From an uncultured Poribacteria bacterium (GTDB lineage: Bacteria; Poribacteria; WGA-4E; WGA-3G): a stretch of DNA of 64,000 bases. Below the pieces are notes generated by a model. The model did no database searches and had not been told where the DNA came from. It saw nothing but the letters and a program-made list of their open reading frames with translations. Each line of letters starts with the position of its first letter. Positions within the stretch are counted from its first letter, which is position 1. The translations under genes and the position numbers were made by a program. Positions 1 through 64,000 of the stretch are shown here, in pieces. The DNA lies in the NCBI GenBank assembly GCA_951813565.1, contig OX638351.1, positions 2,016,001-2,080,000 on the forward strand, read 5' to 3'.

Positions 1-210
1 CCTGTTCGAAGCCATCGCCTGCGTGGTTTTATAGAATAACAGCGATTAACCCATAGAAATACCAACCACTCAGCATTGCAGAGTAATTCAATTCTCCAAT
101 AATTTCTTCCTTCTCTCTAAAACCTCTTCTTGTAGGAGCGACCTCCCGGTCGCGACATGACCAAAATGCTGAGAAAAAACTGAAAACTGAATTACGCTTC
201 AAGAATTCCA

Positions 211-408
211 GGGTGTGTAAATATTTTGACATTAACCATGCCACTTTTCTTGTAAGAGGGCTTTGTCCGCCCGATAAATTCAAATCAACGCCAAATGTGC
301 ATTTGGCATTTGTTCAAATCAATGATGAATAGACTTGTAGTATTCATCGGGGTTGAAAACCCCTCCTACAGAAGAGAAGAAGTATTCATGTCAAAACTTT
401 ACACACCC
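211..408. mobile_element. MITE-like element, family A (TIR GGGTGTGTAAA...TTTACACACCC)
   Basis: Inverted ends match copies at 13613, 25339 and 29405; flanked by AGAATTCC (202-209, 410-417); REP-like hairpins inside. Confidence 0.7.
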
Positions 409-417
409 CAGAATTCC

Positions 418-540
418 CAGGGTTATTTAGTTCTCCATATTTTCGGTTATTCTTGAATGCCCCTCTTGCTGTAGGAGCGAGCTCCAGCTCGCGACTTTTT
501 TGACGAAAATGTGCAAAAACCCTAAAACTAAATAACCTTG
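418..540. mobile_element. MITE-like element, family H (TIR CAGGGTTATTTAGTT...AACTAAATAACCTTG)
   Basis: 15-bp imperfect TIR, 9-bp direct repeat CAGAATTCC (409-417, 541-549); degenerate relative at ~79-200; solo end at ~13585-13601. Confidence 0.65.
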
Positions 541-607
541 CAGAATTCCAGAATTCCATAAAAACTTGATTTTTTATTTCAAACAAGGTATAATTAAAAA
601 ACAATAT

Positions 608-680
608 GGGCCCATAGCTCAGTGGTCAGAGCCGCCGGCTCATAACCGGCTGGTCCTAGGTTCGAGTCCTAGTGGGCCCA
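608..680 (+). tRNA. tRNA-Ile2 (CAT anticodon, lysidine type); tRNA-Met not excluded
   Basis: Cloverleaf GGGCCCA/TGGGCCC-A, anticodon loop CTCATAA, TTCGA T-loop; body resembles Ile2 tRNAs; CCA not encoded. Confidence 0.9.
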
Positions 681-691
681 TCTCTTCTCAT

Positions 692-764
692 GGGGCGTTA
701 GCTCAGGGGTACGAGCGCTACCTTCACACGGTAGAAGTCACTGGTTCAAATCCAGTACGCCCCA
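692..764 (+). tRNA. tRNA-Val (CAC)
   Basis: GGGGCGT/ACGCCCC-A acceptor, CTACC-TTCACAC-GGTAG anticodon arm, TTCAAAT T-loop. Confidence 0.95.
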
Positions 765-981
765 TCGCTTAGGGAAGCGTCCTACCTACCGCGTGAAGGT
801 ATCTGTGATTACGTTCTGACAAAATTAGGTAAACCATTAAATCTGACTTTTGGAGGAATAAACAGTGTATCTTACTTCAACTATCCTATCTCCATTATCC
901 TTTTGTAAACATAATTTTGCCATAAATTGATGCTTTTGCAAAAAAAAAAGCTAAACTTTTTCTGGTGAGATTGATATATTA

Positions 982-1889
982 TAGTAAATCCCGTAATTAC
1001 TTATACACTTTTATAATATCATCAATAGAGGTCTCAGCGTTGTATTGACGTATCCGCTTGATGTTGGCGAAATCCTTCTCAATCGGGTTCAACTCCGGTG
1101 AATACGGCGGTAAAAACAACAAACTCGCACCGCAATCCCGGATCAATGCCGCCGTCTGTGAACCTTTGTGGAAAGACGCATTATCCATAATCACAACATG
1201 GCTATCGTCAAGCAATGGACACAACATTTCCGAAAGCCAACTGTTGAAGGCGACCGCGTCGCAACTGCCCTCGAAAAGCACAGGTGCTGTGAAACATCCA
1301 TCAAGCCTTGCAGCAATCAGCGTCGTGGTGGTATACCGATGGCTTGGCACTTTATCTTCAACACGGACACCTTTCGGGGCATAAGCATACCGACGGAAAG
1401 TGGTTTCAGTGAAACCACTTTCGTCAAGATAAACCGGTGTTTTGCCATGCGCCTGTGTCTCTTGTTGAAGTGCCGAAAGATACTCTTGGCGTTTTATCGG
1501 ACACTGTTCTTTGTAGGTCGTGGTCTTTTTTTTCGCGTGATATTGAGTTTTGAGAAGGCATAAAAGATGCCATTTGTTGAAACACCGAAGTGTTTAGCAC
1601 GTTCGGCGAGTGTGGAATCTGGGAAATCGGCAACATGTTGCTGAAGTGCGTCATAATCAATATCTCGGGGCCCTTTGGGTCCCGGTTTTTCACAGGCGAA
1701 GGGGTCTTCTGCTTCCAACCAGTTATAGATCGTTCTTCTTGAGACACGAAAAGTGCGTTCTGCGGCGGCTTTACTGCCACCATTATTGATGAAATCAAGC
1801 ACGCGTTTGCGTAAATCTGTTGAATATGCCATAATTATAAAGGCTAGCATAAATCCCAGAAAATGTAAACTTATTTTCAATATCTACTA
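982..1889 (-). mobile_element. IS630-family insertion sequence
   Basis: Imperfect TIRs (TAGTAAATCCCGTAATTACTT vs TAGTAGATATTGAAAATAAGTT), TA on both sides, encloses a split transposase. Confidence 0.85.
997..1832 (-). CDS. IS630-family transposase, orfA/orfB joined by -1 frameshift
   Basis: HTH MAYSTDLRKRV...; DDE part YLDESGF, VIMDNASFH, LPPYSPELNPIE; A8G run at 1526-1533 links the frames. Confidence 0.9.
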
Positions 1890-1963
1890 TAAACATAACA
1901 GGTGATCACCTCGTTATTTTATAGTTTGAAACGATTAACTTTTCTCGTTATCTTGCTTATAAA

Positions 1964-2126
1964 AACGTGAGTTTGATAAATAGTTAGAACTTCCACATTT
2001 CCTCTTAAAGTCTCTCTGATAAGGGGGATTTAGGGGGTTAAAAACACCAAAATAACGATTTTTTCAGCAAATATGCCCGTTCTCTGTTCAATTTTTGCCT
2101 GTCCAGTTAATTATCAAACTCACGTT
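1964..2126. mobile_element. MITE-like element, family B (TIR AACGTGAGTTTGATAA)
   Basis: Perfect 16-bp TIR, 5-bp TSD ATAAA (1959-1963, 2127-2131); second copy at 25657-26135. Confidence 0.85.
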
Positions 2127-2143
2127 ATAAAAGGAAGTAACCG

Positions 2144-2782
2144 ATGAAATATCAACGCGGTCCACATTACTCAGGTAAGTGTCCATTCAAGATTGTCCCA
2201 GAAGATCCGATCTCTGCTGATCAGTCAATACGTCATTGTGTTGATTGTGCGACAGAGTACAACAAGCGGTTGAAAAGTCTTAAAGAGGACTTCTATCAAG
2301 TCGCTATGTTAACGGTTCTGGAATCAATACCGAAGTATAACCCGAACCATCCGAGCGGTGCCAGTTTCACTACATTTATCAAGAAACGCGTGTGTACACG
2401 ACTGTGGTGGGAACGGAAGAAAGAATTAAATTCTTTACCATTTCCACATGACGAACAACCCACGGATGATGACAACTGGACGCCAAATCCGTTAGTTGCT
2501 GGTTTGAATGCTGAAGCGTGTGCACATGAAGCATTAGAAGACGAAGTGATTCGGCAGCTTGAGGTGGAACAATTCTGTGAACATTTACCTCAATTTTTGG
2601 CAAAACTTACCGAAAAACAACGCCGTGTCCTTGAAATGAAGTATTTTGAAGAATGCAGCGGTGTTGAGATAGCCAAAGCACTCGGTATCTCAAAAGGTAG
2701 AGTGAGTCAAATTATGAAAACCGCTTTGGAAAAGGTGAAAAAGGCATACCTCCTTGCATTAGAGAAAGGTTTCAAATTTTAA
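2144..2782 (+). CDS. Sigma-70 family alternative RNA polymerase sigma factor
   Basis: Region 2-like KYNP..GASFTTFI; region 4 LTEKQRRVLEMKYFEECSGVEIAKALGISKGRVSQI. Confidence 0.85.
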   Translation: MKYQRGPHYSGKCPFKIVPEDPISADQSIRHCVDCATEYNKRLKSLKEDFYQVAMLTVLESIPKYNPNHPSGASFTTFIKKRVCTRLWWERKKELNSLPFPHDEQPTDDDNWTPNPLVAGLNAEACAHEALEDEVIRQLEVEQFCEHLPQFLAKLTEKQRRVLEMKYFEECSGVEIAKALGISKGRVSQIMKTALEKVKKAYLLALEKGFKF

Positions 2783-2848
2783 AACTAACGTCCTTGACGT
2801 TGATTTAAAATACCGACACCTGTTTAGGTGCCAAAAGGAGATTACAAA

Positions 2849-3676
2849 ATGTTTAAGTTGAAGTTCAAGACAATCGCGATTGCAATCGCAATTCTGTCCA
2901 TCTTTTTGCTCAGTTTTGCTGGCAATAGCGAAGCACTTCAGATTACAACACTGGAACCTGCGTACGGGTCATACGACTCAGATTATGCCCATACAGTTTA
3001 CTTGGAAACCGATAGACCTTATTACGTAGTACAGTGGTATGTTGACGGTGTTTACGCATGGACCTCCATTGGAGGTCTTGAGGGTGATGAGGACGGGCCG
3101 ACTTCTGCCTTTTTTTGTACGGATTATCTCAGCGGAAGCGTAACAGGAACCCCTCATGCTGTTGAAGCCATTGCTTGGGATCAAGAAGATCACAGTAATA
3201 CACTTTCAGACTCCGACTCTTACACATTCTATATCTTTGAACCGACAATCGTTGAAGTCGAGGGTGATGAAACCGATGTAGAGGCAACCTTGACTGTCCA
3301 TAGACATTATTATAGGCATCCGATGGTATACGCAGATTTATCGGCTTCCGCCTATAACCCGCTTGATGAAGATGAAATAGGGAAACGTTTGGCAACCCGG
3401 TATGTTGCTGCGGAGTTTAAACTCACAGTCTCTGGTCCGAACGTAAATGTTGTAAACACAGGCAGTGCGCCGCGAACAAAACTTCCCTCGCTGGAGTCTG
3501 TTGGCCCCGCCTCTGCATCCCTATACTGCTCCATTGCTGAAGGGATTGCAGGTCGGACATACACTTCCAGGGCGTATGTCGCTATTGATGCTGATGGTCC
3601 TGCGCCACAGAATCCTGACGCGCAGGACTACTTGGAATATATAGATGGGCAAACGTTTACACGTGAAGATGATTAG
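2849..3676 (+). CDS. Exported hypothetical protein
   Basis: RBS AAGGAG, signal peptide ending SEA, acidic beta-rich body. Confidence 0.75.
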   Translation: MFKLKFKTIAIAIAILSIFLLSFAGNSEALQITTLEPAYGSYDSDYAHTVYLETDRPYYVVQWYVDGVYAWTSIGGLEGDEDGPTSAFFCTDYLSGSVTGTPHAVEAIAWDQEDHSNTLSDSDSYTFYIFEPTIVEVEGDETDVEATLTVHRHYYRHPMVYADLSASAYNPLDEDEIGKRLATRYVAAEFKLTVSGPNVNVVNTGSAPRTKLPSLESVGPASASLYCSIAEGIAGRTYTSRAYVAIDADGPAPQNPDAQDYLEYIDGQTFTREDD

Positions 3677-3740
3677 CCGTTAGGCAAACTTTATGGGAGG
3701 GATTCGCAACGTTTCCCTCCCATCGCAAAGGAGAACTACG

Positions 3741-4853
3741 ATGCGTTTATTACTTACCACATGCTGCCTGATCTTACTACTTTTTTCCACGATTGCAAAC
3801 GCCAAAATCATTTTTTACTCAAGTTACAATGATATTCGGGGAATTTATATCATGGATGATGACGGCAGCAATATCACACTACTCACCGATACGCTAAGAC
3901 CGTTTTTTCCCCGTTGGTCTCCGGACGGTAAACAGATCGTATTTCAAAGACGTGTGAAGCTGATCGATTCACAACAATTTCATCTTTTCCTCATGGACGC
4001 AGATGGAACAAACATTCGGCAACTCACACCCCCACTAAATGGTTTTGATGCACATCCGTCTTTTTCACCGGATGGAAAGTCTATTGTTTTTATACGTTAT
4101 GAGCAGATAGACAAGCAAAATAAAGAAAACAGTGTGTGTGTGCTGGATCTGGAGAGCGGTCAGATTAAAAAGATCTCTGATCTCGGGATAAACGACCCGT
4201 CATTTTCACCAGATGGAAAACAGATCGTCTTTACCACTACTCCCGTTGTTGGCGGTGAAGGCGGCAATGTGTGGATTATGAATGCGGATGGCCGCGATGC
4301 ACGCCCGCTACTTCCGCCTGCACCACAAGGGAATTTGGGCGTCAGCAGATGGATACCGAAATGGTCACCCGATGGAAAAAAGATACTCTATACAGAAGAC
4401 CGGGATAAACTTGAGGTCATTGGTAACGGCATACACACACTCCCACAAGGCTATTACTATTTTATTTATGATACCAGAAACAAACAGTCTCAGCAATTAA
4501 ATATACCGAAGACTTTGCGTCCTCAGAGCATTGACTGGATGGATGGCGATAAATCTATCGTTTTCAGCGCGTATAAAAGAAAGTTGAACGAACTGCGAGA
4601 TCCTAACACCCGATATAATCCGAATATCTATAAATATCATATTGCCACAGGGAAACTGACACGTTTGACGGAACATCCAGGGTACGATTACCAATTAGAT
4701 TGGATTGATGATCGTGTCTATGCGATATCACCCGCGGGCAAAAAACCGGTGCAATGGGGGGAACTAAAAAAATTTCTTCAGAGTCGCAGTGAAGCCGTTA
4801 AAACGTTTTTCGCAAGACCTGTAATGTTTTCTGCGGATCGCACTTCATTTTGA
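3741..4853 (+). CDS. Exported TolB-like PD40 beta-propeller protein
   Basis: Signal peptide; repeated WSPDGK/FSPDGK; near-terminal AISPAGKKPVQWGELK. Confidence 0.9.
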   Translation: MRLLLTTCCLILLLFSTIANAKIIFYSSYNDIRGIYIMDDDGSNITLLTDTLRPFFPRWSPDGKQIVFQRRVKLIDSQQFHLFLMDADGTNIRQLTPPLNGFDAHPSFSPDGKSIVFIRYEQIDKQNKENSVCVLDLESGQIKKISDLGINDPSFSPDGKQIVFTTTPVVGGEGGNVWIMNADGRDARPLLPPAPQGNLGVSRWIPKWSPDGKKILYTEDRDKLEVIGNGIHTLPQGYYYFIYDTRNKQSQQLNIPKTLRPQSIDWMDGDKSIVFSAYKRKLNELRDPNTRYNPNIYKYHIATGKLTRLTEHPGYDYQLDWIDDRVYAISPAGKKPVQWGELKKFLQSRSEAVKTFFARPVMFSADRTSF

Positions 4854-4890
4854 AGGGTATAATGCCCTTCTCAAAATTAGGTGAATAACC

Positions 4891-6021
4891 ATGCGTCTAC
4901 AAAAAGTCAGTTTGCTTTGCTTACTAATGCTACTGCTTTTCGGTGTGGTGGCAGATGCGAAAATCGTTTTTAGTTCCAGACGCGACGGTGTGAAAGGTAT
5001 TTACGTTATGGACGATGATGGTAGCAACCAGACGCTTCTCATTGAAGATGGAGAAAAGTGGTTCCCATACCCTGATTGCTGGTCGCCCGATGGTAAATGG
5101 ATTGCATTTACGAGACGTTATAGTGATAACTTGATGCATTCAGATGGCACAAACATCCAAAAACTCATAATCCCTAAAGCGTATGTCGGTAGAATGTCAT
5201 TTTCACCGGATGGCAAAGCTCTCGTTTTTAATATGAGAGTGGACATAGATGGCAAAGAGATAAAGACCGTCAACGTGCTGAATATAGAAACGGGGGAGAT
5301 AAAAGAGATAGCGGATGTCAGTGCGATCTTTTGTGATTGGTCGCCTGATGGCAAGTCTATTGTGTTCTCAAAGCCGGGCGTGGTTGACGATGTAGGTGGC
5401 ACGCTTTGGATAATGGGAGCCGATGGTAATAGACCACGAAAACTACTACCTCACCCTGAACGGGGACGCTTCAAAGCACCGCGCTGGTCACCCGATGGCA
5501 AACAGGTTGTCTATCTCCATGACGAATATGTGTGGGAACCACGGGACGGATTCGGCCTTGCGCTTATCTACAAGGCGCATCGGTATCTGATTTGTGATCG
5601 CAACGGAAGAAACATCAAAAAACTACGGATACCAAAGGACTGGCGACCAATACAAATTGACTGGATGGATGATGGCAAATCCGTTGTTTTCAGCGCGTAT
5701 GTTGGACTCCCTTTAGACGAAATGGTACATCCCGATCAGCTCCCACCGTGCAATATCTATAAGTACCATATCCCGACAACCGAGATTACGCGCCTCACAG
5801 ACCATCTGGGAAAGGATGACTCGCTGGATTGGATCAGCGATGATGTGCTTTCTGTTTCACCTAAAGGTAAGATGCAAACGCAGTGGGGTGCGATAAAAAA
5901 GTTTCTTCAGAGTCGTAGTGAAGCGTTTAAGGCGTTTTTCGCAAAACGTGTTAGTTTTCCTGCAGAATTAACGTTAAATGTGCATGCAGCATTTAGTGGT
6001 TTGTCAAAAACTCAAGATTAA
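4891..6021 (+). CDS. Exported TolB-like PD40 beta-propeller protein (paralog of 3741..4853)
   Basis: Signal peptide; WSPDGK repeats; SVSPKGKMQTQWGAIK followed by the same KFLQSRSEA tail. Confidence 0.9.
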   Translation: MRLQKVSLLCLLMLLLFGVVADAKIVFSSRRDGVKGIYVMDDDGSNQTLLIEDGEKWFPYPDCWSPDGKWIAFTRRYSDNLMHSDGTNIQKLIIPKAYVGRMSFSPDGKALVFNMRVDIDGKEIKTVNVLNIETGEIKEIADVSAIFCDWSPDGKSIVFSKPGVVDDVGGTLWIMGADGNRPRKLLPHPERGRFKAPRWSPDGKQVVYLHDEYVWEPRDGFGLALIYKAHRYLICDRNGRNIKKLRIPKDWRPIQIDWMDDGKSVVFSAYVGLPLDEMVHPDQLPPCNIYKYHIPTTEITRLTDHLGKDDSLDWISDDVLSVSPKGKMQTQWGAIKKFLQSRSEAFKAFFAKRVSFPAELTLNVHAAFSGLSKTQD

Positions 6022-6086
6022 GTTAACACCTTTGTGTTGAAGGGTATCTCTTTCAAGACACCCTTTCACATCTAAAGAAAAACACA

Positions 6087-6254
6087 ATGCTAAAGCATAA
6101 ACCGATTCACCCAATTTTCAACAACCGCTGGAGTCCTGTGATTGAGTTCGCAACAGATAGTCTGCTTTTCATGCTTTTTGGCATAGCTGGAGTCGTGCTT
6201 TCTGTTCTTTCCGATTGTGTGGTGAAGGTTTTTCAGGGAAAGGATTCACGGTAA
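6087..6254 (+). CDS. Possible small membrane protein (55 aa)
   Basis: ORF MLKHKPIHP...LLFMLFGIAGVVLSVL...; below ORF-track cutoff; weak RBS. Confidence 0.3.
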   Translation: MLKHKPIHPIFNNRWSPVIEFATDSLLFMLFGIAGVVLSVLSDCVVKVFQGKDSR

Positions 6255-6284
6255 AGTCGTGTTGATTTTACTATACCTCTGATA

Positions 6285-9200
6285 TTATTCAAATTCGCCT
6301 CTCACCGTCAGCGCACTTGCAACGGAAAGGTAATCCCTTCCTTCTTCAACCCTATCGTGGTTGTAGCTTAGTCCCAAATGTAGATTTGCAGTGAGATGGT
6401 CGCTAAGTTTGTAGCCTGCACGTAAAGTTGTCTCGTATCGTTCAGAACGTTCCTCCTTATTGGCACCGTAGTTTTCTCTGCGAATTGCCAAAGAAAAGGT
6501 ATTTGTCAGATCAATGTCGTGCTCAAGTTGTATTCTGCCGATCAGTGGCAAGCGTATACCGCCTTCGGTTCGGTAGCGATAGTCAATACTAAAATTCGGT
6601 GTAATAATAAAAGCGTCGCTTTGAATTCCGCTTCGTAGATGATCACGTAGGGTAGTACGAATTCCTAATGAAGTCCTGGTTTCGTCGCTCCATTTTTGCA
6701 TCCAACTTAGCGATGGGGTATGTGCGGTACTGTCACTGAGCGTAACTTCAAGGTTAGCATTCTTCCGTATTGTATAGCTATAACGAAGTTGGAAACTTGA
6801 TGCCTGTTGTGCATTAAGCTTAACATCCGCTTCATAAGTTTCTGCGTGTGATGTATAAGTGCTACCGTAACTTTTCCGAAAACTATCGGATGTGCTGAGA
6901 TTCGTTCCGAAGGATAACCATTTCCACGGATCCACAGAAGTGCGGACTGTATAGCGGTTGCTTTTTCGTGAATTGGTGCGTTCATCTGCTTCTTGATCAA
7001 GCTCCCAGATTTCTATCAGCGACTGCCCAGATTCAAGTTGACGAAAAGATTCGGTTGTGGAATAGTTTGCACTGGTGTTAATCGTAAATGTATTCAGTAT
7101 TCGAAGCAGGAGACCTTCCTGCTTAGGCTGTTGCGTGGCAAGAGAACCTTGTGCTGTAGGACTGGGACGCTGCTTTTGCACCATCTCTGCTTTATCTCGG
7201 TTAATCCAATCGTTTTGATCTTCTACTAATTTCTGAATTTGGGTTTCATCAATACCATTTTCGCGTAACTTTTCAAGATTTTGTTCAATCGGTGTCTGTT
7301 TCCCCGACTGTTCAATCGTTCCATCCTGATTCCCGTTTATGCCTCCAGTTTCTGGTTTTTCCTTATTCAACAGCCATCCGAACCATTTTTGGATGCGTAG
7401 ATTCAAGCCGAGGTTGATATTTCCATTGAGTGAAGCATCTTTCTTTACATTGAACCAGTTCTCCCGGAAACCTACACGGCTTGTCACCGTTGGACGTAAG
7501 CCGAGGAGATCACGATTGAGTCGTGGGGTGAGTGAAAGCCGATGTTCTCGTTCGGCAATAGAAAAATCTGGTACGGTATCTTCATCAGGATCCTCTTCCA
7601 CAGAAGAATCAGGCTCCGTCACGCCTCCCGCAAAATATGATGTTGTATAGCGATTTGGATCCCGTCTTTCAAGTGTCCGCCGTATATCGTAACTTGGATT
7701 AAGACTAAAAGCGTTTATTGGACTGATATCAAGTGTTATGGATCCGCTGTCTGTTTTTTCATCTCGATTCCTACCATAACCGTAGCTATAATATGAAGTT
7801 GATGTAGCGGTTGTATCTGTTGCTGTTTCAGGCTTCGCCAAAATATCTTCATGCCGATATTGCACATTGAACCCAAGTTTTGAACCGATATTGTAGCGAA
7901 AATTGCCTGTGTATAGATGACTAATTTGTGTTCCTCGCCGCTCGTTCCAAAAATCCTGATAATTGTAAGCGAATCCGAGGTTTGGAAACGGATTTCGGTT
8001 GAATTGCACCGAAACATCTCTATTGAGAGTTTCACTCTTTCCGCTTTGAAAAGAGGTATAGCTGCCTCGCAGTGCCTCCGTTTCAGATTCCTGTTCTCGG
8101 ATGGAATAGCGGATAGGCAACCATGAAAACAGTGTGACTTCCGCATCAATGTTGTAATCATTGTTCGTAGTACTATAGCCACGGGACGACAAGCGTTGCC
8201 GACCAATTTCACCAGCGCCGCTCTCAAAGTCTTTGTCCTGACTTGCGTAGCCGCCCCGCAGACGTATGATATTACCAAGCGAAACAGACATATTCCCACG
8301 ACGTGCCCATCCTGAACGAACGAGTGGATCACCGAGATGTATCTCGTTAACCCATACTTCACCGCTAATTTCTCGTTCTGTATCGTTTCGGATACCGAGC
8401 AATATGCCTCCGATATTTTTGATGGAGAGCTGCGTTCTACTTACACCTGATCCTGTGCCTCTAACAGTAAAGCCGTCAGGGTGTCCGTCAGGTGCATTTT
8501 GTACGGGAGACGGTTGTCCTTGCTGATCAGGTGTATCTGTATTATCACTTGGATTTTCAATCAGGTCAGGATATTCATTCCTGCTATGGTCCCGCAGGTC
8601 AATTTCAATAAGTTTCCAACCTTCAAAGTCTATCGGCACAGTGTATTCATAATAGTCTGTAAGATTCTCAAAGATATTAACATCTTCTTCTTGCGGTTGG
8701 TTGAGGAATGGATCAGAACTGTAGAAAGAACTACGATAACCTGTACGCACACTGGGAGCGAGCTGTAGCACAAAGGTAGTGTAGCTTTTATCACCATACA
8801 ACCATAATCGGAGTGTATCGTGCCTGCTAAAGTCTTGCCCTTCGCTTTGCGTGAATCCTTTTAGCTGCTTAGAGGTGATACCGTAAGAGTTCGGATAGAG
8901 ATAATACTCTAAACTTAGCGTCTGTTCGCGTTGTTGCTGTGTTTGAAAAGCGAGCGAAGTGGCTGTAAACGGGTGCAGTTTTCTAAAAAGCTCATTATCT
9001 TCAATCTCCAAATACGCACTTTGATAGTCGTCATAACTGAAGTTATCCTTTGCGCCAACGATGAACTTTTCAAGCGTATCTTCAACGACTTTTTGGTCGG
9101 AAAGTCCAGTGGTTGTATCTGTGAAGGATTGTGTGACTACTCCCTGTTCCCATTTATTTCCTACAATCTCAATAGATGCCCATTGGAATGTTCCCTTGAC

Positions 9201-12200
9201 GGTGCCCGGACGGTTCTTCATCAACCAGAAACGAAAATGCTGAACAAATACAAGACTGGGAACACGGGAGCCTTCTGGTAAAAATTTTGAGAGCGGGATG
9301 CTAAGGAACGTCCATCCGTTGCTATTTTTACCTTTAACCCATTCGTTCGGAATGTCATTAAGTGGGATAGCGACCTGAAAATATGCATCAACACTATCAA
9401 GTACACCGTCACCATTCAAATCCTCGCTATCCAAAATTTGATTGTTTGCACCAAAAGACTCAGGTTGAAATGGACCGTCATAACGCCATCCAACGTCTTC
9501 CCCAATATCCGATCTGCCGTTGCCAAAGTGCCGCTGTGCATCCGACAGGTTTTCAAGGTCAAGATCAAGGGCATCAACAACACCGTCGCCGGTTGTATCG
9601 TCTAACGTTTGTGGCAGGTCTTCACTATCAAGACGCCCATCAGCATCCGAATCTTCATTCACAGCACCGAGATTGAGATAGAGTGTCACATCATCATCTC
9701 CTTCCACGCGCATCCACATCTCCACAAAACCGCGTTCGGAATAATCAACGCCAGATTTTGATATGCCATTTGAGAAACCTCCCCATTCTTCAACCACATC
9801 TGTGAAATCGTATCCAACTTCCATAATCAACCGTTCTTCTGTTGAGAGAGAAAGCGGTTGAATTGATGATGCAGGCACATCCCGATTTCGCATGTAGTTG
9901 CCAACGGCTTCTGCTTCTTCTCTATCTTTCAGTACGACGTTAAAAAGTGCTCTATTCTCTTGTGTCGGTAACACACTATAATCGTGTGTCGGTAAACCTG
10001 CCTGTACCGATTCTTGGACGGACGGCACACTACTCGGCTTCCAGTTAAATTTTATGGTAGGTATTGTGGTGGTTTCCTTTACACCTTCCATGCTATCAAT
10101 CAGAGCAACGCCAACGCTATTTGGGTTGTTATGTGAATAAGCAGACTCTCCACTAAAGTCAATAGAGAGCGGAAAATTCTGGATATTGACAAAAGGCAGC
10201 GGGTTTAGTAACCACGCCATGTTGAATTCCCTACCAAAACTTGTGTTGATATTAAATGCTTGCAAGCGGTTGGGAACTTCATTGACATTCGGTATTTGGG
10301 CAGGTTTCTGCCCAGTCGTTAAGATATATCCTGTTGATACGGTAAATCCTTTTTGGTAAACCGGATTGAAATAATTCATGCCGGTCCCGTATCCTCCAAA
10401 ATAACTGGGTCCGATTCGCGAACGTCCCCCAAAACTTCCAAAACTACTATAGCCACCCGCACCAAAACCGCCGCCAAAGGTGCTATGACCTAAACCGACA
10501 TTGCCAAATCCCCTACCCGAACGTGTCCCAGAAGAAGGAAAGCCACTTGAAAATGGGTCATTCGTGAGATTATTATCCAAACCTGTTTGCATTGTTTGCA
10601 TTCCACCCAGACGATTGAACCTATCCTCAAGATTCTGTTCTCTCTCAGATTTCGGTTTCGGTTTATGTGTATAATCTAACCATACACCTACAACTGCTTG
10701 CTGTGAACCCGCGCCGAATGGGGTTTTTTCAAATTCCACTACGATTTCATCGAATTCATCAAGTTCTGTGAAAAATCGAATGGTACCAACCTCGTAGACC
10801 ATCAAGTAATCCGTATCTCGCGTTAGAACTCTCCCGTTTAGTCGCACAGTCTCACTATTTGGAATCACAAACAATCCGACATTATAGGTCTCAGATTGAT
10901 AAGAATAATCAGCAACAATTGTGTATATCTGGTCAGTACTACGGAGGGATTCAAGATAAATGGCTTCGTTGTTGAGTAAATCTCGGTGTTGATAATAAGG
11001 ATGTTGTGGATCGCTGATTTTAAAGGGTTGCAAGCTTGGGAAACGTAGTAATCCTCTGTCGTAATCTATGAACTCCGAATCAACGATTCCATCACCGTTC
11101 TGGTCCAATCCAAATATCTCAATATATGGGACAAGTCCTGCGTCAGTTTGGAATGTTTCACTTTCTCCTTGGCGGATAATTGTCAGCTGAAAATCTCGAG
11201 GGTTGATGTTTCGGTTCCCGAGGCTGTAAACATGAGATGCAGCATTTCCGCGAAAACCTTTCTCTTTTATAACAACATAACCAATCTCTTCACCCTCTTC
11301 ATCAATAGAACCGTCTCCGTTCTCATCAGCAAAAACGTTTCCAGGATTGCCGACACTACCACCACCATCGCCCAAATATTCGTAAGCGACAACGATAGTA
11401 TAACTGGAGGAGATCGGAGATAAAAACTCAATCTCGCCCGTTTCATAGTCAATGTTGTAGTCCTGCCCGGGAAACTGCGGATTGAAGTAGCCTTGACTCG
11501 TTCGTTTGCCACCTTGGTTATTGCCCACGACGCTATCGTCAATATAGATTTCCACACTCCCCTGTTTTATGGGAAGATATGCCTCGTGCAGCAGACCGTC
11601 TTCCCCTTGGTGAATTAAATAGTATCTGTTTTTAATATAATTGGCATCCGCAATCTGAATGCCGCGCGGTCCGTAACCGAAACTTGCTCTTCGCGACTGT
11701 CCACGGAACGTCCGCACTTCACGGACACCTTTGCTTCGCGATCCGAAAAGGGTCATACGGGTGTTTTTATATTCAAACACTCCTTCCAGTCCAAAAAGGT
11801 TTCGGTTGATATTTAGGAAACGGGTGTTCGGCAGGCTAAGCGTAATGTCACCGAAAGATATAGTTTTGATGAAATCTTCGGGTTTGCCTTCATACCAGAT
11901 TTTAATCTTCTGTTCTTTCGCACCACCGAGTCCATACCCACCGTAGCTGCTACCTCCATATCCACCATACCTGCCACCATACGAATCACCTGCATTGTAA
12001 TCCACGGCAATATGTGTTCGTTCGCCTACACGACCGTGCAATCCAATATTTTGGTGTTGCCGTATATTAATGCCAGTAGCACGCGGAACACCACCTCTGC
12101 CGTAACTACTGTAACCCCCATAACTACTGTAGCCACCCCCATAACTTGAACCAAAACTGTCGTATCCACCACCGCCAAATCCGCTGCTGTAGCCAAAATC

Positions 12201-12788
12201 TTCATAACCGTAGGAGGAGGAAAGTCCAAGGTCAAGCCCAGAACCGTAGTCCCCATAACTTCCGTAACTATAGCCGCCGTAGCGATTCAAATCGCCTTCT
12301 CCGAAATAGTGGGTTTTGTTGACTTCAATTGTCACTGATTGATCAATTTTTACTTGTAGGTTAGAATCCATAGGAAGATCAATGCCTTTGGTATCGGATG
12401 TTTTACGTGGTTTCCAATCGTAAAGTTCGGAGAGGTCACCGAGATCTGGCGGATATTTCCAACGGCGTAGTGTCTCTAAGTATGGAATCAGTATCTGACG
12501 ACGCACAGGTATATCTGAATCTATATCTTCCGTCGTTGATGGGTCGTCTGTTGTTTTCGTTTTAGATTCGCTCTGATCCCATGTATTTTTTTCTTTTTTA
12601 GGCTTCTTGCTAAATGGATTCTCAACTGGAGGTGGAGAGGTGATTTCCTCTTGAGGAGGTGGAGTGGTTTCGTCTTTTTCCGCAGTTAAGGCAGGTTTTA
12701 TAAAAACAAGAAAACAGAGGGCGAGCGTAAACAGTGATATATATCTATTTGCAGGCTGTGGCTTCAAAAGAATGTGCTCCATCATCAA
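6285..12788 (-). CDS. SprA/Sov-like large outer-membrane beta-barrel protein (T9SS translocon-like)
   Basis: 2167 aa, signal peptide; SprA-type segments (IKIWYEG..FIKTISFGDITLSLP, NSETVRLNGRVL.RDTDY, ALIDSMEG, GEVWVNEIHL); alternating beta-strand C-terminus ending VRGEFE. Confidence 0.75.
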   Translation of the reverse strand: MMMEHILLKPQPANRYISLFTLALCFLVFIKPALTAEKDETTPPPQEEITSPPPVENPFSKKPKKEKNTWDQSESKTKTTDDPSTTEDIDSDIPVRRQILIPYLETLRRWKYPPDLGDLSELYDWKPRKTSDTKGIDLPMDSNLQVKIDQSVTIEVNKTHYFGEGDLNRYGGYSYGSYGDYGSGLDLGLSSSYGYEDFGYSSGFGGGGYDSFGSSYGGGYSSYGGYSSYGRGGVPRATGINIRQHQNIGLHGRVGERTHIAVDYNAGDSYGGRYGGYGGSSYGGYGLGGAKEQKIKIWYEGKPEDFIKTISFGDITLSLPNTRFLNINRNLFGLEGVFEYKNTRMTLFGSRSKGVREVRTFRGQSRRASFGYGPRGIQIADANYIKNRYYLIHQGEDGLLHEAYLPIKQGSVEIYIDDSVVGNNQGGKRTSQGYFNPQFPGQDYNIDYETGEIEFLSPISSSYTIVVAYEYLGDGGGSVGNPGNVFADENGDGSIDEEGEEIGYVVIKEKGFRGNAASHVYSLGNRNINPRDFQLTIIRQGESETFQTDAGLVPYIEIFGLDQNGDGIVDSEFIDYDRGLLRFPSLQPFKISDPQHPYYQHRDLLNNEAIYLESLRSTDQIYTIVADYSYQSETYNVGLFVIPNSETVRLNGRVLTRDTDYLMVYEVGTIRFFTELDEFDEIVVEFEKTPFGAGSQQAVVGVWLDYTHKPKPKSEREQNLEDRFNRLGGMQTMQTGLDNNLTNDPFSSGFPSSGTRSGRGFGNVGLGHSTFGGGFGAGGYSSFGSFGGRSRIGPSYFGGYGTGMNYFNPVYQKGFTVSTGYILTTGQKPAQIPNVNEVPNRLQAFNINTSFGREFNMAWLLNPLPFVNIQNFPLSIDFSGESAYSHNNPNSVGVALIDSMEGVKETTTIPTIKFNWKPSSVPSVQESVQAGLPTHDYSVLPTQENRALFNVVLKDREEAEAVGNYMRNRDVPASSIQPLSLSTEERLIMEVGYDFTDVVEEWGGFSNGISKSGVDYSERGFVEMWMRVEGDDDVTLYLNLGAVNEDSDADGRLDSEDLPQTLDDTTGDGVVDALDLDLENLSDAQRHFGNGRSDIGEDVGWRYDGPFQPESFGANNQILDSEDLNGDGVLDSVDAYFQVAIPLNDIPNEWVKGKNSNGWTFLSIPLSKFLPEGSRVPSLVFVQHFRFWLMKNRPGTVKGTFQWASIEIVGNKWEQGVVTQSFTDTTTGLSDQKVVEDTLEKFIVGAKDNFSYDDYQSAYLEIEDNELFRKLHPFTATSLAFQTQQQREQTLSLEYYLYPNSYGITSKQLKGFTQSEGQDFSRHDTLRLWLYGDKSYTTFVLQLAPSVRTGYRSSFYSSDPFLNQPQEEDVNIFENLTDYYEYTVPIDFEGWKLIEIDLRDHSRNEYPDLIENPSDNTDTPDQQGQPSPVQNAPDGHPDGFTVRGTGSGVSRTQLSIKNIGGILLGIRNDTEREISGEVWVNEIHLGDPLVRSGWARRGNMSVSLGNIIRLRGGYASQDKDFESGAGEIGRQRLSSRGYSTTNNDYNIDAEVTLFSWLPIRYSIREQESETEALRGSYTSFQSGKSETLNRDVSVQFNRNPFPNLGFAYNYQDFWNERRGTQISHLYTGNFRYNIGSKLGFNVQYRHEDILAKPETATDTTATSTSYYSYGYGRNRDEKTDSGSITLDISPINAFSLNPSYDIRRTLERRDPNRYTTSYFAGGVTEPDSSVEEDPDEDTVPDFSIAEREHRLSLTPRLNRDLLGLRPTVTSRVGFRENWFNVKKDASLNGNINLGLNLRIQKWFGWLLNKEKPETGGINGNQDGTIEQSGKQTPIEQNLEKLRENGIDETQIQKLVEDQNDWINRDKAEMVQKQRPSPTAQGSLATQQPKQEGLLLRILNTFTINTSANYSTTESFRQLESGQSLIEIWELDQEADERTNSRKSNRYTVRTSVDPWKWLSFGTNLSTSDSFRKSYGSTYTSHAETYEADVKLNAQQASSFQLRYSYTIRKNANLEVTLSDSTAHTPSLSWMQKWSDETRTSLGIRTTLRDHLRSGIQSDAFIITPNFSIDYRYRTEGGIRLPLIGRIQLEHDIDLTNTFSLAIRRENYGANKEERSERYETTLRAGYKLSDHLTANLHLGLSYNHDRVEEGRDYLSVASALTVRGEFE

Positions 12789-13066
12789 TGTTTAATACTA
12801 TGTGATAGTATTATAACGGAAATGCAAATGCCAGGTTTACGTTATATGGTATGTCAGTGCATAATTTATGAAAAAAGTGCAAATTTGTAATGGTTCATTT
12901 CATAAGGTGTAAAAGTTCTGGTATTAACCATATCATCTTTCTTGTGGGAGGGAGACCTTGTCCGCCCGATTTTAGTTTAAATTAGTAACAATCTGTTTGT
13001 AGTCGCGCAATTCATTGCGTCTCTTTTTAGCACCTTTTGAGGTGTTGTTTCACACTTCATGTATTA

Positions 13067-13222
13067 TAACCCAAGTTGCTACCTATATCGCGAATGCTCT
13101 TGTAGGAGGGGTTTCTAACCCCGATTTAGAAAAGAAAGCATAAGAATTAGCTGGAAATCCTTGTTTTTCAGTAAAAAGCAATGTCTGCAAGCTTGAAATC
13201 TTGTCCGTAGCAACTTAGGTTA
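13067..13222. mobile_element. MITE-like element, family F (TIR TAACC(C/T)AAGTTGCTAC)
   Basis: TIR pair, 3-bp TSD TTA; second copy at 33213-33401; solo end near 24987. Confidence 0.75.
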
Positions 13223-13312
13223 TTATAGTAAAAACCATAATTATTTACACACTACAAATCAACGCCAAATGCGCATAAGGCATTTAGCGGGTTCGGTATG
13301 TGATCAATCCCT

Positions 13313-13387
13313 CATAGCACTCCGCTGGCGTGCAAGAACTTCGGGACATGTTTCTATAAACATAGCACTCCGCTGGAGTGCAAGAAC
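13313..13387. repeat. REP-like palindrome doublet CATAGCACTCCGCTGG(A/C)GTGC
   Basis: Two units 48 bp apart; same unit at 60546 and 60596. Confidence 0.75.
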
Positions 13388-13612
13388 ACATTTGTTATTG
13401 AATGTAATAGACGTGAAATATCGTTCCGTTTCCTTTAATATTTAATATTAATGTCGAACTTACTTTCATTAGGAAAGTTTGCCCGATTTGAACGTCAAAA
13501 CTCATCAGGTAAGCGGAGCGAAACACAACGGACGATACTATTATAAAGAATTAACGCATGTGATAAAATGCGTCAAAAATATAGAAAACTAAATAACCCT
13601 GGTATAGAGGCA

Positions 13613-13954
13613 GGGTGTGTAAAGTTTTTGTAGAAATCCGCACAACTCCTATTGTAGGGGCGGGTCTCCGGGGAATGCCTTTTGGCATTCCCCGGGACCC
13701 CGCCCATAGGCGTCAATTTAAGCACACAATCACCAGATTGCCTCTTGTGGGAGGGCTTTATAAGCCCGATTTATATGTATTTATCGGGGTTGAAAACCCC
13801 TCCCACAAGAGGGTATATCCTTAAATTGACGGCTATGGGGCACCAAATCAACGGTATGAATGCCTTTTGGCATTCCCCGGGACCCCGCTCTACAGTGGAA
13901 AATGCCGCGTAATCATTGCAAATTGAACCTATGTAACCAAATATTTACACACCC
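13613..13954. mobile_element. MITE family A carrying a nested family C element (13705-13837)
   Basis: TIR GGGTGTGTAAA/TTTACACACCC, 9-bp TSD ATAGAGGCA; inner CATAGGCGTCAATTTAAG...CTTAAATTGACGGCTATG. Confidence 0.85.
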
Positions 13955-13970
13955 ATAGAGGCAGATTTTG

Positions 13971-13999
13971 TTGCCAGATTTGCAAAAATATGGTATACT
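13971..13999 (+). promoter_or_regulatory. Sigma70-type promoter
   Basis: TTGCCA-17-TATACT upstream of RBS GAGGAG. Confidence 0.6.
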
Positions 14000-14029
14000 T
14001 TCTTTAATTTACCGACAGAGAGGAGAATT

Positions 14030-14806
14030 GTGATGGAAATTGTAGCACTTGGGAAGACAGGTTTAGATGTTTCGCGGCTCTCAATCGGCACTGGGTCAAA
14101 CGGTTGGAATGGTCGTTCAAATCAAACAGATTTAGGATTTGAAGGTTTACGTGATTTACTTTTGTTTGCACACGAAAATGGCATTACGTTTTGGGATTCT
14201 GCCGACCAGTATGGTAGCCATCCACATATCAAAGAGACCCTAAAACATGTGCCTCGGAGTAGTGTCACTATTACGACAAAAACGGTTTCTCGCACACGCG
14301 AAACTGTTGAAGCAGATGTGAAGCGGTTTCTCAAAGAAATCGATTCTGACTATGTGGATATTGTGTTGCTGCACTGTCTCACACAAGTAGACTGGCCAAG
14401 TCGTTATCCAGATGCGATGGAAGCACTTGCGCGCTGTAAAGAGCAAGGGTTAATTCGCGCACACGGCGTCTCTTGCCATGACTTCGGTGCATTCCAAACA
14501 TCCGCTATGACAGAATGGGTTGAGGTCGTGTTGGCACGCATTAATCATGCGGGTGTTTCAATGGATGCATCTCCCGCGGACGTTATCCGAACGATGGAGC
14601 AGATGGCGTTTGTTGGGAAAGGCATTTACGGCATGAAAGTTTTAGGCATGGGTAAGTTGGCAAAAGACGCAGATGATCAGCGTGAGTCCATCGAATTTGT
14701 AATGGGACTGCCATGTGTTCATGCAATGACTATTGGTATGACTTCTCGTGCTGAAGTAGAAGCAAACGTAGCCGTTGTAAATGAATTATCGGAGAAAGGT
14801 GTATAA
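14030..14806 (+). CDS. Aldo/keto reductase
   Basis: LGKTGLDVSRLSIGT, WDSADQYG, ITTK, DYVDIVLLH. Confidence 0.9.
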   Translation: MMEIVALGKTGLDVSRLSIGTGSNGWNGRSNQTDLGFEGLRDLLLFAHENGITFWDSADQYGSHPHIKETLKHVPRSSVTITTKTVSRTRETVEADVKRFLKEIDSDYVDIVLLHCLTQVDWPSRYPDAMEALARCKEQGLIRAHGVSCHDFGAFQTSAMTEWVEVVLARINHAGVSMDASPADVIRTMEQMAFVGKGIYGMKVLGMGKLAKDADDQRESIEFVMGLPCVHAMTIGMTSRAEVEANVAVVNELSEKGV

Positions 14807-14878
14807 CAGGTTATTATTTTTTGTAGCGCGAGATGACCTGCCTTAGATTTCAAGGTCAGGAACTCGCGCTATTTATCT

Positions 14879-15066
14879 GAGGGGTGTGTATAATTATTTA
14901 GTGTATCAACATAGACAGTGACACACTTCAAGTACGGTTTCATTCGTAGAGATGCTGTTGTAGTCGCGCAATTCATTGCGCCTCTTTGAATTTGGTTACG
15001 GCACGCGGAGCGTGCCTACTACCTTTAAGCATAAATTTGACATTCAATTATTTATGCACACCCCTC
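14879..15066. mobile_element. MITE-like element, family E (TIR GAGGGGTGTG(T/C)ATAA)
   Basis: 8-bp TSD ATTTATCT (14871-14878, 15067-15074); REP-like hairpins inside. Confidence 0.75.
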
Positions 15067-15103
15067 ATTTATCTTAGCAGGCAGCTAAAACGAAAGTGAA
15101 TCC

Positions 15104-16549
15104 ATGGAAAAATACGAAATAGTTATCGGTTTGGAAATCCACGCAGAATTATGCACAGAAAGTAAATTATTCTGTAACTGTGCTTATACCTTTGGCGCAT
15201 CGGCAAATGACTGCACATGTCCAATCTGTTTAGGAATGCCGGGAACTTTGCCGGTTATCAACCGACGCGCGTTGGAGTTCGCTGTTCGCGCGGGTTTGGC
15301 AATGAATTGTGAAATTACAACATATAGCAAGTTCGATCGGAAAAACTATTTCTATCCTGACCTCCCGAAAAATTATCAGATTTCACAGTACGACCTTCCA
15401 TTATGTAACAATGGACAGGTAACCTTTGAATTTGATGGACAATCCAAGACCGTTGCACTCCGCCGAATTCATCTTGAGGAGGATGCTGGAAAATCTATTC
15501 ATGCCGAAGTTACAGGCGACCCTACCCGAAGTTTTATGGATTTCAACCGTGCAGGTGTGCCTCTCATGGAGATTGTAAGCGAACCAGAAATCCATTCTCC
15601 TGAAGAAGCGATTGCCTATTGCCGCGCAGTTAAAGAGATTTTAGAATATATTGAGGTGAGTGATTGTAATATGGAGGAGGGGAGTCTTCGATGTGAACCG
15701 AATATTTCCTTGCGTCCACGAGGCAGTCAAGAATTGGGAACGCGCACTGAAATTAAAAACAAAAACTCGTTTCAAGAACTGCTTGATGCAATGGATTATG
15801 AAGTGAAACGGCAAGCACGTATCCTTGATGCAGGTGGTGAGGTGGTTCAAGAAACTTTGTTGTTTGATGCAAATACCGGCAAAACAGTAGCAATGCGCGG
15901 AAAGGAAGAAGCGGACGACTATCGCTATTTCCCTGAACCCGATCTTGTTCACGTTCGGATAGATGATGAATGGGTTGATGAAATTCAGCCAACGCTCCCG
16001 GAACTTCCCGCTGCTCGCCGCAAAAGGTTTATTGATAACTACGACATCTCCCTCGAAAACGCTGAATTCCTCACCACAACACGACAAATAGCAGATTTCT
16101 TTGATGAGGCAGCGCAACTCAGCGGCGAACCTACGACCTGTGCAAACTGGATTATGGGAGACCTTACTCGTCTGTTGAACACTGCGGAAATTGAGCTCCA
16201 AAACTCAAAGATTACACCAGCACATCTCAGTGAACTCATTCAATTGATAGGTGACAATACCATCAGTGGCAAGATTGCCAAATCTGTGTTAGATGACGCT
16301 TTTGAAACTGGCAAAATGCCGAAACAGATTGTTGAGGAAAAAGGATTGTCCCAAATTACTGACACCTCCGAGATTGAGGCAATTGTCCAACAGGTCATTG
16401 ATGAGCATCCTGGTCCTGCGCAGGATTATCGTGATGGCACGAAGAAAGCTATTGGATTTCTTGTCGGTCAAGTGATGAAAGCAACTCGTGGTAAGGCGAA
16501 TCCGCAGCTTGTAAATCAGATTTTGACACGAGAACTGTCCACAGATTAA
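15104..16549 (+). CDS. gatB: Asp/Glu-tRNA(Asn/Gln) amidotransferase subunit B
   Basis: VIGLEIH, RKNYFYPDLPKNYQISQ, IHLEEDAGK, EGSLRC, DYRYFPEPDL, C-terminal Yqey domain. Confidence 0.98.
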   Translation: MEKYEIVIGLEIHAELCTESKLFCNCAYTFGASANDCTCPICLGMPGTLPVINRRALEFAVRAGLAMNCEITTYSKFDRKNYFYPDLPKNYQISQYDLPLCNNGQVTFEFDGQSKTVALRRIHLEEDAGKSIHAEVTGDPTRSFMDFNRAGVPLMEIVSEPEIHSPEEAIAYCRAVKEILEYIEVSDCNMEEGSLRCEPNISLRPRGSQELGTRTEIKNKNSFQELLDAMDYEVKRQARILDAGGEVVQETLLFDANTGKTVAMRGKEEADDYRYFPEPDLVHVRIDDEWVDEIQPTLPELPAARRKRFIDNYDISLENAEFLTTTRQIADFFDEAAQLSGEPTTCANWIMGDLTRLLNTAEIELQNSKITPAHLSELIQLIGDNTISGKIAKSVLDDAFETGKMPKQIVEEKGLSQITDTSEIEAIVQQVIDEHPGPAQDYRDGTKKAIGFLVGQVMKATRGKANPQLVNQILTRELSTD

Positions 16550-16564
16550 CGGGAACCTGTAGAA

Positions 16565-17818
16565 ATGCATACGGTAAACCCGAAATATCAAGATAAATCA
16601 TGGGACTTCAGGACGGCAGATACCAAAGAATATACCCACTGCTTCCACACTTACCCAGCAATGATGATTCCGCAAATCGCAAGAAAACTGCTAAATCAAT
16701 ATGGTATGGAAGGTGAATGGCTCTTTGATCCGTATTGTGGCACTGGCACTTCTCTGGTTGAGGCATCTCTATTCGGCATGCACAGCGTTGGGTGTGACAT
16801 CAATCCGCTTGTGCGCCTGATAGCCACCACTAAATTGATGTTTATTCCTTTGGATATTCTCGACAGTGAATTAAAAAAGCTAGACAAAGTTCTCTTTCAA
16901 GTTGAATTCGGAACTGATAAAGTACCTGACGCGCCGATTCCGAAAATTCCGAATTTGGATTACTGGTTTTCTGAAGAGATTATCAAATCTATCGCTTACC
17001 TATTAGATTGTATTAACAAAGTAGAGGATCAAGCAGTTAGGAATTTCCTTACGGTAGCATTTTCAGAAACGGTGCGCGAGGTTTCCTATACTCGCACGAG
17101 TACATTTAAACTGCATCGGATACCAGCAGAAAAACTTGAAAACTTTAACCCTGATATCTTTGGGACCTTTCGCAAAAAACTGAACAGGAACAGACAAGGT
17201 TTGGCAGCATATCTTGAAAAACGTAAAGATGTGGAAGCATCAATTTGTGATGCCAATACTGTTAATGGTGAACTACCAATGCCCTGCCCACTTGGAGGCT
17301 ATAATTTGGTTATTACCTCTCCACCGTATGGCGATTCACACACGACGGTTGCTTATGGGCAATTTTCTCGACTATCTGCAGAATGGCTCGGTTTGCCAAA
17401 TGCACGGAAAATTGACAGACTTGCAATGGGCGGACAAAATTCCCGTGAGACGTTAGCGGGGACGCCTGTTTCGTCTGCCATTAAAAAAATCAGTTCAATT
17501 GATGAAAAACGCGCCCGCGAGGTTTCCGCTTTTTATATTGACTTAGAACATAGCATCAGTTCAGCAGTAAAGACCCTTTCACAACGTTCTACAATTTGCT
17601 ATGTTGTCGGGAATCGTCGGGTTAAAGATGTTACCCTGCCAACAGACGAATTTGTTGTCTTTGCCTTTGGCAAACACGGGTTCTCACATAAAGAAACCAT
17701 TGTTAGGAACATTCCGAATAAACGAATGCCTCTCAAAAACAGTCCATCCAACGTTGCAGGGCAAACCTCTACAACAATGCACGAAGAAAATATCGTTATT
17801 TGCCAGAGAACGGATTGA
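16565..17818 (+). CDS. DNA methyltransferase, probably N4-cytosine, alpha motif order
   Basis: SAM motif DPYCGTGT precedes catalytic TSPPY; HTYPAMMIPQIA N-terminus. Confidence 0.88.
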   Translation: MHTVNPKYQDKSWDFRTADTKEYTHCFHTYPAMMIPQIARKLLNQYGMEGEWLFDPYCGTGTSLVEASLFGMHSVGCDINPLVRLIATTKLMFIPLDILDSELKKLDKVLFQVEFGTDKVPDAPIPKIPNLDYWFSEEIIKSIAYLLDCINKVEDQAVRNFLTVAFSETVREVSYTRTSTFKLHRIPAEKLENFNPDIFGTFRKKLNRNRQGLAAYLEKRKDVEASICDANTVNGELPMPCPLGGYNLVITSPPYGDSHTTVAYGQFSRLSAEWLGLPNARKIDRLAMGGQNSRETLAGTPVSSAIKKISSIDEKRAREVSAFYIDLEHSISSAVKTLSQRSTICYVVGNRRVKDVTLPTDEFVVFAFGKHGFSHKETIVRNIPNKRMPLKNSPSNVAGQTSTTMHEENIVICQRTD

Positions 17819-17820
17819 AC

Positions 17821-18918
17821 ATGTCCGTAGGTCAGATTATCCTCTCTTGTGTAACAAAGAAGTTCGGTGACACAGTTGCTGTTGACGATGTGTCGTTACA
17901 GATAGAGGGTGGTGAATTTTTCTCCTTACTCGGACCGAGCGGGTGTGGAAAGACAACAACTTTACGGATTGTCGGCGGGTTCGTATATCCCACCGCAGGC
18001 GAGGTTTTTATCAATGGCGAACTGATGTTAGAAACACCTCCCTATCGCCGTCCCGTCAATACTGTCTTTCAAAATTACGCACTATTCCCTCACAAAACCG
18101 TCGCACAAAATATCGCATTTGGATTGCAGATGAAGAAACTTCCAAAAACGGAAATTTCAGATGCAATTGAACGTTCACTTGATTTAATTCAGTTGCCTAA
18201 CTATGGTGAGCGAAAACCTAATGAACTCTCCGGTGGTGAGAGGCAGCGCGTGGCGCTTGCACGTGCGTTAGTCAATGAACCAACAATCCTGCTGTTAGAT
18301 GAACCGCTATCCGCACTGGACCTGAAACTCCGCAAACAGATGCAATTAGAACTAAAAGCGTTGCAACGCAAAGTCGGAATTACGTTTGTATACGTCACGC
18401 ATGATCAGGGTGAGGCGATGACCTTATCGGACCGTATTGCGGTGATGAACGAAGGGAAAATCCTTCAGGTAGGGACACCATCTGAAATCTACGACTCACC
18501 GCAGAATCGTTTTGTGGCAGATTTTATCGGGACTTCAAACTTTTTTGATGGAACACTCATCAGCACTGATGGTGGATTTGGAGAGGTTGTGTCAAATACC
18601 GATCCATCCTTTAAATTCGTTTGTCTGCACCACGAAGATGTCCTGATAGACACACCTGTGACCGTAGCAGTTCGTCCGGAACGGATAAAAATATTAGCGG
18701 AATTAAATCCAGATTTACCAAATTGTCTACGCGGTGTGATTGAAGATGAAAGTTATCTTGGCACAACAGTGCAATACACGGTGCAAACCGATTACCCGAC
18801 ACCTCTCATCATTCACCAACAAAACACAAGTGTAAAAGAAGGACATCGCTTTAAGCAAGGAGATACGGTTTACCTACAATGGACAGCAGAAAGCGCTATT
18901 GTTTTAAGAGCCGATTAA
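17821..18918 (+). CDS. PotA-like ABC transporter ATP-binding subunit
   Basis: GPSGCGKT, VFQNYALFPH, LSGGERQR, LLLDEP, TOBE C-terminus; no permease adjacent. Confidence 0.92.
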   Translation: MSVGQIILSCVTKKFGDTVAVDDVSLQIEGGEFFSLLGPSGCGKTTTLRIVGGFVYPTAGEVFINGELMLETPPYRRPVNTVFQNYALFPHKTVAQNIAFGLQMKKLPKTEISDAIERSLDLIQLPNYGERKPNELSGGERQRVALARALVNEPTILLLDEPLSALDLKLRKQMQLELKALQRKVGITFVYVTHDQGEAMTLSDRIAVMNEGKILQVGTPSEIYDSPQNRFVADFIGTSNFFDGTLISTDGGFGEVVSNTDPSFKFVCLHHEDVLIDTPVTVAVRPERIKILAELNPDLPNCLRGVIEDESYLGTTVQYTVQTDYPTPLIIHQQNTSVKEGHRFKQGDTVYLQWTAESAIVLRAD

Positions 18919-19913
18919 CTACGATGCAATGGCAACTTGACTTTTCCATTATCCTGCTGTTGCGAAGTCAAAAAACCGATGATAATCTGAACTACCTTGT
19001 ATCCTTCAGTTCCAGGAGAGACAGGTTCTCCGCCCTCTGCAACGAGTTTCACTATCTCTTGAACCCCCGCAGGAATGCCGACAACATCCCACGATGGTGC
19101 CTCAATTTTTTCTACTGAATCTCCTTGATGAATTGTAGCACCGCCGTCGCTAATGAGAATATAGCCATTTGTGCCGACAATCTCGGCACGAAAGCCAGAT
19201 TGTGTATTCTTCGGTCCACCAGCATAATAGCCGCGCACCCCGTTCGCAAAATGGATGTACCCGTGTGCCGATGGTTCTGTTGACGGGTCGTGTCCACCAT
19301 CGCCTTTATACTCATTATAGTCCTCGTAGCCATCCTCTAATTCTGCAGTAACCCATTCTGGAGTCGAGTCTGCGAAATAGCAGATCGCATCAACACAGTG
19401 TGTTCCGTTACGAAAGAGCATGGCGCGTCCGCCGCTCAACGTGCCAATAACATATTGGACATCACCGATACGTCCTGCACCAACAACTTCATCTCTGGTG
19501 CGCCGCCACAACGGTTGCCACCTGCGCGTGTGGTCAATGGAAAGAATAGTACCGTTCTGATCCGTTGCCTCCAGCATTCTGTCCGCATCTTCAACGTTGG
19601 TTGCCATCGGTTTTTCGCAGAAGATGCCTTTAACGCCCGCGTTTGCTGCGTCAACGACAAGGTCTGCATGTCGATGGTCAGAAGTCGCAACTGTCACAAC
19701 ATCTAAGTTCTCAGCAGCGAGCATCTCTTGGTGGTTTGTGTAAAGAGAGATGTTATCCCAATTGTCCTGCCATTTTGCCTTGAATGCATCCAGTGTGCTT
19801 TGCACAAAATCACACCCTGCGGCTAATTCAACGTTCTGCAATCCGACTAACCCGGATGCGTGGATTGTCCCGATACCACTACAACCTATAATACCTGCAC
19901 GTAGTTTTGCCAT
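18915..19913 (-). CDS. Gfo/Idh/MocA oxidoreductase
   Basis: GIIGCSGIG, CEKPMA motifs. Confidence 0.92.
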   Translation of the reverse strand: MAKLRAGIIGCSGIGTIHASGLVGLQNVELAAGCDFVQSTLDAFKAKWQDNWDNISLYTNHQEMLAAENLDVVTVATSDHRHADLVVDAANAGVKGIFCEKPMATNVEDADRMLEATDQNGTILSIDHTRRWQPLWRRTRDEVVGAGRIGDVQYVIGTLSGGRAMLFRNGTHCVDAICYFADSTPEWVTAELEDGYEDYNEYKGDGGHDPSTEPSAHGYIHFANGVRGYYAGGPKNTQSGFRAEIVGTNGYILISDGGATIHQGDSVEKIEAPSWDVVGIPAGVQEIVKLVAEGGEPVSPGTEGYKVVQIIIGFLTSQQQDNGKVKLPLHRS

Positions 19914-20099
19914 GTTCCTATCCTCCGCTATCCTAAAATCTTATCCCAGTGAGATTAACGCATTACCTTTGGCAAGATTGTATGCTACAGCAGATTAGAT
20001 GTCAAGTTTTTTGTGGAGAATAATACGATTTGATATATACTGAAAATTTTGGTAAAATATTTGGAAGGTTAACAAATCTTATTATGGAGGAAAATAACT

Positions 20100-20318
20100 G
20101 TGATTAGAATTATCGCTAATCCCGAAATTCTTGAAAGAAAACCGGTTATTGAAGGCACACGCATAAGCGTTGAACACGTATTGGGACTATTGGCAAACGG
20201 TATGACAAATGGAGATATTATTGCAGACTATCCGGATCTCACTGAAGAGAGTATTCGTGCTGTACTTGGCTATGCAGCCCGCACATTAACACTCCCCCGT
20301 CAAATCCCCATGCTTTAG
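20100..20318 (+). CDS. DUF433-family antitoxin-like protein; 3' end altered by IS insertion
   Basis: KPVIEGTRISV...YPDLTEESIRAVL; last codons overlap the IS200 left-end hairpin; no toxin gene follows. Confidence 0.8.
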   Translation: MIRIIANPEILERKPVIEGTRISVEHVLGLLANGMTNGDIIADYPDLTEESIRAVLGYAARTLTLPRQIPML

Positions 20319-20818
20319 CTTGTGGGATGTAGACGGCTAAGTGGTTGGTAGCAAAAATAAACTTGACAATCTAATCACAATGTGGTATAACATACTATAC
20401 GCTATTATAGAAAGGTAAGATATTATGCCACTCAAAATCTCTAATAAAAAGCGTAATTATCGCACTACGAACAAAACAGTCTATAGTTGTCAATATCACG
20501 TGATTTGGTGTGCCAAGTATTGTCGTAAGGTTTTGGACACTCAAATACAAGGGCGTCTCAAACAACTGATACGCGAAAAACAAGACGCGTATGGTTACAA
20601 AATCCGTGAAGTTGAAACACAATCTGAACATGTACATTTACTGGTAGAAATGCCTCCTACAGATTCTGTAGACAAAATCGTTGGCAAAATCAAAGGTTAC
20701 ACCTCAAAAGTTTTGCGAGAAGAATACCCTTCTCTAAAAAGTCGTCTTCCTTCACTTTGGACGCGTTCAAAATTTGTAAGTTCCTGTGGTGGTATAACGC
20801 TACAAGTCATAAAAGACT
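20292..20818 (+). mobile_element. Truncated IS200/IS605-family element
   Basis: Left-end hairpin CCGTC..ATCCCCA..TGGGAT..GACGG, TTGACA-17-TATAAC promoter, tnpA; boundary approximate. Confidence 0.75.
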
Positions 20819-20829
20819 GGCTCTTGTAA
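20425..20829 (+). pseudogene. tnpA: IS200 TnpA (Y1 HUH transposase) interrupted before the catalytic Tyr
   Basis: YHVIWCAKY, EHVHLL, LWTRSKFVSSCG; breaks at IKD where the next IS begins. Confidence 0.85.
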
Positions 20830-21705
20830 AGAATGAGTGCTTTTTTCTTTATTTGTGCTATAGTATAGTATATGGATTTTCCAATACTTTCTTTAATTGA
20901 TGATGAAAGCGCGGAGGAATGGTTGCTAAACCATTTCCATCCCCAGGGTTTACACTGTCCACATTGCGATGCGAGCGTGGAGGAGGCACGCTATTTTAGA
21001 ACAACAAAAACAAGTTGCCTAAAGGTTTACCGCTGTCCAATATGTAAGGGTGTATATAACCTCTATAGTGGGACAGTGTTTGCTCAAAAACAGTATCGTC
21101 CTTCACAGGTAGTTCTGCTTTTGCAAGGTGTTTGCAAAGGTTTTTCTTCCGCCCAATTGGCACGCGAACTCGATATCAGTCGTCAAGCGGTGCTTTCCAT
21201 ACGGCGTGTGCTTCAGGCGTCTGCACAGATGATGCAACCTGAGGTAGTTTTGCCGGACACTGAAACAGAAACAGATGAGATGTTTCAAAACGCTGGTGAA
21301 AAAGGAGACCCGCATAAAGACCCAAAGGCCCCAACGCGTCGGCGTGGTAATAAACGCAGAGGTCATGGCACTTATGAGAATGATCGTCCCCCTATAGTCG
21401 GCACGATCGGGCGCAAAAGTAAACGTGTCCGATTGCGTGTGGCACATCGGACCGATAGTGCTACACTCTCATCACACGTGCATCAGTTCACGCGCCCCAT
21501 TGCTACTGTCCATACAGATGGATGGCGAGGCTATAATGGTATTGATCGTTCTCCTGTGAGCGTGTGTGATGGTGATGGCGAATGGGCGAGGGATGACGAT
21601 GCGGATGGTATTTTTGAAACTCACATCAACACGATTGAAGGTGTGTGGACAACGGTTCGTAACTTTCTCCGCCCATTTCGCGGTGTTCATAAAAAGTTCC
21701 GATAG
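20819..21705 (+). mobile_element. IS1595-family element, 3'-truncated; transposase at 20872..21705
   Basis: Zn ribbon CPHC/CPIC, HTH, ETDEMF, HTDGWRGY, HINTIEGVW; left end GGCTCTTGTAAAG; no right TIR seen. Confidence 0.85.
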
Positions 21706-22469
21706 TTTTAAACTATATATTTCCGTGTAATACATTGGATATCGCGGGAAATACACGTTTTGCAAGGTATCCGAGGATACCCAGGGTCTATCTACCAAAG
21801 CGTGTCTACAATAGACACGCGCCTATTTTCTCTTTATGCAATTGTCTGCTTGGTTTGTTATGCGCTGCGACGACACGCTACCAGACAGGTTTTTTATGCT
21901 TTCCGCCTGTCATTTTTTATCAACGCTTTTCGGCTTGCTTGAGACATATCCAAGTATCCACCGAGAATCCGTCTATCATCTCTAAAGGCACTCTTGCAGC
22001 CAAAGTGTTATGATACGTGACACATGTCAAAAACTACAGATAGAAAACTGAGATACAGACACAATCATGTCAAAAGACAAGCATAGTATTATGCCCGTAA
22101 ATATCAAGAAATATATAGATTATTAAATACTGTTACTTAACCTTTCGGGATATATCGCTATCTGTGAATTTGTTATTAATCTCAAATCTATTACTACTGA
22201 GTTTATATCAAAACTCGTCCAACGCACTCACTCATAACATGAGCCCAAACGCTTTTGTTGTTAAATCGGGCTTATAAAGTCTTCCTATAAGAGTGCTTCT
22301 CGACAATTGAATGGCTCTGGATGTGGCAAAGAAAAAATACACATCTTTTCTTATGTATGCTATAATTTGAAGGAAACATGTCATTGATACTTGCTATTAG
22401 AGGGTTTCAAGCTGCTCTGAAAGTCGAACGATTTCACAACATTATTCAACATAAGAGAGGAGAGGCAAG

Positions 22470-23282
22470 ATGAACGCAAAAATAGGTTTGATATTAGCTT
22501 TAGCGATCTTGGTTTTGCAGGCAAATCCGCTTGAGAGCCAAGTTGTTGAAGATGGATTAGTTAGTTACTGGAGTTTTGATGATGCAGACGTTGGAGGCGA
22601 TATTGTTAAAGACCTTGTAGGAGGTAATCACGGAACGATTGTAGGTGCACCTAAGCAGGTCAAAGGCAAAATCGGTGAAGCGTTTGAATTCAGAGGGGAA
22701 CCAGACGCGATTGATGTTGCCTCACCGGCCAATGGAAGTCTGGATTTTGGCGATGATAAAGATTTCTCAATGATGGCATGGATTAAAGTTGACAAACCAC
22801 CGGAATTGGACGGCGGACAGTCTACAATTGTTAGCAAGGGAGATGGAGGTAACAACGCCAGGATTCTCTGGAAAATATTGGCGACTCAACTACAGGTGAC
22901 AATAGCAAATGAAGCCGGTGGAGGACCCAAAATCGACTTTAATTCCGTCGGTGATGTTGTAGATGGAAAATGGCATTATGTTTTCTTTGTGGCAGACAGA
23001 TCGGATACGACTCGCATCTATATTGATGGCAAACTTGATGCTGAGGGAGGGCCCTCTGAAGGCACAGATATTACAACAGAATCTCCATTATTCATTGGTG
23101 CATCTGTCCGAATCGGCAAAGCCACACGTAGATATTTTGAAGGGTTAATTGACGAGGTGGGTATCTATAATCGTGCGCTAACAGATAATGAAATCGAATG
23201 GAACTTCAATTCAGAAGGGCTCGCAGTCAGTCCTCAAAAGAAACTTGCTATCGCATGGGGAGAAATAAAAGTTTCAAGGTAA
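22470..23282 (+). CDS. Exported LamG-like jellyroll protein
   Basis: Signal peptide, LVSYWSFD, DGKWHYV, FEGLIDEVGIYNRAL; terminal AVSPQKKLAIAWGEIK. Confidence 0.9.
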   Translation: MNAKIGLILALAILVLQANPLESQVVEDGLVSYWSFDDADVGGDIVKDLVGGNHGTIVGAPKQVKGKIGEAFEFRGEPDAIDVASPANGSLDFGDDKDFSMMAWIKVDKPPELDGGQSTIVSKGDGGNNARILWKILATQLQVTIANEAGGGPKIDFNSVGDVVDGKWHYVFFVADRSDTTRIYIDGKLDAEGGPSEGTDITTESPLFIGASVRIGKATRRYFEGLIDEVGIYNRALTDNEIEWNFNSEGLAVSPQKKLAIAWGEIKVSR

Positions 23283-23418
23283 CTAAAGTTTGGACAATTT
23301 TTAGATTTTTGTTTAATTAACCAGTTATAGTGAATTCCCAAAATACGGTGATATTATCAAGAACCAAGATCATTTTCGATAGATTGGTATTTACCGTCTA
23401 ATTTGGCTGAAAGGAGTG

Positions 23419-24820
23419 TCACAGTTGCGCCGATAGCATAACTGTGACACTTGTAAGTTCTATACGGATTGACTCTACTTTAAAATGACGAACCGCCGTG
23501 TTTGTTCTCAGGTTTCGGACGATTACCTTGTAACCGTCAAACGTTGGTTTACCATCCAAGTGCCCACTTACAACAAACGCCCACGCTTCCTGTGCCTGGG
23601 ATATGGCAGGTGCTGCTGCATCCTGCGTTTGATTTGTCCACCGTGATCCCACGAAGGCAAAATTGCGCGTCTGTGGGACATTAACGATATAGCCTTGTCC
23701 ACCTTCAATGGGGAATCCATCGTCAGGTGCGCCCGGTGTCCAACCGATGAACCGTTGATTTGCGGCATCAAGTCTATTACAACAGTTGCACCAGCTATCC
23801 CAGCGAGTGATTTTGCGGTCATCGGTTTTGGAGATGCCAAAGGTAGAGAAAGTATGTTTAAACCCTTTGTCAGCGTGAGGTTGTATGAGTTACCAAAATG
23901 GTCGCTCTCCTCCTTGGCAGCAGGTATAGCGATGAACCCGTGTCTGCGTCCATCTGCTGAGTCGTAGTGTTCGACGACTGAACCGTCCTGATTGATATTC
24001 CAGCCCTCCGTGCTGACACTGCCCGGAAACTTCAATTCTTTTAGGTTGAGGGGGCTGCCGACATAGGTGCGTGGAACATCACCCACCGCTTTGGCTCGAC
24101 CAACGACAACCCTTGCATTGTTGAGACCGTGCAGAAAAAAGTATTCCAGATTTGTTGCGTTTGGAAGGTCAATAGATAGAAATCTGCCCACCGAACTACG
24201 CATGTATGCATGATATATACCTTTAGCATCCACGTAGCTGCCCACGATATGGCCTGTCCAGCTCACAAAATCGGCATAAGTTGCCGATGCCCCGGGAACC
24301 TCGACTATTGTATCCCCTGAGAACCCGCGGCAAACACCAGAGGCATCTATATAACTACCCGTCAGTGCCCCCGTTGCATCACTAAGACCGTATATCTCCG
24401 TTTGAACGGCATCCGGAAAATCGTATTGCCGCAACTCACCATTTTCTAAGATGGCACCATGGTACAGACCATCGCTATCTTGGTAGTGTCCGGCAGCTTG
24501 CCCATCATTACCGAGTGCATAGAAATAGGTGCCCTGCGAGTCAGGGAAATCATAGGTCGTAAAAACGCCATTGATGAGTGTAAAGGCGATTTCTTTTCAC
24601 CATCAGCACTTTTCGTGTAGCCTGCGTAATCCTCAAAATCGCTACTTGCAGTCAAAGCTAAAAAGTCTGCACCCGGAACATCAATCGTCTCAAATGTATA
24701 GTTGTCACTGAAGGATTCAGCCTTGTCTTGTGCAGTGGTGTTCCTTATGAAAAAGGAATTGAGGCACATTAACAACGTGAACGTGTAAAGCAAGAAACTG
24801 GTTTTAATCTGTGTAGGCAT
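23419..24820 (-). pseudogene. Frameshifted, truncated exported repeat-rich surface protein
   Basis: Signal peptide MPTQIKTSF...; reading continues across three ORF-track fragments with shifts near 24595 and 23770; repeated YDFP..G.N..G..VG.Y units. Confidence 0.7.
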
Positions 24821-25142
24821 AACGAAAGCTCCTAAATTATTTTTTCTAAAGATCAAAAACAATATATCAGATAACCTGCCCTGAATGGCGATGCTTGTAG
24901 TTGAAGCTTCGCAAGTAGGCATTCAGAAATAAGGTTAAAACGTGTACCGAGTATCATGGTGTACATTCAAAATCCTAAAAGTATGTAACCCAAGTTGCCA
25001 TCTAAGCAAAGCGAAAATATGAAGACCGTTTAACAAGGCAGTTTGAATTCTATAACATCTTCCAAACTTTAGTTTGCAGACACCCACAGGCGTGCCACGA
25101 CAAGATGTCTATATATTTTTATAATTCACCATTATAATATTA

Positions 25143-25338
25143 CTATACTTTGGACAGTTTTAAGTTTTTTTGACACAAAAGCAGAAAAGAGTTTATCCTT
25201 TCAGAATATAACAACACTATTTTGAAAGGACATCAAAATGGATCCTCTTTTCCGCTTAGAACGCATGCTATCAGATTTTAGACCTCTCTTCAAGTATAAC
25301 AATTTTAATCATTTTCGCACCATTGTCTCAGGTTTGAT
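25143..25338 (+). pseudogene. 5' fragment of an IS701-like element
   Basis: End CTATACTTTGGACA, RBS AAAGGA, ORF from 25238 MDPLFRLERMLSDFRPLFKYNNFNHFRTIVSGLM cut by MITE A; family call from memory of N-termini. Confidence 0.5.
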
Positions 25339-26159
25339 GGGTGTGTAAAGTTTTTGTAGAAATCCGCACAACCCCTATTGTAGGGGCGGGGCACAGGGAC
25401 CCCATAGGCGTCAATTTAAGGATTTGTTTCAGGTTGGACGCTATTAAATACAACCTACAAACCTCACGCTTATTGTAGGGGCGGGTCTCTGTGCCCGCCC
25501 GTTGTTTGAATACATCAGCAATGGCGGGGCACAGGGACCCCGCCCTACGATGTGTGACGGGATTTATCCCCTAAATTGACGCCTATGGGGCGGGGCACAG
25601 GGACCCCGCCCTACAGTGGAAAACGCCGCGTAATCATTGTAAATTGAACCTATGTAAACGTGAGTTTGATAATAAAATTCAATAACCACTGTCCGTTGGG
25701 TAGAACGGAATAAACAAAAAATCGGACATAAAAGAGCGATTTTTTCTCCATTTGATGCCGAAATAACAGGAAAATGAGTGAAACTCAACTTTAAATTACT
25801 TCCAAGACGGTTGAATTGTTGGGTTTCGCTTCGCTCTACTCATAGGCGTCAATTTTAGGATATATCCTATTGTGGGAGCGAATCAACGCAGCATGCGCGT
25901 TTGGCATGCTGCCAAATCAACGCCAAATGCGACGAGTGCCATACGCGCGCTCGGCGTTGATTCTGCTTTTGGCATTTGTCGGGTTTTCAACCCCGATATA
26001 ACGATTTGAGTCTCACAATATCGGGCTTAGAAAGCCCTCCCACAAGAAAATCAGGCACTAAATTGACGCCTATAGGTTTCGCTTCGCTCTACCCAACGGA
26101 CATCTACATTTAGGTCTAATTATCAAACTCACGTTATGTAACCAAATATTTACACACCC
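25339..26159. mobile_element. Nested MITE cluster: A contains C (25403-25587) and B (25657-26135); B contains C (25841-26074)
   Basis: B TSD ATGTA splits the A 3' segment AACCTATGTAACC; both C copies flanked by 19-bp direct repeats. Confidence 0.85.
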
Positions 26160-26174
26160 TTTAAAAAAAATAAG

Positions 26175-26203
26175 TTGCATTTTAATTTATTTCGTGTTAT
26201 AAT
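26175..26203 (+). promoter_or_regulatory. Sigma70-type promoter with extended -10
   Basis: TTGCAT-17-TATAAT with TGn. Confidence 0.7.
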
Positions 26204-26209
26204 AGTTTA

Positions 26210-26398
26210 TAACGACTAAAACAGAGTTTTCAACATGGGTACCCTTTATCTAAAATTATATTAGATAACTCTGGTTTAGTCGCCGGGGTGCCCGTTTCTT
26301 TTTTAAGCAGGTGGAAAGACCACCACAGGAAAAGGCAACCTTGGCGACGAAACAGAACGCCTACGCGCAACGCGTGGCATAACAACAGGAGGTATAAA
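26210..26398 (+). ncRNA. Candidate structured 5' leader RNA
   Basis: Long imperfect hairpins with G-U pairs between promoter and RBS AGGAGG; no family recognised. Confidence 0.4.
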
Positions 26399-27136
26399 AT
26401 GGCTATAGGATTTTATACCAAATGGATTATCAGCGGCATTGTGCTGCTGATAATCGTTAGCGTAGGGTGTGTATTGTGGTTTAGATACGATACGGCACCC
26501 TACAGACAAGAGGCATCCGAAACCGCCGAGTTAATCCGCCAACGGGAAACAACCCAAAAAGCGGATGCGAATGGCGAGGCCGCACCGGCTGCCGAAGCCG
26601 CTGCGGAAAGCGAAACGCCAACCGTAGAGAAACAAAGAACCAATATAACCCCCGTGACGAAAGACATAGAACCGACACAAGCACAAACACACCTCTCAAC
26701 GGAAAACGCAGAGACGGCAGAAGTGCGCGTGTCACCGCATGGGTTCGGGCCCTTCCCAGAGGTGCCCGAAGATTATCCACATCAAGACGTCTTTGAAACA
26801 ATCAGCGATGACCCTGCTTATGAATTAATGGATAGAGTACGAATCAAACTCTGGAAGCAGGGAGTCCAAACAATAGGGATACATGGAGAGGGCGGTCTTT
26901 TTTACCCAACAATTCCAGGAACAATCTACATAGAACATGAGCGGATTGACTACGGTAACGGTGTAGTATTCAGCAGCCGAAGTCTCTCCGGAGATCCGGA
27001 AGCACTACAAAGTTTAGGACAAATCAACTGGAACCTTCCGCTCGAACAAATTTCTTTTCCATCCAATATAAAAGTGATTGATGCCAAAGAAGGCGGCATC
27101 AATCCTTACATTTTTTTAGATTTACAAAAGGAGTAA
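26399..27136 (+). CDS. Membrane-anchored hypothetical protein
   Basis: RBS AGGAGG, N-terminal TM helix, Ala/Glu/Thr linker, VSPHGFGPFPEVPEDYP domain. Confidence 0.8.
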   Translation: MAIGFYTKWIISGIVLLIIVSVGCVLWFRYDTAPYRQEASETAELIRQRETTQKADANGEAAPAAEAAAESETPTVEKQRTNITPVTKDIEPTQAQTHLSTENAETAEVRVSPHGFGPFPEVPEDYPHQDVFETISDDPAYELMDRVRIKLWKQGVQTIGIHGEGGLFYPTIPGTIYIEHERIDYGNGVVFSSRSLSGDPEALQSLGQINWNLPLEQISFPSNIKVIDAKEGGINPYIFLDLQKE

Positions 27137-27140
27137 AACA

Positions 27141-27683
27141 ATGAAAAAGTATTTTTTACTGACCATTCTATTAACTTTTATAGCATTTTCAGTTATTGCC
27201 CATTTTCACAACGAAGCATGGGAAGAAGAACGAGAAATAAGCGGCGGTACTGTTATCAGTGGAATTTATCGTACTGCAGGCGATGTTGACGGTCCTCTCA
27301 ATGTAAGTTCCTATTGTGTAATATACAAGACATGGAGCGATACAATGCCAAGCGATACCCATGATGGCATGGTGCATCATGGGTACGCCGCCGGTTCCGT
27401 TTACAACTCCGAAGATGATGAAAAATATGAAGGAGATTGGTTTATAAACGTTCAAGCCATAGGTCACGAAACATTATTCGCCAAAAATCCGAGTGGCCCC
27501 TTCGAAGGTCAATTTAGTAAAAGCGCAGCCGCAAGTCTGGCCATTGAGAATTTTGGGTTATGCAAAGAGATGTTTCCAGATGTAAGTTATGATATAAACA
27601 AACCTTATTCTGTTTCTCACATGCTTGGGAATCATCCATCAAAACAGGAAGATAACGCAGCCTTAACAACAATACCATTTTAA
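27141..27683 (+). CDS. Exported hypothetical protein
   Basis: RBS AAGGAG, signal peptide MKKYFLLTILL...IA. Confidence 0.8.
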   Translation: MKKYFLLTILLTFIAFSVIAHFHNEAWEEEREISGGTVISGIYRTAGDVDGPLNVSSYCVIYKTWSDTMPSDTHDGMVHHGYAAGSVYNSEDDEKYEGDWFINVQAIGHETLFAKNPSGPFEGQFSKSAAASLAIENFGLCKEMFPDVSYDINKPYSVSHMLGNHPSKQEDNAALTTIPF

Positions 27684-27697
27684 GTTAAGACTAACAC

Positions 27698-27736
27698 AGG
27701 CAGGTATCCTTTTGTATATCTGCCTATTTCTTTTTC
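27698..27736 (+). terminator. Intrinsic terminator
   Basis: AGGCAGGTAT...ATATCTGCCT stem followed by T-rich tract. Confidence 0.65.
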
Positions 27737-27842
27737 GGCGTGTTTTGGTGTTTCTGTGTTCACTCAGCACTCGCTTATCAGGAGACTTGCGATCTGTGCT
27801 ATTGCTATAGTCGCGTCACTTCGTCTTCGTAACCATTGAAAA

Positions 27843-29327
27843 CTATTTATCGGGTGCAGAAATCGTTTTCCATTCGGGCCAAATTTCTATCGCAGATTCT
27901 GGCAAAATAGTTAGTGCTCCCTCTTGACTCACAAGAGCAACTTGCAAACTGTTTTGCCCTACTTCTCTCTGTAGCGGCAATAACCAATAAGCGTGATACA
28001 AATCCCCATCAACATAACCGCCAACACATATATCTTCAATATGTTGATAGATAATATCCGCATCCCCTTGCAACTCGTGTATAACTTGTCCATTTTGTTC
28101 AATCTGAATAATAAGCGAAGATGAAACTGAATTCAACCAATTTGCTCTGAGAAAAAGTATCGGTTGACCGTCTGTGTTTTCTAACTCAAAGGTTGCTTCA
28201 ATAGCATTTTGCTCTCCTGCTTTCAGAGACATAAGAGATTTTACCAGCGGATGCTTGGCAAAAACTGGCTCCGCCTCCCCTTGATGTAAACGGGCAAACG
28301 GCGCTCCGTAGGCGTGCCATTCTAAGAACGTCATCAGGTGTGTGCCTATCTCTCTATCAAGTTGACGGATAGTTCCTGTCTGTTCAAGTTCCAGTAATGC
28401 TTCGCAAAGATTCGTTACATTCGCGTATTCGGTGCGTGCTACAGAAAGTAGTTTTGCCACAGGCCATTCTGGATGTGCCTGATATGCGTCCAAAAAGTGC
28501 ATCACTAACTGATTGGTATACCGCGCGGGCGTCATTCCTGCAACTGTAGCGGTACTACCAAGATAGGCACGGCAACCGTTATTCAAAAACGCTCGTAACA
28601 ACACTGAACCAGGAGGTGTGGTAGCACACCCATCAACAATCGCAATAGGATGATGCGGTAATGTTGGCATGCCTTTCGCTGTTACAAAATCTTCACCGAA
28701 TCTATTGCTCAAACTTTTCGGAGTGCCATGCCCAAAATGGATAATCAAATCTGACTGTGTTAGGCGTTCCGCTCCACCTCTTCCCAGTACTGCAACCTCA
28801 TGTCCTTGTTGTGTCAACACATCAAGAAACCGCTGCGTTTCCAGATGGATGCGGGTATCCTCCGAACATAAAATCGACGTCTCCGGTCCGCCGATTTGGG
28901 CAGTTTCGCTCAGTTGCCGCTGCATCGCTTCGGGATTACCAAGTACCCGTGTCGTCACAACTTCAGGAAGACCATCGCCATCTAAATCCGCATAGAAAGA
29001 ATCCGTATGAAGGCGTAATCTGTCCAAGCGAACTTCCCACATTGGAATAATGTTTTCATCTCCTACCAATATAAGATAATCCAGTTGTCCACCAGTTTTT
29101 GATATTATCTCTGATTTAATCTCCCTCACTATTTCTGTTAACTCTGGGTTGGGATACGTCGGTATTGTAATATGTTTTCCTGTCTTTTCCCGATAAACTT
29201 CATCAATATCAAGTATATCAGCATTATATCTACGCGCGAAAGTCTCAACCGCTTTCTGGATACCCAACACATCTTCAGGGTAAGTATCCGCAAGTTTAGT
29301 CATATTTACCAGTATCAACATCTTCAT
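27843..29327 (-). CDS. Peptidase C25 (gingipain-like) family protein
   Basis: YLILVGD..IP, DSFYADLDGDGLPE, HFGHG (His), DGCAT (Cys); no signal peptide. Confidence 0.7.
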   Translation of the reverse strand: MKMLILVNMTKLADTYPEDVLGIQKAVETFARRYNADILDIDEVYREKTGKHITIPTYPNPELTEIVREIKSEIISKTGGQLDYLILVGDENIIPMWEVRLDRLRLHTDSFYADLDGDGLPEVVTTRVLGNPEAMQRQLSETAQIGGPETSILCSEDTRIHLETQRFLDVLTQQGHEVAVLGRGGAERLTQSDLIIHFGHGTPKSLSNRFGEDFVTAKGMPTLPHHPIAIVDGCATTPPGSVLLRAFLNNGCRAYLGSTATVAGMTPARYTNQLVMHFLDAYQAHPEWPVAKLLSVARTEYANVTNLCEALLELEQTGTIRQLDREIGTHLMTFLEWHAYGAPFARLHQGEAEPVFAKHPLVKSLMSLKAGEQNAIEATFELENTDGQPILFLRANWLNSVSSSLIIQIEQNGQVIHELQGDADIIYQHIEDICVGGYVDGDLYHAYWLLPLQREVGQNSLQVALVSQEGALTILPESAIEIWPEWKTISAPDK

Positions 29328-29404
29328 TTGAAATCTCCGTGTTTTTTCTTTCTTTTTTACATCATTAGTATACCGAGATAATTGTCATTTTTCAAGTCTG
29401 AATT

Positions 29405-29616
29405 GGGTGTGTAAAGTTTTTGTAGAAATCCGCACAACTCCTATTGTAGGGGCGGGTCCCCGTGCCTGCCCGTTGCATAGCACGTCCTGCGCAGTGGCGG
29501 AGCACCAAATCAACGGTATGAATGCCTTATGGCATTCCCCGGGACCTCGCCCTACAGTGGAAAACGCCGCGTAATCATTGCAAATTGAACCTATGTAACC
29601 AAATATTTACACACCC
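29405..29616. mobile_element. MITE family A, simplest copy
   Basis: TIR pair, 9-bp TSD GTCTGAATT. Confidence 0.88.
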
Positions 29617-29729
29617 GTCTGAATTGGAGCCGTAAAATTTTCCTTAATCAAAAGGCAGAGATTTGATAAAATAGTTGGTAACTTTGAACTCTAATAATAT
29701 TCCAGTTTACTCGGTAGGAAGGAATAACG

Positions 29730-31196
29730 ATGGAAATGGAAAAACGTCCAAATATCTTGTGGTATTGTACAGACCAACAGCGCTTTGATACCATCGGCGC
29801 GTTAGGAAATCCGCATATCCACACGCCAAGACTTGATGAATTTGTTCAGCAGTCAGTCTCATTCACCCATGCTTATTGTCAGTCTCCAATTTGTACTCCG
29901 TCTCGTGCGAGTTTTATGACCGGTATGTATCCTTCAGCTGTGAGCGTCACTGGCAACGGAAATCCGGTTTTTCCCCAATACTACGAAGATCGGTTAGTTT
30001 CTCATGTTCTTGCCCAAGAAGGTTACGATTGTGGCTTAATTGGTAAGCTCCATCTCGCAAGTGCATTCGACGCACAAGAACACCGCGTTAATGATGGTTA
30101 CCGCTACTTCCAATATAGCCACGACCATGGAAAACCGAACGCATTCGGACACGAATACGCGGATTGGCTACACACACAAGGTGAGGACCTTGGTAAACTT
30201 TTGAGACAGCGAGTGGTCGTGCAAAAACCAAAGAAAAATACGGGTCAATTTCCAGAACCGACTCCTGACTGCGATAATATCCCACCCCATCTCCATCAGA
30301 CCTACTGGTGTACCGAAAAAATAATCGAATTTATCCAAAAAAATCGCAGGAAAAACCAACCGTGGATGCTAAACATCAACCCATTCGATCCGCATCCGGG
30401 GTTTGACGCACCTTGGGAATATTACCGACGTTATGATCCTGAAGCGCTACCCGGTCCTTACTTTCAGGAAAGCGACATCGCTCATCAGGCGAAACTAACT
30501 GATGCTGGTATTGATTTTCAATCAAAGGCGAAACATCCTTCAGAATTTGACGATAAACAGGTACAAGCATCCTATTATGCGATGATTGAACAAGTTGATC
30601 ATGAATTTGGGCGTATACTTGACTATCTTGGTAGCGAGGGATTGCGTGAAAACACTATTATTATCTTCACTTCCGATCATGGAGAATCACTCGGAGACCA
30701 CGGGCTGTTATACAAAGGATGTCGTTTTTACGAAGGATTGGCAAGGGTGCCACTTGTCATTTCATTGCCAACACATTTCTTGGAAAATGTTCAAAGCGAT
30801 GCACTTGTTGAACTACTTGATATTGTTCCCACGCTCTACGATGTATTAGGTATAGACATACCTTATTATGTGCAGGGTAAATCGCTGACGCCTCTGTTGC
30901 GCGGTGATACTCCAACAAATGAACATCGTGAAGCAGTCCGTTGTGAGTTTTTTGGTGCACTCGCTACACCCGACCAAACGCACGCCACAATGTATCGGGA
31001 TAGACGTTGGAAACTCGTTGTGTACCATCAAAAAAGCATCTGTGAACTGTATGATCTTGACAATGACCCGTGGGAACACAACGATCTCTCCGAACATGCT
31101 GATTATCAAGATATTAAGTGGGAACTCATGCAAAAGAGTTTTGACGCTGCCGTCTATGCACACCCGCAAATGATACCCAGAGTTGCTTCCCATTAA
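29730..31196 (+). CDS. Formylglycine-dependent sulfatase
   Basis: PNILW..TDQQR, CTPSR, GKLH, SDHG. Confidence 0.95.
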   Translation: MEMEKRPNILWYCTDQQRFDTIGALGNPHIHTPRLDEFVQQSVSFTHAYCQSPICTPSRASFMTGMYPSAVSVTGNGNPVFPQYYEDRLVSHVLAQEGYDCGLIGKLHLASAFDAQEHRVNDGYRYFQYSHDHGKPNAFGHEYADWLHTQGEDLGKLLRQRVVVQKPKKNTGQFPEPTPDCDNIPPHLHQTYWCTEKIIEFIQKNRRKNQPWMLNINPFDPHPGFDAPWEYYRRYDPEALPGPYFQESDIAHQAKLTDAGIDFQSKAKHPSEFDDKQVQASYYAMIEQVDHEFGRILDYLGSEGLRENTIIIFTSDHGESLGDHGLLYKGCRFYEGLARVPLVISLPTHFLENVQSDALVELLDIVPTLYDVLGIDIPYYVQGKSLTPLLRGDTPTNEHREAVRCEFFGALATPDQTHATMYRDRRWKLVVYHQKSICELYDLDNDPWEHNDLSEHADYQDIKWELMQKSFDAAVYAHPQMIPRVASH

Positions 31197-31263
31197 TGCG
31201 TTATTTGTTCCTGATTTTAAAGCCCCTTTTGAAAATTATACGCTAAAGCGAGGTGGAAAATAG

Positions 31264-33174
31264 ATGACCGTAAGAGCACTTCTACTCGGTTTAGCACTCG
31301 TCATTGTACAAACAGCAATTACCCCGTACAACGATTACTACCTCCAAGGGACAGACATCGCCGGAAATCACTTCCCTTTAGGCGCAGTATTTACACTGAT
31401 TTTTCTTACACTTGTCATCAACCCTATACTTAAAAGGGTATTTCCTCGCGTCACACTAAATCCGGCAGAGCTGATAGTAATATGGGTGATGATGGGAGTT
31501 AGCTCAGCGATCCCGTCAAAAGGAATGATGGGGTTTTTGCTTCCCTATTTAGCTGCACCTGTTTATTTTGCTACACCTGAAAACGAATGGGCAGAAACGC
31601 TTCACGCCCACTTTCCTGAATGGTTAATTGTATGGGATAAACACGCTGTTACCAATTTCTATGAAGGAGAATCGTCTGTTCCGTGGGCACTTTGGATAAA
31701 ACCTATCATAGTCTGGTCAGTTTTCATTATCCTGCTCTATTGTGTGACAATCTGTGTATCGATTATCTTGCGAAAACAGTGGGTCGAACGGGAAAGGTTT
31801 ATATTTCCGCTTGTTACTGTTCCCGTAGAGATGGTTCAGCAAACCTCAATGCGCAGCGGGGTGGATAGTCTTTTCAGGAATCGCCTCGTCTGGATAGGAT
31901 TTGGAATTGCCGCCGCGTTCCATCTGCTCAATGGACTGCACGAGTATTTTCCCGCGCTCCCATCCATCCCGAATCGGTACGACCTTTCCGCGCCATTTAC
32001 GGAACGTCCATGGATCGTGATGCGGTGGTGGCCCCAATTTCGTTTCTTCCTCTATTTCTCCGTTATCGGTATAACCTATTTTCTCGCTATGGAGGTATCG
32101 TTTAGCTGCTGGTTTTTCTTTCTATTTTTCAAACTACAGTACATTATTATCAATGCCTTTGCGATCCCTATCAGTCCTTGGATCTGTGCAAGAGGACAGA
32201 CGATGGCTGCCTATGTAGTGATGGTTCTCGCTTTTCTGATTAATAGTCGCTCGCATATCATAGACCTTCTAAAGAAAACATTCCTGCAATCCTCCACCAC
32301 AACGATCAATGACTCGGATGAAGTGTTGCCGTATAGATGGGCTGTTCTGGGAGGAATTTTTAGTTTTCTGTTACTTGCTGGTCTCTGCTTCTACGCTGGA
32401 ATGTCGTTTTGGGTTGCTTGCAGCATTATCACACTGTTCCTAATTACCTCTACCGCGCTATCGTGGATGGTGGTCAATGGTGGAATGTTGCTGATTCAGG
32501 CACCTATGTACCCCGTGGAATACTTTGAAATTGTTACAGGTTCAAGGATTATCAATGCAAACAGTTTGGCACTTTTAGGGTTTCAGCGGGTAATGATGCG
32601 CGACTGGGGTGGGATTTTGATGCCGAGCGTGCTACACGGGTTCAAAGCAGCAGACCCACTCCGATTAAATCGAAGAAGCGTGTTGTGTGCGATGGCACTT
32701 GCTATTGTTGTTGCTATCGGTGTTTCCTACGCTGCTTCGCTACCCTTGATCTATGAAAAAGGCGGTTTAAATCTGCAAGGCGGTCCCTTTGTCGGAGCAC
32801 CAAGATATTTTAATCACATGGTTTCACTAATTCAATATCCGAGAGATGCGAAATTAGGAGAAACATATAGCATGATTTTGGGGGTTGGAATCACATCTTT
32901 TCTACTCATCATGCAACGACAATTTATGTGGTGGCAACTTCACCCGATTGGGTATGTGATGGGAGCAGTTTACTCTTCCTATTTCCTCTGGTCATGTATA
33001 TTTATCGGTTGGTTTTTAAAGTTTTTAGTGCTGAAATCGGGAGGAATCGGATACTTTCGACAGTTTCGTCCGTTTTTCATGGGATTGATCATAGGTGAGT
33101 TTGGCATCGTTGGCGCGTGGATGGTGCTTGGAATGTTTACCGGTGTTAATTATCAGGGTGCTTTACCTGGGTAA
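31264..33174 (+). CDS. Polytopic membrane protein, putative transporter (DUF6785/DUF6784-like)
   Basis: Many TM helices; YFATPENEW, LRKQWVERERFIFPL, WWQLHPIGY. Confidence 0.65.
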   Translation: MTVRALLLGLALVIVQTAITPYNDYYLQGTDIAGNHFPLGAVFTLIFLTLVINPILKRVFPRVTLNPAELIVIWVMMGVSSAIPSKGMMGFLLPYLAAPVYFATPENEWAETLHAHFPEWLIVWDKHAVTNFYEGESSVPWALWIKPIIVWSVFIILLYCVTICVSIILRKQWVERERFIFPLVTVPVEMVQQTSMRSGVDSLFRNRLVWIGFGIAAAFHLLNGLHEYFPALPSIPNRYDLSAPFTERPWIVMRWWPQFRFFLYFSVIGITYFLAMEVSFSCWFFFLFFKLQYIIINAFAIPISPWICARGQTMAAYVVMVLAFLINSRSHIIDLLKKTFLQSSTTTINDSDEVLPYRWAVLGGIFSFLLLAGLCFYAGMSFWVACSIITLFLITSTALSWMVVNGGMLLIQAPMYPVEYFEIVTGSRIINANSLALLGFQRVMMRDWGGILMPSVLHGFKAADPLRLNRRSVLCAMALAIVVAIGVSYAASLPLIYEKGGLNLQGGPFVGAPRYFNHMVSLIQYPRDAKLGETYSMILGVGITSFLLIMQRQFMWWQLHPIGYVMGAVYSSYFLWSCIFIGWFLKFLVLKSGGIGYFRQFRPFFMGLIIGEFGIVGAWMVLGMFTGVNYQGALPG

Positions 33175-33212
33175 TTCTATGTTGCACGTAATTCATCATT
33201 CTTTCTATAAGA

Positions 33213-33401
33213 TAACCTAAGTTGCTACCTATGTAGCACAAACTTTTAGTTTGTGTCATAAGGGCGCAAACTGAAAGTGCTATCAACGGTATGAATGCCA
33301 TAATGGCATTCCCCGTGCTACAAAATCTATGCTAATAGTGAACTATTCGATTAAAAAGGTGTTTTTTATGTCAATTATCTTGTAGGTAGCAACTTGAGTT
33401 A
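33213..33401. mobile_element. MITE family F
   Basis: TIR TAACCTAAGTTGCTAC/GTAGCAACTTGAGTTA, 3-bp TSD AGA. Confidence 0.75.
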
Positions 33402-33675
33402 AGATAGGTGATCTATTTTTTATGTGGTTTAATTTCATAATTCATGTCACAATTTTGTTATAATTTCCGTTGTCTATTTTAAAGGTTTTTGCTATAATTG
33501 GACATTATAGTAAAATCTATAATTTTCTGAGACCCTTTATATCCGTTATGGTTTTCTGGTAAATGTAAACAACAATGAAATGTCCGATTGTAATCGCCAC
33601 GAATTCAATCTAAATCTGAATCAACATACGTTTTAAATAGAAAAAACGATTAATTTGATATTGGAGGAAACGAAG

Positions 33676-34476
33676 ATGAAATTTGGGAATCAAAGTGGAT
33701 CAATGTTAGTTTGGTTAAGTGTCATCATTTTCACCTTGTCGGTCACCAGTATCACCTATGCTGCCTTGGTTGACGAGGGGACAATTGAAGTCATCTATCT
33801 CTTCGACGAAGGAAAAGGTGAGGTTGCCGTGGATTTCTCTCCGCATGGTCGGGATGGGGAAATCATTGGGGCACAATACGCCCAAGGCGTCTTTGGCACC
33901 AGTTTAAGATACGATGGAGAAGATGACAATCTGATCGTTACCGGTTATGCTGGTGTTGGTGGCACAGAACCCAGAACAACGGTCTTCTGGTTTAAAGCCA
34001 ATGGCACAAGAGAGCATTCATGGGTGAAATGGGGACCAAATGCTTCTGGTGAAAAATATTACATTCGCGCGCATGTAACTGGTGAAAATTGCTTCTTGAG
34101 AATTGAAGTTAACGGCGGACAAAATTACGGCACAGATAACGTATGTGATGGCGAATGGCATCATTGTGCGGTTGTCTTTCCCGAAGGAGCGGACTCCGTG
34201 CAAGACCATGATCTCTACGTTGATGGTGTCCTTCAAGAAAAGGTGGGCAACGATAAAGAGATGAACACAAACGGTGAAGCACAGGAGGTAAACATAGGAG
34301 CACGTCTGACGGGACACGCATTTATGTTGGGCTTTTTAGATGAACTTGCTATTTTTAGTGCGGCCTTGGATGCGGATCAGATCAATGCCATCCGAGAAGA
34401 TGGATTGCATGGGTCCGTCAGTGTTGATCCGAAAGAAAAATTAGCCACAAGTTGGGCAAGGATTAAGAAGTACTAA
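33676..34476 (+). CDS. Exported LamG-like jellyroll protein
   Basis: Signal peptide, DGEWHHCAVV, LDELAIF; terminal SVDPKEKLATSWARIK. Confidence 0.9.
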   Translation: MKFGNQSGSMLVWLSVIIFTLSVTSITYAALVDEGTIEVIYLFDEGKGEVAVDFSPHGRDGEIIGAQYAQGVFGTSLRYDGEDDNLIVTGYAGVGGTEPRTTVFWFKANGTREHSWVKWGPNASGEKYYIRAHVTGENCFLRIEVNGGQNYGTDNVCDGEWHHCAVVFPEGADSVQDHDLYVDGVLQEKVGNDKEMNTNGEAQEVNIGARLTGHAFMLGFLDELAIFSAALDADQINAIREDGLHGSVSVDPKEKLATSWARIKKY

Positions 34477-34563
34477 CGTTTATTACTATCAGTTTTCGGC
34501 AGTTCTTTGTTGTAGTGGAAGGGTCTTTGTGTCCTCCCTACAGCATGGATGGAAGTACGGCTA

Positions 34564-35382
34564 TTAAGCAGATGTATTGAAATTCCAAGAAGAAAAAGAA
34601 AAAGGAGAGTAGGTTTCCAGACCGCTCTCTTTTTTCTTTTTATCAGCGCGATATTGCTGTACCCAATTCTCTGAAACACTATCCGCTTGTTTCAGTAAAC
34701 GTCTTTCCCCAAACACGAGGTTTTCAGGATAAGAAATTTTTAGCCAATCCAAAATTCGGAGCGCTGTTTCCTCATAATAAGGCACAAAATCCTCATAAAT
34801 TACCGTAAAAGGGGTTATATTGTATCGTGTGAAATACTCTTGCCATGCTGCTTCGTGCAAAATAATCTCTTGAACCAAATAGTCAATTGCTGCAAAGTTG
34901 TACTCCAGTTCTTTTTTTAGTTCAGACGTAGGGTCACCAATTCTTTTCCACCAAGCCAATCCTTGTAGTCCTTTCCACAAAGAGACAGCTTGTCGCACCT
35001 TATCTCGACGCATAATCCAGATGTAATTCAGATTGGGAAATAGTTCTGACAGCACTGCATACGGAGACAGATCACGATCTTTAAATTGCGATGTTTGGCG
35101 CACTTTACCAATAAAGTTTTCAAAATATCCCCACATCAGTTTTGTTCCAAAAACACCGTTTGGGGTTGTGCTTTTCTCTTTTACTTTATTGAGAAAATCT
35201 GGATAGTCCGTTGCTCCCCATTTTTTAGCCCACTCTTTATCGTCCCAAAAATATTCTCCGGGTATTCCAGCGAGGCCTGTATTCTCCAAAGCCTCAAATA
35301 ATAGGTAACCTCCACAACGAGGTGTCGCACAGATTAAATATGAAACAGGTGGTTTCACAAGGCATGATCTCCTTTTTATCAA
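34564..35382 (-). CDS. Stf0-family sulfotransferase
   Basis: YLICATPRCGG, GIPGEYF, TPNGVFGTKLMW, RRDKVRQAVS, YEDF. Confidence 0.88.
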   Translation of the reverse strand: MIKRRSCLVKPPVSYLICATPRCGGYLLFEALENTGLAGIPGEYFWDDKEWAKKWGATDYPDFLNKVKEKSTTPNGVFGTKLMWGYFENFIGKVRQTSQFKDRDLSPYAVLSELFPNLNYIWIMRRDKVRQAVSLWKGLQGLAWWKRIGDPTSELKKELEYNFAAIDYLVQEIILHEAAWQEYFTRYNITPFTVIYEDFVPYYEETALRILDWLKISYPENLVFGERRLLKQADSVSENWVQQYRADKKKKESGLETYSPFSFSSWNFNTSA

Positions 35383-35386
35383 TTGT

Positions 35387-36646
35387 TTACTTACTGTTTT
35401 CGCTTAAATTATGATGAAATGCGGGATACAGTGGCATTTCTTGAACTTCAGGCGGCCATATTGTGCTGAATTTATCTCGAATTTTTCTCGCTGTCGCACC
35501 AAGTGCTTGCAGATAATTGTGTTCCTCAGTTAACTGTGCCAACATGCCTAAACGGTAGAAAACACGTCTACGTACAGCGGGTAATCCCCAATGATTGTAG
35601 TTCGGGTTTGTTCTCAACGCCTCATAATCGCCAGCGGGGCGATTATTTATGATATTGCTGAACACAGCTTTTGGCGGTTCAAAAAACCGGTAAATACACC
35701 GGATCGTTTCATAAACACAAGCTTCAATGAGCCGCCTATAAAACCACTGGTTATCTTGTGCTTCAGGACAAGTTGCGGCAAGTTCAGATCGGTATATCCT
35801 TTCCATTTCCTGCGCTATATCGTCAGGAAACCTTGAAACGTCCGCCCACATATCAAGATGCACACGAATCTGGAATCCATCAACAAGCACATGCTGGAAG
35901 TGTCCAAATTCGTAGTCAAAAACATATACTTTCGATTTTGAAGTAGAATGATAAACATTTACGGGATAAAGGTCGCCGTGGGTTAGTCCATGAAAACAGT
36001 TGGAAGGCTCAAGGAATTCAATGAGGGATTTTAACTCGGAAAAAGCCTCTTGATAAGGTGTGATACCTGCGGCATCACAAGTCTCCGCCAATTTTTCAGC
36101 ATAAGTAGTATAGAGGTCTTCATTTCTCTGCTCAATTGAGACAATTGAATCACGTATTTTGAGAAATTCTTCTACCTTGCCAATTGCGTGTGCATTAATT
36201 CTTCCGAGAGCCTTAGCACATTCAATCAGAACCATTTTTGCTGTTTGGCTATCATCAGAAAGTAATATTGCTCTGAGATTCTGACCTTCTCCCATATCTT
36301 CCATCACAATGAAAGGGACGTTATTTTTCCCAGTATATCCACCACCATAAATGCGCGGTGTAACGGCATTTTCACCCATCTGGTCACTCAAGAATTGTAG
36401 ACACGCCCATTCAACACGGATTCTCCTTGCCCGCTTACGTTTAACAAAAACACTTTCAGGTATTCCATCGGGTCCCGAACGTATTTTGAAACGATACAGA
36501 CATTGAGGATGGATATTCTCGCCTCTATCAATGCTAATCTCCCCACCAAATTTTTGTGTCAGTATCGCCTGAACTGCTGAATTCAAATTTCTGAAAGACG
36601 TATTGTTATTTGTTACCATAGGAATGTTCTCAGGAAAAAGTCTCAT
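35387..36646 (-). CDS. APH/choline-kinase-like phosphotransferase
   Basis: VFVK, IVMEDMG, HGDLYPVN, DYE; start codon uncertain. Confidence 0.8.
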   Translation of the reverse strand: MRLFPENIPMVTNNNTSFRNLNSAVQAILTQKFGGEISIDRGENIHPQCLYRFKIRSGPDGIPESVFVKRKRARRIRVEWACLQFLSDQMGENAVTPRIYGGGYTGKNNVPFIVMEDMGEGQNLRAILLSDDSQTAKMVLIECAKALGRINAHAIGKVEEFLKIRDSIVSIEQRNEDLYTTYAEKLAETCDAAGITPYQEAFSELKSLIEFLEPSNCFHGLTHGDLYPVNVYHSTSKSKVYVFDYEFGHFQHVLVDGFQIRVHLDMWADVSRFPDDIAQEMERIYRSELAATCPEAQDNQWFYRRLIEACVYETIRCIYRFFEPPKAVFSNIINNRPAGDYEALRTNPNYNHWGLPAVRRRVFYRLGMLAQLTEEHNYLQALGATARKIRDKFSTIWPPEVQEMPLYPAFHHNLSENSK

Positions 36647-36845
36647 AATAACTCTACGGACATTTTCGGAGATTGTTACATCATTACGCCTGCAAATCAA
36701 TGAGAATTAGGTCTGTATGTTCAGCGTCTTTCCACTTGTTTATTTTAAAGAATTTTGCTAAAATCATCTTCAAACTTTGAATCAATATATGAGAATGACT
36801 TTAAATTCAAATTAAAGTGAGTATATTTTTAATGGAGGCAAAAAA

Positions 36846-37646
36846 ATGAAATTTGTAAGTCAAAGTAGATTGATGGTCTTATGGCTAAGTTTCACCATCT
36901 TTACAGTGTCAATTGCCAGTGTAAGCCACGCTGCAGCTATAGAAAAAGATACGCTGGAGGTAGCTTACCTGTTTGACGGGAATAGTGCCAATGTTGTCAA
37001 AGATATATCTGGAAATGATCGTGATGGTGCACTCACTGGGGCAAAACGTGTTGAAGGCGTGTTCGGGAACGCTTTAGAATACGATGGAAGCGATGATAAC
37101 GTCATTGTCACAGGTTTTAAAGGTATAGGTGGCACAAATCCGAGAACTACCGTCTTTTGGTTTAAATCTGATGTAGTACGCGAGCATTCATGGGTAAAAT
37201 GGGGAATAAATTCTCCCGAACAAAAATACTACATCCGATCCCACATCCGAGGCAATGCCTGTAATTTACGGGTGGAAGTTAACGGCGGACAAAATTACGG
37301 GGGAGATAACGTTTGTGATGGTGAATGGCATCATTGTGCAGTGGTTTTTCCGGAAGGGTCAGATGCAGTAAAAGACCATGATCTCTATGTGGACGGTAAA
37401 CTTCAAGACAAAGAGGGTACCGATAAAGCTATGAACACCAATATTGATACACAAGATGTCAATATGGGTGCGCGGTTGGCTAACCACGTCTTTATGCTCG
37501 GTTCATTCGATGAAGTCGCTATCTTTAATGTGGCTTTGGATTTAAAGCAGATTAATGCCATCCGAAATACTGGTTTACAAACAGCGCTTGGTGTAGACCC
37601 GCAAGAGAAATTAACCACAAGCTGGGCAATGATAAAGGCGTATTAA
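36846..37646 (+). CDS. Exported LamG-like protein (close paralog of 33676..34476)
   Basis: Shared PRTTVFWFK, REHSWVKWG, EVNGGQNYG; terminal GVDPQEKLTTSWAMIK. Confidence 0.9.
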   Translation: MKFVSQSRLMVLWLSFTIFTVSIASVSHAAAIEKDTLEVAYLFDGNSANVVKDISGNDRDGALTGAKRVEGVFGNALEYDGSDDNVIVTGFKGIGGTNPRTTVFWFKSDVVREHSWVKWGINSPEQKYYIRSHIRGNACNLRVEVNGGQNYGGDNVCDGEWHHCAVVFPEGSDAVKDHDLYVDGKLQDKEGTDKAMNTNIDTQDVNMGARLANHVFMLGSFDEVAIFNVALDLKQINAIRNTGLQTALGVDPQEKLTTSWAMIKAY

Positions 37647-37687
37647 TCTATTTTCCTGTAGGAGCGACCTCCCGGTCGCGATGCTGA

Positions 37688-38521
37688 TTAATCCCACAAA
37701 TCAAGTCCTAACAGTTTTCGTCCCAAGGGTGTCAATTCTGGCGATCCGTAGTTTTTGGCTTCCCATCCGCGCGGGTCGCCGGGATAGGGGCCGTGGCCTA
37801 ATGCTCTCCGCTCTCGCCACAGTGTGAGACGTTCTTGACGCCGTTCTTCATTCATTGGGTTAGGAGCACGATAATAGTTCATATATTGTGCTAACCGCGG
37901 CTTATCGGACGTATTGCGACCGTTGCCGTGCGGAAGTGCTACATGCCATATAAGCAGTGAACCTGCCTTTGCTGGCACTTGGACAAATTTTTCTCTATAT
38001 ACTTCCGGTGTTAATTCAGGTACCCACGGATTTTCTTCGTCAATCAGTGACTTATGCGCGCCGGGCCAACAAACAAAAGACCCTTGATTTTCGGCTGTGT
38101 CCCTGAGAAACAGGACACCTTGTGTGCTAAACCCAACAGGTAATTTCGAGGTGTCCGCGTCCCAATGATACATGCCCAGATGGTCCCACTGAGGATAGTC
38201 GGGGTGTTTAGGCGGTTTCATGTTGACTCTATCAATATGAACCCAAATCCGTTCTGTGCCATAGACCTCAGTATAAATCTGATGAATTGGTGGATGTTGG
38301 TAGACGTCCCACATCGCTTGATGGAAATACATTTCTACCATGCCAGCACCGGGTTTGTGAGGCGCGCGATACCAGTCATTCGGATCTGACGGATCCATCT
38401 CCAGGTAATCAAAAATCGCATCAACGACTGCCTCACAAAGTTCAATCGGAACGGCATTTTCAATGACCATATAGCCGTATTCATCAAAATGTTCGTGATG
38501 TGCTTGTGTTAATATTGGCAT
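37688..38521 (-). CDS. Phytanoyl-CoA dioxygenase (PhyH) family protein
   Basis: HWD facial-triad motif, AGSLLIWH..PHG, R-LAQY. Confidence 0.88.
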   Translation of the reverse strand: MPILTQAHHEHFDEYGYMVIENAVPIELCEAVVDAIFDYLEMDPSDPNDWYRAPHKPGAGMVEMYFHQAMWDVYQHPPIHQIYTEVYGTERIWVHIDRVNMKPPKHPDYPQWDHLGMYHWDADTSKLPVGFSTQGVLFLRDTAENQGSFVCWPGAHKSLIDEENPWVPELTPEVYREKFVQVPAKAGSLLIWHVALPHGNGRNTSDKPRLAQYMNYYRAPNPMNEERRQERLTLWRERRALGHGPYPGDPRGWEAKNYGSPELTPLGRKLLGLDLWD

Positions 38522-38592
38522 TTGTTTCCTTTAATCTGATAACTACAATAGAGGAACGGCACGACGGAGCGTGCCTACTACCGTAACGGTTC

Positions 38593-41500
38593 TCACAATG
38601 CTTTGATAACCACAATCGTCATATCATCGTTCTGTTGAGCATCACCGGAAAAATCACGGACATCGTTAGTAATCGCATCAATCACCGCTTCTGCGTTCAT
38701 TGTTTTATCCAGTCCCTTAATAAGATGGGTTAAGCGGTCGGTTTCCATGTAAAGTTGGTCGAAATTGTTGCTTTGAGATGCTTCAGTAATGCCGTCGCTG
38801 AAAAGGATGATTGTATTGCCAGATTTCAGTTCAATTGGCGGTGTTTCTTCATATTCAGAGGATTTAAACGCGCCCAATGGGAGTCCATCTATTGAGATCT
38901 CTTCAACATCACCTTCGCCGCGCTTGATAATAGGATAAGGGATTCCGGCGTTGGCATATTTAAACGTCTTATCCGTTGGGTCAATGGTCAGTATCCCCAT
39001 CGCACAATTAGTATATCGTTGCAATCGAGGATAAAGGTTCTGGTTCAATGCCCACAACATTTGAGATGGAGACAGTTCCAACTGCGCCACAGAATGGAGT
39101 GCCCCAGAAGATAAAACAGCATTCATTGCACCTTTCATACCTTTGCCAGTGACATCTGCCAACACAACGGCGAGCGCGCCGTTACCAAGGGGAACATAGT
39201 CAAAGAAATCTCCACTGACGGCGCGGGCGGAAATACAAACACCTGCAATCTCAAACCCCGGAACTTCAGGTGCGGTTTGCGGTATTAATCCCATCTGCAT
39301 CTCTTGTGCATCGGCGAGCTCGGAAACTGCTTCTCGCTGATAGGCTAAAACCTGTTGACGCTGGTGGTAGTAGCGATATGCAAAAATACCACAAAGCGAC
39401 AGTAACACAACAATCGCGCCTCCGAATAAATACAGAAGCCATCCGCTTTGGTGCCACGGCAACACAACGGTCAACATTAGACTTGCAGGGGTAGAGTAGT
39501 TTAGGTCTCGGTCTATGGCAACGACCTCAAAGGTATATGTTCCCGGTTTATCAAAACTGATATTAAACGTATCTGATCGGGTTGGTTTGCGCCAATCGGA
39601 GTCGATCTCTTTAATACGAACCTGATACTGTCGTTTCCCTTTCGCGGTTTTGAAGTCTATACTGCTGTACTTGATAGTTACAAGAGTGTCGGTGGCAATA
39701 TCTTTAATTGTTTCGGGTGAACTCATTTGGGGAGGTGTTTTGTGGCTCTGAACTGAAACGATACGCACACGCGGTGGAACTCGATTTAGATTGTATTGGG
39801 TGACCCCTTCAAGCGTTCCAAACCAGAATCTCCCGTCTGAATCTTGACTAATTCCCAAAACTCGATTATTTATGAGTCCATCTCGCGTATCTAAAGATGT
39901 CCATGAGGTCCCATCGTATCGAGAAACGCCGCCCTGTGTCCCAAACCAGAGAGAACCCTCTCGATCTTGGTAAATTGAGGACACATCATTTTGTGCGAGT
40001 CCATCATTCGTTGTGAAGTTGACAAACTTTTCACCGTCATAACGAGAGACACCACCACGAATAGTTCCAAACCATAAAAATCCATCTCGGTCTTCGTGAA
40101 TCGCCAATACAGAATTAGATGCGAGTCCATCAGTGGTTGTAAAGTTGACAAACTCATTATCATCATATCTATAGATACCTCCCCCAATGGTTCCAAACCA
40201 GAGGGAACCGTCTCGGTCCTGATAAATTGAGGACACAACGTTTTGCACCAATCCGTCATGGGTCGTAAAGTTGACGAACTGATTACCGTCGTATCGATAG
40301 ACTCCATTATTATAGGTTCCAAACCATAAAAATCCATCTCGGTCTTGATAGAATGTCAACACGGTGCCAAACGAGAATCCACCATTGGTCATGGAGTTAA
40401 AAAACCTATCGTCGAAGTTAACAAACTGATCGCCATTGTATTGAGAGCCACCGCCATCTGTCCCAAACCAGAGGGAACCCTCAAGGTCTTGAAAAATCGA
40501 ACGCACGGAATTATGTACGAGTCCATCATCGGTTGTAAAGTTGATAAACTTCTTCCCATCATATTGACTAATTCCGTTGTCTGTCCCGAACCATAAGAGT
40601 CCGTCCCGGTCTTGAAAAATGGTGGAAACAGTGTTGCCGGCGAGTCCATCAGCAGTTGTGAAGTTAATCAATCCGCTGTTATCGTATTGGCTGAGTCCCT
40701 CACTGAGACTTGAAATCCAAAAGAACCCTTCTCTGTCTTGAAGAATGGACAATACGGAGTTCGTTGCGAGTCCATCGTTGGTTGTGAAGTTAACGATCTT
40801 TTCGCCATCATATCGAGAGACCCCATTATCCCGAGTCCCGAACCAAAGAAATCCGTCTCGGTCTTGATGAATTGTCTCAACAAGATCACTAACAAGCCCG
40901 TCCCTGGTTGTGAGGTTAACAAACTGATTACCATCGTATTGAGAAACGCCGCCGTCTGTCCCGAACCATAGAAGTCCATCTTGATCTTGATGGATCGACT
41001 GCACAAAATTGTGGGCGAGTCCCTCATTGGTCGTAAAGTTAACAAACTGATCACCGTCGTAGCGAGAGAGTCCCTCGAGTGTCCCGAACCAGAGGAATCC
41101 ATCTCGGTCTTGATAGATTGACAATATAGAGTCAGTAATGAGTCCATCATCGGTTGTGAAGTTGACGAACGCTTCGCCATTATATCGAGAAACTCCATTT
41201 TTCAGAGTTCCGAACCAGAGGTGCCCATCTCGATCTTGGTGGATTGCCCATACGTCGTTAGCAGCGAGTCCATCATCGGTTGTAAAGTTAATAAACTTCT
41301 TCCCATCATATTGACTAATTCCGTTGTCTGTCCCGAACCAGAGGAATCCGTCTCGGTCTTGATAGATTGACAATACAGTGTTGTGTGCGAGTCCATCATC
41401 AGTTGTAAAGTTGACGAACGCTTCGCCATCGTATCGAGAAACCCCACCGTTGCGGGTGCCAAACCATAGGAATCCGTCTCTGTCTTGATAAATCGACCGA

Positions 41501-42651
41501 ACGTTGTTACTTCCCAACCCTTCTAAATAAGTATGGTGCTTCCATGTCCCATGTTTGAAAGGTGGAAAACGGAAGTCAACATTCTTAAGTGTATTTTGTC
41601 TGTCAACAGAAACAATCTTGTTTGGATTTTCGCTATGTGCCTTCAAGGTGTGACAACGTAATTGATACTGTCCAGTTCTAAGATTGATGAATTTATATTT
41701 ACCTCTATTATCTGATAGGGTCGTTGCCTGTCTTTGACTGGAACCGTTTTTTTCGAGTAATAATGCTTCGACAACAACACCGACATGTGGCGTCCTATCA
41801 AGCTTCAACAGGGCCCCAGAGATGCTAACAGCCTTCTGTAACGTTAAGTTAATTTTCGCACGATCACCTGCAGAAAGTTGAACTCCCGTTTCCCAATTAC
41901 CCTTTTCCCCGTGGGTGGCTTGAATATCGTAGTGTCCACTTGCTGGGTAGACTGAAAACTGGTAAAAACCTTTGGTGTCGGTTTCTGTTTTGGCAATCAT
42001 GGTGCTGCCCTGCCATAGGTGCCCAGGGACATTAGATAAGGTGTTTCCCACCTCATCGGTTATAACACCTGCTACCACCGCACGTGTAGGTGGAAGAACA
42101 CGCGCTGCAAGCTCCCACTTCCCGAGTCCGTTTGAAACTTTCACCAGACAGCGATTTTTACCCGGACGCAATGAAACGGGGACCTTGTCTTCATCTACAA
42201 CGATTGGTCTCGAAACTCGCTGTATGTGTGCACTTTGACCGTTAAGAAAAACCGCAACCCCATCATCACTGCCGATGCGGATTTCACCATCACCGTCCTG
42301 ATCGCTTTCCAATAGACAGAACGCATAGCAGACTGCTACTTCATGTTTCCCAATTGCACGCTGCAGGTCAACGATGTTTCCTTCGGTACGGTATACCGTC
42401 CAGGTCAACGTTTCGCCTTCAGCAGTGGTCACTGTATCGCCGGGCTTGGGATTAGCAAGAGTCTCACCGTTAGCTGACGCGAGGAAATCGGTCTGCAAAT
42501 CTTCTGGGAAGAAGGGACCCAACACCAGCCATTCTTTGATAAAGGTGCCATCAACCGGATGAGTGGGGACATTATCTTGGGCGTGTGCAACAGCGACGGA
42601 GAGGCATAAGAAGATTAAGAGACTATATCGGACAGAAAAAAGGTTTCGCAT
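38593..42651 (-). CDS. Membrane sensor: extracellular domains, two-component-regulator propeller repeats, Y_Y_Y, TM, PP2C/SpoIIE phosphatase
   Basis: About 14 I.QDRDG.LWFGT repeats; SGDFFD, ADVTGKG, FSDGITE, DDMTIVV. Confidence 0.92.
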   Translation of the reverse strand: MRNLFSVRYSLLIFLCLSVAVAHAQDNVPTHPVDGTFIKEWLVLGPFFPEDLQTDFLASANGETLANPKPGDTVTTAEGETLTWTVYRTEGNIVDLQRAIGKHEVAVCYAFCLLESDQDGDGEIRIGSDDGVAVFLNGQSAHIQRVSRPIVVDEDKVPVSLRPGKNRCLVKVSNGLGKWELAARVLPPTRAVVAGVITDEVGNTLSNVPGHLWQGSTMIAKTETDTKGFYQFSVYPASGHYDIQATHGEKGNWETGVQLSAGDRAKINLTLQKAVSISGALLKLDRTPHVGVVVEALLLEKNGSSQRQATTLSDNRGKYKFINLRTGQYQLRCHTLKAHSENPNKIVSVDRQNTLKNVDFRFPPFKHGTWKHHTYLEGLGSNNVRSIYQDRDGFLWFGTRNGGVSRYDGEAFVNFTTDDGLAHNTVLSIYQDRDGFLWFGTDNGISQYDGKKFINFTTDDGLAANDVWAIHQDRDGHLWFGTLKNGVSRYNGEAFVNFTTDDGLITDSILSIYQDRDGFLWFGTLEGLSRYDGDQFVNFTTNEGLAHNFVQSIHQDQDGLLWFGTDGGVSQYDGNQFVNLTTRDGLVSDLVETIHQDRDGFLWFGTRDNGVSRYDGEKIVNFTTNDGLATNSVLSILQDREGFFWISSLSEGLSQYDNSGLINFTTADGLAGNTVSTIFQDRDGLLWFGTDNGISQYDGKKFINFTTDDGLVHNSVRSIFQDLEGSLWFGTDGGGSQYNGDQFVNFDDRFFNSMTNGGFSFGTVLTFYQDRDGFLWFGTYNNGVYRYDGNQFVNFTTHDGLVQNVVSSIYQDRDGSLWFGTIGGGIYRYDDNEFVNFTTTDGLASNSVLAIHEDRDGFLWFGTIRGGVSRYDGEKFVNFTTNDGLAQNDVSSIYQDREGSLWFGTQGGVSRYDGTSWTSLDTRDGLINNRVLGISQDSDGRFWFGTLEGVTQYNLNRVPPRVRIVSVQSHKTPPQMSSPETIKDIATDTLVTIKYSSIDFKTAKGKRQYQVRIKEIDSDWRKPTRSDTFNISFDKPGTYTFEVVAIDRDLNYSTPASLMLTVVLPWHQSGWLLYLFGGAIVVLLSLCGIFAYRYYHQRQQVLAYQREAVSELADAQEMQMGLIPQTAPEVPGFEIAGVCISARAVSGDFFDYVPLGNGALAVVLADVTGKGMKGAMNAVLSSGALHSVAQLELSPSQMLWALNQNLYPRLQRYTNCAMGILTIDPTDKTFKYANAGIPYPIIKRGEGDVEEISIDGLPLGAFKSSEYEETPPIELKSGNTIILFSDGITEASQSNNFDQLYMETDRLTHLIKGLDKTMNAEAVIDAITNDVRDFSGDAQQNDDMTIVVIKAL

Positions 42652-42891
42652 CTGTTCTCTGAGTAAACTTGCTGTGATTACTAATGTGTGATTATTAATG
42701 ATAGAATTGGGATTGGAAAACTAAAAACTACAAGTCACTGAAACATGCATCGCTACAATAAATGATAGCACATTTAGTAAAGAGAATCAAATCAGAATAA
42801 GGTGTGTTTTATCTGTAACCGTAACGCGTTGTATAGGATCAATCTCTGAGTGGCGACTTCTCCTATACAACGCGCAATATTGCCCTAACAG

Positions 42892-44088
42892 TTAATCTTG
42901 AGAATGATGATCTTCTGGTTTCAAATAAACAATAACCATACCTACGAAGTTTAGTAAATAGAAAACGGCATCGTTTTTGGGTTCAATGAAATTGTCTTCC
43001 GTACGCTTCGCTAATGCAGCATCAATCAATATCTCCACAGTTTTCTCCATCTCATTTTCGGGAATGCCACATCCGTTTGCCAAGACAGCAACAGATTTCC
43101 TGCCTCCGACTAACTGCCTTAAAACAGCTACTACGATAGGGTTTGTGAAGTATTTCGCAAGATTCACGATTTCAGCATCTGGTGCTCTGGATAGGAAATT
43201 ATCAACACTATCCGTCCAGATTGAACCTCGCGTTGATGACTTACCAGAAGCTGTGCGGTATGCACCACCGTACCCCCATCTGATTACATCTTCGCCATCA
43301 GGGAGTTGAGTTAATCCTGCAAGCCTGTCATTTTTCTTTGAGTCCATAGATGCCTCAGATTTGGATGCAAGAACATTAATTTGCTCTTGCAAATCGACAA
43401 TTTGATGTAGCATATCTGCTAACTTCGCGTCAAGCTCGGATTCATTTCTCACTTCGTCTGCCATGCTAATTTCTCCTTTCAACTGTTGTTCGGAACGATG
43501 TTCCATTTCAATTGTAATATCTAATTCCTCTTGCATCATAAATCCGTACTTCTTTAATCGCTGGCGTGCGCGATATAGCCGACTCTTAATCGTATTTTCT
43601 GGTATTCCTAAGTACGTCCCTATCTCAGCAGTTGTCATCTCTTCAAAATAGTGGAGTGTGATTAACTCTCGGTCACTCTCTTTCAACTTCGTAAGCAGTT
43701 TTTTGATGATGTCGCGTTGTGCATACGCAGTAGCTTTTGCATGTTCGGAAGCGACGTGCCGAGAATAGGTATCTGTCTCTATTTTTGAGATATGCATCTC
43801 TTCCAGCGATTCAGGTAGAAGCCGATTTTTTCGGTACCAAGCGATACAAAGGTTTTTCACTATCGCATATAGCCACGTTGAAAACTTCGCTGGGTCTTTC
43901 AGGGTTTCTAATTTCTGATGGACTTCCAGAAAGGTCTCTTGGGTAATGTCTTCAGCGATATGGAAATCACCTATTTTCCGCACCACATACGCGTGAACCT
44001 GTTTCTCGTATTTGCTAACTAAATCAGCAAAAGCAGCCTCGTCACCTGCAAGGACACGTTGAATCAACGCAACATCGTCGCTTTTCAT
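42892..44088 (-). CDS. ECF sigma factor with C-terminal coiled-coil and winged-helix extension
   Basis: GDEAAFADLV, AEDITQETFL, FSTWLY, region 4 EIG..LG...TIKSRLYRARQRL; ~190-aa extension. Confidence 0.9.
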   Translation of the reverse strand: MKSDDVALIQRVLAGDEAAFADLVSKYEKQVHAYVVRKIGDFHIAEDITQETFLEVHQKLETLKDPAKFSTWLYAIVKNLCIAWYRKNRLLPESLEEMHISKIETDTYSRHVASEHAKATAYAQRDIIKKLLTKLKESDRELITLHYFEEMTTAEIGTYLGIPENTIKSRLYRARQRLKKYGFMMQEELDITIEMEHRSEQQLKGEISMADEVRNESELDAKLADMLHQIVDLQEQINVLASKSEASMDSKKNDRLAGLTQLPDGEDVIRWGYGGAYRTASGKSSTRGSIWTDSVDNFLSRAPDAEIVNLAKYFTNPIVVAVLRQLVGGRKSVAVLANGCGIPENEMEKTVEILIDAALAKRTEDNFIEPKNDAVFYLLNFVGMVIVYLKPEDHHSQD

Positions 44089-44202
44089 CTGACATCTCCA
44101 AAATAGATATTTTCATCAAGGGGAATTATAGGGTTTGCGCGTTTCTCGGATAGGACACTTATAAAGTGTGTTAAGAAACGCTAATCAATACACTCGCTAT
44201 AT

Positions 44203-44232
44203 AGTGACGCGAATTAGGCGGAAATAGTTGCA
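44203..44232 (-). promoter_or_regulatory. Putative ECF promoter TGCAAC-17-CGTC
   Basis: Same architecture upstream of the paralog. Confidence 0.65.
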
Positions 44233-44395
44233 TATATTTAAATTGAGGGTGGATTTAAGAGGGTATGGTTTGTCGTAGGGTTTGTTATAATGGAAGGATA
44301 GTAGATGGCGGGGCACAGAGACCCCGCCCTACAAATGATTTTTGAGATACGCTCTAATAACTCGTCTAAATGCTTTACGGATTACCGAACCGAGT

Positions 44396-45637
44396 TTAAT
44401 TTTCTGGTTTGATATGTCCGAGATGTACGATTGTCATACTCACAAAGTTTAGGAAAAAGGAAATCACATCGTTTTTTGGTGTAATGAGATTATCTTCCGT
44501 GCGTTTCGCTAATGTAGCGTCTACTACCGTCTGCACAGCTTTCTCTATCTCATCTTCTGAGATGCCACTCTCTTTTGCCAAATCCGCAATGGATTTACCA
44601 CCTTCCACCAACTGTCTTAAAACAGCGACTACGGTTGGATTGGTGAAGAGATTTGCGAAATTTACGATGTCAGCATCCGGTGCTTTGTTTAAGAAAATAT
44701 CAATGTTGTCCGCCCAATATGCGATGCGTGACTTGCCAGCATTGGACGCGGTCTTATATGCACCAACATAACCCCATGCTACCTGATTTTCAGCATCTGC
44801 GGGGAGTGTGCTTAATGTCTTAAGTGCATCACTTCGTTGTGAGCGGGGCGGACGCAACAAATCATCTTCAGAACGGCGAGTGTTTAGTTCCTCAACGATA
44901 GACTGCATCTGTTCACGGAGCTCACCAATCTCAACTCGCATCTCAGTAAGACTTCTCTGCATTTCTGCGGGATTCACCTCAACTTTGGTTTCATTTTTCG
45001 CTTCTTTTGCCATGCTAATTTCTCCTTTCAACTGGTGTTGGGAATGTTGTTCCCCTTCGATTGTAATGTCTAACACTTCTTGTATCAGGGGTTCATACTT
45101 TTTTAATCGTTGCCGCGCACGACGGATCCGACTTTTGGCGGTATTTTCTGATACGCCTAAATACGTACCTATCTCTGAAGATGTCATCTCCTCAAAGTAG
45201 TGGAGTGTAATAACTTCCCGATCGCTTTCTTTCAACTTCGCAAGCAATTTCTTGACGAGGTCGCGTTGCGCATCAGCATTAATTTGAGCGTGTTCTGCAG
45301 CGACATATCGGGAATACGCTTCTATCTCTATTTCTGATATGTCGGTTTCTTCCAGCGATTCCGTTTTTATCCGATTTTTTCGAAACCATGCGTTACAAAG
45401 GTTATTCACAATCGCATGAAGCCATCTTGAAAACTGCGTCGGGTCTTCTAACGTCTCCAGTTTCTGATACACTTGTAGGAAGGTTTCTTGCGTAACATCT
45501 TCGGCGATATGGAAATCTCCGGTTTTTCGCCATGCATGCGCATGAACTTGTTTCTGGTACTTTCCAATCAAACATGCAAAGGCATCTTCATCACCTGTAA
45601 GGATGCGTTGAATCAACGCAACGTCTTCGTTTTTCAC
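44396..45637 (-). CDS. ECF sigma factor with C-terminal extension (tandem paralog)
   Basis: Same motifs as 42892..44088; GTG start with GGAGG RBS. Confidence 0.9.
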   Translation of the reverse strand: MKNEDVALIQRILTGDEDAFACLIGKYQKQVHAHAWRKTGDFHIAEDVTQETFLQVYQKLETLEDPTQFSRWLHAIVNNLCNAWFRKNRIKTESLEETDISEIEIEAYSRYVAAEHAQINADAQRDLVKKLLAKLKESDREVITLHYFEEMTSSEIGTYLGVSENTAKSRIRRARQRLKKYEPLIQEVLDITIEGEQHSQHQLKGEISMAKEAKNETKVEVNPAEMQRSLTEMRVEIGELREQMQSIVEELNTRRSEDDLLRPPRSQRSDALKTLSTLPADAENQVAWGYVGAYKTASNAGKSRIAYWADNIDIFLNKAPDADIVNFANLFTNPTVVAVLRQLVEGGKSIADLAKESGISEDEIEKAVQTVVDATLAKRTEDNLITPKNDVISFFLNFVSMTIVHLGHIKPEN

Positions 45638-45684
45638 TAACAGCCTCCAGAAGCGTCCCTTTACTCACTCATATATATATATAT

Positions 45685-45714
45685 AATGACGCGAGTTATA
45701 AGAAAAAAGGTGCA
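45685..45714 (-). promoter_or_regulatory. Putative ECF promoter TGCACC-17-CGTC
   Basis: Matches 44203-44232; followed by (TA)7 run. Confidence 0.65.
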
Positions 45715-45746
45715 TAATTCGGAATAAGTTGTATTGTGAAATTAAC

Positions 45747-45775
45747 TTGACACATTCTATTCCTTCCCATATAAT
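45747..45775 (+). promoter_or_regulatory. Consensus sigma70 promoter
   Basis: TTGACA-17-TATAAT. Confidence 0.8.
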
Positions 45776-45816
45776 CTATCAACACAATTCAACAAACATA
45801 GCGGAGGAATCTGCCG

Positions 45817-47025
45817 ATGGCGAAAACAGTTTGCGTTGTCGGAACAATGGATACCAAAGGTGAAGAATTTGCCTTTATCACAGATCACATAGAATATAGT
45901 GAAGTGTCAACGTGTGTTGTTGATACAGGAATCTTGGGAGAACCGTTGTTCATACCTGATGTTTCTGCTGATGAAGTTGCACAAGCTGCTGGTTCGTCGC
46001 TAAAAGCATTGCGAGATGAAGGGGACCGGGGCAATAGTGTCGCTGTAATGGCACAAGGTGCAGCAACGCTTATCGCAGGGAAACATGCTGCAGGAGAAAT
46101 TGATGGCATCATCTCACTCGGAGGTTCTGCGGGGACGACCATCGGAACAACAGTGATGCAGGCGTTACCTGTGGGAGTCCCGAAACTGATGGTATCAACG
46201 CTCGCATCAGGTGATACAAGTCCGTATGTGCAGTCCAAAGATATATGTATGATGTATTCTGTCGTTGATATTTCAGGTATCAATCGCCTGTCACGACAGA
46301 TACTCACTAACGCTGCGAGGGCAGTCGTTGGAATGGTAACCGCAGCAGCACCAGAGGCAACAGATGATAAACCCCTAATCGCTGCGACAATGTTCGGTGT
46401 CACGACCCCGTGCGTCACAAAAGCGCGTGAAATCCTTGAAGCTGCTGGCTACGAAGTCCTCGTTTTTCACGCAACAGGCACAGGTGGACGTGCAATGGAA
46501 GACCTTGTCAAAGGTGGATTCCTTGCCGGTGTGTTAGACGTAACAACGACAGAACTTGCAGACGAATTGGTGGGTGGAATTCTCAGTGCTGGTCCCGAAC
46601 GGTTGGAAGCTGCAGGACAAGCGGGTTTGCCTCAAGTTATTGCACCCGGTGCCTTGGATATGGTAAACTTCGGTCCTCCTGATACTGTGCCAGAGAAGTT
46701 TAGCAAACGACATTTCTATCAGCACAATCCGACGGTCACACTCATGCGGACAACCCCTGAAGAAACTGCTGAGTTAGGAAAAATCATGGCACACAAACTC
46801 AGTGAAGCGAATGGACCTACAACCGTCCTTGTTCCGACACAAGGTGTCTCTGCTATTGATAAAACAGGTCAACCTTTCGATTCACCCGAAGCGCGAGATG
46901 CGTGGCGAGAAAATCTAAAGGCACACATCGCGGACAATGTTACAGTCATTGAAATGGACGTTCACATCAACGATGACGAATTCGCGACAAAACTTGCAGA
47001 AACGTTGTTGGATAGCCTGAAATAA
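45817..47025 (+). CDS. Tm-1-like ATP-binding protein (UPF0261)
   Basis: GTMDTKGEE, GGSAGT, ATMFGVTTPCV, FHATGTGG, HNPTVTLMRT. Confidence 0.92.
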   Translation: MAKTVCVVGTMDTKGEEFAFITDHIEYSEVSTCVVDTGILGEPLFIPDVSADEVAQAAGSSLKALRDEGDRGNSVAVMAQGAATLIAGKHAAGEIDGIISLGGSAGTTIGTTVMQALPVGVPKLMVSTLASGDTSPYVQSKDICMMYSVVDISGINRLSRQILTNAARAVVGMVTAAAPEATDDKPLIAATMFGVTTPCVTKAREILEAAGYEVLVFHATGTGGRAMEDLVKGGFLAGVLDVTTTELADELVGGILSAGPERLEAAGQAGLPQVIAPGALDMVNFGPPDTVPEKFSKRHFYQHNPTVTLMRTTPEETAELGKIMAHKLSEANGPTTVLVPTQGVSAIDKTGQPFDSPEARDAWRENLKAHIADNVTVIEMDVHINDDEFATKLAETLLDSLK

Positions 47026-47035
47026 GAGGATATAG

Positions 47036-47926
47036 ATGCCAAAAACTTACCAAACACTTACAGAATCGGATGTAGACCATTTTGTTGAAAAGGGACATGT
47101 AGTCCTGAAAAACTGCTTTTCGCGCGAATTAGCAGCAGAGTGGCAAGCATTTGCTTTCAAACGTCTCGGTTATGATCCTGATAAACCCGCAACTTGGAAA
47201 GAGCCGCGCATCCATCTGCCTTCAATGAATCGTATGCCGATCCGAGAAATCGCGCCGAGGGCATGGGATGCTATCTGTGACCTGCTCGGTGGTGAAAATA
47301 GGATTGCCAATACAGAACCTTCTTGGGGCGATGGATTTATTATCAACTTTAAATTAGGTGCAGATACAGAATGGCAACCCCCTGAGTCTCACTTCTCCGG
47401 TTGGCATAAGGATGGCGATTTCTTCAGACACTTCTTGGATAGTCCTGAGCAGGGATTGCTTACCATCGTTGTCTGGTCAGATATTTATCCAAAAAGTGGT
47501 GGCACTTATGTTGCTTGCGATTCGGTGCAACATGTGGCTCAGCATTTGTCCGCACATCCAGAGGGTTTGCTACCGGGACAAGGTTTTGGTCAGTTGTATC
47601 AAAAGTGTAAGGACTTTGTGGAAATTACAGGAAATGCAGGGGACGTTGTTCTCCTACACCCGTTCATCTTGCATTCAGCATCCCAAAATCCATCGGGACG
47701 CGCCCGTTTCATCACAAATCCACCGGTTGCACTCAAAAAACCGATGAATTTCAATCGTGAGAACCCAGACGATTTCTCACCAATAGAATTGGCTGTTTTA
47801 CGTGGATTGGGTAAAGACCGCTTAGATTTCAAACCGACAGCACCGCGTGAAAGGTTGGTCCCGGAACGTATTAAACGTCAACAGAAGATGTTAGAAGAAC
47901 AGAAAAAACGGCTTGCGGCGGGATAA
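47036..47926 (+). CDS. PhyH-like Fe(II)/2-oxoglutarate dioxygenase
   Basis: WHKDGD, GDVVLLHPFILHSAS. Confidence 0.8.
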   Translation: MPKTYQTLTESDVDHFVEKGHVVLKNCFSRELAAEWQAFAFKRLGYDPDKPATWKEPRIHLPSMNRMPIREIAPRAWDAICDLLGGENRIANTEPSWGDGFIINFKLGADTEWQPPESHFSGWHKDGDFFRHFLDSPEQGLLTIVVWSDIYPKSGGTYVACDSVQHVAQHLSAHPEGLLPGQGFGQLYQKCKDFVEITGNAGDVVLLHPFILHSASQNPSGRARFITNPPVALKKPMNFNRENPDDFSPIELAVLRGLGKDRLDFKPTAPRERLVPERIKRQQKMLEEQKKRLAAG

Positions 47927-47936
47927 ACTGGACTTT

Positions 47937-48317
47937 TCAAGGATTTACAATACGTTGTTGTTTGAGTTTTTCCGAGTCTGCTATGAGTGCTGCTTGGATC
48001 TTCTTCTCTTGGATCTTCTTCTCTTGTAAGCGAACCTTCCTTTTATACCATGCGGTAATGCGTTGCGGGATAATCACTGCTACTGCAATTATAGCAATTA
48101 ACCATATGATATCTTCAAAACTGTCAAGTTTGCCTCGTACCCGTGCAACTTCTCTTTTAACAGATGCTATCTCTGTGTTAATTGGCGTAATTTCCTTCTC
48201 AATTTCTTCTTTGATAACCTTTCGAATCTCATTAAGGTCTTGCTGCGTCAAATCGGCGAAAGATGGCATAGCAAGAGCAAACAAGCAAACTGAGAAGCAG
48301 AGAATATATTTCGACAT
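47937..48317 (-). CDS. Small exported/membrane coiled-coil protein
   Basis: Signal peptide, coiled coil, one TM; 15-bp tandem repeat 47993-48026 gives QEKKI x2. Confidence 0.7.
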   Translation of the reverse strand: MSKYILCFSVCLFALAMPSFADLTQQDLNEIRKVIKEEIEKEITPINTEIASVKREVARVRGKLDSFEDIIWLIAIIAVAVIIPQRITAWYKRKVRLQEKKIQEKKIQAALIADSEKLKQQRIVNP

Positions 48318-48373
48318 CGTTTAACTCCTTCCAAATAGTAAATCATATTTGTACTTGTTTGTCAACAATATCT

Positions 48374-49447
48374 TTATCTCTTTTCCGCTTCTAATTGCGC
48401 TTTTTGCCAGCCATAATCCACATTACCATCATAAAATTTGTCGGGATGTTCAACTGCCCAAATCTGCTTGTGAATAATCCAATTTTTAGGATCCAATGCC
48501 AGTGCTTTTCGCCATTCTGCCATTGCCTCTGTCTTTTTTCCTATTTCTAACAGTGTAAGTCCAAGTTGAAACCGCGCATTCGCCTCAATGACCTGTGGAT
48601 TTTGCGATTTGTTCAGCGGTTTTAAATTACGAAGAAGGGTTGCATTATAGGTAGGATCCGATAACCAATTTTCCAACATCAAAATAGTATCTTTGTTAGA
48701 AACGTTTATGTTGAAAGGAGATTTGACCATCCGTCCTGCTGCGTCAATCATAACGCCGTAGGGAATCGCTTTGAGATTATACCGATTGCCCAATATATTC
48801 TGTGAATCGACGAGCGTGACGAATTCAGCATTAGCCTTATCGTGCCATGGTTGCACTACAGACGCACCCTGTGCATCAATTGCAATGGAGACAAGGTTTA
48901 ACTTATCGCTGTGTTTCGCGTAAAATTTCTGCCATCCTGGCAGTTGTCCACGGCATGCTCACCATGAACCCCAGATATAGAGGAGCGTTTTCTGTCCACG
49001 GAAATCCTGCAAACGTCTTGGCGTCCCGTCGAGGTCGGGTAACGTAAATTTAGGGGCAAGTTGTTCCGGCCGTACGACCTCTAATTCAGTTTCCGAGACT
49101 TTGTAGATTTCAAATCCGAACTGCTCAGTGATACTTTTAATTTTAGCGTAAGTAACACCATCAATGTTGAATGCGCTCTCACCAAATTGCAGCGGAACAC
49201 ACAGATCCGATTCTCCAACGCCGCAAATAACCGCCATCTCTCCACCATCTGGGAATTCAACCTTTAATCCTAACTGTTTGCAGAAAGACTCTAATGGCAC
49301 TAACCATGAACCATTTTTGAATATAGGTGATGAGGCAAATGTGACGGGTTGATTATCAATTGAAATTTGAAGTTTTTTGACAGGTGCTGCATGCAATCCT
49401 GTCGCAAAAGGCAGCAGGACACAGGTCGTAAGTATTAGTTTCATCAT
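48374..49447 (-). CDS. Exported TlpA/ResA-like thioredoxin-fold selenoprotein (UxxC) with C-terminal TPR, 357 aa
   Basis: ORFs 48959..49447 and 48374..48856 are in frame; in-frame TGA gives WGSW-U-AC-RGQLP at the CxxC position; SECIS-like hairpin downstream. Confidence 0.85.
48929..48943 (-). promoter_or_regulatory. Candidate bacterial SECIS hairpin
   Basis: CTGCCA-GGA-TGGCAG beginning 15 nt 3' of the UGA, G-first loop. Confidence 0.65.
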
Positions 49448-49812
49448 GGCGTACTTTTCTCCCGATGTTGTGCATCGTAAATTAAAAATTCTATTATCTG
49501 TTCAGAAGTTTTAGGGGTAAGTCCGGAGCCTGGCTTTCGCATCATCTTACGCACATATTTTCGCCATTCTTCCGGTGTAAAGGTGGAATTAATCGGACGT
49601 GCAACGGTATGGCATCGACTACATTTCCGAGTAAACAACTCATAAAGCGTTTGCATCTTCTGTGGATATTCGGAAACATCAATATAGTTAGGTCCCTTAT
49701 CTGCGGGGTATGTTTTAGCGGCAGTGCGCGGTGCACGTAAGGCGAAAATCATTCCAATACCTACCAGAAGGATAACACCTAATACTACAATCCAAACAAT
49801 AGTCTGCTGCAT
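49444..49812 (-). CDS. Membrane-anchored monoheme c-type cytochrome
   Basis: N-terminal TM, CSRCH, distal Met (KMMRKPG); ATGA overlap with next gene. Confidence 0.85.
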   Translation of the reverse strand: MQQTIVWIVVLGVILLVGIGMIFALRAPRTAAKTYPADKGPNYIDVSEYPQKMQTLYELFTRKCSRCHTVARPINSTFTPEEWRKYVRKMMRKPGSGLTPKTSEQIIEFLIYDAQHREKSTP

Positions 49813-49815
49813 CTC

Positions 49816-50100
49816 TTAGTGAACCCAAAAATCATTCTGTTGGTCTGAAATTTTAAAGCCAATACGATGGGCAGCTTGGAACCCTATCCGTAAACTGAAA
49901 ATGACAGCATCAGGTCGTTTAGCAAGTAGACGCATCATTGGAGATAAATCGTCAATATCAATTTCATAGTCCCCGGTTTCAATGTCCACAGATAAGAACT
50001 TTCCCTTGTGTTCCGACTCAACCTTAGCCTGAATCTGCTGTTGATAAATCTCTTTGCCGCGGGTAGCAACAACTTCGGAGATATAATCGGTGCGCGGCAT
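49816..50100 (-). CDS. Small conserved hypothetical protein (DUF5678-like)
   Basis: RGKEIY...HKGKFLSVDIETGDYEID; RBS AAGGA. Confidence 0.65.
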   Translation of the reverse strand: MPRTDYISEVVATRGKEIYQQQIQAKVESEHKGKFLSVDIETGDYEIDIDDLSPMMRLLAKRPDAVIFSLRIGFQAAHRIGFKISDQQNDFWVH

Positions 50101-50137
50101 AATGATTTCCTTTATTGTAGTGTTTGGATTGAACTCT

Positions 50138-51979
50138 TTAACTGACGATGGTTTTCACCTTTTGTACAATAGCTTTTGCGCTAATGCCGTGACGTTCTAA
50201 TAACTCATCAGGTTTGCCAGATCGGGGTATTCCTGTAACAGCAAGTTTGTGAACATGGACACCGTTAGTTGCAACAGCATCTAACACTGCATCGCCTAAA
50301 CCGCCTTCAGGATAGTGGTCTTCAACGGTGATTAAGGTGTTGTTTGTGTCGACGGCAGCGGCGAGCAGCGTTTCCGTGTCAATCGGTTTGATACAATACA
50401 GATCGATGATGCGGATTGAGATACCTTCTGCGGAGAGTATTCCATGCGCTTTCAAAGCCTCGTGTAGCGTTACACCTGCTGTGACAACCGTTACTTTGTC
50501 TTCAGAACTCTGTTTAACGACCTTACATCCACCGACAGGGAAACTTTCGTCGGCGTCATACAGAATAGAGGTTTTTGGGCGAGAAGTCCGGATATACACA
50601 ATACCTTTGTGTGCAGCAGCTTCAGCGACAAGACGCTCGGCTGCAACCGCATCGCTCGGATATAACACAACTGCTTCAGGAATTGCGCGGAACATAGCGA
50701 TGTCTTCTAAACCCATCTGCGAAGGGCCATCTTCACCGATTGAAACACCGCAGTGTGAACCAGCATATTTGATATTTGCTTGTGAAATAGCGGACATCCG
50801 AATTTGGTCATAAGCACGCGATAAGAACGCTGCGAATGTAGAAACAAACGGAATTTTTCCTCGTTTTGCCAGACCGATGCCTGCGCCTACCAAATTCTGT
50901 TCCGCAATGAACATCTCAAAAAACCGATCTGGATGGAGTTCCATGAATTGTTCTGCGTAAGTAGAGTTTTTGGTGTCGCCATCCAAAGCGACAACGTTGG
51001 GATTTGCCGTGCCGAGTTTTGCAAGTCCAGTGCCGTAACCGCCGCGTGTCCCTACTTCTTCATCGGGTGCATACTCTGGAGGTTCACAATCCGTAGGGGT
51101 AGAAACGTGCTTTTCTACAGGATTTGGCGTTTCTATTTGTAGCGGAATATCTGTCTGCAGCGGGCCGAGTTCGGCTAAAGCCTTATCAAGTTCTTCCCCT
51201 TTAGGGACGGCTTTCCCGTGCCAGTTATCTTCATTTTCAAGGAACGAAACCCCTTTTCCCTTAGACGTCTTGGCAACTATCATGGTTGGTTTATCGGTTG
51301 AAGCTTTGGCTTTTTCCAACGCAGGCAAGATTTCGTCAAAATCATGTCCGTCAATACCAATCGTCTGCCATCCAAACGCCTCAAAACGATTGCAGTAGGT
51401 ATCAATATCAAACGCATACATAGTGCGTTGACTCTGCCCAAGGGCGTTTACATCTACAATTCCGATAAGATTATTCAATTGATAATGTGATGCTAAAGCC
51501 GCTGCTTCCCAAACACCTCCCTCGGCAGTTTCACCATCACCGAGCAGCACATAGACACGATAATCCGATTTGTCTAAGTACTTACCATTGAGTGCCATAC
51601 CCAGTCCAAGCGATAAACCTTGCCCAAGAGAGCCTGTTGCGACCTCTGTCCATTCAAAACGGGGCGTGGGATGCCCTTCAAGAATGCTATCAATTTGCCG
51701 TAGTGTAGTCAGATCATCTATAGGAATAATACCTGCTTCAGCATAAGCGGCATAAAGCAGTGGCGCGGCGTGTCCCTTGGATAAGATAAACCGATCATTG
51801 TTTGGGTTTTGCGCATTTGTGCAGTCATAGCGCATTGTATGGAAAAAGAGAGCAGAGACAATATCTGCTGCTGAAAGACACGTTGTTGGGTGTCCGGAGC
51901 CTGCCTCCGATGTTGAAATAATAGAATGAATTCGTAAGTTCGTTGCTTCCTGTTCAAGAAGATTTTTCAAGGTATCCAC
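50138..51979 (-). CDS. tkt: Transketolase
   Basis: SGHPT, DRFILSKGHA, ThDP motif GDGE...N, IAEQN, GEDGPSQ. Confidence 0.96.
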   Translation of the reverse strand: MDTLKNLLEQEATNLRIHSIISTSEAGSGHPTTCLSAADIVSALFFHTMRYDCTNAQNPNNDRFILSKGHAAPLLYAAYAEAGIIPIDDLTTLRQIDSILEGHPTPRFEWTEVATGSLGQGLSLGLGMALNGKYLDKSDYRVYVLLGDGETAEGGVWEAAALASHYQLNNLIGIVDVNALGQSQRTMYAFDIDTYCNRFEAFGWQTIGIDGHDFDEILPALEKAKASTDKPTMIVAKTSKGKGVSFLENEDNWHGKAVPKGEELDKALAELGPLQTDIPLQIETPNPVEKHVSTPTDCEPPEYAPDEEVGTRGGYGTGLAKLGTANPNVVALDGDTKNSTYAEQFMELHPDRFFEMFIAEQNLVGAGIGLAKRGKIPFVSTFAAFLSRAYDQIRMSAISQANIKYAGSHCGVSIGEDGPSQMGLEDIAMFRAIPEAVVLYPSDAVAAERLVAEAAAHKGIVYIRTSRPKTSILYDADESFPVGGCKVVKQSSEDKVTVVTAGVTLHEALKAHGILSAEGISIRIIDLYCIKPIDTETLLAAAVDTNNTLITVEDHYPEGGLGDAVLDAVATNGVHVHKLAVTGIPRSGKPDELLERHGISAKAIVQKVKTIVS

Positions 51980-52002
51980 AAATTTCGTTTATCCTTTCCT
52001 TT

Positions 52003-52563
52003 TTAAGAGTGTTTCGCTTTCAAAATTTCCGAGCGCCGTTGCGCCGATATAGTAAGATAATGCTCTTTACAGGTTTTTACGAGGGACTCAAAAGTCTTAA
52101 TCGCTTTTGGAATGTCTTGGGTTTTGACGTAAGCCTCTGCCTGCCAATACATTGATTTGGCTACGATTTCGTTTGCCGCGGACTGTTTACCTTTCGTTTG
52201 CTTTTTTTCGTTTTTGATAGCCTCGCTAAATTTTTCTATTGCTTGTTCATAATTTTTTTCTTCATAGTAAGCTCGAACAGCTTCTGCATAAGCGAAGTTA
52301 TCTTCTTCCTGAGAATTAAAAGGTGCTATTTCTACACGTTGCTGTTCTAAAACTAATGAGGCTTCTTCCAGTTCATCTTCTTCATCATCGTATACGTCCT
52401 CCGATTCTTCTGGTTCTGGTGATTCATAAGCCACCTGATCAGAATCTTCCTTTTCGGTTTCGTCATTAAAACCTAAAGGATCAAACTCATCCTCATCAGT
52501 ATTATCGTTGTTGCTATCTTGAGCAAAAGGGTCTATTTCTTCTTCGTCAAGTTTGAAATCCAT
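52003..52563 (-). CDS. Acidic N-terminus plus TPR protein
   Basis: RBS GAGGAG at MDFKLDEEE; D/E-rich tract then TPR helices. Confidence 0.8.
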   Translation of the reverse strand: MDFKLDEEEIDPFAQDSNNDNTDEDEFDPLGFNDETEKEDSDQVAYESPEPEESEDVYDDEEDELEEASLVLEQQRVEIAPFNSQEEDNFAYAEAVRAYYEEKNYEQAIEKFSEAIKNEKKQTKGKQSAANEIVAKSMYWQAEAYVKTQDIPKAIKTFESLVKTCKEHYLTISAQRRSEILKAKHS

Positions 52564-52710
52564 TTTCTTCTCCTCAGTTGTGATGTTTCCTAACATACAG
52601 TTTATTGTTGAAACTATTTCAAGGAATTTTTCGATGTAAGCCAAGCAAAAGTGGTCATTCTATATGGAATAAATGATAACGTAATGGGTAAGTCATCAAA
52701 ATGGAACCTA

Positions 52711-52759
52711 CATATCTATATCATATCTATATCATATCATATCATATCATATCATATCA
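52711..52759. repeat. (ATATC)n microsatellite
   Basis: CATATCTATATCATATCTATATCATATCATATCATATCATATCATATCA in a divergent intergenic region. Confidence 0.9.
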
Positions 52760-52887
52760 AATTTAAGCGGATATGTCAAGAAAAACCCAAAAGTACATTT
52801 GAAAAAGAATTGACAGCAACAGTTTTTCTGTCTATAATAGATACGGATATTATTCAAAACTATAGGGATACTTTTCTTTTCATACTT

Positions 52888-54051
52888 ATGAACATGAAGC
52901 GAATAGGATTTATTCTTTTTACAATTATTTTCCTTGGTGTCCAACCGCTGTTTGGGCAGTTGACAGATCCGCAAACTGAGCCTTCTCCTCCATCTACGCA
53001 AGAAGGATCTGTGGAGAACGACGAACAGAATACGGAACTCGTTTCACCTTCCACACCAGAAAAACCTTCTACAATACGGGAAGAAGAGGATGTGGAAAGT
53101 GAGAAACAAGACACTGAAAATGCTTCACCTTCTGCTACACCTGAAGAAATCTCCATAGATAGCGACAAACAGGATGTAATCCCCATTATAGAGAAGGCTG
53201 AAACCGAAGAACCGCTTGATGCCCCGAATCCAGCACTGCCGAAGTGGGAGGGTAGACGGCGACTTTTCAAGATTGTTAACGATTATCAGTTAAAAGCAGA
53301 TGAAGCTGTGACAACGCTCGTCTTGATTGCCGGTGATGCTACTATACATGGAACAGTAACAGGAAATGTATTGGTGATCGGTGGGGATGTTATGATCGCT
53401 CCTGGTGCTCGAGTGAAAGGAATGTTACAAGTAATTGGTGGGCAGATAACCGGCAACCTTGAATCGGTAGCGAATGTCAGTGTAAGTAACCATTGGAGAA
53501 TACTTCCTGCTACAGCGGATCTTCTGATGCGCCCTCACACCTTATGGGATCTAAGAAAACATCGAAATTTCCGATTGACTACCATGAAGTTTGCGCTTCT
53601 GCTTTTGGCGTACCTACTAATTGCATTGGTATTTCCAAGACCGATAACTGCGATAAGTTCGCTGTTGACGCGTAGACCTATTGAGAGCATCCTATTTGGT
53701 ATCCTGATGTTTATTGTTATTCCAATAGTTTTCGTGGTGTTAATACTTTCTATTGTCGGATATCCATTACTGTTATTGAGTATTTGCCTTTTGGTGCCGC
53801 TGGCGTTATACGGTAAAACCGCTATCTTTTATACACTTGGGAGCACGCTTCTTGCCGGACGTTTAAAGCCGCTCGCTGTAATTTTTGGTTTTATTCCGTA
53901 CTTCATGGCAACTGAAATTCCACATTTGAACTGGATAGTTTTTCTTATTTTTAACGGCATGGGGATCAGTCTCTGTATACTGGCAGCCTTAAGCGCGATG
54001 TCATCACAGAACCAGGGTAAAAACACGCATTGGTCTGAAAGGGTGCGCTAA
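52888..54051 (+). CDS. Membrane protein with bactofilin-like beta-helix region
   Basis: Signal peptide, acidic linker, GDATIHGTVTGNVLVIGGDV repeats, C-terminal TM bundle. Confidence 0.7.
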   Translation: MNMKRIGFILFTIIFLGVQPLFGQLTDPQTEPSPPSTQEGSVENDEQNTELVSPSTPEKPSTIREEEDVESEKQDTENASPSATPEEISIDSDKQDVIPIIEKAETEEPLDAPNPALPKWEGRRRLFKIVNDYQLKADEAVTTLVLIAGDATIHGTVTGNVLVIGGDVMIAPGARVKGMLQVIGGQITGNLESVANVSVSNHWRILPATADLLMRPHTLWDLRKHRNFRLTTMKFALLLLAYLLIALVFPRPITAISSLLTRRPIESILFGILMFIVIPIVFVVLILSIVGYPLLLLSICLLVPLALYGKTAIFYTLGSTLLAGRLKPLAVIFGFIPYFMATEIPHLNWIVFLIFNGMGISLCILAALSAMSSQNQGKNTHWSERVR

Positions 54052-54053
54052 TA

Positions 54054-55055
54054 ATGCATCTTGAATTTCCCATCTTTCTCAGTCTGTTCCTCATATTGCC
54101 GATGCTGGCAATGTATCTTCGACGACAGCAAAAACGAGCAAACTTGCCTGCTATTCGCTTCGGTGAACTTGAAGGTATCCGACAAATTCCGAAAACGCCC
54201 GCTGTCAAACTACTACGATTGCTCAAGGTAATAAGGTTCATTGTAATAGCACTTCTGATTTTTACCCTTGCCCGACCACAACTTTCTCAAAGTCAAGAAC
54301 GGCGTTTCGCTGAAGGCATTAATATTTTCTTGGCACTTGATGTCTCTGAAAGCATGCGCGCAGAGGATTTTAAGGATGCTAATCGGCTTCAAACAGCGAA
54401 ATCGGTTATTCAAGATTTTCTAAGGAACCGTGAAAGTGATCGGATCGGATTAGTCGTTTTTTCTGGGGAAAGTTTCACACTTTGTCCACTCACGTTGGAC
54501 TATTCAGTATTGGTCGAACTACTTGATAACGTAGAAGTTGCTATGGGCGGTCAGCTGCAGGACGGCACAGCTATCGGCGATGCAATTGCAACTACTACAC
54601 ATCGGTTACGAGATTCAGAGGCAAAAACCAAAATTGTTATTCTTCTAACAGATGGTGAAAACAATGCGGGAACAATTGACCCTGGGACAGCAGCATCGTT
54701 AGCACAATCCTTTGGTATTCGGGTTTATACCATCGGCATGGGTAAAGAAGAAGGCGCGCGTATTCCTTATGAGGATACTACATTCGGAAAGCGATATCGA
54801 GAGGAATTAACCTATCTTGATGAAGACACACTCAAACAGATCGCCAACACTACTGGCGCCCGTTATTTTCGCGCTACGGACGTGCAATCGTTAAAGCAGG
54901 TTTATGCAGAGATTGACCAACTCGAAAAGACAAAATTTAAGGTTGTTAGCTATACTGAACGACAGGAGTTGGCAGCATATTTCCTCATACCGGCGGCACT
55001 TCTGTTAGGACTTGAAATTTTATTGAGCAACACAATTCTAAGGAAAATTCCATAG
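54054..55055 (+). CDS. BatA-like VWA domain protein
   Basis: LARPQ, MIDAS DVSESM, PLTLDY, GTAIGDA, LLTDGENN. Confidence 0.9.
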   Translation: MHLEFPIFLSLFLILPMLAMYLRRQQKRANLPAIRFGELEGIRQIPKTPAVKLLRLLKVIRFIVIALLIFTLARPQLSQSQERRFAEGINIFLALDVSESMRAEDFKDANRLQTAKSVIQDFLRNRESDRIGLVVFSGESFTLCPLTLDYSVLVELLDNVEVAMGGQLQDGTAIGDAIATTTHRLRDSEAKTKIVILLTDGENNAGTIDPGTAASLAQSFGIRVYTIGMGKEEGARIPYEDTTFGKRYREELTYLDEDTLKQIANTTGARYFRATDVQSLKQVYAEIDQLEKTKFKVVSYTERQELAAYFLIPAALLLGLEILLSNTILRKIP

Positions 55056-55093
55056 AACCCTTAGTATTTCCAATCATTCTATAGGAGACTATA

Positions 55094-55855
55094 ATGCAAA
55101 ATATCATTGCATGTAATTTAGGTAGCTATCGACAGTTTGGTGCGAATGCTTATTCGCACTTAGCAGAAATAGGGTTGACTAATGTTGAAATCAGGGTGCC
55201 TTCAGCTGATTCTATTGACACTGTACAAGAAGGTTTGAAAGCGGATGGACTCACTGCTACAAGTTTACTTGGCAGTTGCAATGTTCAATCTGACACGGTT
55301 GTTGAGGATTTTCAGGCGACTTTAGACACTGCAAACGAGATGGGTGTGAAGGTCATTTTTGTCAGTGTTCATGCTGGTGAAGCAGACCGAGACGCGGTAT
55401 ACGACCGTCTCCGCTCCATAGGAGAAAATGCTGCACCGTTAGGTGTTAAAGTGTGTTTAGAAACGCATCCAGATATGGCACACAACGGAGACATCGCGCT
55501 TGAGACAATGAAAGGTGTTAATCATCCGAATATCTGCATCAACTTTGATACCGGTAACGTCTATTATTACAACCATAACGTGACAGCTGTCACAGAAGTG
55601 CAGAAAATTGTTGAGTACGTCGGTGCTGTTCATCTCAAGGATACAAATGGAGGTTATCGGACATGGCATTTTCCAACTCTTGGAGAAGGTGTAGTTGATT
55701 ACAAAGCCGTATTTCAGACATTAAACGATGCCGGTTTCTATGGGCCCTTCACAATGGAATTAGAAGGGATTGAAGGAGAAAATCTTGATGAAGCAGGTGT
55801 TAAGGCTCGCGTGGCTGATTCGCTGCAGCACCTGAAAGACATTGGAGTAATCTGA
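55094..55855 (+). CDS. Sugar phosphate isomerase/epimerase (TIM barrel)
   Basis: LETH, FDTGN, VHLKD, MELE. Confidence 0.88.
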   Translation: MQNIIACNLGSYRQFGANAYSHLAEIGLTNVEIRVPSADSIDTVQEGLKADGLTATSLLGSCNVQSDTVVEDFQATLDTANEMGVKVIFVSVHAGEADRDAVYDRLRSIGENAAPLGVKVCLETHPDMAHNGDIALETMKGVNHPNICINFDTGNVYYYNHNVTAVTEVQKIVEYVGAVHLKDTNGGYRTWHFPTLGEGVVDYKAVFQTLNDAGFYGPFTMELEGIEGENLDEAGVKARVADSLQHLKDIGVI

Positions 55856-56214
55856 TGGATACGAATCTCTGTGTCATTCGACTCGGTGATGGAGAACGGG
55901 TCTGCGATACACTCGGAAAAATTCTTGATACGCCGGATATAACAACGATCGGACCTTTTGCAGTATCCAAGGAACACCCAACTGAACTCCATTACCACGA
56001 TTTTGATGAGTACTGGTATTTTACGGAAGGCACGACAACGGTGACACTGCGCACCGCTGACGGCCAATCCAAATCCTATCGCATAGGACCAGGGGATTTA
56101 GTCGTCACCCCCCAAGGTGTTGAGCATGGGCATATTCCAGACGATGTTGTCAAAGGTGTGCAGTGGGTGAGTGTGATTCATCCCAATGCCCGTCCTGGAC
56201 ATCTACACCGATAA
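55855..56214 (+). CDS. Cupin domain protein
   Basis: HYHDFDEYWYF..G, GDLVVTPQGVEH. Confidence 0.85.
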   Translation: MDTNLCVIRLGDGERVCDTLGKILDTPDITTIGPFAVSKEHPTELHYHDFDEYWYFTEGTTTVTLRTADGQSKSYRIGPGDLVVTPQGVEHGHIPDDVVKGVQWVSVIHPNARPGHLHR

Positions 56215-56272
56215 GCGGACTATGCAAGGAATCGTCGAGGTAGAAACCTCACCTACCATTGTTGAGGAAACT

Positions 56273-57160
56273 ATGTCAACACAAACAAATCTGTTGCCAA
56301 AACGCAGATTAGGGCGAACCGAATTGCAAGTTACTTGCCTTAGTATGGGTGGTGCAGGTATCGGCAGAGGTGATGTAACCGATGATGAGGCGATTGAAGC
56401 AGTACGCCGTGCCATTACGTTAGGAATAAATTATCTTGACACGTCACCGCTATACGGTGAGAGTGAAAGACGGGTCGGGTTTGCCCTTGCTGATGGATGG
56501 CGTGAGAAGATTTTTCTTGCTACAAAAACAGGGACACACCCTCAATGGCGTGGTGATTATAGTGCTGTAGGCACGCGGCGAAGTGTTGAAAATAGCCTCT
56601 GTCTGTTAGGCACAGATTACCTTGATGTCTGTTTAGTGCATGATCCCAAAATCATGGATCCAGTTGTTGCTAAAGGCGGTGCGTTGGATGAACTACAGCG
56701 GATGCGTGAGGAAGGATTGGTTAAATTTATTGGACTTGGTGTCCGAGAACACGAATTCCACAAGATTGCTATAGAGACTGGTATAGTTGATGTTATCCTA
56801 ACCCATTTGGATTATACTTTACTTAGCCAAACTGCAAATGAGTGGTTACTATCCTTTGCTTATGACAACGACATTGGTGTCATCAACGGCAGTCCTTTGG
56901 CAAGAGCGTTACTGACTCGACTTGAACCGGATATCAAAACAGAATCGCCTGATGCTAAGAAAGCACACCAACTCTGGCAATGGGCAGCTGACAACAATTT
57001 GAACCTACTGAATCTTGCCATCCAATTTTGCCTACGACAACCGTTAATAGCAACTACCTTGACAGGTTCTAAGAATGCGATAGAGGTAGAACAGAATTTC
57101 GCCGCTGCTACAACACCTGTTTCTGATGATGTGTGGGAACAACTACAAACGCTCTTGTAG
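56273..57160 (+). CDS. Aldo/keto reductase
   Basis: LGRTELQV, DTSPLYG, LATK, DYLDVCLVH; start could be 56222. Confidence 0.9.
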   Translation: MSTQTNLLPKRRLGRTELQVTCLSMGGAGIGRGDVTDDEAIEAVRRAITLGINYLDTSPLYGESERRVGFALADGWREKIFLATKTGTHPQWRGDYSAVGTRRSVENSLCLLGTDYLDVCLVHDPKIMDPVVAKGGALDELQRMREEGLVKFIGLGVREHEFHKIAIETGIVDVILTHLDYTLLSQTANEWLLSFAYDNDIGVINGSPLARALLTRLEPDIKTESPDAKKAHQLWQWAADNNLNLLNLAIQFCLRQPLIATTLTGSKNAIEVEQNFAAATTPVSDDVWEQLQTLL

Positions 57161-57171
57161 GAGAAGATTTA

Positions 57172-57924
57172 ATGAAATTTCAGGGAAGGGTTGCTCTGGT
57201 AACCGGAGGTAGCCGTGGTATAGGAAAGGCAACCGCTCTCAAACTTGCCAGTGAAGGTGCAACTGTTGCCGTACACTATTCCCGATCAGGTGCTAAAGCG
57301 GAAGGTGTCTGTGCTGAAATCTACGGTGAATATCAACAGAAAGCATTGCCTTTTCAAGCCGACGTCTCCGACAGAGAAGCAGTAAACAAAATGGTTGCAG
57401 CGGTGACAAAAGAACTCGGCACAATTGATCTATTAGTGAATAACGCTGGTGATGTTGGCGATATGACGTTTGACGAGCTTACGCCTGAACATTGGGATCG
57501 CATTGTAGCGATTAACTTGACCGGGCCCTTCAACGTGTTATGGGCAGTCAAACCTGGAATGATTGAACAACAGTTTGGACGTATTGTGAATGTATCGTCA
57601 ATTGCAGCGTTGGCAGTGCGTCCAAATCAACTACCTTACGCGGCGGCGAAAGCCGGTGTTATTTCCCTGACGAAATCGTGTTGTGGGCCGCTTGCACAGC
57701 ATAATATCCGCATCAATTCGGTTGCGCCGGGTGCTATCGCGACAGATATGCTGAGTGAAGTTTCGTCAGAAATGGTAGAGCAACTCCGTTCTACGACACC
57801 GCTTGGCAGGCTCGGCGAACCGGAAGAGATGGCGGATGTGATAGCATTCCTTTTGAGCGAGGAATCCAGTTATATGACAGGTGCAACTGTAATTGCAAGT
57901 GGGGGACGAATTCTCATACCGTAA
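57172..57924 (+). CDS. Short-chain dehydrogenase/reductase (FabG-like)
   Basis: TGGSRGIG, NNAG, YAAAK. Confidence 0.92.
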   Translation: MKFQGRVALVTGGSRGIGKATALKLASEGATVAVHYSRSGAKAEGVCAEIYGEYQQKALPFQADVSDREAVNKMVAAVTKELGTIDLLVNNAGDVGDMTFDELTPEHWDRIVAINLTGPFNVLWAVKPGMIEQQFGRIVNVSSIAALAVRPNQLPYAAAKAGVISLTKSCCGPLAQHNIRINSVAPGAIATDMLSEVSSEMVEQLRSTTPLGRLGEPEEMADVIAFLLSEESSYMTGATVIASGGRILIP

Positions 57925-59179
57925 CTACCAGTTCTGTCTCTCCAATTTCCAGATCGAAAGCAACATAAGTCTGCTTGCCCTCACAGAGAAACGTATCTCT
58001 CTGAAAATCTCGCCGAGAATGAACCTCGCGCAAATCCCATCCGTCAACTTGGATACGTCGTATCGGCACATCAATAACCAACGTAAAGTCTGCTGTCGGG
58101 AATTGGGTGGAAAGGTTAATCTGCTGTTGTTTTTCAAGGACTGTAATTTCAGTGAATTCCCGTGCCATCCAGTAGTGTCCAATTTCCGAGGTTTTCATCC
58201 AGAGCGTTTTCGTTCCATCGGGATCATAATTATCCAACCTTGACTTGACGGTTTTCAACACATCAAACCCACATTTTTCTCCGTTAAAATAAAAACCAGG
58301 CCAATGCCCAACGAGAACACATGGCAGTTCCTTCTCAAGAATTGGTGGCAAACGTCCACCTTGTCCATCTTCTGTGATGAATCGGTCAACATCTCCCAAA
58401 TCGTAGCCTGTCCACCCGCCAAACCAATCGCCAGCACACGCAACAATGCTTGCAATAGCGATCCCCTTCTCCTTTTCAACGTGCCAGATAGGGACATCTG
58501 GGAGTTCATCATGTTTAAGCCAAAGAAAGTAAAAGGGACATGGATTGTTATTTACCTCTTGTGATGCAGTTAGCACAGCCTTCGCATACGCAGCCTCTTG
58601 TCGTTTTCCAAATGCACCAGGACTCGTTACACCTTCACAAGGAATGCCAACATTATTAAGCATTTCCATCGCTGTGATAATATAATCTGTCAGTCTATTG
58701 TCAACAGGTGGGTCCACCCACTCAACTTGCTCCCACTCTTCAGTCAGCGCGAACGTATCTAAATCAACAACAGCGGTATGCGTGAGCATTTCTGGTGTTA
58801 AATCGAAGTTTGGCCAGATAATTTCTCTGTAAATCCGCAACCACGACTGATATTCGTGTGTTGGAAAATTAGGGAATCCTTCGTCAACGCGTCCGACTCC
58901 TGCGGGATAAGGTATAAGACTAAATTTGCCTTTCACACCGTTTTCCCAGCACCATTCTGCCCACTCCCATGCAAAATCGGCGGGAATTGTTGGCGGCATT
59001 TTCTTATGTTGAGTCGCATCGCCTTCCCACCGACCAGGAGGAACATTTGGCTGATGGCGTGCTTTCCACGCATGCCTTTGTTGTATCCAATAATATGTAA
59101 GATTAATTACCGGACACGAATCGTCAACAATAAGGGATAATGGAGTTCTGAGGATCGGATTGCAGATAGTAACGTTCAT
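57914..59179 (-). CDS. Conserved hypothetical protein, possibly carbohydrate esterase/deacetylase-like fold
   Basis: 421-aa ORF, IVDD motif, His-containing motifs; fold guess weak. Confidence 0.6.
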   Translation of the reverse strand: MNVTICNPILRTPLSLIVDDSCPVINLTYYWIQQRHAWKARHQPNVPPGRWEGDATQHKKMPPTIPADFAWEWAEWCWENGVKGKFSLIPYPAGVGRVDEGFPNFPTHEYQSWLRIYREIIWPNFDLTPEMLTHTAVVDLDTFALTEEWEQVEWVDPPVDNRLTDYIITAMEMLNNVGIPCEGVTSPGAFGKRQEAAYAKAVLTASQEVNNNPCPFYFLWLKHDELPDVPIWHVEKEKGIAIASIVACAGDWFGGWTGYDLGDVDRFITEDGQGGRLPPILEKELPCVLVGHWPGFYFNGEKCGFDVLKTVKSRLDNYDPDGTKTLWMKTSEIGHYWMAREFTEITVLEKQQQINLSTQFPTADFTLVIDVPIRRIQVDGWDLREVHSRRDFQRDTFLCEGKQTYVAFDLEIGETELVVTV

Positions 59180-59191
59180 TCTTTGCTAATC

Positions 59192-59971
59192 CTATGCTCC
59201 AGTTTCATTGGTAATTTGTTTAACACAGTTTCGGATGTAAGGCACATCGTCTACCCATAGCCCTTGGATACCGTTTCGCATTGCCCAAGCAACATCTTGA
59301 GACGTTAGGATAAACCCTGCTTCAACAATAATTCCATTTGCGCGAAGTTCGTCCACTTGCCGCGGGATGGAACGTGTAAAGACATTGTAGATTCCAAAAT
59401 GATTAATTTTGTTCCAACCAAAAATGATACGGTTCGCATCAATCTCGGTGGCAGCTTTGAGATAGTTTACCATCGGATTTATTAAAATTGCGCTTGTCTG
59501 AAGTTGTGGTTCTAATCGCTTAGCCTCAACAAGCAATTGCTTCTGCTTCTTAAAGTAAAAGGTGAGAATGCTGACGAGGTGAACAACATCAAAATGATGA
59601 ATACGTTCTATGATGATAGGAAGGAGTTCAGGTGTGTCCGATTTCGGTTCAACAAAGCATGGCATTTGGTTTTCCCGCGCAAATCTGAGTGCATCATCAA
59701 GGTGTGCCACAGGTTCATTTGAGTTTTGCGACTTTAACTGCCGTACTTCTTTCCAGTTTAATTGACTGAGAGGCGTTGTGCATCCGGTGGCTTCGCGAAT
59801 ATCATCTCGGTTAAAGTCAACGTGAATCAGCACAGGCTGCTTATCTTGTGTGAGACAGACGTCACATTCAAATCCATCAGCACCGTCTGAGAGTGCTTGT
59901 TTAAAGGATGCAAGCGTGTTTTCAGGTGCGCGTCCCATGCCACCCCGATGTGCAAGGAGTTGGATGTTCAT
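59192..59971 (-). CDS. Glycerophosphodiester phosphodiesterase
   Basis: AHRG..PENT, ECDV, EPK. Confidence 0.9.
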   Translation of the reverse strand: MNIQLLAHRGGMGRAPENTLASFKQALSDGADGFECDVCLTQDKQPVLIHVDFNRDDIREATGCTTPLSQLNWKEVRQLKSQNSNEPVAHLDDALRFARENQMPCFVEPKSDTPELLPIIIERIHHFDVVHLVSILTFYFKKQKQLLVEAKRLEPQLQTSAILINPMVNYLKAATEIDANRIIFGWNKINHFGIYNVFTRSIPRQVDELRANGIIVEAGFILTSQDVAWAMRNGIQGLWVDDVPYIRNCVKQITNETGA

Positions 59972-60294
59972 AAACTAATTTGTGCCGGATGTTCTCCCAG
60001 ACTTAATAATGCTCTACGCAGATTTATCCGCTGTGGAAGATTCATGTTCAACGCTTCAACTGTTGCCCTACCCGTTCGTGTCCGTCCTATAATAACGAGG
60101 AAATCTTCACTCCACATAAAATGTCTATGCCACTGTTTTTGACGAGGGTTGAAAAGCGGTACGCGTTGAACTGTCTGCGGGTCCTGTGCGTGTGTTTTGC
60201 ATACTTGTGGTTGTTACAACGCGGACATGCCCACGTTAACACTATTCAGCAAATGTTCAACTCTTAGTTCGGTGGGGACATCAACGATAGACAT
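59968..60294 (-). pseudogene. Degraded HNH endonuclease
   Basis: WACPRCNNHK, then frameshift into LFNPRQKQWHRHF..GRTRTGRATVEALNMN; N-terminal part deleted. Confidence 0.7.
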
Positions 60295-60363
60295 TATCGT
60301 TCCTCCGAGGATGTAATGATATAGTGATTACAAATCGCTTTATTTGCGGCTTATATACCACAA

Positions 60364-60716
60364 CTATAGTTTGGACATTTTTTTATATGTGAGTTCAATA
60401 TAAGAGATCGATTTATACATCTGTTAACAATTTTGACGCAACACACAAAACAGAAACCCTCTTTGCTCCAGCAGAGCAATATGTTTATAGCAACAGTATG
60501 AACCGTCATATCCGCTCCAGCGGAGCGGTCCGTAGTGAACTGGCACATAGCACTCCGCTGGAGTGCAAGAATGTGTACATAATGTTTTCTATAGACATAG
60601 CACTCCGCTGGAGTGCAGCATTTTCGCGGGGTTCCATTGATATGAGAAACTCGCAAAAAAATAGATTCTCCATTGAAAACTCAACTATCACTGAACAAGA
60701 ATTGTCCAAACTTTAG
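60364..60716. mobile_element. MITE-like element, family G (TIR CTA(T/A)AGTTTGGACA)
   Basis: 9-bp TSD ATACCACAA; REP-like doublets inside; related ends at 23283 and 25143. Confidence 0.8.
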
Positions 60717-60780
60717 ATACCACAAGTTTAACACAGATTTCTTGGGGTTGCAAACCATTCTGTGCTGGAGTACGGGTATC

Positions 60781-61512
60781 TTACACTCCCTTCTTCTTAT
60801 GCCACATCCACTCAAAATTATCCTGTGGTTGAAACCCTAAAATCCGTTTCGTTTTCGCATTTGAGAATTGCTGATGTGGCAAATCCGCGAAGATATTGAA
60901 AATCTCACATTTTGATGGTAGTTTTTCAAGATCAATTTCTAATCCTAATCGAAACGCCTCGCCTGCATCTCGCCAACTGACAGAAAATGGGTTGAGATCA
61001 GTGCCTTCTGCTTCATAATTTAGGTCCTGAAAACTAAGGAACAAATAACAGAGAACATAGAGGTCGTAATTCTCGGTAAAAACTTTGCAGATTTCCTGTC
61101 CAAGTCCTTTAGTTAACGGGTAGAGTCCTGTGCTTGTCTTCGGTGGAACATCTGGGTTAATCTCGTAATCCCAACTTGTATAATCATCACCTTGTATGGT
61201 GAAATGTGGACCGGTATTGATAACACGACGGATACCGTGTTCAACAGCAGCGCGCATCATGTTATAGCATCCACGGGTGCTGACATCAAACGCCAATTGT
61301 CGGTCATGGCGAAGCACTGAGCAGTTGATAATAGTGTCCATTCCCTCTGCTGCACGCAAGACCTGATCTAATGACCCGACATCAATATGCATAGATTCAT
61401 GTTTTGTATCAAGTTCGTTTATGTCTGTTACGCGCAAGGTGTAGTAGGGTTCTAATGCCTTAACAACATGAGGCCCGAGGTATCCGTTTCCACCTAAAAT
61501 AAGAACCTTCAT
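60781..61512 (-). CDS. NAD-dependent epimerase/dehydratase family protein
   Basis: GGNGYLG, YPLTK. Confidence 0.88.
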   Translation of the reverse strand: MKVLILGGNGYLGPHVVKALEPYYTLRVTDINELDTKHESMHIDVGSLDQVLRAAEGMDTIINCSVLRHDRQLAFDVSTRGCYNMMRAAVEHGIRRVINTGPHFTIQGDDYTSWDYEINPDVPPKTSTGLYPLTKGLGQEICKVFTENYDLYVLCYLFLSFQDLNYEAEGTDLNPFSVSWRDAGEAFRLGLEIDLEKLPSKCEIFNIFADLPHQQFSNAKTKRILGFQPQDNFEWMWHKKKGV

Positions 61513-61552
61513 TGCTATATCTTCTCCTGTTTGTGTTGGACAGTATATGTTG

Positions 61553-62260
61553 CTATTTTATTGGTAGCACAAATTGTGGATCGAATTTTAGGTGTCCCTT
61601 CGCTTTGTTGATAGCAAAGCGAGAACCGGGGAACTCCGACTGGATGTGAAAAATGCCCCATCTTGATGGTGCATCAATTGCGCCTTGAAATGCTTCGACT
61701 GCATCGTTTATTCCAAGCCACGTAGAATTGGACTCCGCTTTGGCGGCTTCTTCAGCAGTAATAATAGCACCGAGTCGGAGACATGTTACACTGATTTTCC
61801 TTTCCCGTGCGAATTCTCTGCATGTGAATTCTCCGAGATGTTTTGCAAGCACAAAACCATCAATGCTGGGACGCGGTCTCCAATTCTCTTTAACAGTCCA
61901 ATCTTTACCATGCTGCTCAAACAGACGGAGTGTGCTGGCATAGATGAAATGTTGGACACCTTCTGCCGATGCAGCCATCAACAAGTTATAGGTGCAACGG
62001 GTCTGATAATCAATCTCAAAGTTCTCAGGTTCGTCAGATTTTGCCTTAAGTTCGGGTGGCGTTTCTGCGATATGGACAATGGTGTCCATGCCTTTCACCA
62101 ATTCATTTGTCGACTCGTCGTGCCCTAACGCACTCTGCACAAAATCAAAAATGGTATTAACAGGTTGAAGTTCCGTTAGGCGGACCGTATGTGATTCAGA
62201 TGCAGCTTCTGCTAATCTGCGTGCCAACTCGGAACTTGCTGAAGTAATCAAAACGTTCAT
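61553..62260 (-). CDS. NAD-dependent epimerase-like protein with degenerate motifs
   Basis: Rossmann-type N-terminus lacking the Gly motif; YxxxK replaced by FVLAK. Confidence 0.75.
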   Translation of the reverse strand: MNVLITSASSELARRLAEAASESHTVRLTELQPVNTIFDFVQSALGHDESTNELVKGMDTIVHIAETPPELKAKSDEPENFEIDYQTRCTYNLLMAASAEGVQHFIYASTLRLFEQHGKDWTVKENWRPRPSIDGFVLAKHLGEFTCREFARERKISVTCLRLGAIITAEEAAKAESNSTWLGINDAVEAFQGAIDAPSRWGIFHIQSEFPGSRFAINKAKGHLKFDPQFVLPIK

Positions 62261-62290
62261 AGGTTTTTCTCTTAAAATTGGGTTGTTAAT

Positions 62291-62701
62291 TTACAAAGCT
62301 TCTCGAATTTTCGTAGCAATGTTACTAATTTCTTCAATATTTCCTTCATTCCTCGGTTGCCAAAGTGGCTGCAATGAATCTGCTTCCCACCGTGGAATGA
62401 GGTGTAGATGAAAATGAAAAACAGTCTGAAATCCAGCTGCTTCGTTATTTTGGATAATGTTGAGACCATCTGGATTTAACGCCTCACGGATCGCTGTAGC
62501 GAGTGGTACCACGGCTTCCATAATTTTACTGGCTACTTCTGCGGGTATATCAAAGATATTCCGATAGTGTTGTTTTGGTATAACAACAAGATGTCCGGGA
62601 TTCGCTGGGGAAATGTCCATAAAAGCGAAAACGTGTTCGTTTTCATACACTTTTGCAGCAGGAATTTTGCCCTCAACAATCGCACAAAAGATACATTCCA
62701 T
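62291..62701 (-). CDS. HIT family protein
   Basis: CIFC, GHLVVIPK, HFHLH. Confidence 0.95.
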   Translation of the reverse strand: MECIFCAIVEGKIPAAKVYENEHVFAFMDISPANPGHLVVIPKQHYRNIFDIPAEVASKIMEAVVPLATAIREALNPDGLNIIQNNEAAGFQTVFHFHLHLIPRWEADSLQPLWQPRNEGNIEEISNIATKIREAL

Positions 62702-63417
62702 TAATTTGTATCCTCGCAAGAATTTTGGGTAATTTTAGCAAATTTAGGGTTGAATATCAACAACAAATATGGAGTGAATCTACAAAGGCGTTCAATTTTC
62801 GCTTTTTCATCCGTTCAAGTCGTAAAGTCGCGATTTTGAGATCGTTTCTACCGAAAATGTTACCATACGGTATGTTTTTTCATACCGCGGTATATTTTTG
62901 AAATTCACTATAAACTCAGTCTATGATTGAGTTTAGAATGGTTTTTTATTATGGTATTAATTTTTAATTTAGGACTTCTGCGCCTTTCCCAATTTTTTCA
63001 ATAATTATGGCTAAATTGGTATATTTCTGAGCAGCATTCTGAGTTCCTTGCGTGCTTGCAACTTGTTTGATTCTCTGCCATTTTTGCTAAGTAATTTCAA
63101 CATTCTCTCCGCCCGGTTTTGCGTGGATTTTTGGTTGGGTGTTTTAGGGATCCATTTTGTTTTCTATACTGATATTATACCTGATTCTATGTGGTGATTA
63201 GAAGTTTTTATGGTTTGCTGGACAATAGATATCCAATATATTTCCAATAAGTTCGCCGAAAAAGTTGGGTGTTGATACTTTTTCCATCTCCGCTGAGCGT
63301 GGATTTTGATTTCAGCATGGCGGTTGACGTGTATTTTCGGAATTTTGGCAAAGGAAGAAATTATTGGAGAATTGGATGGCTCTGTGGATTCTATCATTGG
63401 ACTTGATTATTGGATAG

Positions 63418-64000
<583 letters not shown>

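Follow-up and report, generated by a model that had tools for sequence, protein, structure and literature searches.

Two tandem ECF sigma fusion genes of a Poribacteria bacterium retain a candidate internal translation start at the sigma–partner junction

Two neighbouring minus-strand genes of a Poribacteria bacterium, called A and B here, are rather likely to be fusions of a sigma gene with a coupled partner gene in which the start region of the partner has been retained, giving two proteins per gene. As selection appears to have preserved this start region for its RNA and not for the residues it encodes, the partner is probably produced from each gene in two forms, tethered to sigma and free. 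The two genes lie in the window that we analyzed, a stretch of 64,000 nucleotides, and the features considered are collected in Table 1.

Results and discussion

Tandem ECF sigma genes with a fused partner module

By their sequences, A and B are members of the ECF branch (group 4) of the sigma-70 family. In agreement with the tandem ECF sigma genes named in the initial annotation, the TIGR02937 profile scored 112.4 and 116.3 bits (cut-off 42.9), covering profile positions 2-164 and 1-164 of 165, and Pfam recognized in the sigma part only region 2 (Sigma70_r2, residues 23-89) and region 4 (r4_2, residues 126-178), with region 3 and region 1.1 absent. Neither A nor B reached an equivalog cut-off in NCBIfam. 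The two proteins are 58% identical overall and their aligned DNA 71%. In both, the putative regulatory extension is within the same polypeptide and an adjacent anti-sigma gene is missing, as had also been claimed: Pfam gave no match to anti-sigma families in A, B, or the four neighbouring ORFs, and the internal product had no Pfam or NCBIfam match to class I anti-sigma domains (ASD, zf-HC2). The neighbours encode a Reg_prop/SpoIIE protein, a UPF0261 protein, and 2 products without a Pfam family. We rejected the SpoIIE-type gene as part of a sigma–partner unit, since such a gene lies downstream of the A ortholog in just 1 of 29 loci from other genomes (L005).

Table 1. Coordinates of the features of genes A and B in the window
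Feature	Coordinates	Strand	Description
Gene A, full ORF	42892-44088	-	398 aa, ATG start; ECF-type sigma, linker, helix/winged-helix module
Gene B, full ORF	44396-45637	-	413 aa, GTG start; ECF sigma, linker, helix/winged-helix module
A sigma region 2 (residues 23-89)	43822-44022	-	Pfam PF04542, E = 1.7e-16; pLDDT ~90
A sigma region 4 (residues 126-180)	43549-43713	-	Pfam PF08281 and PF04545
A nested in-frame ORF	42892-43464	-	putative free partner, 190 aa (sequence and model)
B nested in-frame ORF	44396-45013	-	putative free partner, 205 aa (sequence)
A long helix	~43309-43443	-	full-length model
A ArsR-fold winged helix	~42919-43203	-	model
A 27-nt junction	43459-43485	-	identical to B; proposed internal translation initiation region
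A SD AAGGAG	43478-43473	-	inside the 27-nt junction; followed by spacer AAATTAGC
A internal ATG	43464-43462	-	inside the 27-nt junction
B 27-nt junction	45008-45034	-	SD AAGGAG 45027-45022, internal ATG 45013-45011
ECF-type promoter-like motif upstream of A	44206-44233	-	ATGCAAC-N17-CGTC (pattern scan)
ECF-type promoter-like motif upstream of B	45688-45715	-	ATGCACC-N17-CGTC (pattern scan)

The partner portion of A is laid out as a long helix, a beta hairpin, and a winged helix, the core of the latter having a pLDDT of ~89 in the AF2 model. Judged from this model, the C-terminal part of the partner is an ArsR/SmtB-like winged-helix fold, with Foldseek matches to 2kko, SmtB, CzrA, BigR, and NolR (E 1e-4 to 1e-3, target-normalised TM 0.64-0.74). 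It shares this fold with the ArsR/SmtB repressors but differs from them in its acidity (median pI of 4.47 and median net charge of -6 for the domain), in a putative recognition helix rich in E-x-E-x-E, and in the Pfam HTH_20 score, which at 25.8 and 21.6 does not reach the gathering cut-off of 27. Considering this acidity, the winged helix probably binds protein and not DNA. The ArsR-like winged helix of the initial annotation thus holds as a fold, but a role as DNA-binding repressor of the ArsR type appears unlikely from the sequence. The full-length AF2 model of A had a pTM of 0.31, and therefore no fixed arrangement of sigma and partner can be taken from it. A transmembrane helix is absent from the models of A and present in paralogs elsewhere in the genome.

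The junction carries a candidate internal start

An identical SD and in-frame ATG had been reported at codon 209 of both genes, and we confirmed the coordinates, the frames, and the lengths of 190 and 205 aa; AAGGAG lies 8 nt upstream of each ATG. The stretch common to A and B is 27 nt long, CAGTTGAAAGGAGAAATTAGCATGGCA, and is the longest identical run in their DNA alignment, the runner-up being 17 nt. The simulated probability of a run of at least 27 nt in this pair is 0.025-0.10; on its own, the identity is weak evidence, and it is the comparative data that make the case strong. The 18-mer AAAGGAGAAATTAGCATG has 2 sites in the 5.43 Mb genome, those in A and B only. Across the genome, AAGGAG-N-ATG peaks at N = 6-8 (186, 216, and 137 sites) compared with 30-43 sites for an ATC control. 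AAGGAG is used at real starts in this genome, and the SD–ATG spacing of the junction fits them.

Residues 185-216, between region 4 and the helix, form a disordered linker in the AF2 model of A (pLDDT < 50), and the internal start is thus located in an interdomain linker. The 50 nt around the internal ATG rank with the most weakly folded parts of the coding sequence (mean z = +1.65, positive in all 36 cases), an effect that the purine-rich composition of the linker could also cause. The sequence had been described as diverging directly after the ATG; this is correct for ~45 residues, a helix with indels, but not for the last 140 residues, which are well conserved between A and B.

Conservation of the junction across relatives

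Among the 120 best homologs, the column of M209 holds Met in 119 and Val in 1, the lone Val being a GTG codon (L011), while G205 is found in all 120 and columns 207, 208, and 210 vary freely. We also read 81 junctions as DNA. Met served to locate them, and ATG counts in this set are therefore partly circular, whereas the M209 count in the 120 homologs is free of such circularity. Three junctions were left out of the 81, L022 as a mis-hit of the pattern and 2 forms reading K-R-G-T-I-M; the 2 ortholog rows with AGG at the Gly-205 column are probably these same forms and would then have a weaker SD. GGAG occupies positions -12 to -9 in 76 of the 81 junctions, and 78 have an SD core of some kind.

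Codon usage points in the same direction. Codon 204 is xAA in 36/36 full-length orthologs, with K (29), E (5), or Q (2) as residue; codon 208, mostly S, N, or I, has A as first base in 38/38 DNA-read junctions of the A/B type; and the Gly205 codon is GGA in 32/34, where GGA makes up 26% of the Gly codons of these genes, so that no other among 8 conserved Gly columns is as fixed in its codon. As many third-codon positions are conserved in this set, with 5 of 59 K/E/Q columns also 100% A-ending, the codon test is modest when taken by itself. The frame in which the SD is read changes as well: AAA GGA GAA (K-G-E) in one lineage, AAC GGA GGT (N-G-G) in the DnaN type, ATT AAG GAG AAA (I-K-E-K) in L014, matching P0094 and P0120, AAG GAG GAT (K-E-D) in L080, and AAA GAG GAG GTA (K-E-E-V) in L083. 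Compared with L081, from another family of the order, A has 43% amino-acid and 55% nucleotide identity; the pair nonetheless has a 26-nt identical run up to the ATG (runner-up 14 nt, simulated P of a run of at least 26 = 5.5e-5).

Taken as sequence evidence, these results place the constraint on the junction at the nucleotide level and not at the amino-acid level, and the conservation of SD and ATG across deep divergence is beyond chance, although the counted sequences are relatives and the counts overstate their independence. The survey of homologs for AAGGAG that had been proposed with the initial annotation thus found SD and ATG kept as nucleotides, not K-G-E kept with other codons or a lost Met. 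In the membrane-type paralogs of the genome, 7 of 27 have I, L, or V at the corresponding Met (read by eye); the start signal can decay in that branch.

Origin of the fusion and variety of partners

In one relative, G148 (L082), sigma and partner are 2 separate overlapping genes: the sigma stop TGA (1446-1448) overlaps the partner ATG (1441), and AAGGAG lies 10 nt upstream of it. There are operons in which a sigma and an anti-sigma gene are translationally coupled through an overlap of stop and start, and the G148 locus has exactly their layout; in A and B, on the contrary, the stop is gone and the frames are joined. Because G148 has both as overlapping genes, the sequences indicate that the fusion joined a sigma gene to a translationally coupled downstream gene and that the junction was once the intergenic region in which that gene had its start.

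Other domains after the junction, whose search had also been suggested, were indeed found, as in relatives the junction joins the A/B sigma clade to DnaN-like, PurC, S9-peptidase, and WD40 genes. On the tree, a single sigma clade (support 99, 79 rows) has winged-helix, DnaN-like, S9, and WD40 partners; the types cluster, with 12 changes versus a minimum of 5, and swaps are therefore rare. Position 1 of the DnaN Pfam profile aligns to residue 1 counted from the internal Met, and the PurC partner too has its canonical N-terminus there. The purC captured in G088 matches the normal copy at 96% identity, and this homology begins ~10 nt upstream of the ATG, within the SD. We dropped the essentiality of partners as an argument, since G088 and G136 possess a normal purC besides the sigma-fused one and the DnaN-like gene of the fusions is likewise an additional paralog that has diverged further. 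One ECF-like sigma of the genome that is more distantly related carries an FtsZ-like partner joined in this manner.

Natural variants in which sigma is deleted (L042, L058) keep the partner ORF intact together with SD and ATG. At least 13 short "free" partners in protein databases start exactly at the internal Met. Such entries were not counted as evidence, because one that seemed free-standing, P0255, proved to be a contig-end artefact (it equals L080 and begins 19 nt before the ATG); those on long contigs were still counted (L042, L058, and P0136 on a 5.6-Mb contig). A scan of genome contigs with P0255 gave 186 pattern matches, of which 0 were confirmed.

Alternative explanations of the junction

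SD and ATG might be unused leftovers of the fusion, with the full-length protein as the only product. The fusion origin is real, as seen in G148, and the replacement of Met in 7/27 membrane-type paralogs would fit such an inert scar; it predicts, however, decay at synonymous sites and drift of the Met to other hydrophobic residues, yet GTG is the sole change in the Met column, GGAG is retained in nearly all junctions, and the 26-nt run has stayed identical at 55% overall nucleotide identity, which makes this explanation unlikely to us. The ~26 nt could also be DNA kept or homogenised as a homology patch for swaps of downstream modules, a possibility compatible with internal initiation. The range of partners within one clade, PurC included, and the point at which homology begins in the purC captured by G088 speak for such a recombination socket. 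Against it, partner types cluster on the tree, and the DnaN-type junction differs in sequence (ACGGAGGTATTGGAATG) while its SD spacing is equal; for this last reason, an RBS function is favoured over a homology patch, which we hold to be improbable. Of the fusion scar or capture socket raised in the initial annotation, the former start region and the variety of partners are thus borne out, but an inert or patch role is disfavoured.

It is very improbable that K-G-E-x-x-M is conserved as a protein motif of the linker, for cleavage or docking. G205 and M209 are near-invariant, as such a site would have it, but residue 204 alternates among K, E, and Q while the last 2 bases of its codon stay AA, the purine motif encodes other residues in other frames and is common to unrelated partners, and the region is modelled as disordered. 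Finally, the SD-like site could act on elongating ribosomes, by a pause or by a +1 frameshift into TGA that would free sigma without its partner. The +1 frame of A and B does have a TGA within TTGAAA, exactly where the sigma-deleted L042 terminates; on the other hand, a slippery site is absent, the +1 stop is missing in TCG AAA variants (C at -17 in 11/38), and a pause or shift site has no need for an ATG at a fixed spacing, so that we give this explanation a very slim chance.

Proposed mechanism and relation to known systems

In the reading that we prefer, a fusion with a retained partner start, the ancestor would have been a unit of 2 genes, ECF sigma first and then a partner coupled to it in translation, whose product had a long helix and an acidic ArsR-fold winged helix. 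With the stop codon of sigma lost, ribosomes would have continued in frame across the start region that once lay between the genes and on into the partner; this region, TTGAAAGGAGAAATTAGCATG, now encodes the disordered linker L-K-G-E-I-S-M. Initiation at the 5' start would produce the sigma–partner fusion, and initiation at the internal SD and ATG the free partner. Three steps carry different confidence. We are most confident that internal initiation is used; next comes the partner as an anti-sigma-like, protein-binding regulator of sigma, the fused copy presumably acting 1:1 in cis and the free copies keeping the regulator in excess over sigma; least confidence goes to the pairing of free and fused copies through the helix.

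A broader view, which we regard as doubtful, is that a portable start-region junction gave rise to tether-and-compete switches in this Poribacteria sigma clade. Sigma would be covalently tied to a partner that is also made free from the retained RBS, an acidic winged-helix anti-sigma here and a DnaN-like clamp, a peptidase, a WD40 protein, or PurC in relatives. The ratio of free to tethered copies would follow from initiation at 2 sites of one mRNA, each independent of the other, and would determine whether partner assemblies sequester sigma or let it go; the conserved 26-nt junction would double as a capture site for new partners.

Groups of ECF sigma factors such as ECF41, ECF42, and ECF238, in which a regulatory extension is fused to the C-terminus, are described in the part of Casas-Pastor et al. 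2021 (PMC7826278) available to us, together with the clustering of the same extension type in the same or neighbouring ECF groups. Compared with that part, A and B are alike in having a sigma2–sigma4 core, a C-terminal extension, and no adjacent anti-sigma gene, whereas their extension retains its own RBS and start codon, the partner is a separate overlapping gene in one relative, and closely related sigma cores carry unrelated partners. The main text of that paper makes no mention of "internal", "WD40", "sliding clamp", or "translational", and one of its supplements no mention of Poribacteria, HTH_20, DNA_pol3_beta, FtsZ, or winged helix.

An internal in-frame start within one gene is also known from phage endolysins, for which the available part of Pinto et al. 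2022 (PMC9430671) reports in-frame overlapping ORFs giving, as shown experimentally, the full-length and a free C-terminal polypeptide, some of these endolysins needing both polypeptides assembled; the protein class and the host are other ones, and the products of A and B are predicted. As far as the part of PMC5411451 at hand goes, IutY of Pseudomonas putida is a sigma/anti-sigma hybrid with a transmembrane segment, a periplasmic anti-sigma domain, and proteolytic activation. A and B resemble it in joining sigma and a (in their case putative) regulator in one polypeptide but are without a transmembrane helix, and the membrane-type paralogs of the genome are nearer to IutY. The main text of that paper does not mention "internal" or "translation". 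Our literature searches returned no account of ECF fusion genes with an internal start, nor of sigma fusions in Poribacteria.

An internal start, if it works, would add a new layer of control, in which a regulator is both tethered and free from one mRNA and the stoichiometry is set by translation initiation. The unfused overlapping pair, the fusions, the sigma-deleted forms, and the partner swaps offer a natural series to study the passage from operon to fusion, and the DnaN-like and FtsZ-like fusions hint at links of sigma activity to replication or division. For annotation, this is a warning that an apparently "single" sigma-fusion ORF of Poribacteria could conceal another protein.

Promoter and RNA element scans

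A sigma-70 promoter and terminator scan of positions 42600-45850 gave 7 promoter-like sites versus 7.4 expected, and a -35/-10-like site ~50 nt upstream of the internal ATG of B was rejected as an internal promoter, being at chance level. The Rfam scan of positions 42000-46200 returned nothing at E <= 0.1. Membership of the ECF group goes with an autoregulatory promoter ahead of the gene, having an AAC-like -35 and a CGT-like -10 element. A candidate ECF-type promoter motif, ATGCA[AC]C-N16-18-CG[TA]C, has 47 matches genome-wide and is found within 250 nt upstream of 16 of the 29 sigma paralogs, namely A, B, and 14 others.

Tandem sigma fusion genes with a shared internal start region

Genes A and B, two neighboring ECF sigma fusion genes, lie in a genome consisting of a single contig (5.43 Mb), and the database names of their close homologs read Candidatus Poribacteria. 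Both proteins, which are 58% identical, contain Sigma70_r2 (residues 23–89) and Sigma70_r4_2 (residues 126–178) with nothing in between and passed the ECF superfamily model TIGR02937 (112 and 116 bits; cut-off 42.9). In both, a tail after region 4 leads into L-K-G-E-I-S-M-A (codons 203–210), encoded by the same DNA, TTGAAAGGAGAAATTAGCATGGCA. Here, AAGGAG lies 8 nt ahead of an in-frame ATG (codon 209) opening nested ORFs of 190 aa (A) and 205 aa (B), and at other starts of this genome the AAGGAG spacing is 6–8 nt. The initial annotation had placed these genes and nested ORFs correctly in coordinates, frames and lengths, as we checked on the sequence; its interpretation, namely an internal start giving two products, the free one perhaps titrating the sigma through a coiled coil, or else a fusion scar, was supported in part: the internal start region is conserved and the genes arose by fusion.

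Features of the A/B region and loci of the DnaN-like fusions
Feature	Position in window or loci	Strand	Remarks
Gene B	44396-45637	minus	413 aa, GTG start
Gene A	42892-44088	minus	398 aa; comes after gene B
Reg_prop/Y_Y_Y-SpoIIE protein	38593-42651	minus	directly downstream of A; 1352 aa; propeller repeats, transmembrane segment, SpoIIE-type PP2C phosphatase domain
ECF-type promoter-like motif, upstream of A	44233-44206	minus	ATGCA[AC]C-N17-CGTC
ECF-type promoter-like motif, upstream of B	45715-45688	minus	ATGCA[AC]C-N17-CGTC
GC-rich inverted repeat, B-A intergenic	44308-44331		GGCGGGG...CCCCGCC; no call in the terminator scan
Sigma + diverged DnaN-like clamp, in frame	L042, L044-L053, L055, L057, L059-L067, L069, L070		575-615 aa

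The pair also has a divergent UPF0261 gene as a neighbor. Among the neighbors of A and B, no anti-sigma family turned up, and no Rfam family matched the A/B region. Of the other genomes searched, a single one (L005) has the SpoIIE-type gene behind its A ortholog. A promoter-like motif of the form ATGCA[AC]C-N16-18-CG[TA]C was found upstream of 16 of the 29 close sigma paralogs, with 47 matches genome-wide; the other 31 matches are possible regulon members.

Conservation of the junction across homologs

The junction, which holds the Shine-Dalgarno (SD) sequence, the spacer and the internal ATG, is a run of 27 identical nt, and the A/B DNA alignment (71% identity) contains no longer one (second longest run 17 nt). 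By itself, this identity is weak evidence, as the simulated probability of a run of at least 27 nt is 0.025–0.10. An inert scar left by the fusion is one way to account for the junction, and it fits the data less well than internal initiation. We surveyed the 120 best homologs (391–499 aa, all fused): Met209 was found in 119 and Val in one, encoded by GTG, Gly205 was present in 120/120, and columns 207, 208 and 210 are freely variable. We also aligned 36 full-length orthologs (30 genomes) by codon: codon 204 reads xAA in all 36 despite encoding K, E or Q, and Gly205 is GGA in 32/34, against a GGA share of 26% among the Gly codons of these genes. Conservation of a protein-level motif is a less fitting explanation as well, and so is a pause or frameshift site. 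The frame in which the purine motif is read differs by lineage (K-G-E, N-G-G, I-K-E-K, K-E-D or K-E-E-V), the last two occurring in a distant contig with AAGGAGG-N8-ATG (L080) and in L083, respectively.

When junctions were read as DNA, GGAG occupied positions -12 to -9 in 76 of 81, a count that leaves aside three others, two of the form K-R-G-T-I-M and one mis-hit by the pattern; ATG counts over these junctions are partly circular, because the Met served to locate them. A recombination patch also fits the data less well than internal initiation. L081, a fused relative that belongs to a different family within the order, is 43% identical to A in protein and 55% in DNA, and shares with it a 26-nt identical run ending at the ATG (second longest 14 nt; simulated P = 5.5e-5). 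The comparative evidence that the junction is conserved beyond chance is strong. In RNA folding, few parts of the coding sequence were less folded than the 50-nt window around the internal ATG (z positive in 36/36, mean +1.65), to which linker composition may contribute.

Origin of the fusion

In one relative (G148, locus L082), separate genes in different frames encode sigma and partner, the sigma TGA (1446–1448) overlapping the partner ATG (1441), with AAGGAG 10 nt upstream. Such a stop/start overlap is classic for a sigma factor and regulator that are translationally coupled. This layout shows that A and B are in-frame fusions of such a coupled pair, and the L-K-G-E-I-S-M linker is former intergenic RNA that is now translated. 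In agreement with this origin, residues 185–216 have pLDDT below 50 in the full-length AF2 model. Two natural variants on long contigs (L042 and L058) have lost most of the sigma part while the partner ORF is intact, SD and ATG included. The sigma part almost never occurs alone: among 66 rows, counted by eye, whose match covered the sigma part only, 65 lie in open frames of at least 282 aa and one is a stand-alone 218-aa gene, and in the own genome 28 of the 29 close paralogs have ORFs of 279–1081 aa.

Partner types behind the junction

Within one well-supported sigma clade (support 99, 79 rows), junctions of the same kind lead into several types of partner: winged-helix partners that differ in their helices, a DnaN-like clamp (24 sequences retrieved; the three clamp domains all present), an S9 peptidase with PD40 repeats and a WD40 protein. 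Two further genomes have PurC as the partner joined to the sigma. On the tree, partners of one type group together (12 changes, where 5 is the minimum), indicating that swaps are rare. In the DnaN-like partner, position 1 of the Pfam profile aligns to the internal Met, and the junction DNA reads AAC GGA GGT ATT GGA ATG; these fusions are conserved in two genera, several copies being truncated (269–497 aa). The PurC and DnaN-like genes fused to a sigma are additional copies, the normal purC lying elsewhere in the genome for L078 (G088) and L079 (G136). The captured purC of G088 and its normal counterpart are 96% identical, which indicates a recent capture, and the homology starts inside the SD.

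We also observed free winged-helix genes adjoining sigma fusion genes, L004 (579–1190) and L024 (2699–3367), in which an N-terminal hydrophobic helix replaces the sigma part. In L014, a separate downstream gene (2679–3656) with its own AAGGAG-N9-ATG contains a second copy of tail plus K-G-E-T-I-M junction ahead of helix and winged helix, so the junction module can exist without a sigma in front.

Nature of the partner and proposed mechanism

The partner family of A and B is small: a search of 1.84 billion representative proteins gave 68 clusters (E ≤ 0.001). In the AF2 model of the nested product, a long helix and a hairpin precede a winged helix modeled with confidence (pLDDT about 89), and Foldseek matched ArsR/SmtB proteins (E 1e-4 to 1e-3). 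HTH_20 stayed under its gathering score on the partner. The winged-helix domain is acidic (median pI 4.47, median net charge -6), and its putative recognition helix is rich in E-x-E-x-E. We infer that the partner is a protein-binding module, plausibly anti-sigma-like.

Each gene probably yields two proteins, one being the sigma fused to its partner and the other the free partner, translated from the retained start region. The tethered copy would control the sigma in cis, the free copy would be in excess, and the copies may pair through the helix. That ECF sigmas can carry C-terminal extensions is well known (PMC7826278), and IutY is a known sigma/anti-sigma hybrid (PMC5411451). Internal in-frame starts that yield a C-terminal polypeptide beside the full-length one are established in phage endolysins (PMC9430671) and, genome-wide, in E. 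coli (bioRxiv 10.1101/520783). In the literature searched, we found no ECF fusion retaining its partner's start site and no account of Poribacteria sigma fusions, two points on which the group-by-group descriptions in PMC7826278 could still bear.

Other sigma fusions of the genome

Outside the window, the same contig (G000:C1) carries another 27 sigma paralogs (for example at 926505, 933148 and 1306316 on the plus strand and 2083481 on the minus strand), mostly ORFs of 830–1080 aa. In most of them, the sigma is followed by R-L-K-K-E-E-[PT]-M, and a short segment and a single transmembrane helix then lead to a large C-terminal part. In 15/27, the junction has in-frame AAGGAG or GGAGG, 5–8 nt and ATG at codon 185–218 (for example AAA AAG GAG GAA ACG ATG), and in 7/27 the junction Met is exchanged for I, L or V. 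Two more distant ECF-like sigmas (G000:C1:1599376-1600593 and 3818096-3822400, both plus strand) are also joined in frame via SD plus ATG, to partners whose N-terminus looks FtsZ-like by eye (Gly-rich I-G-V-G-G-A-G motif).
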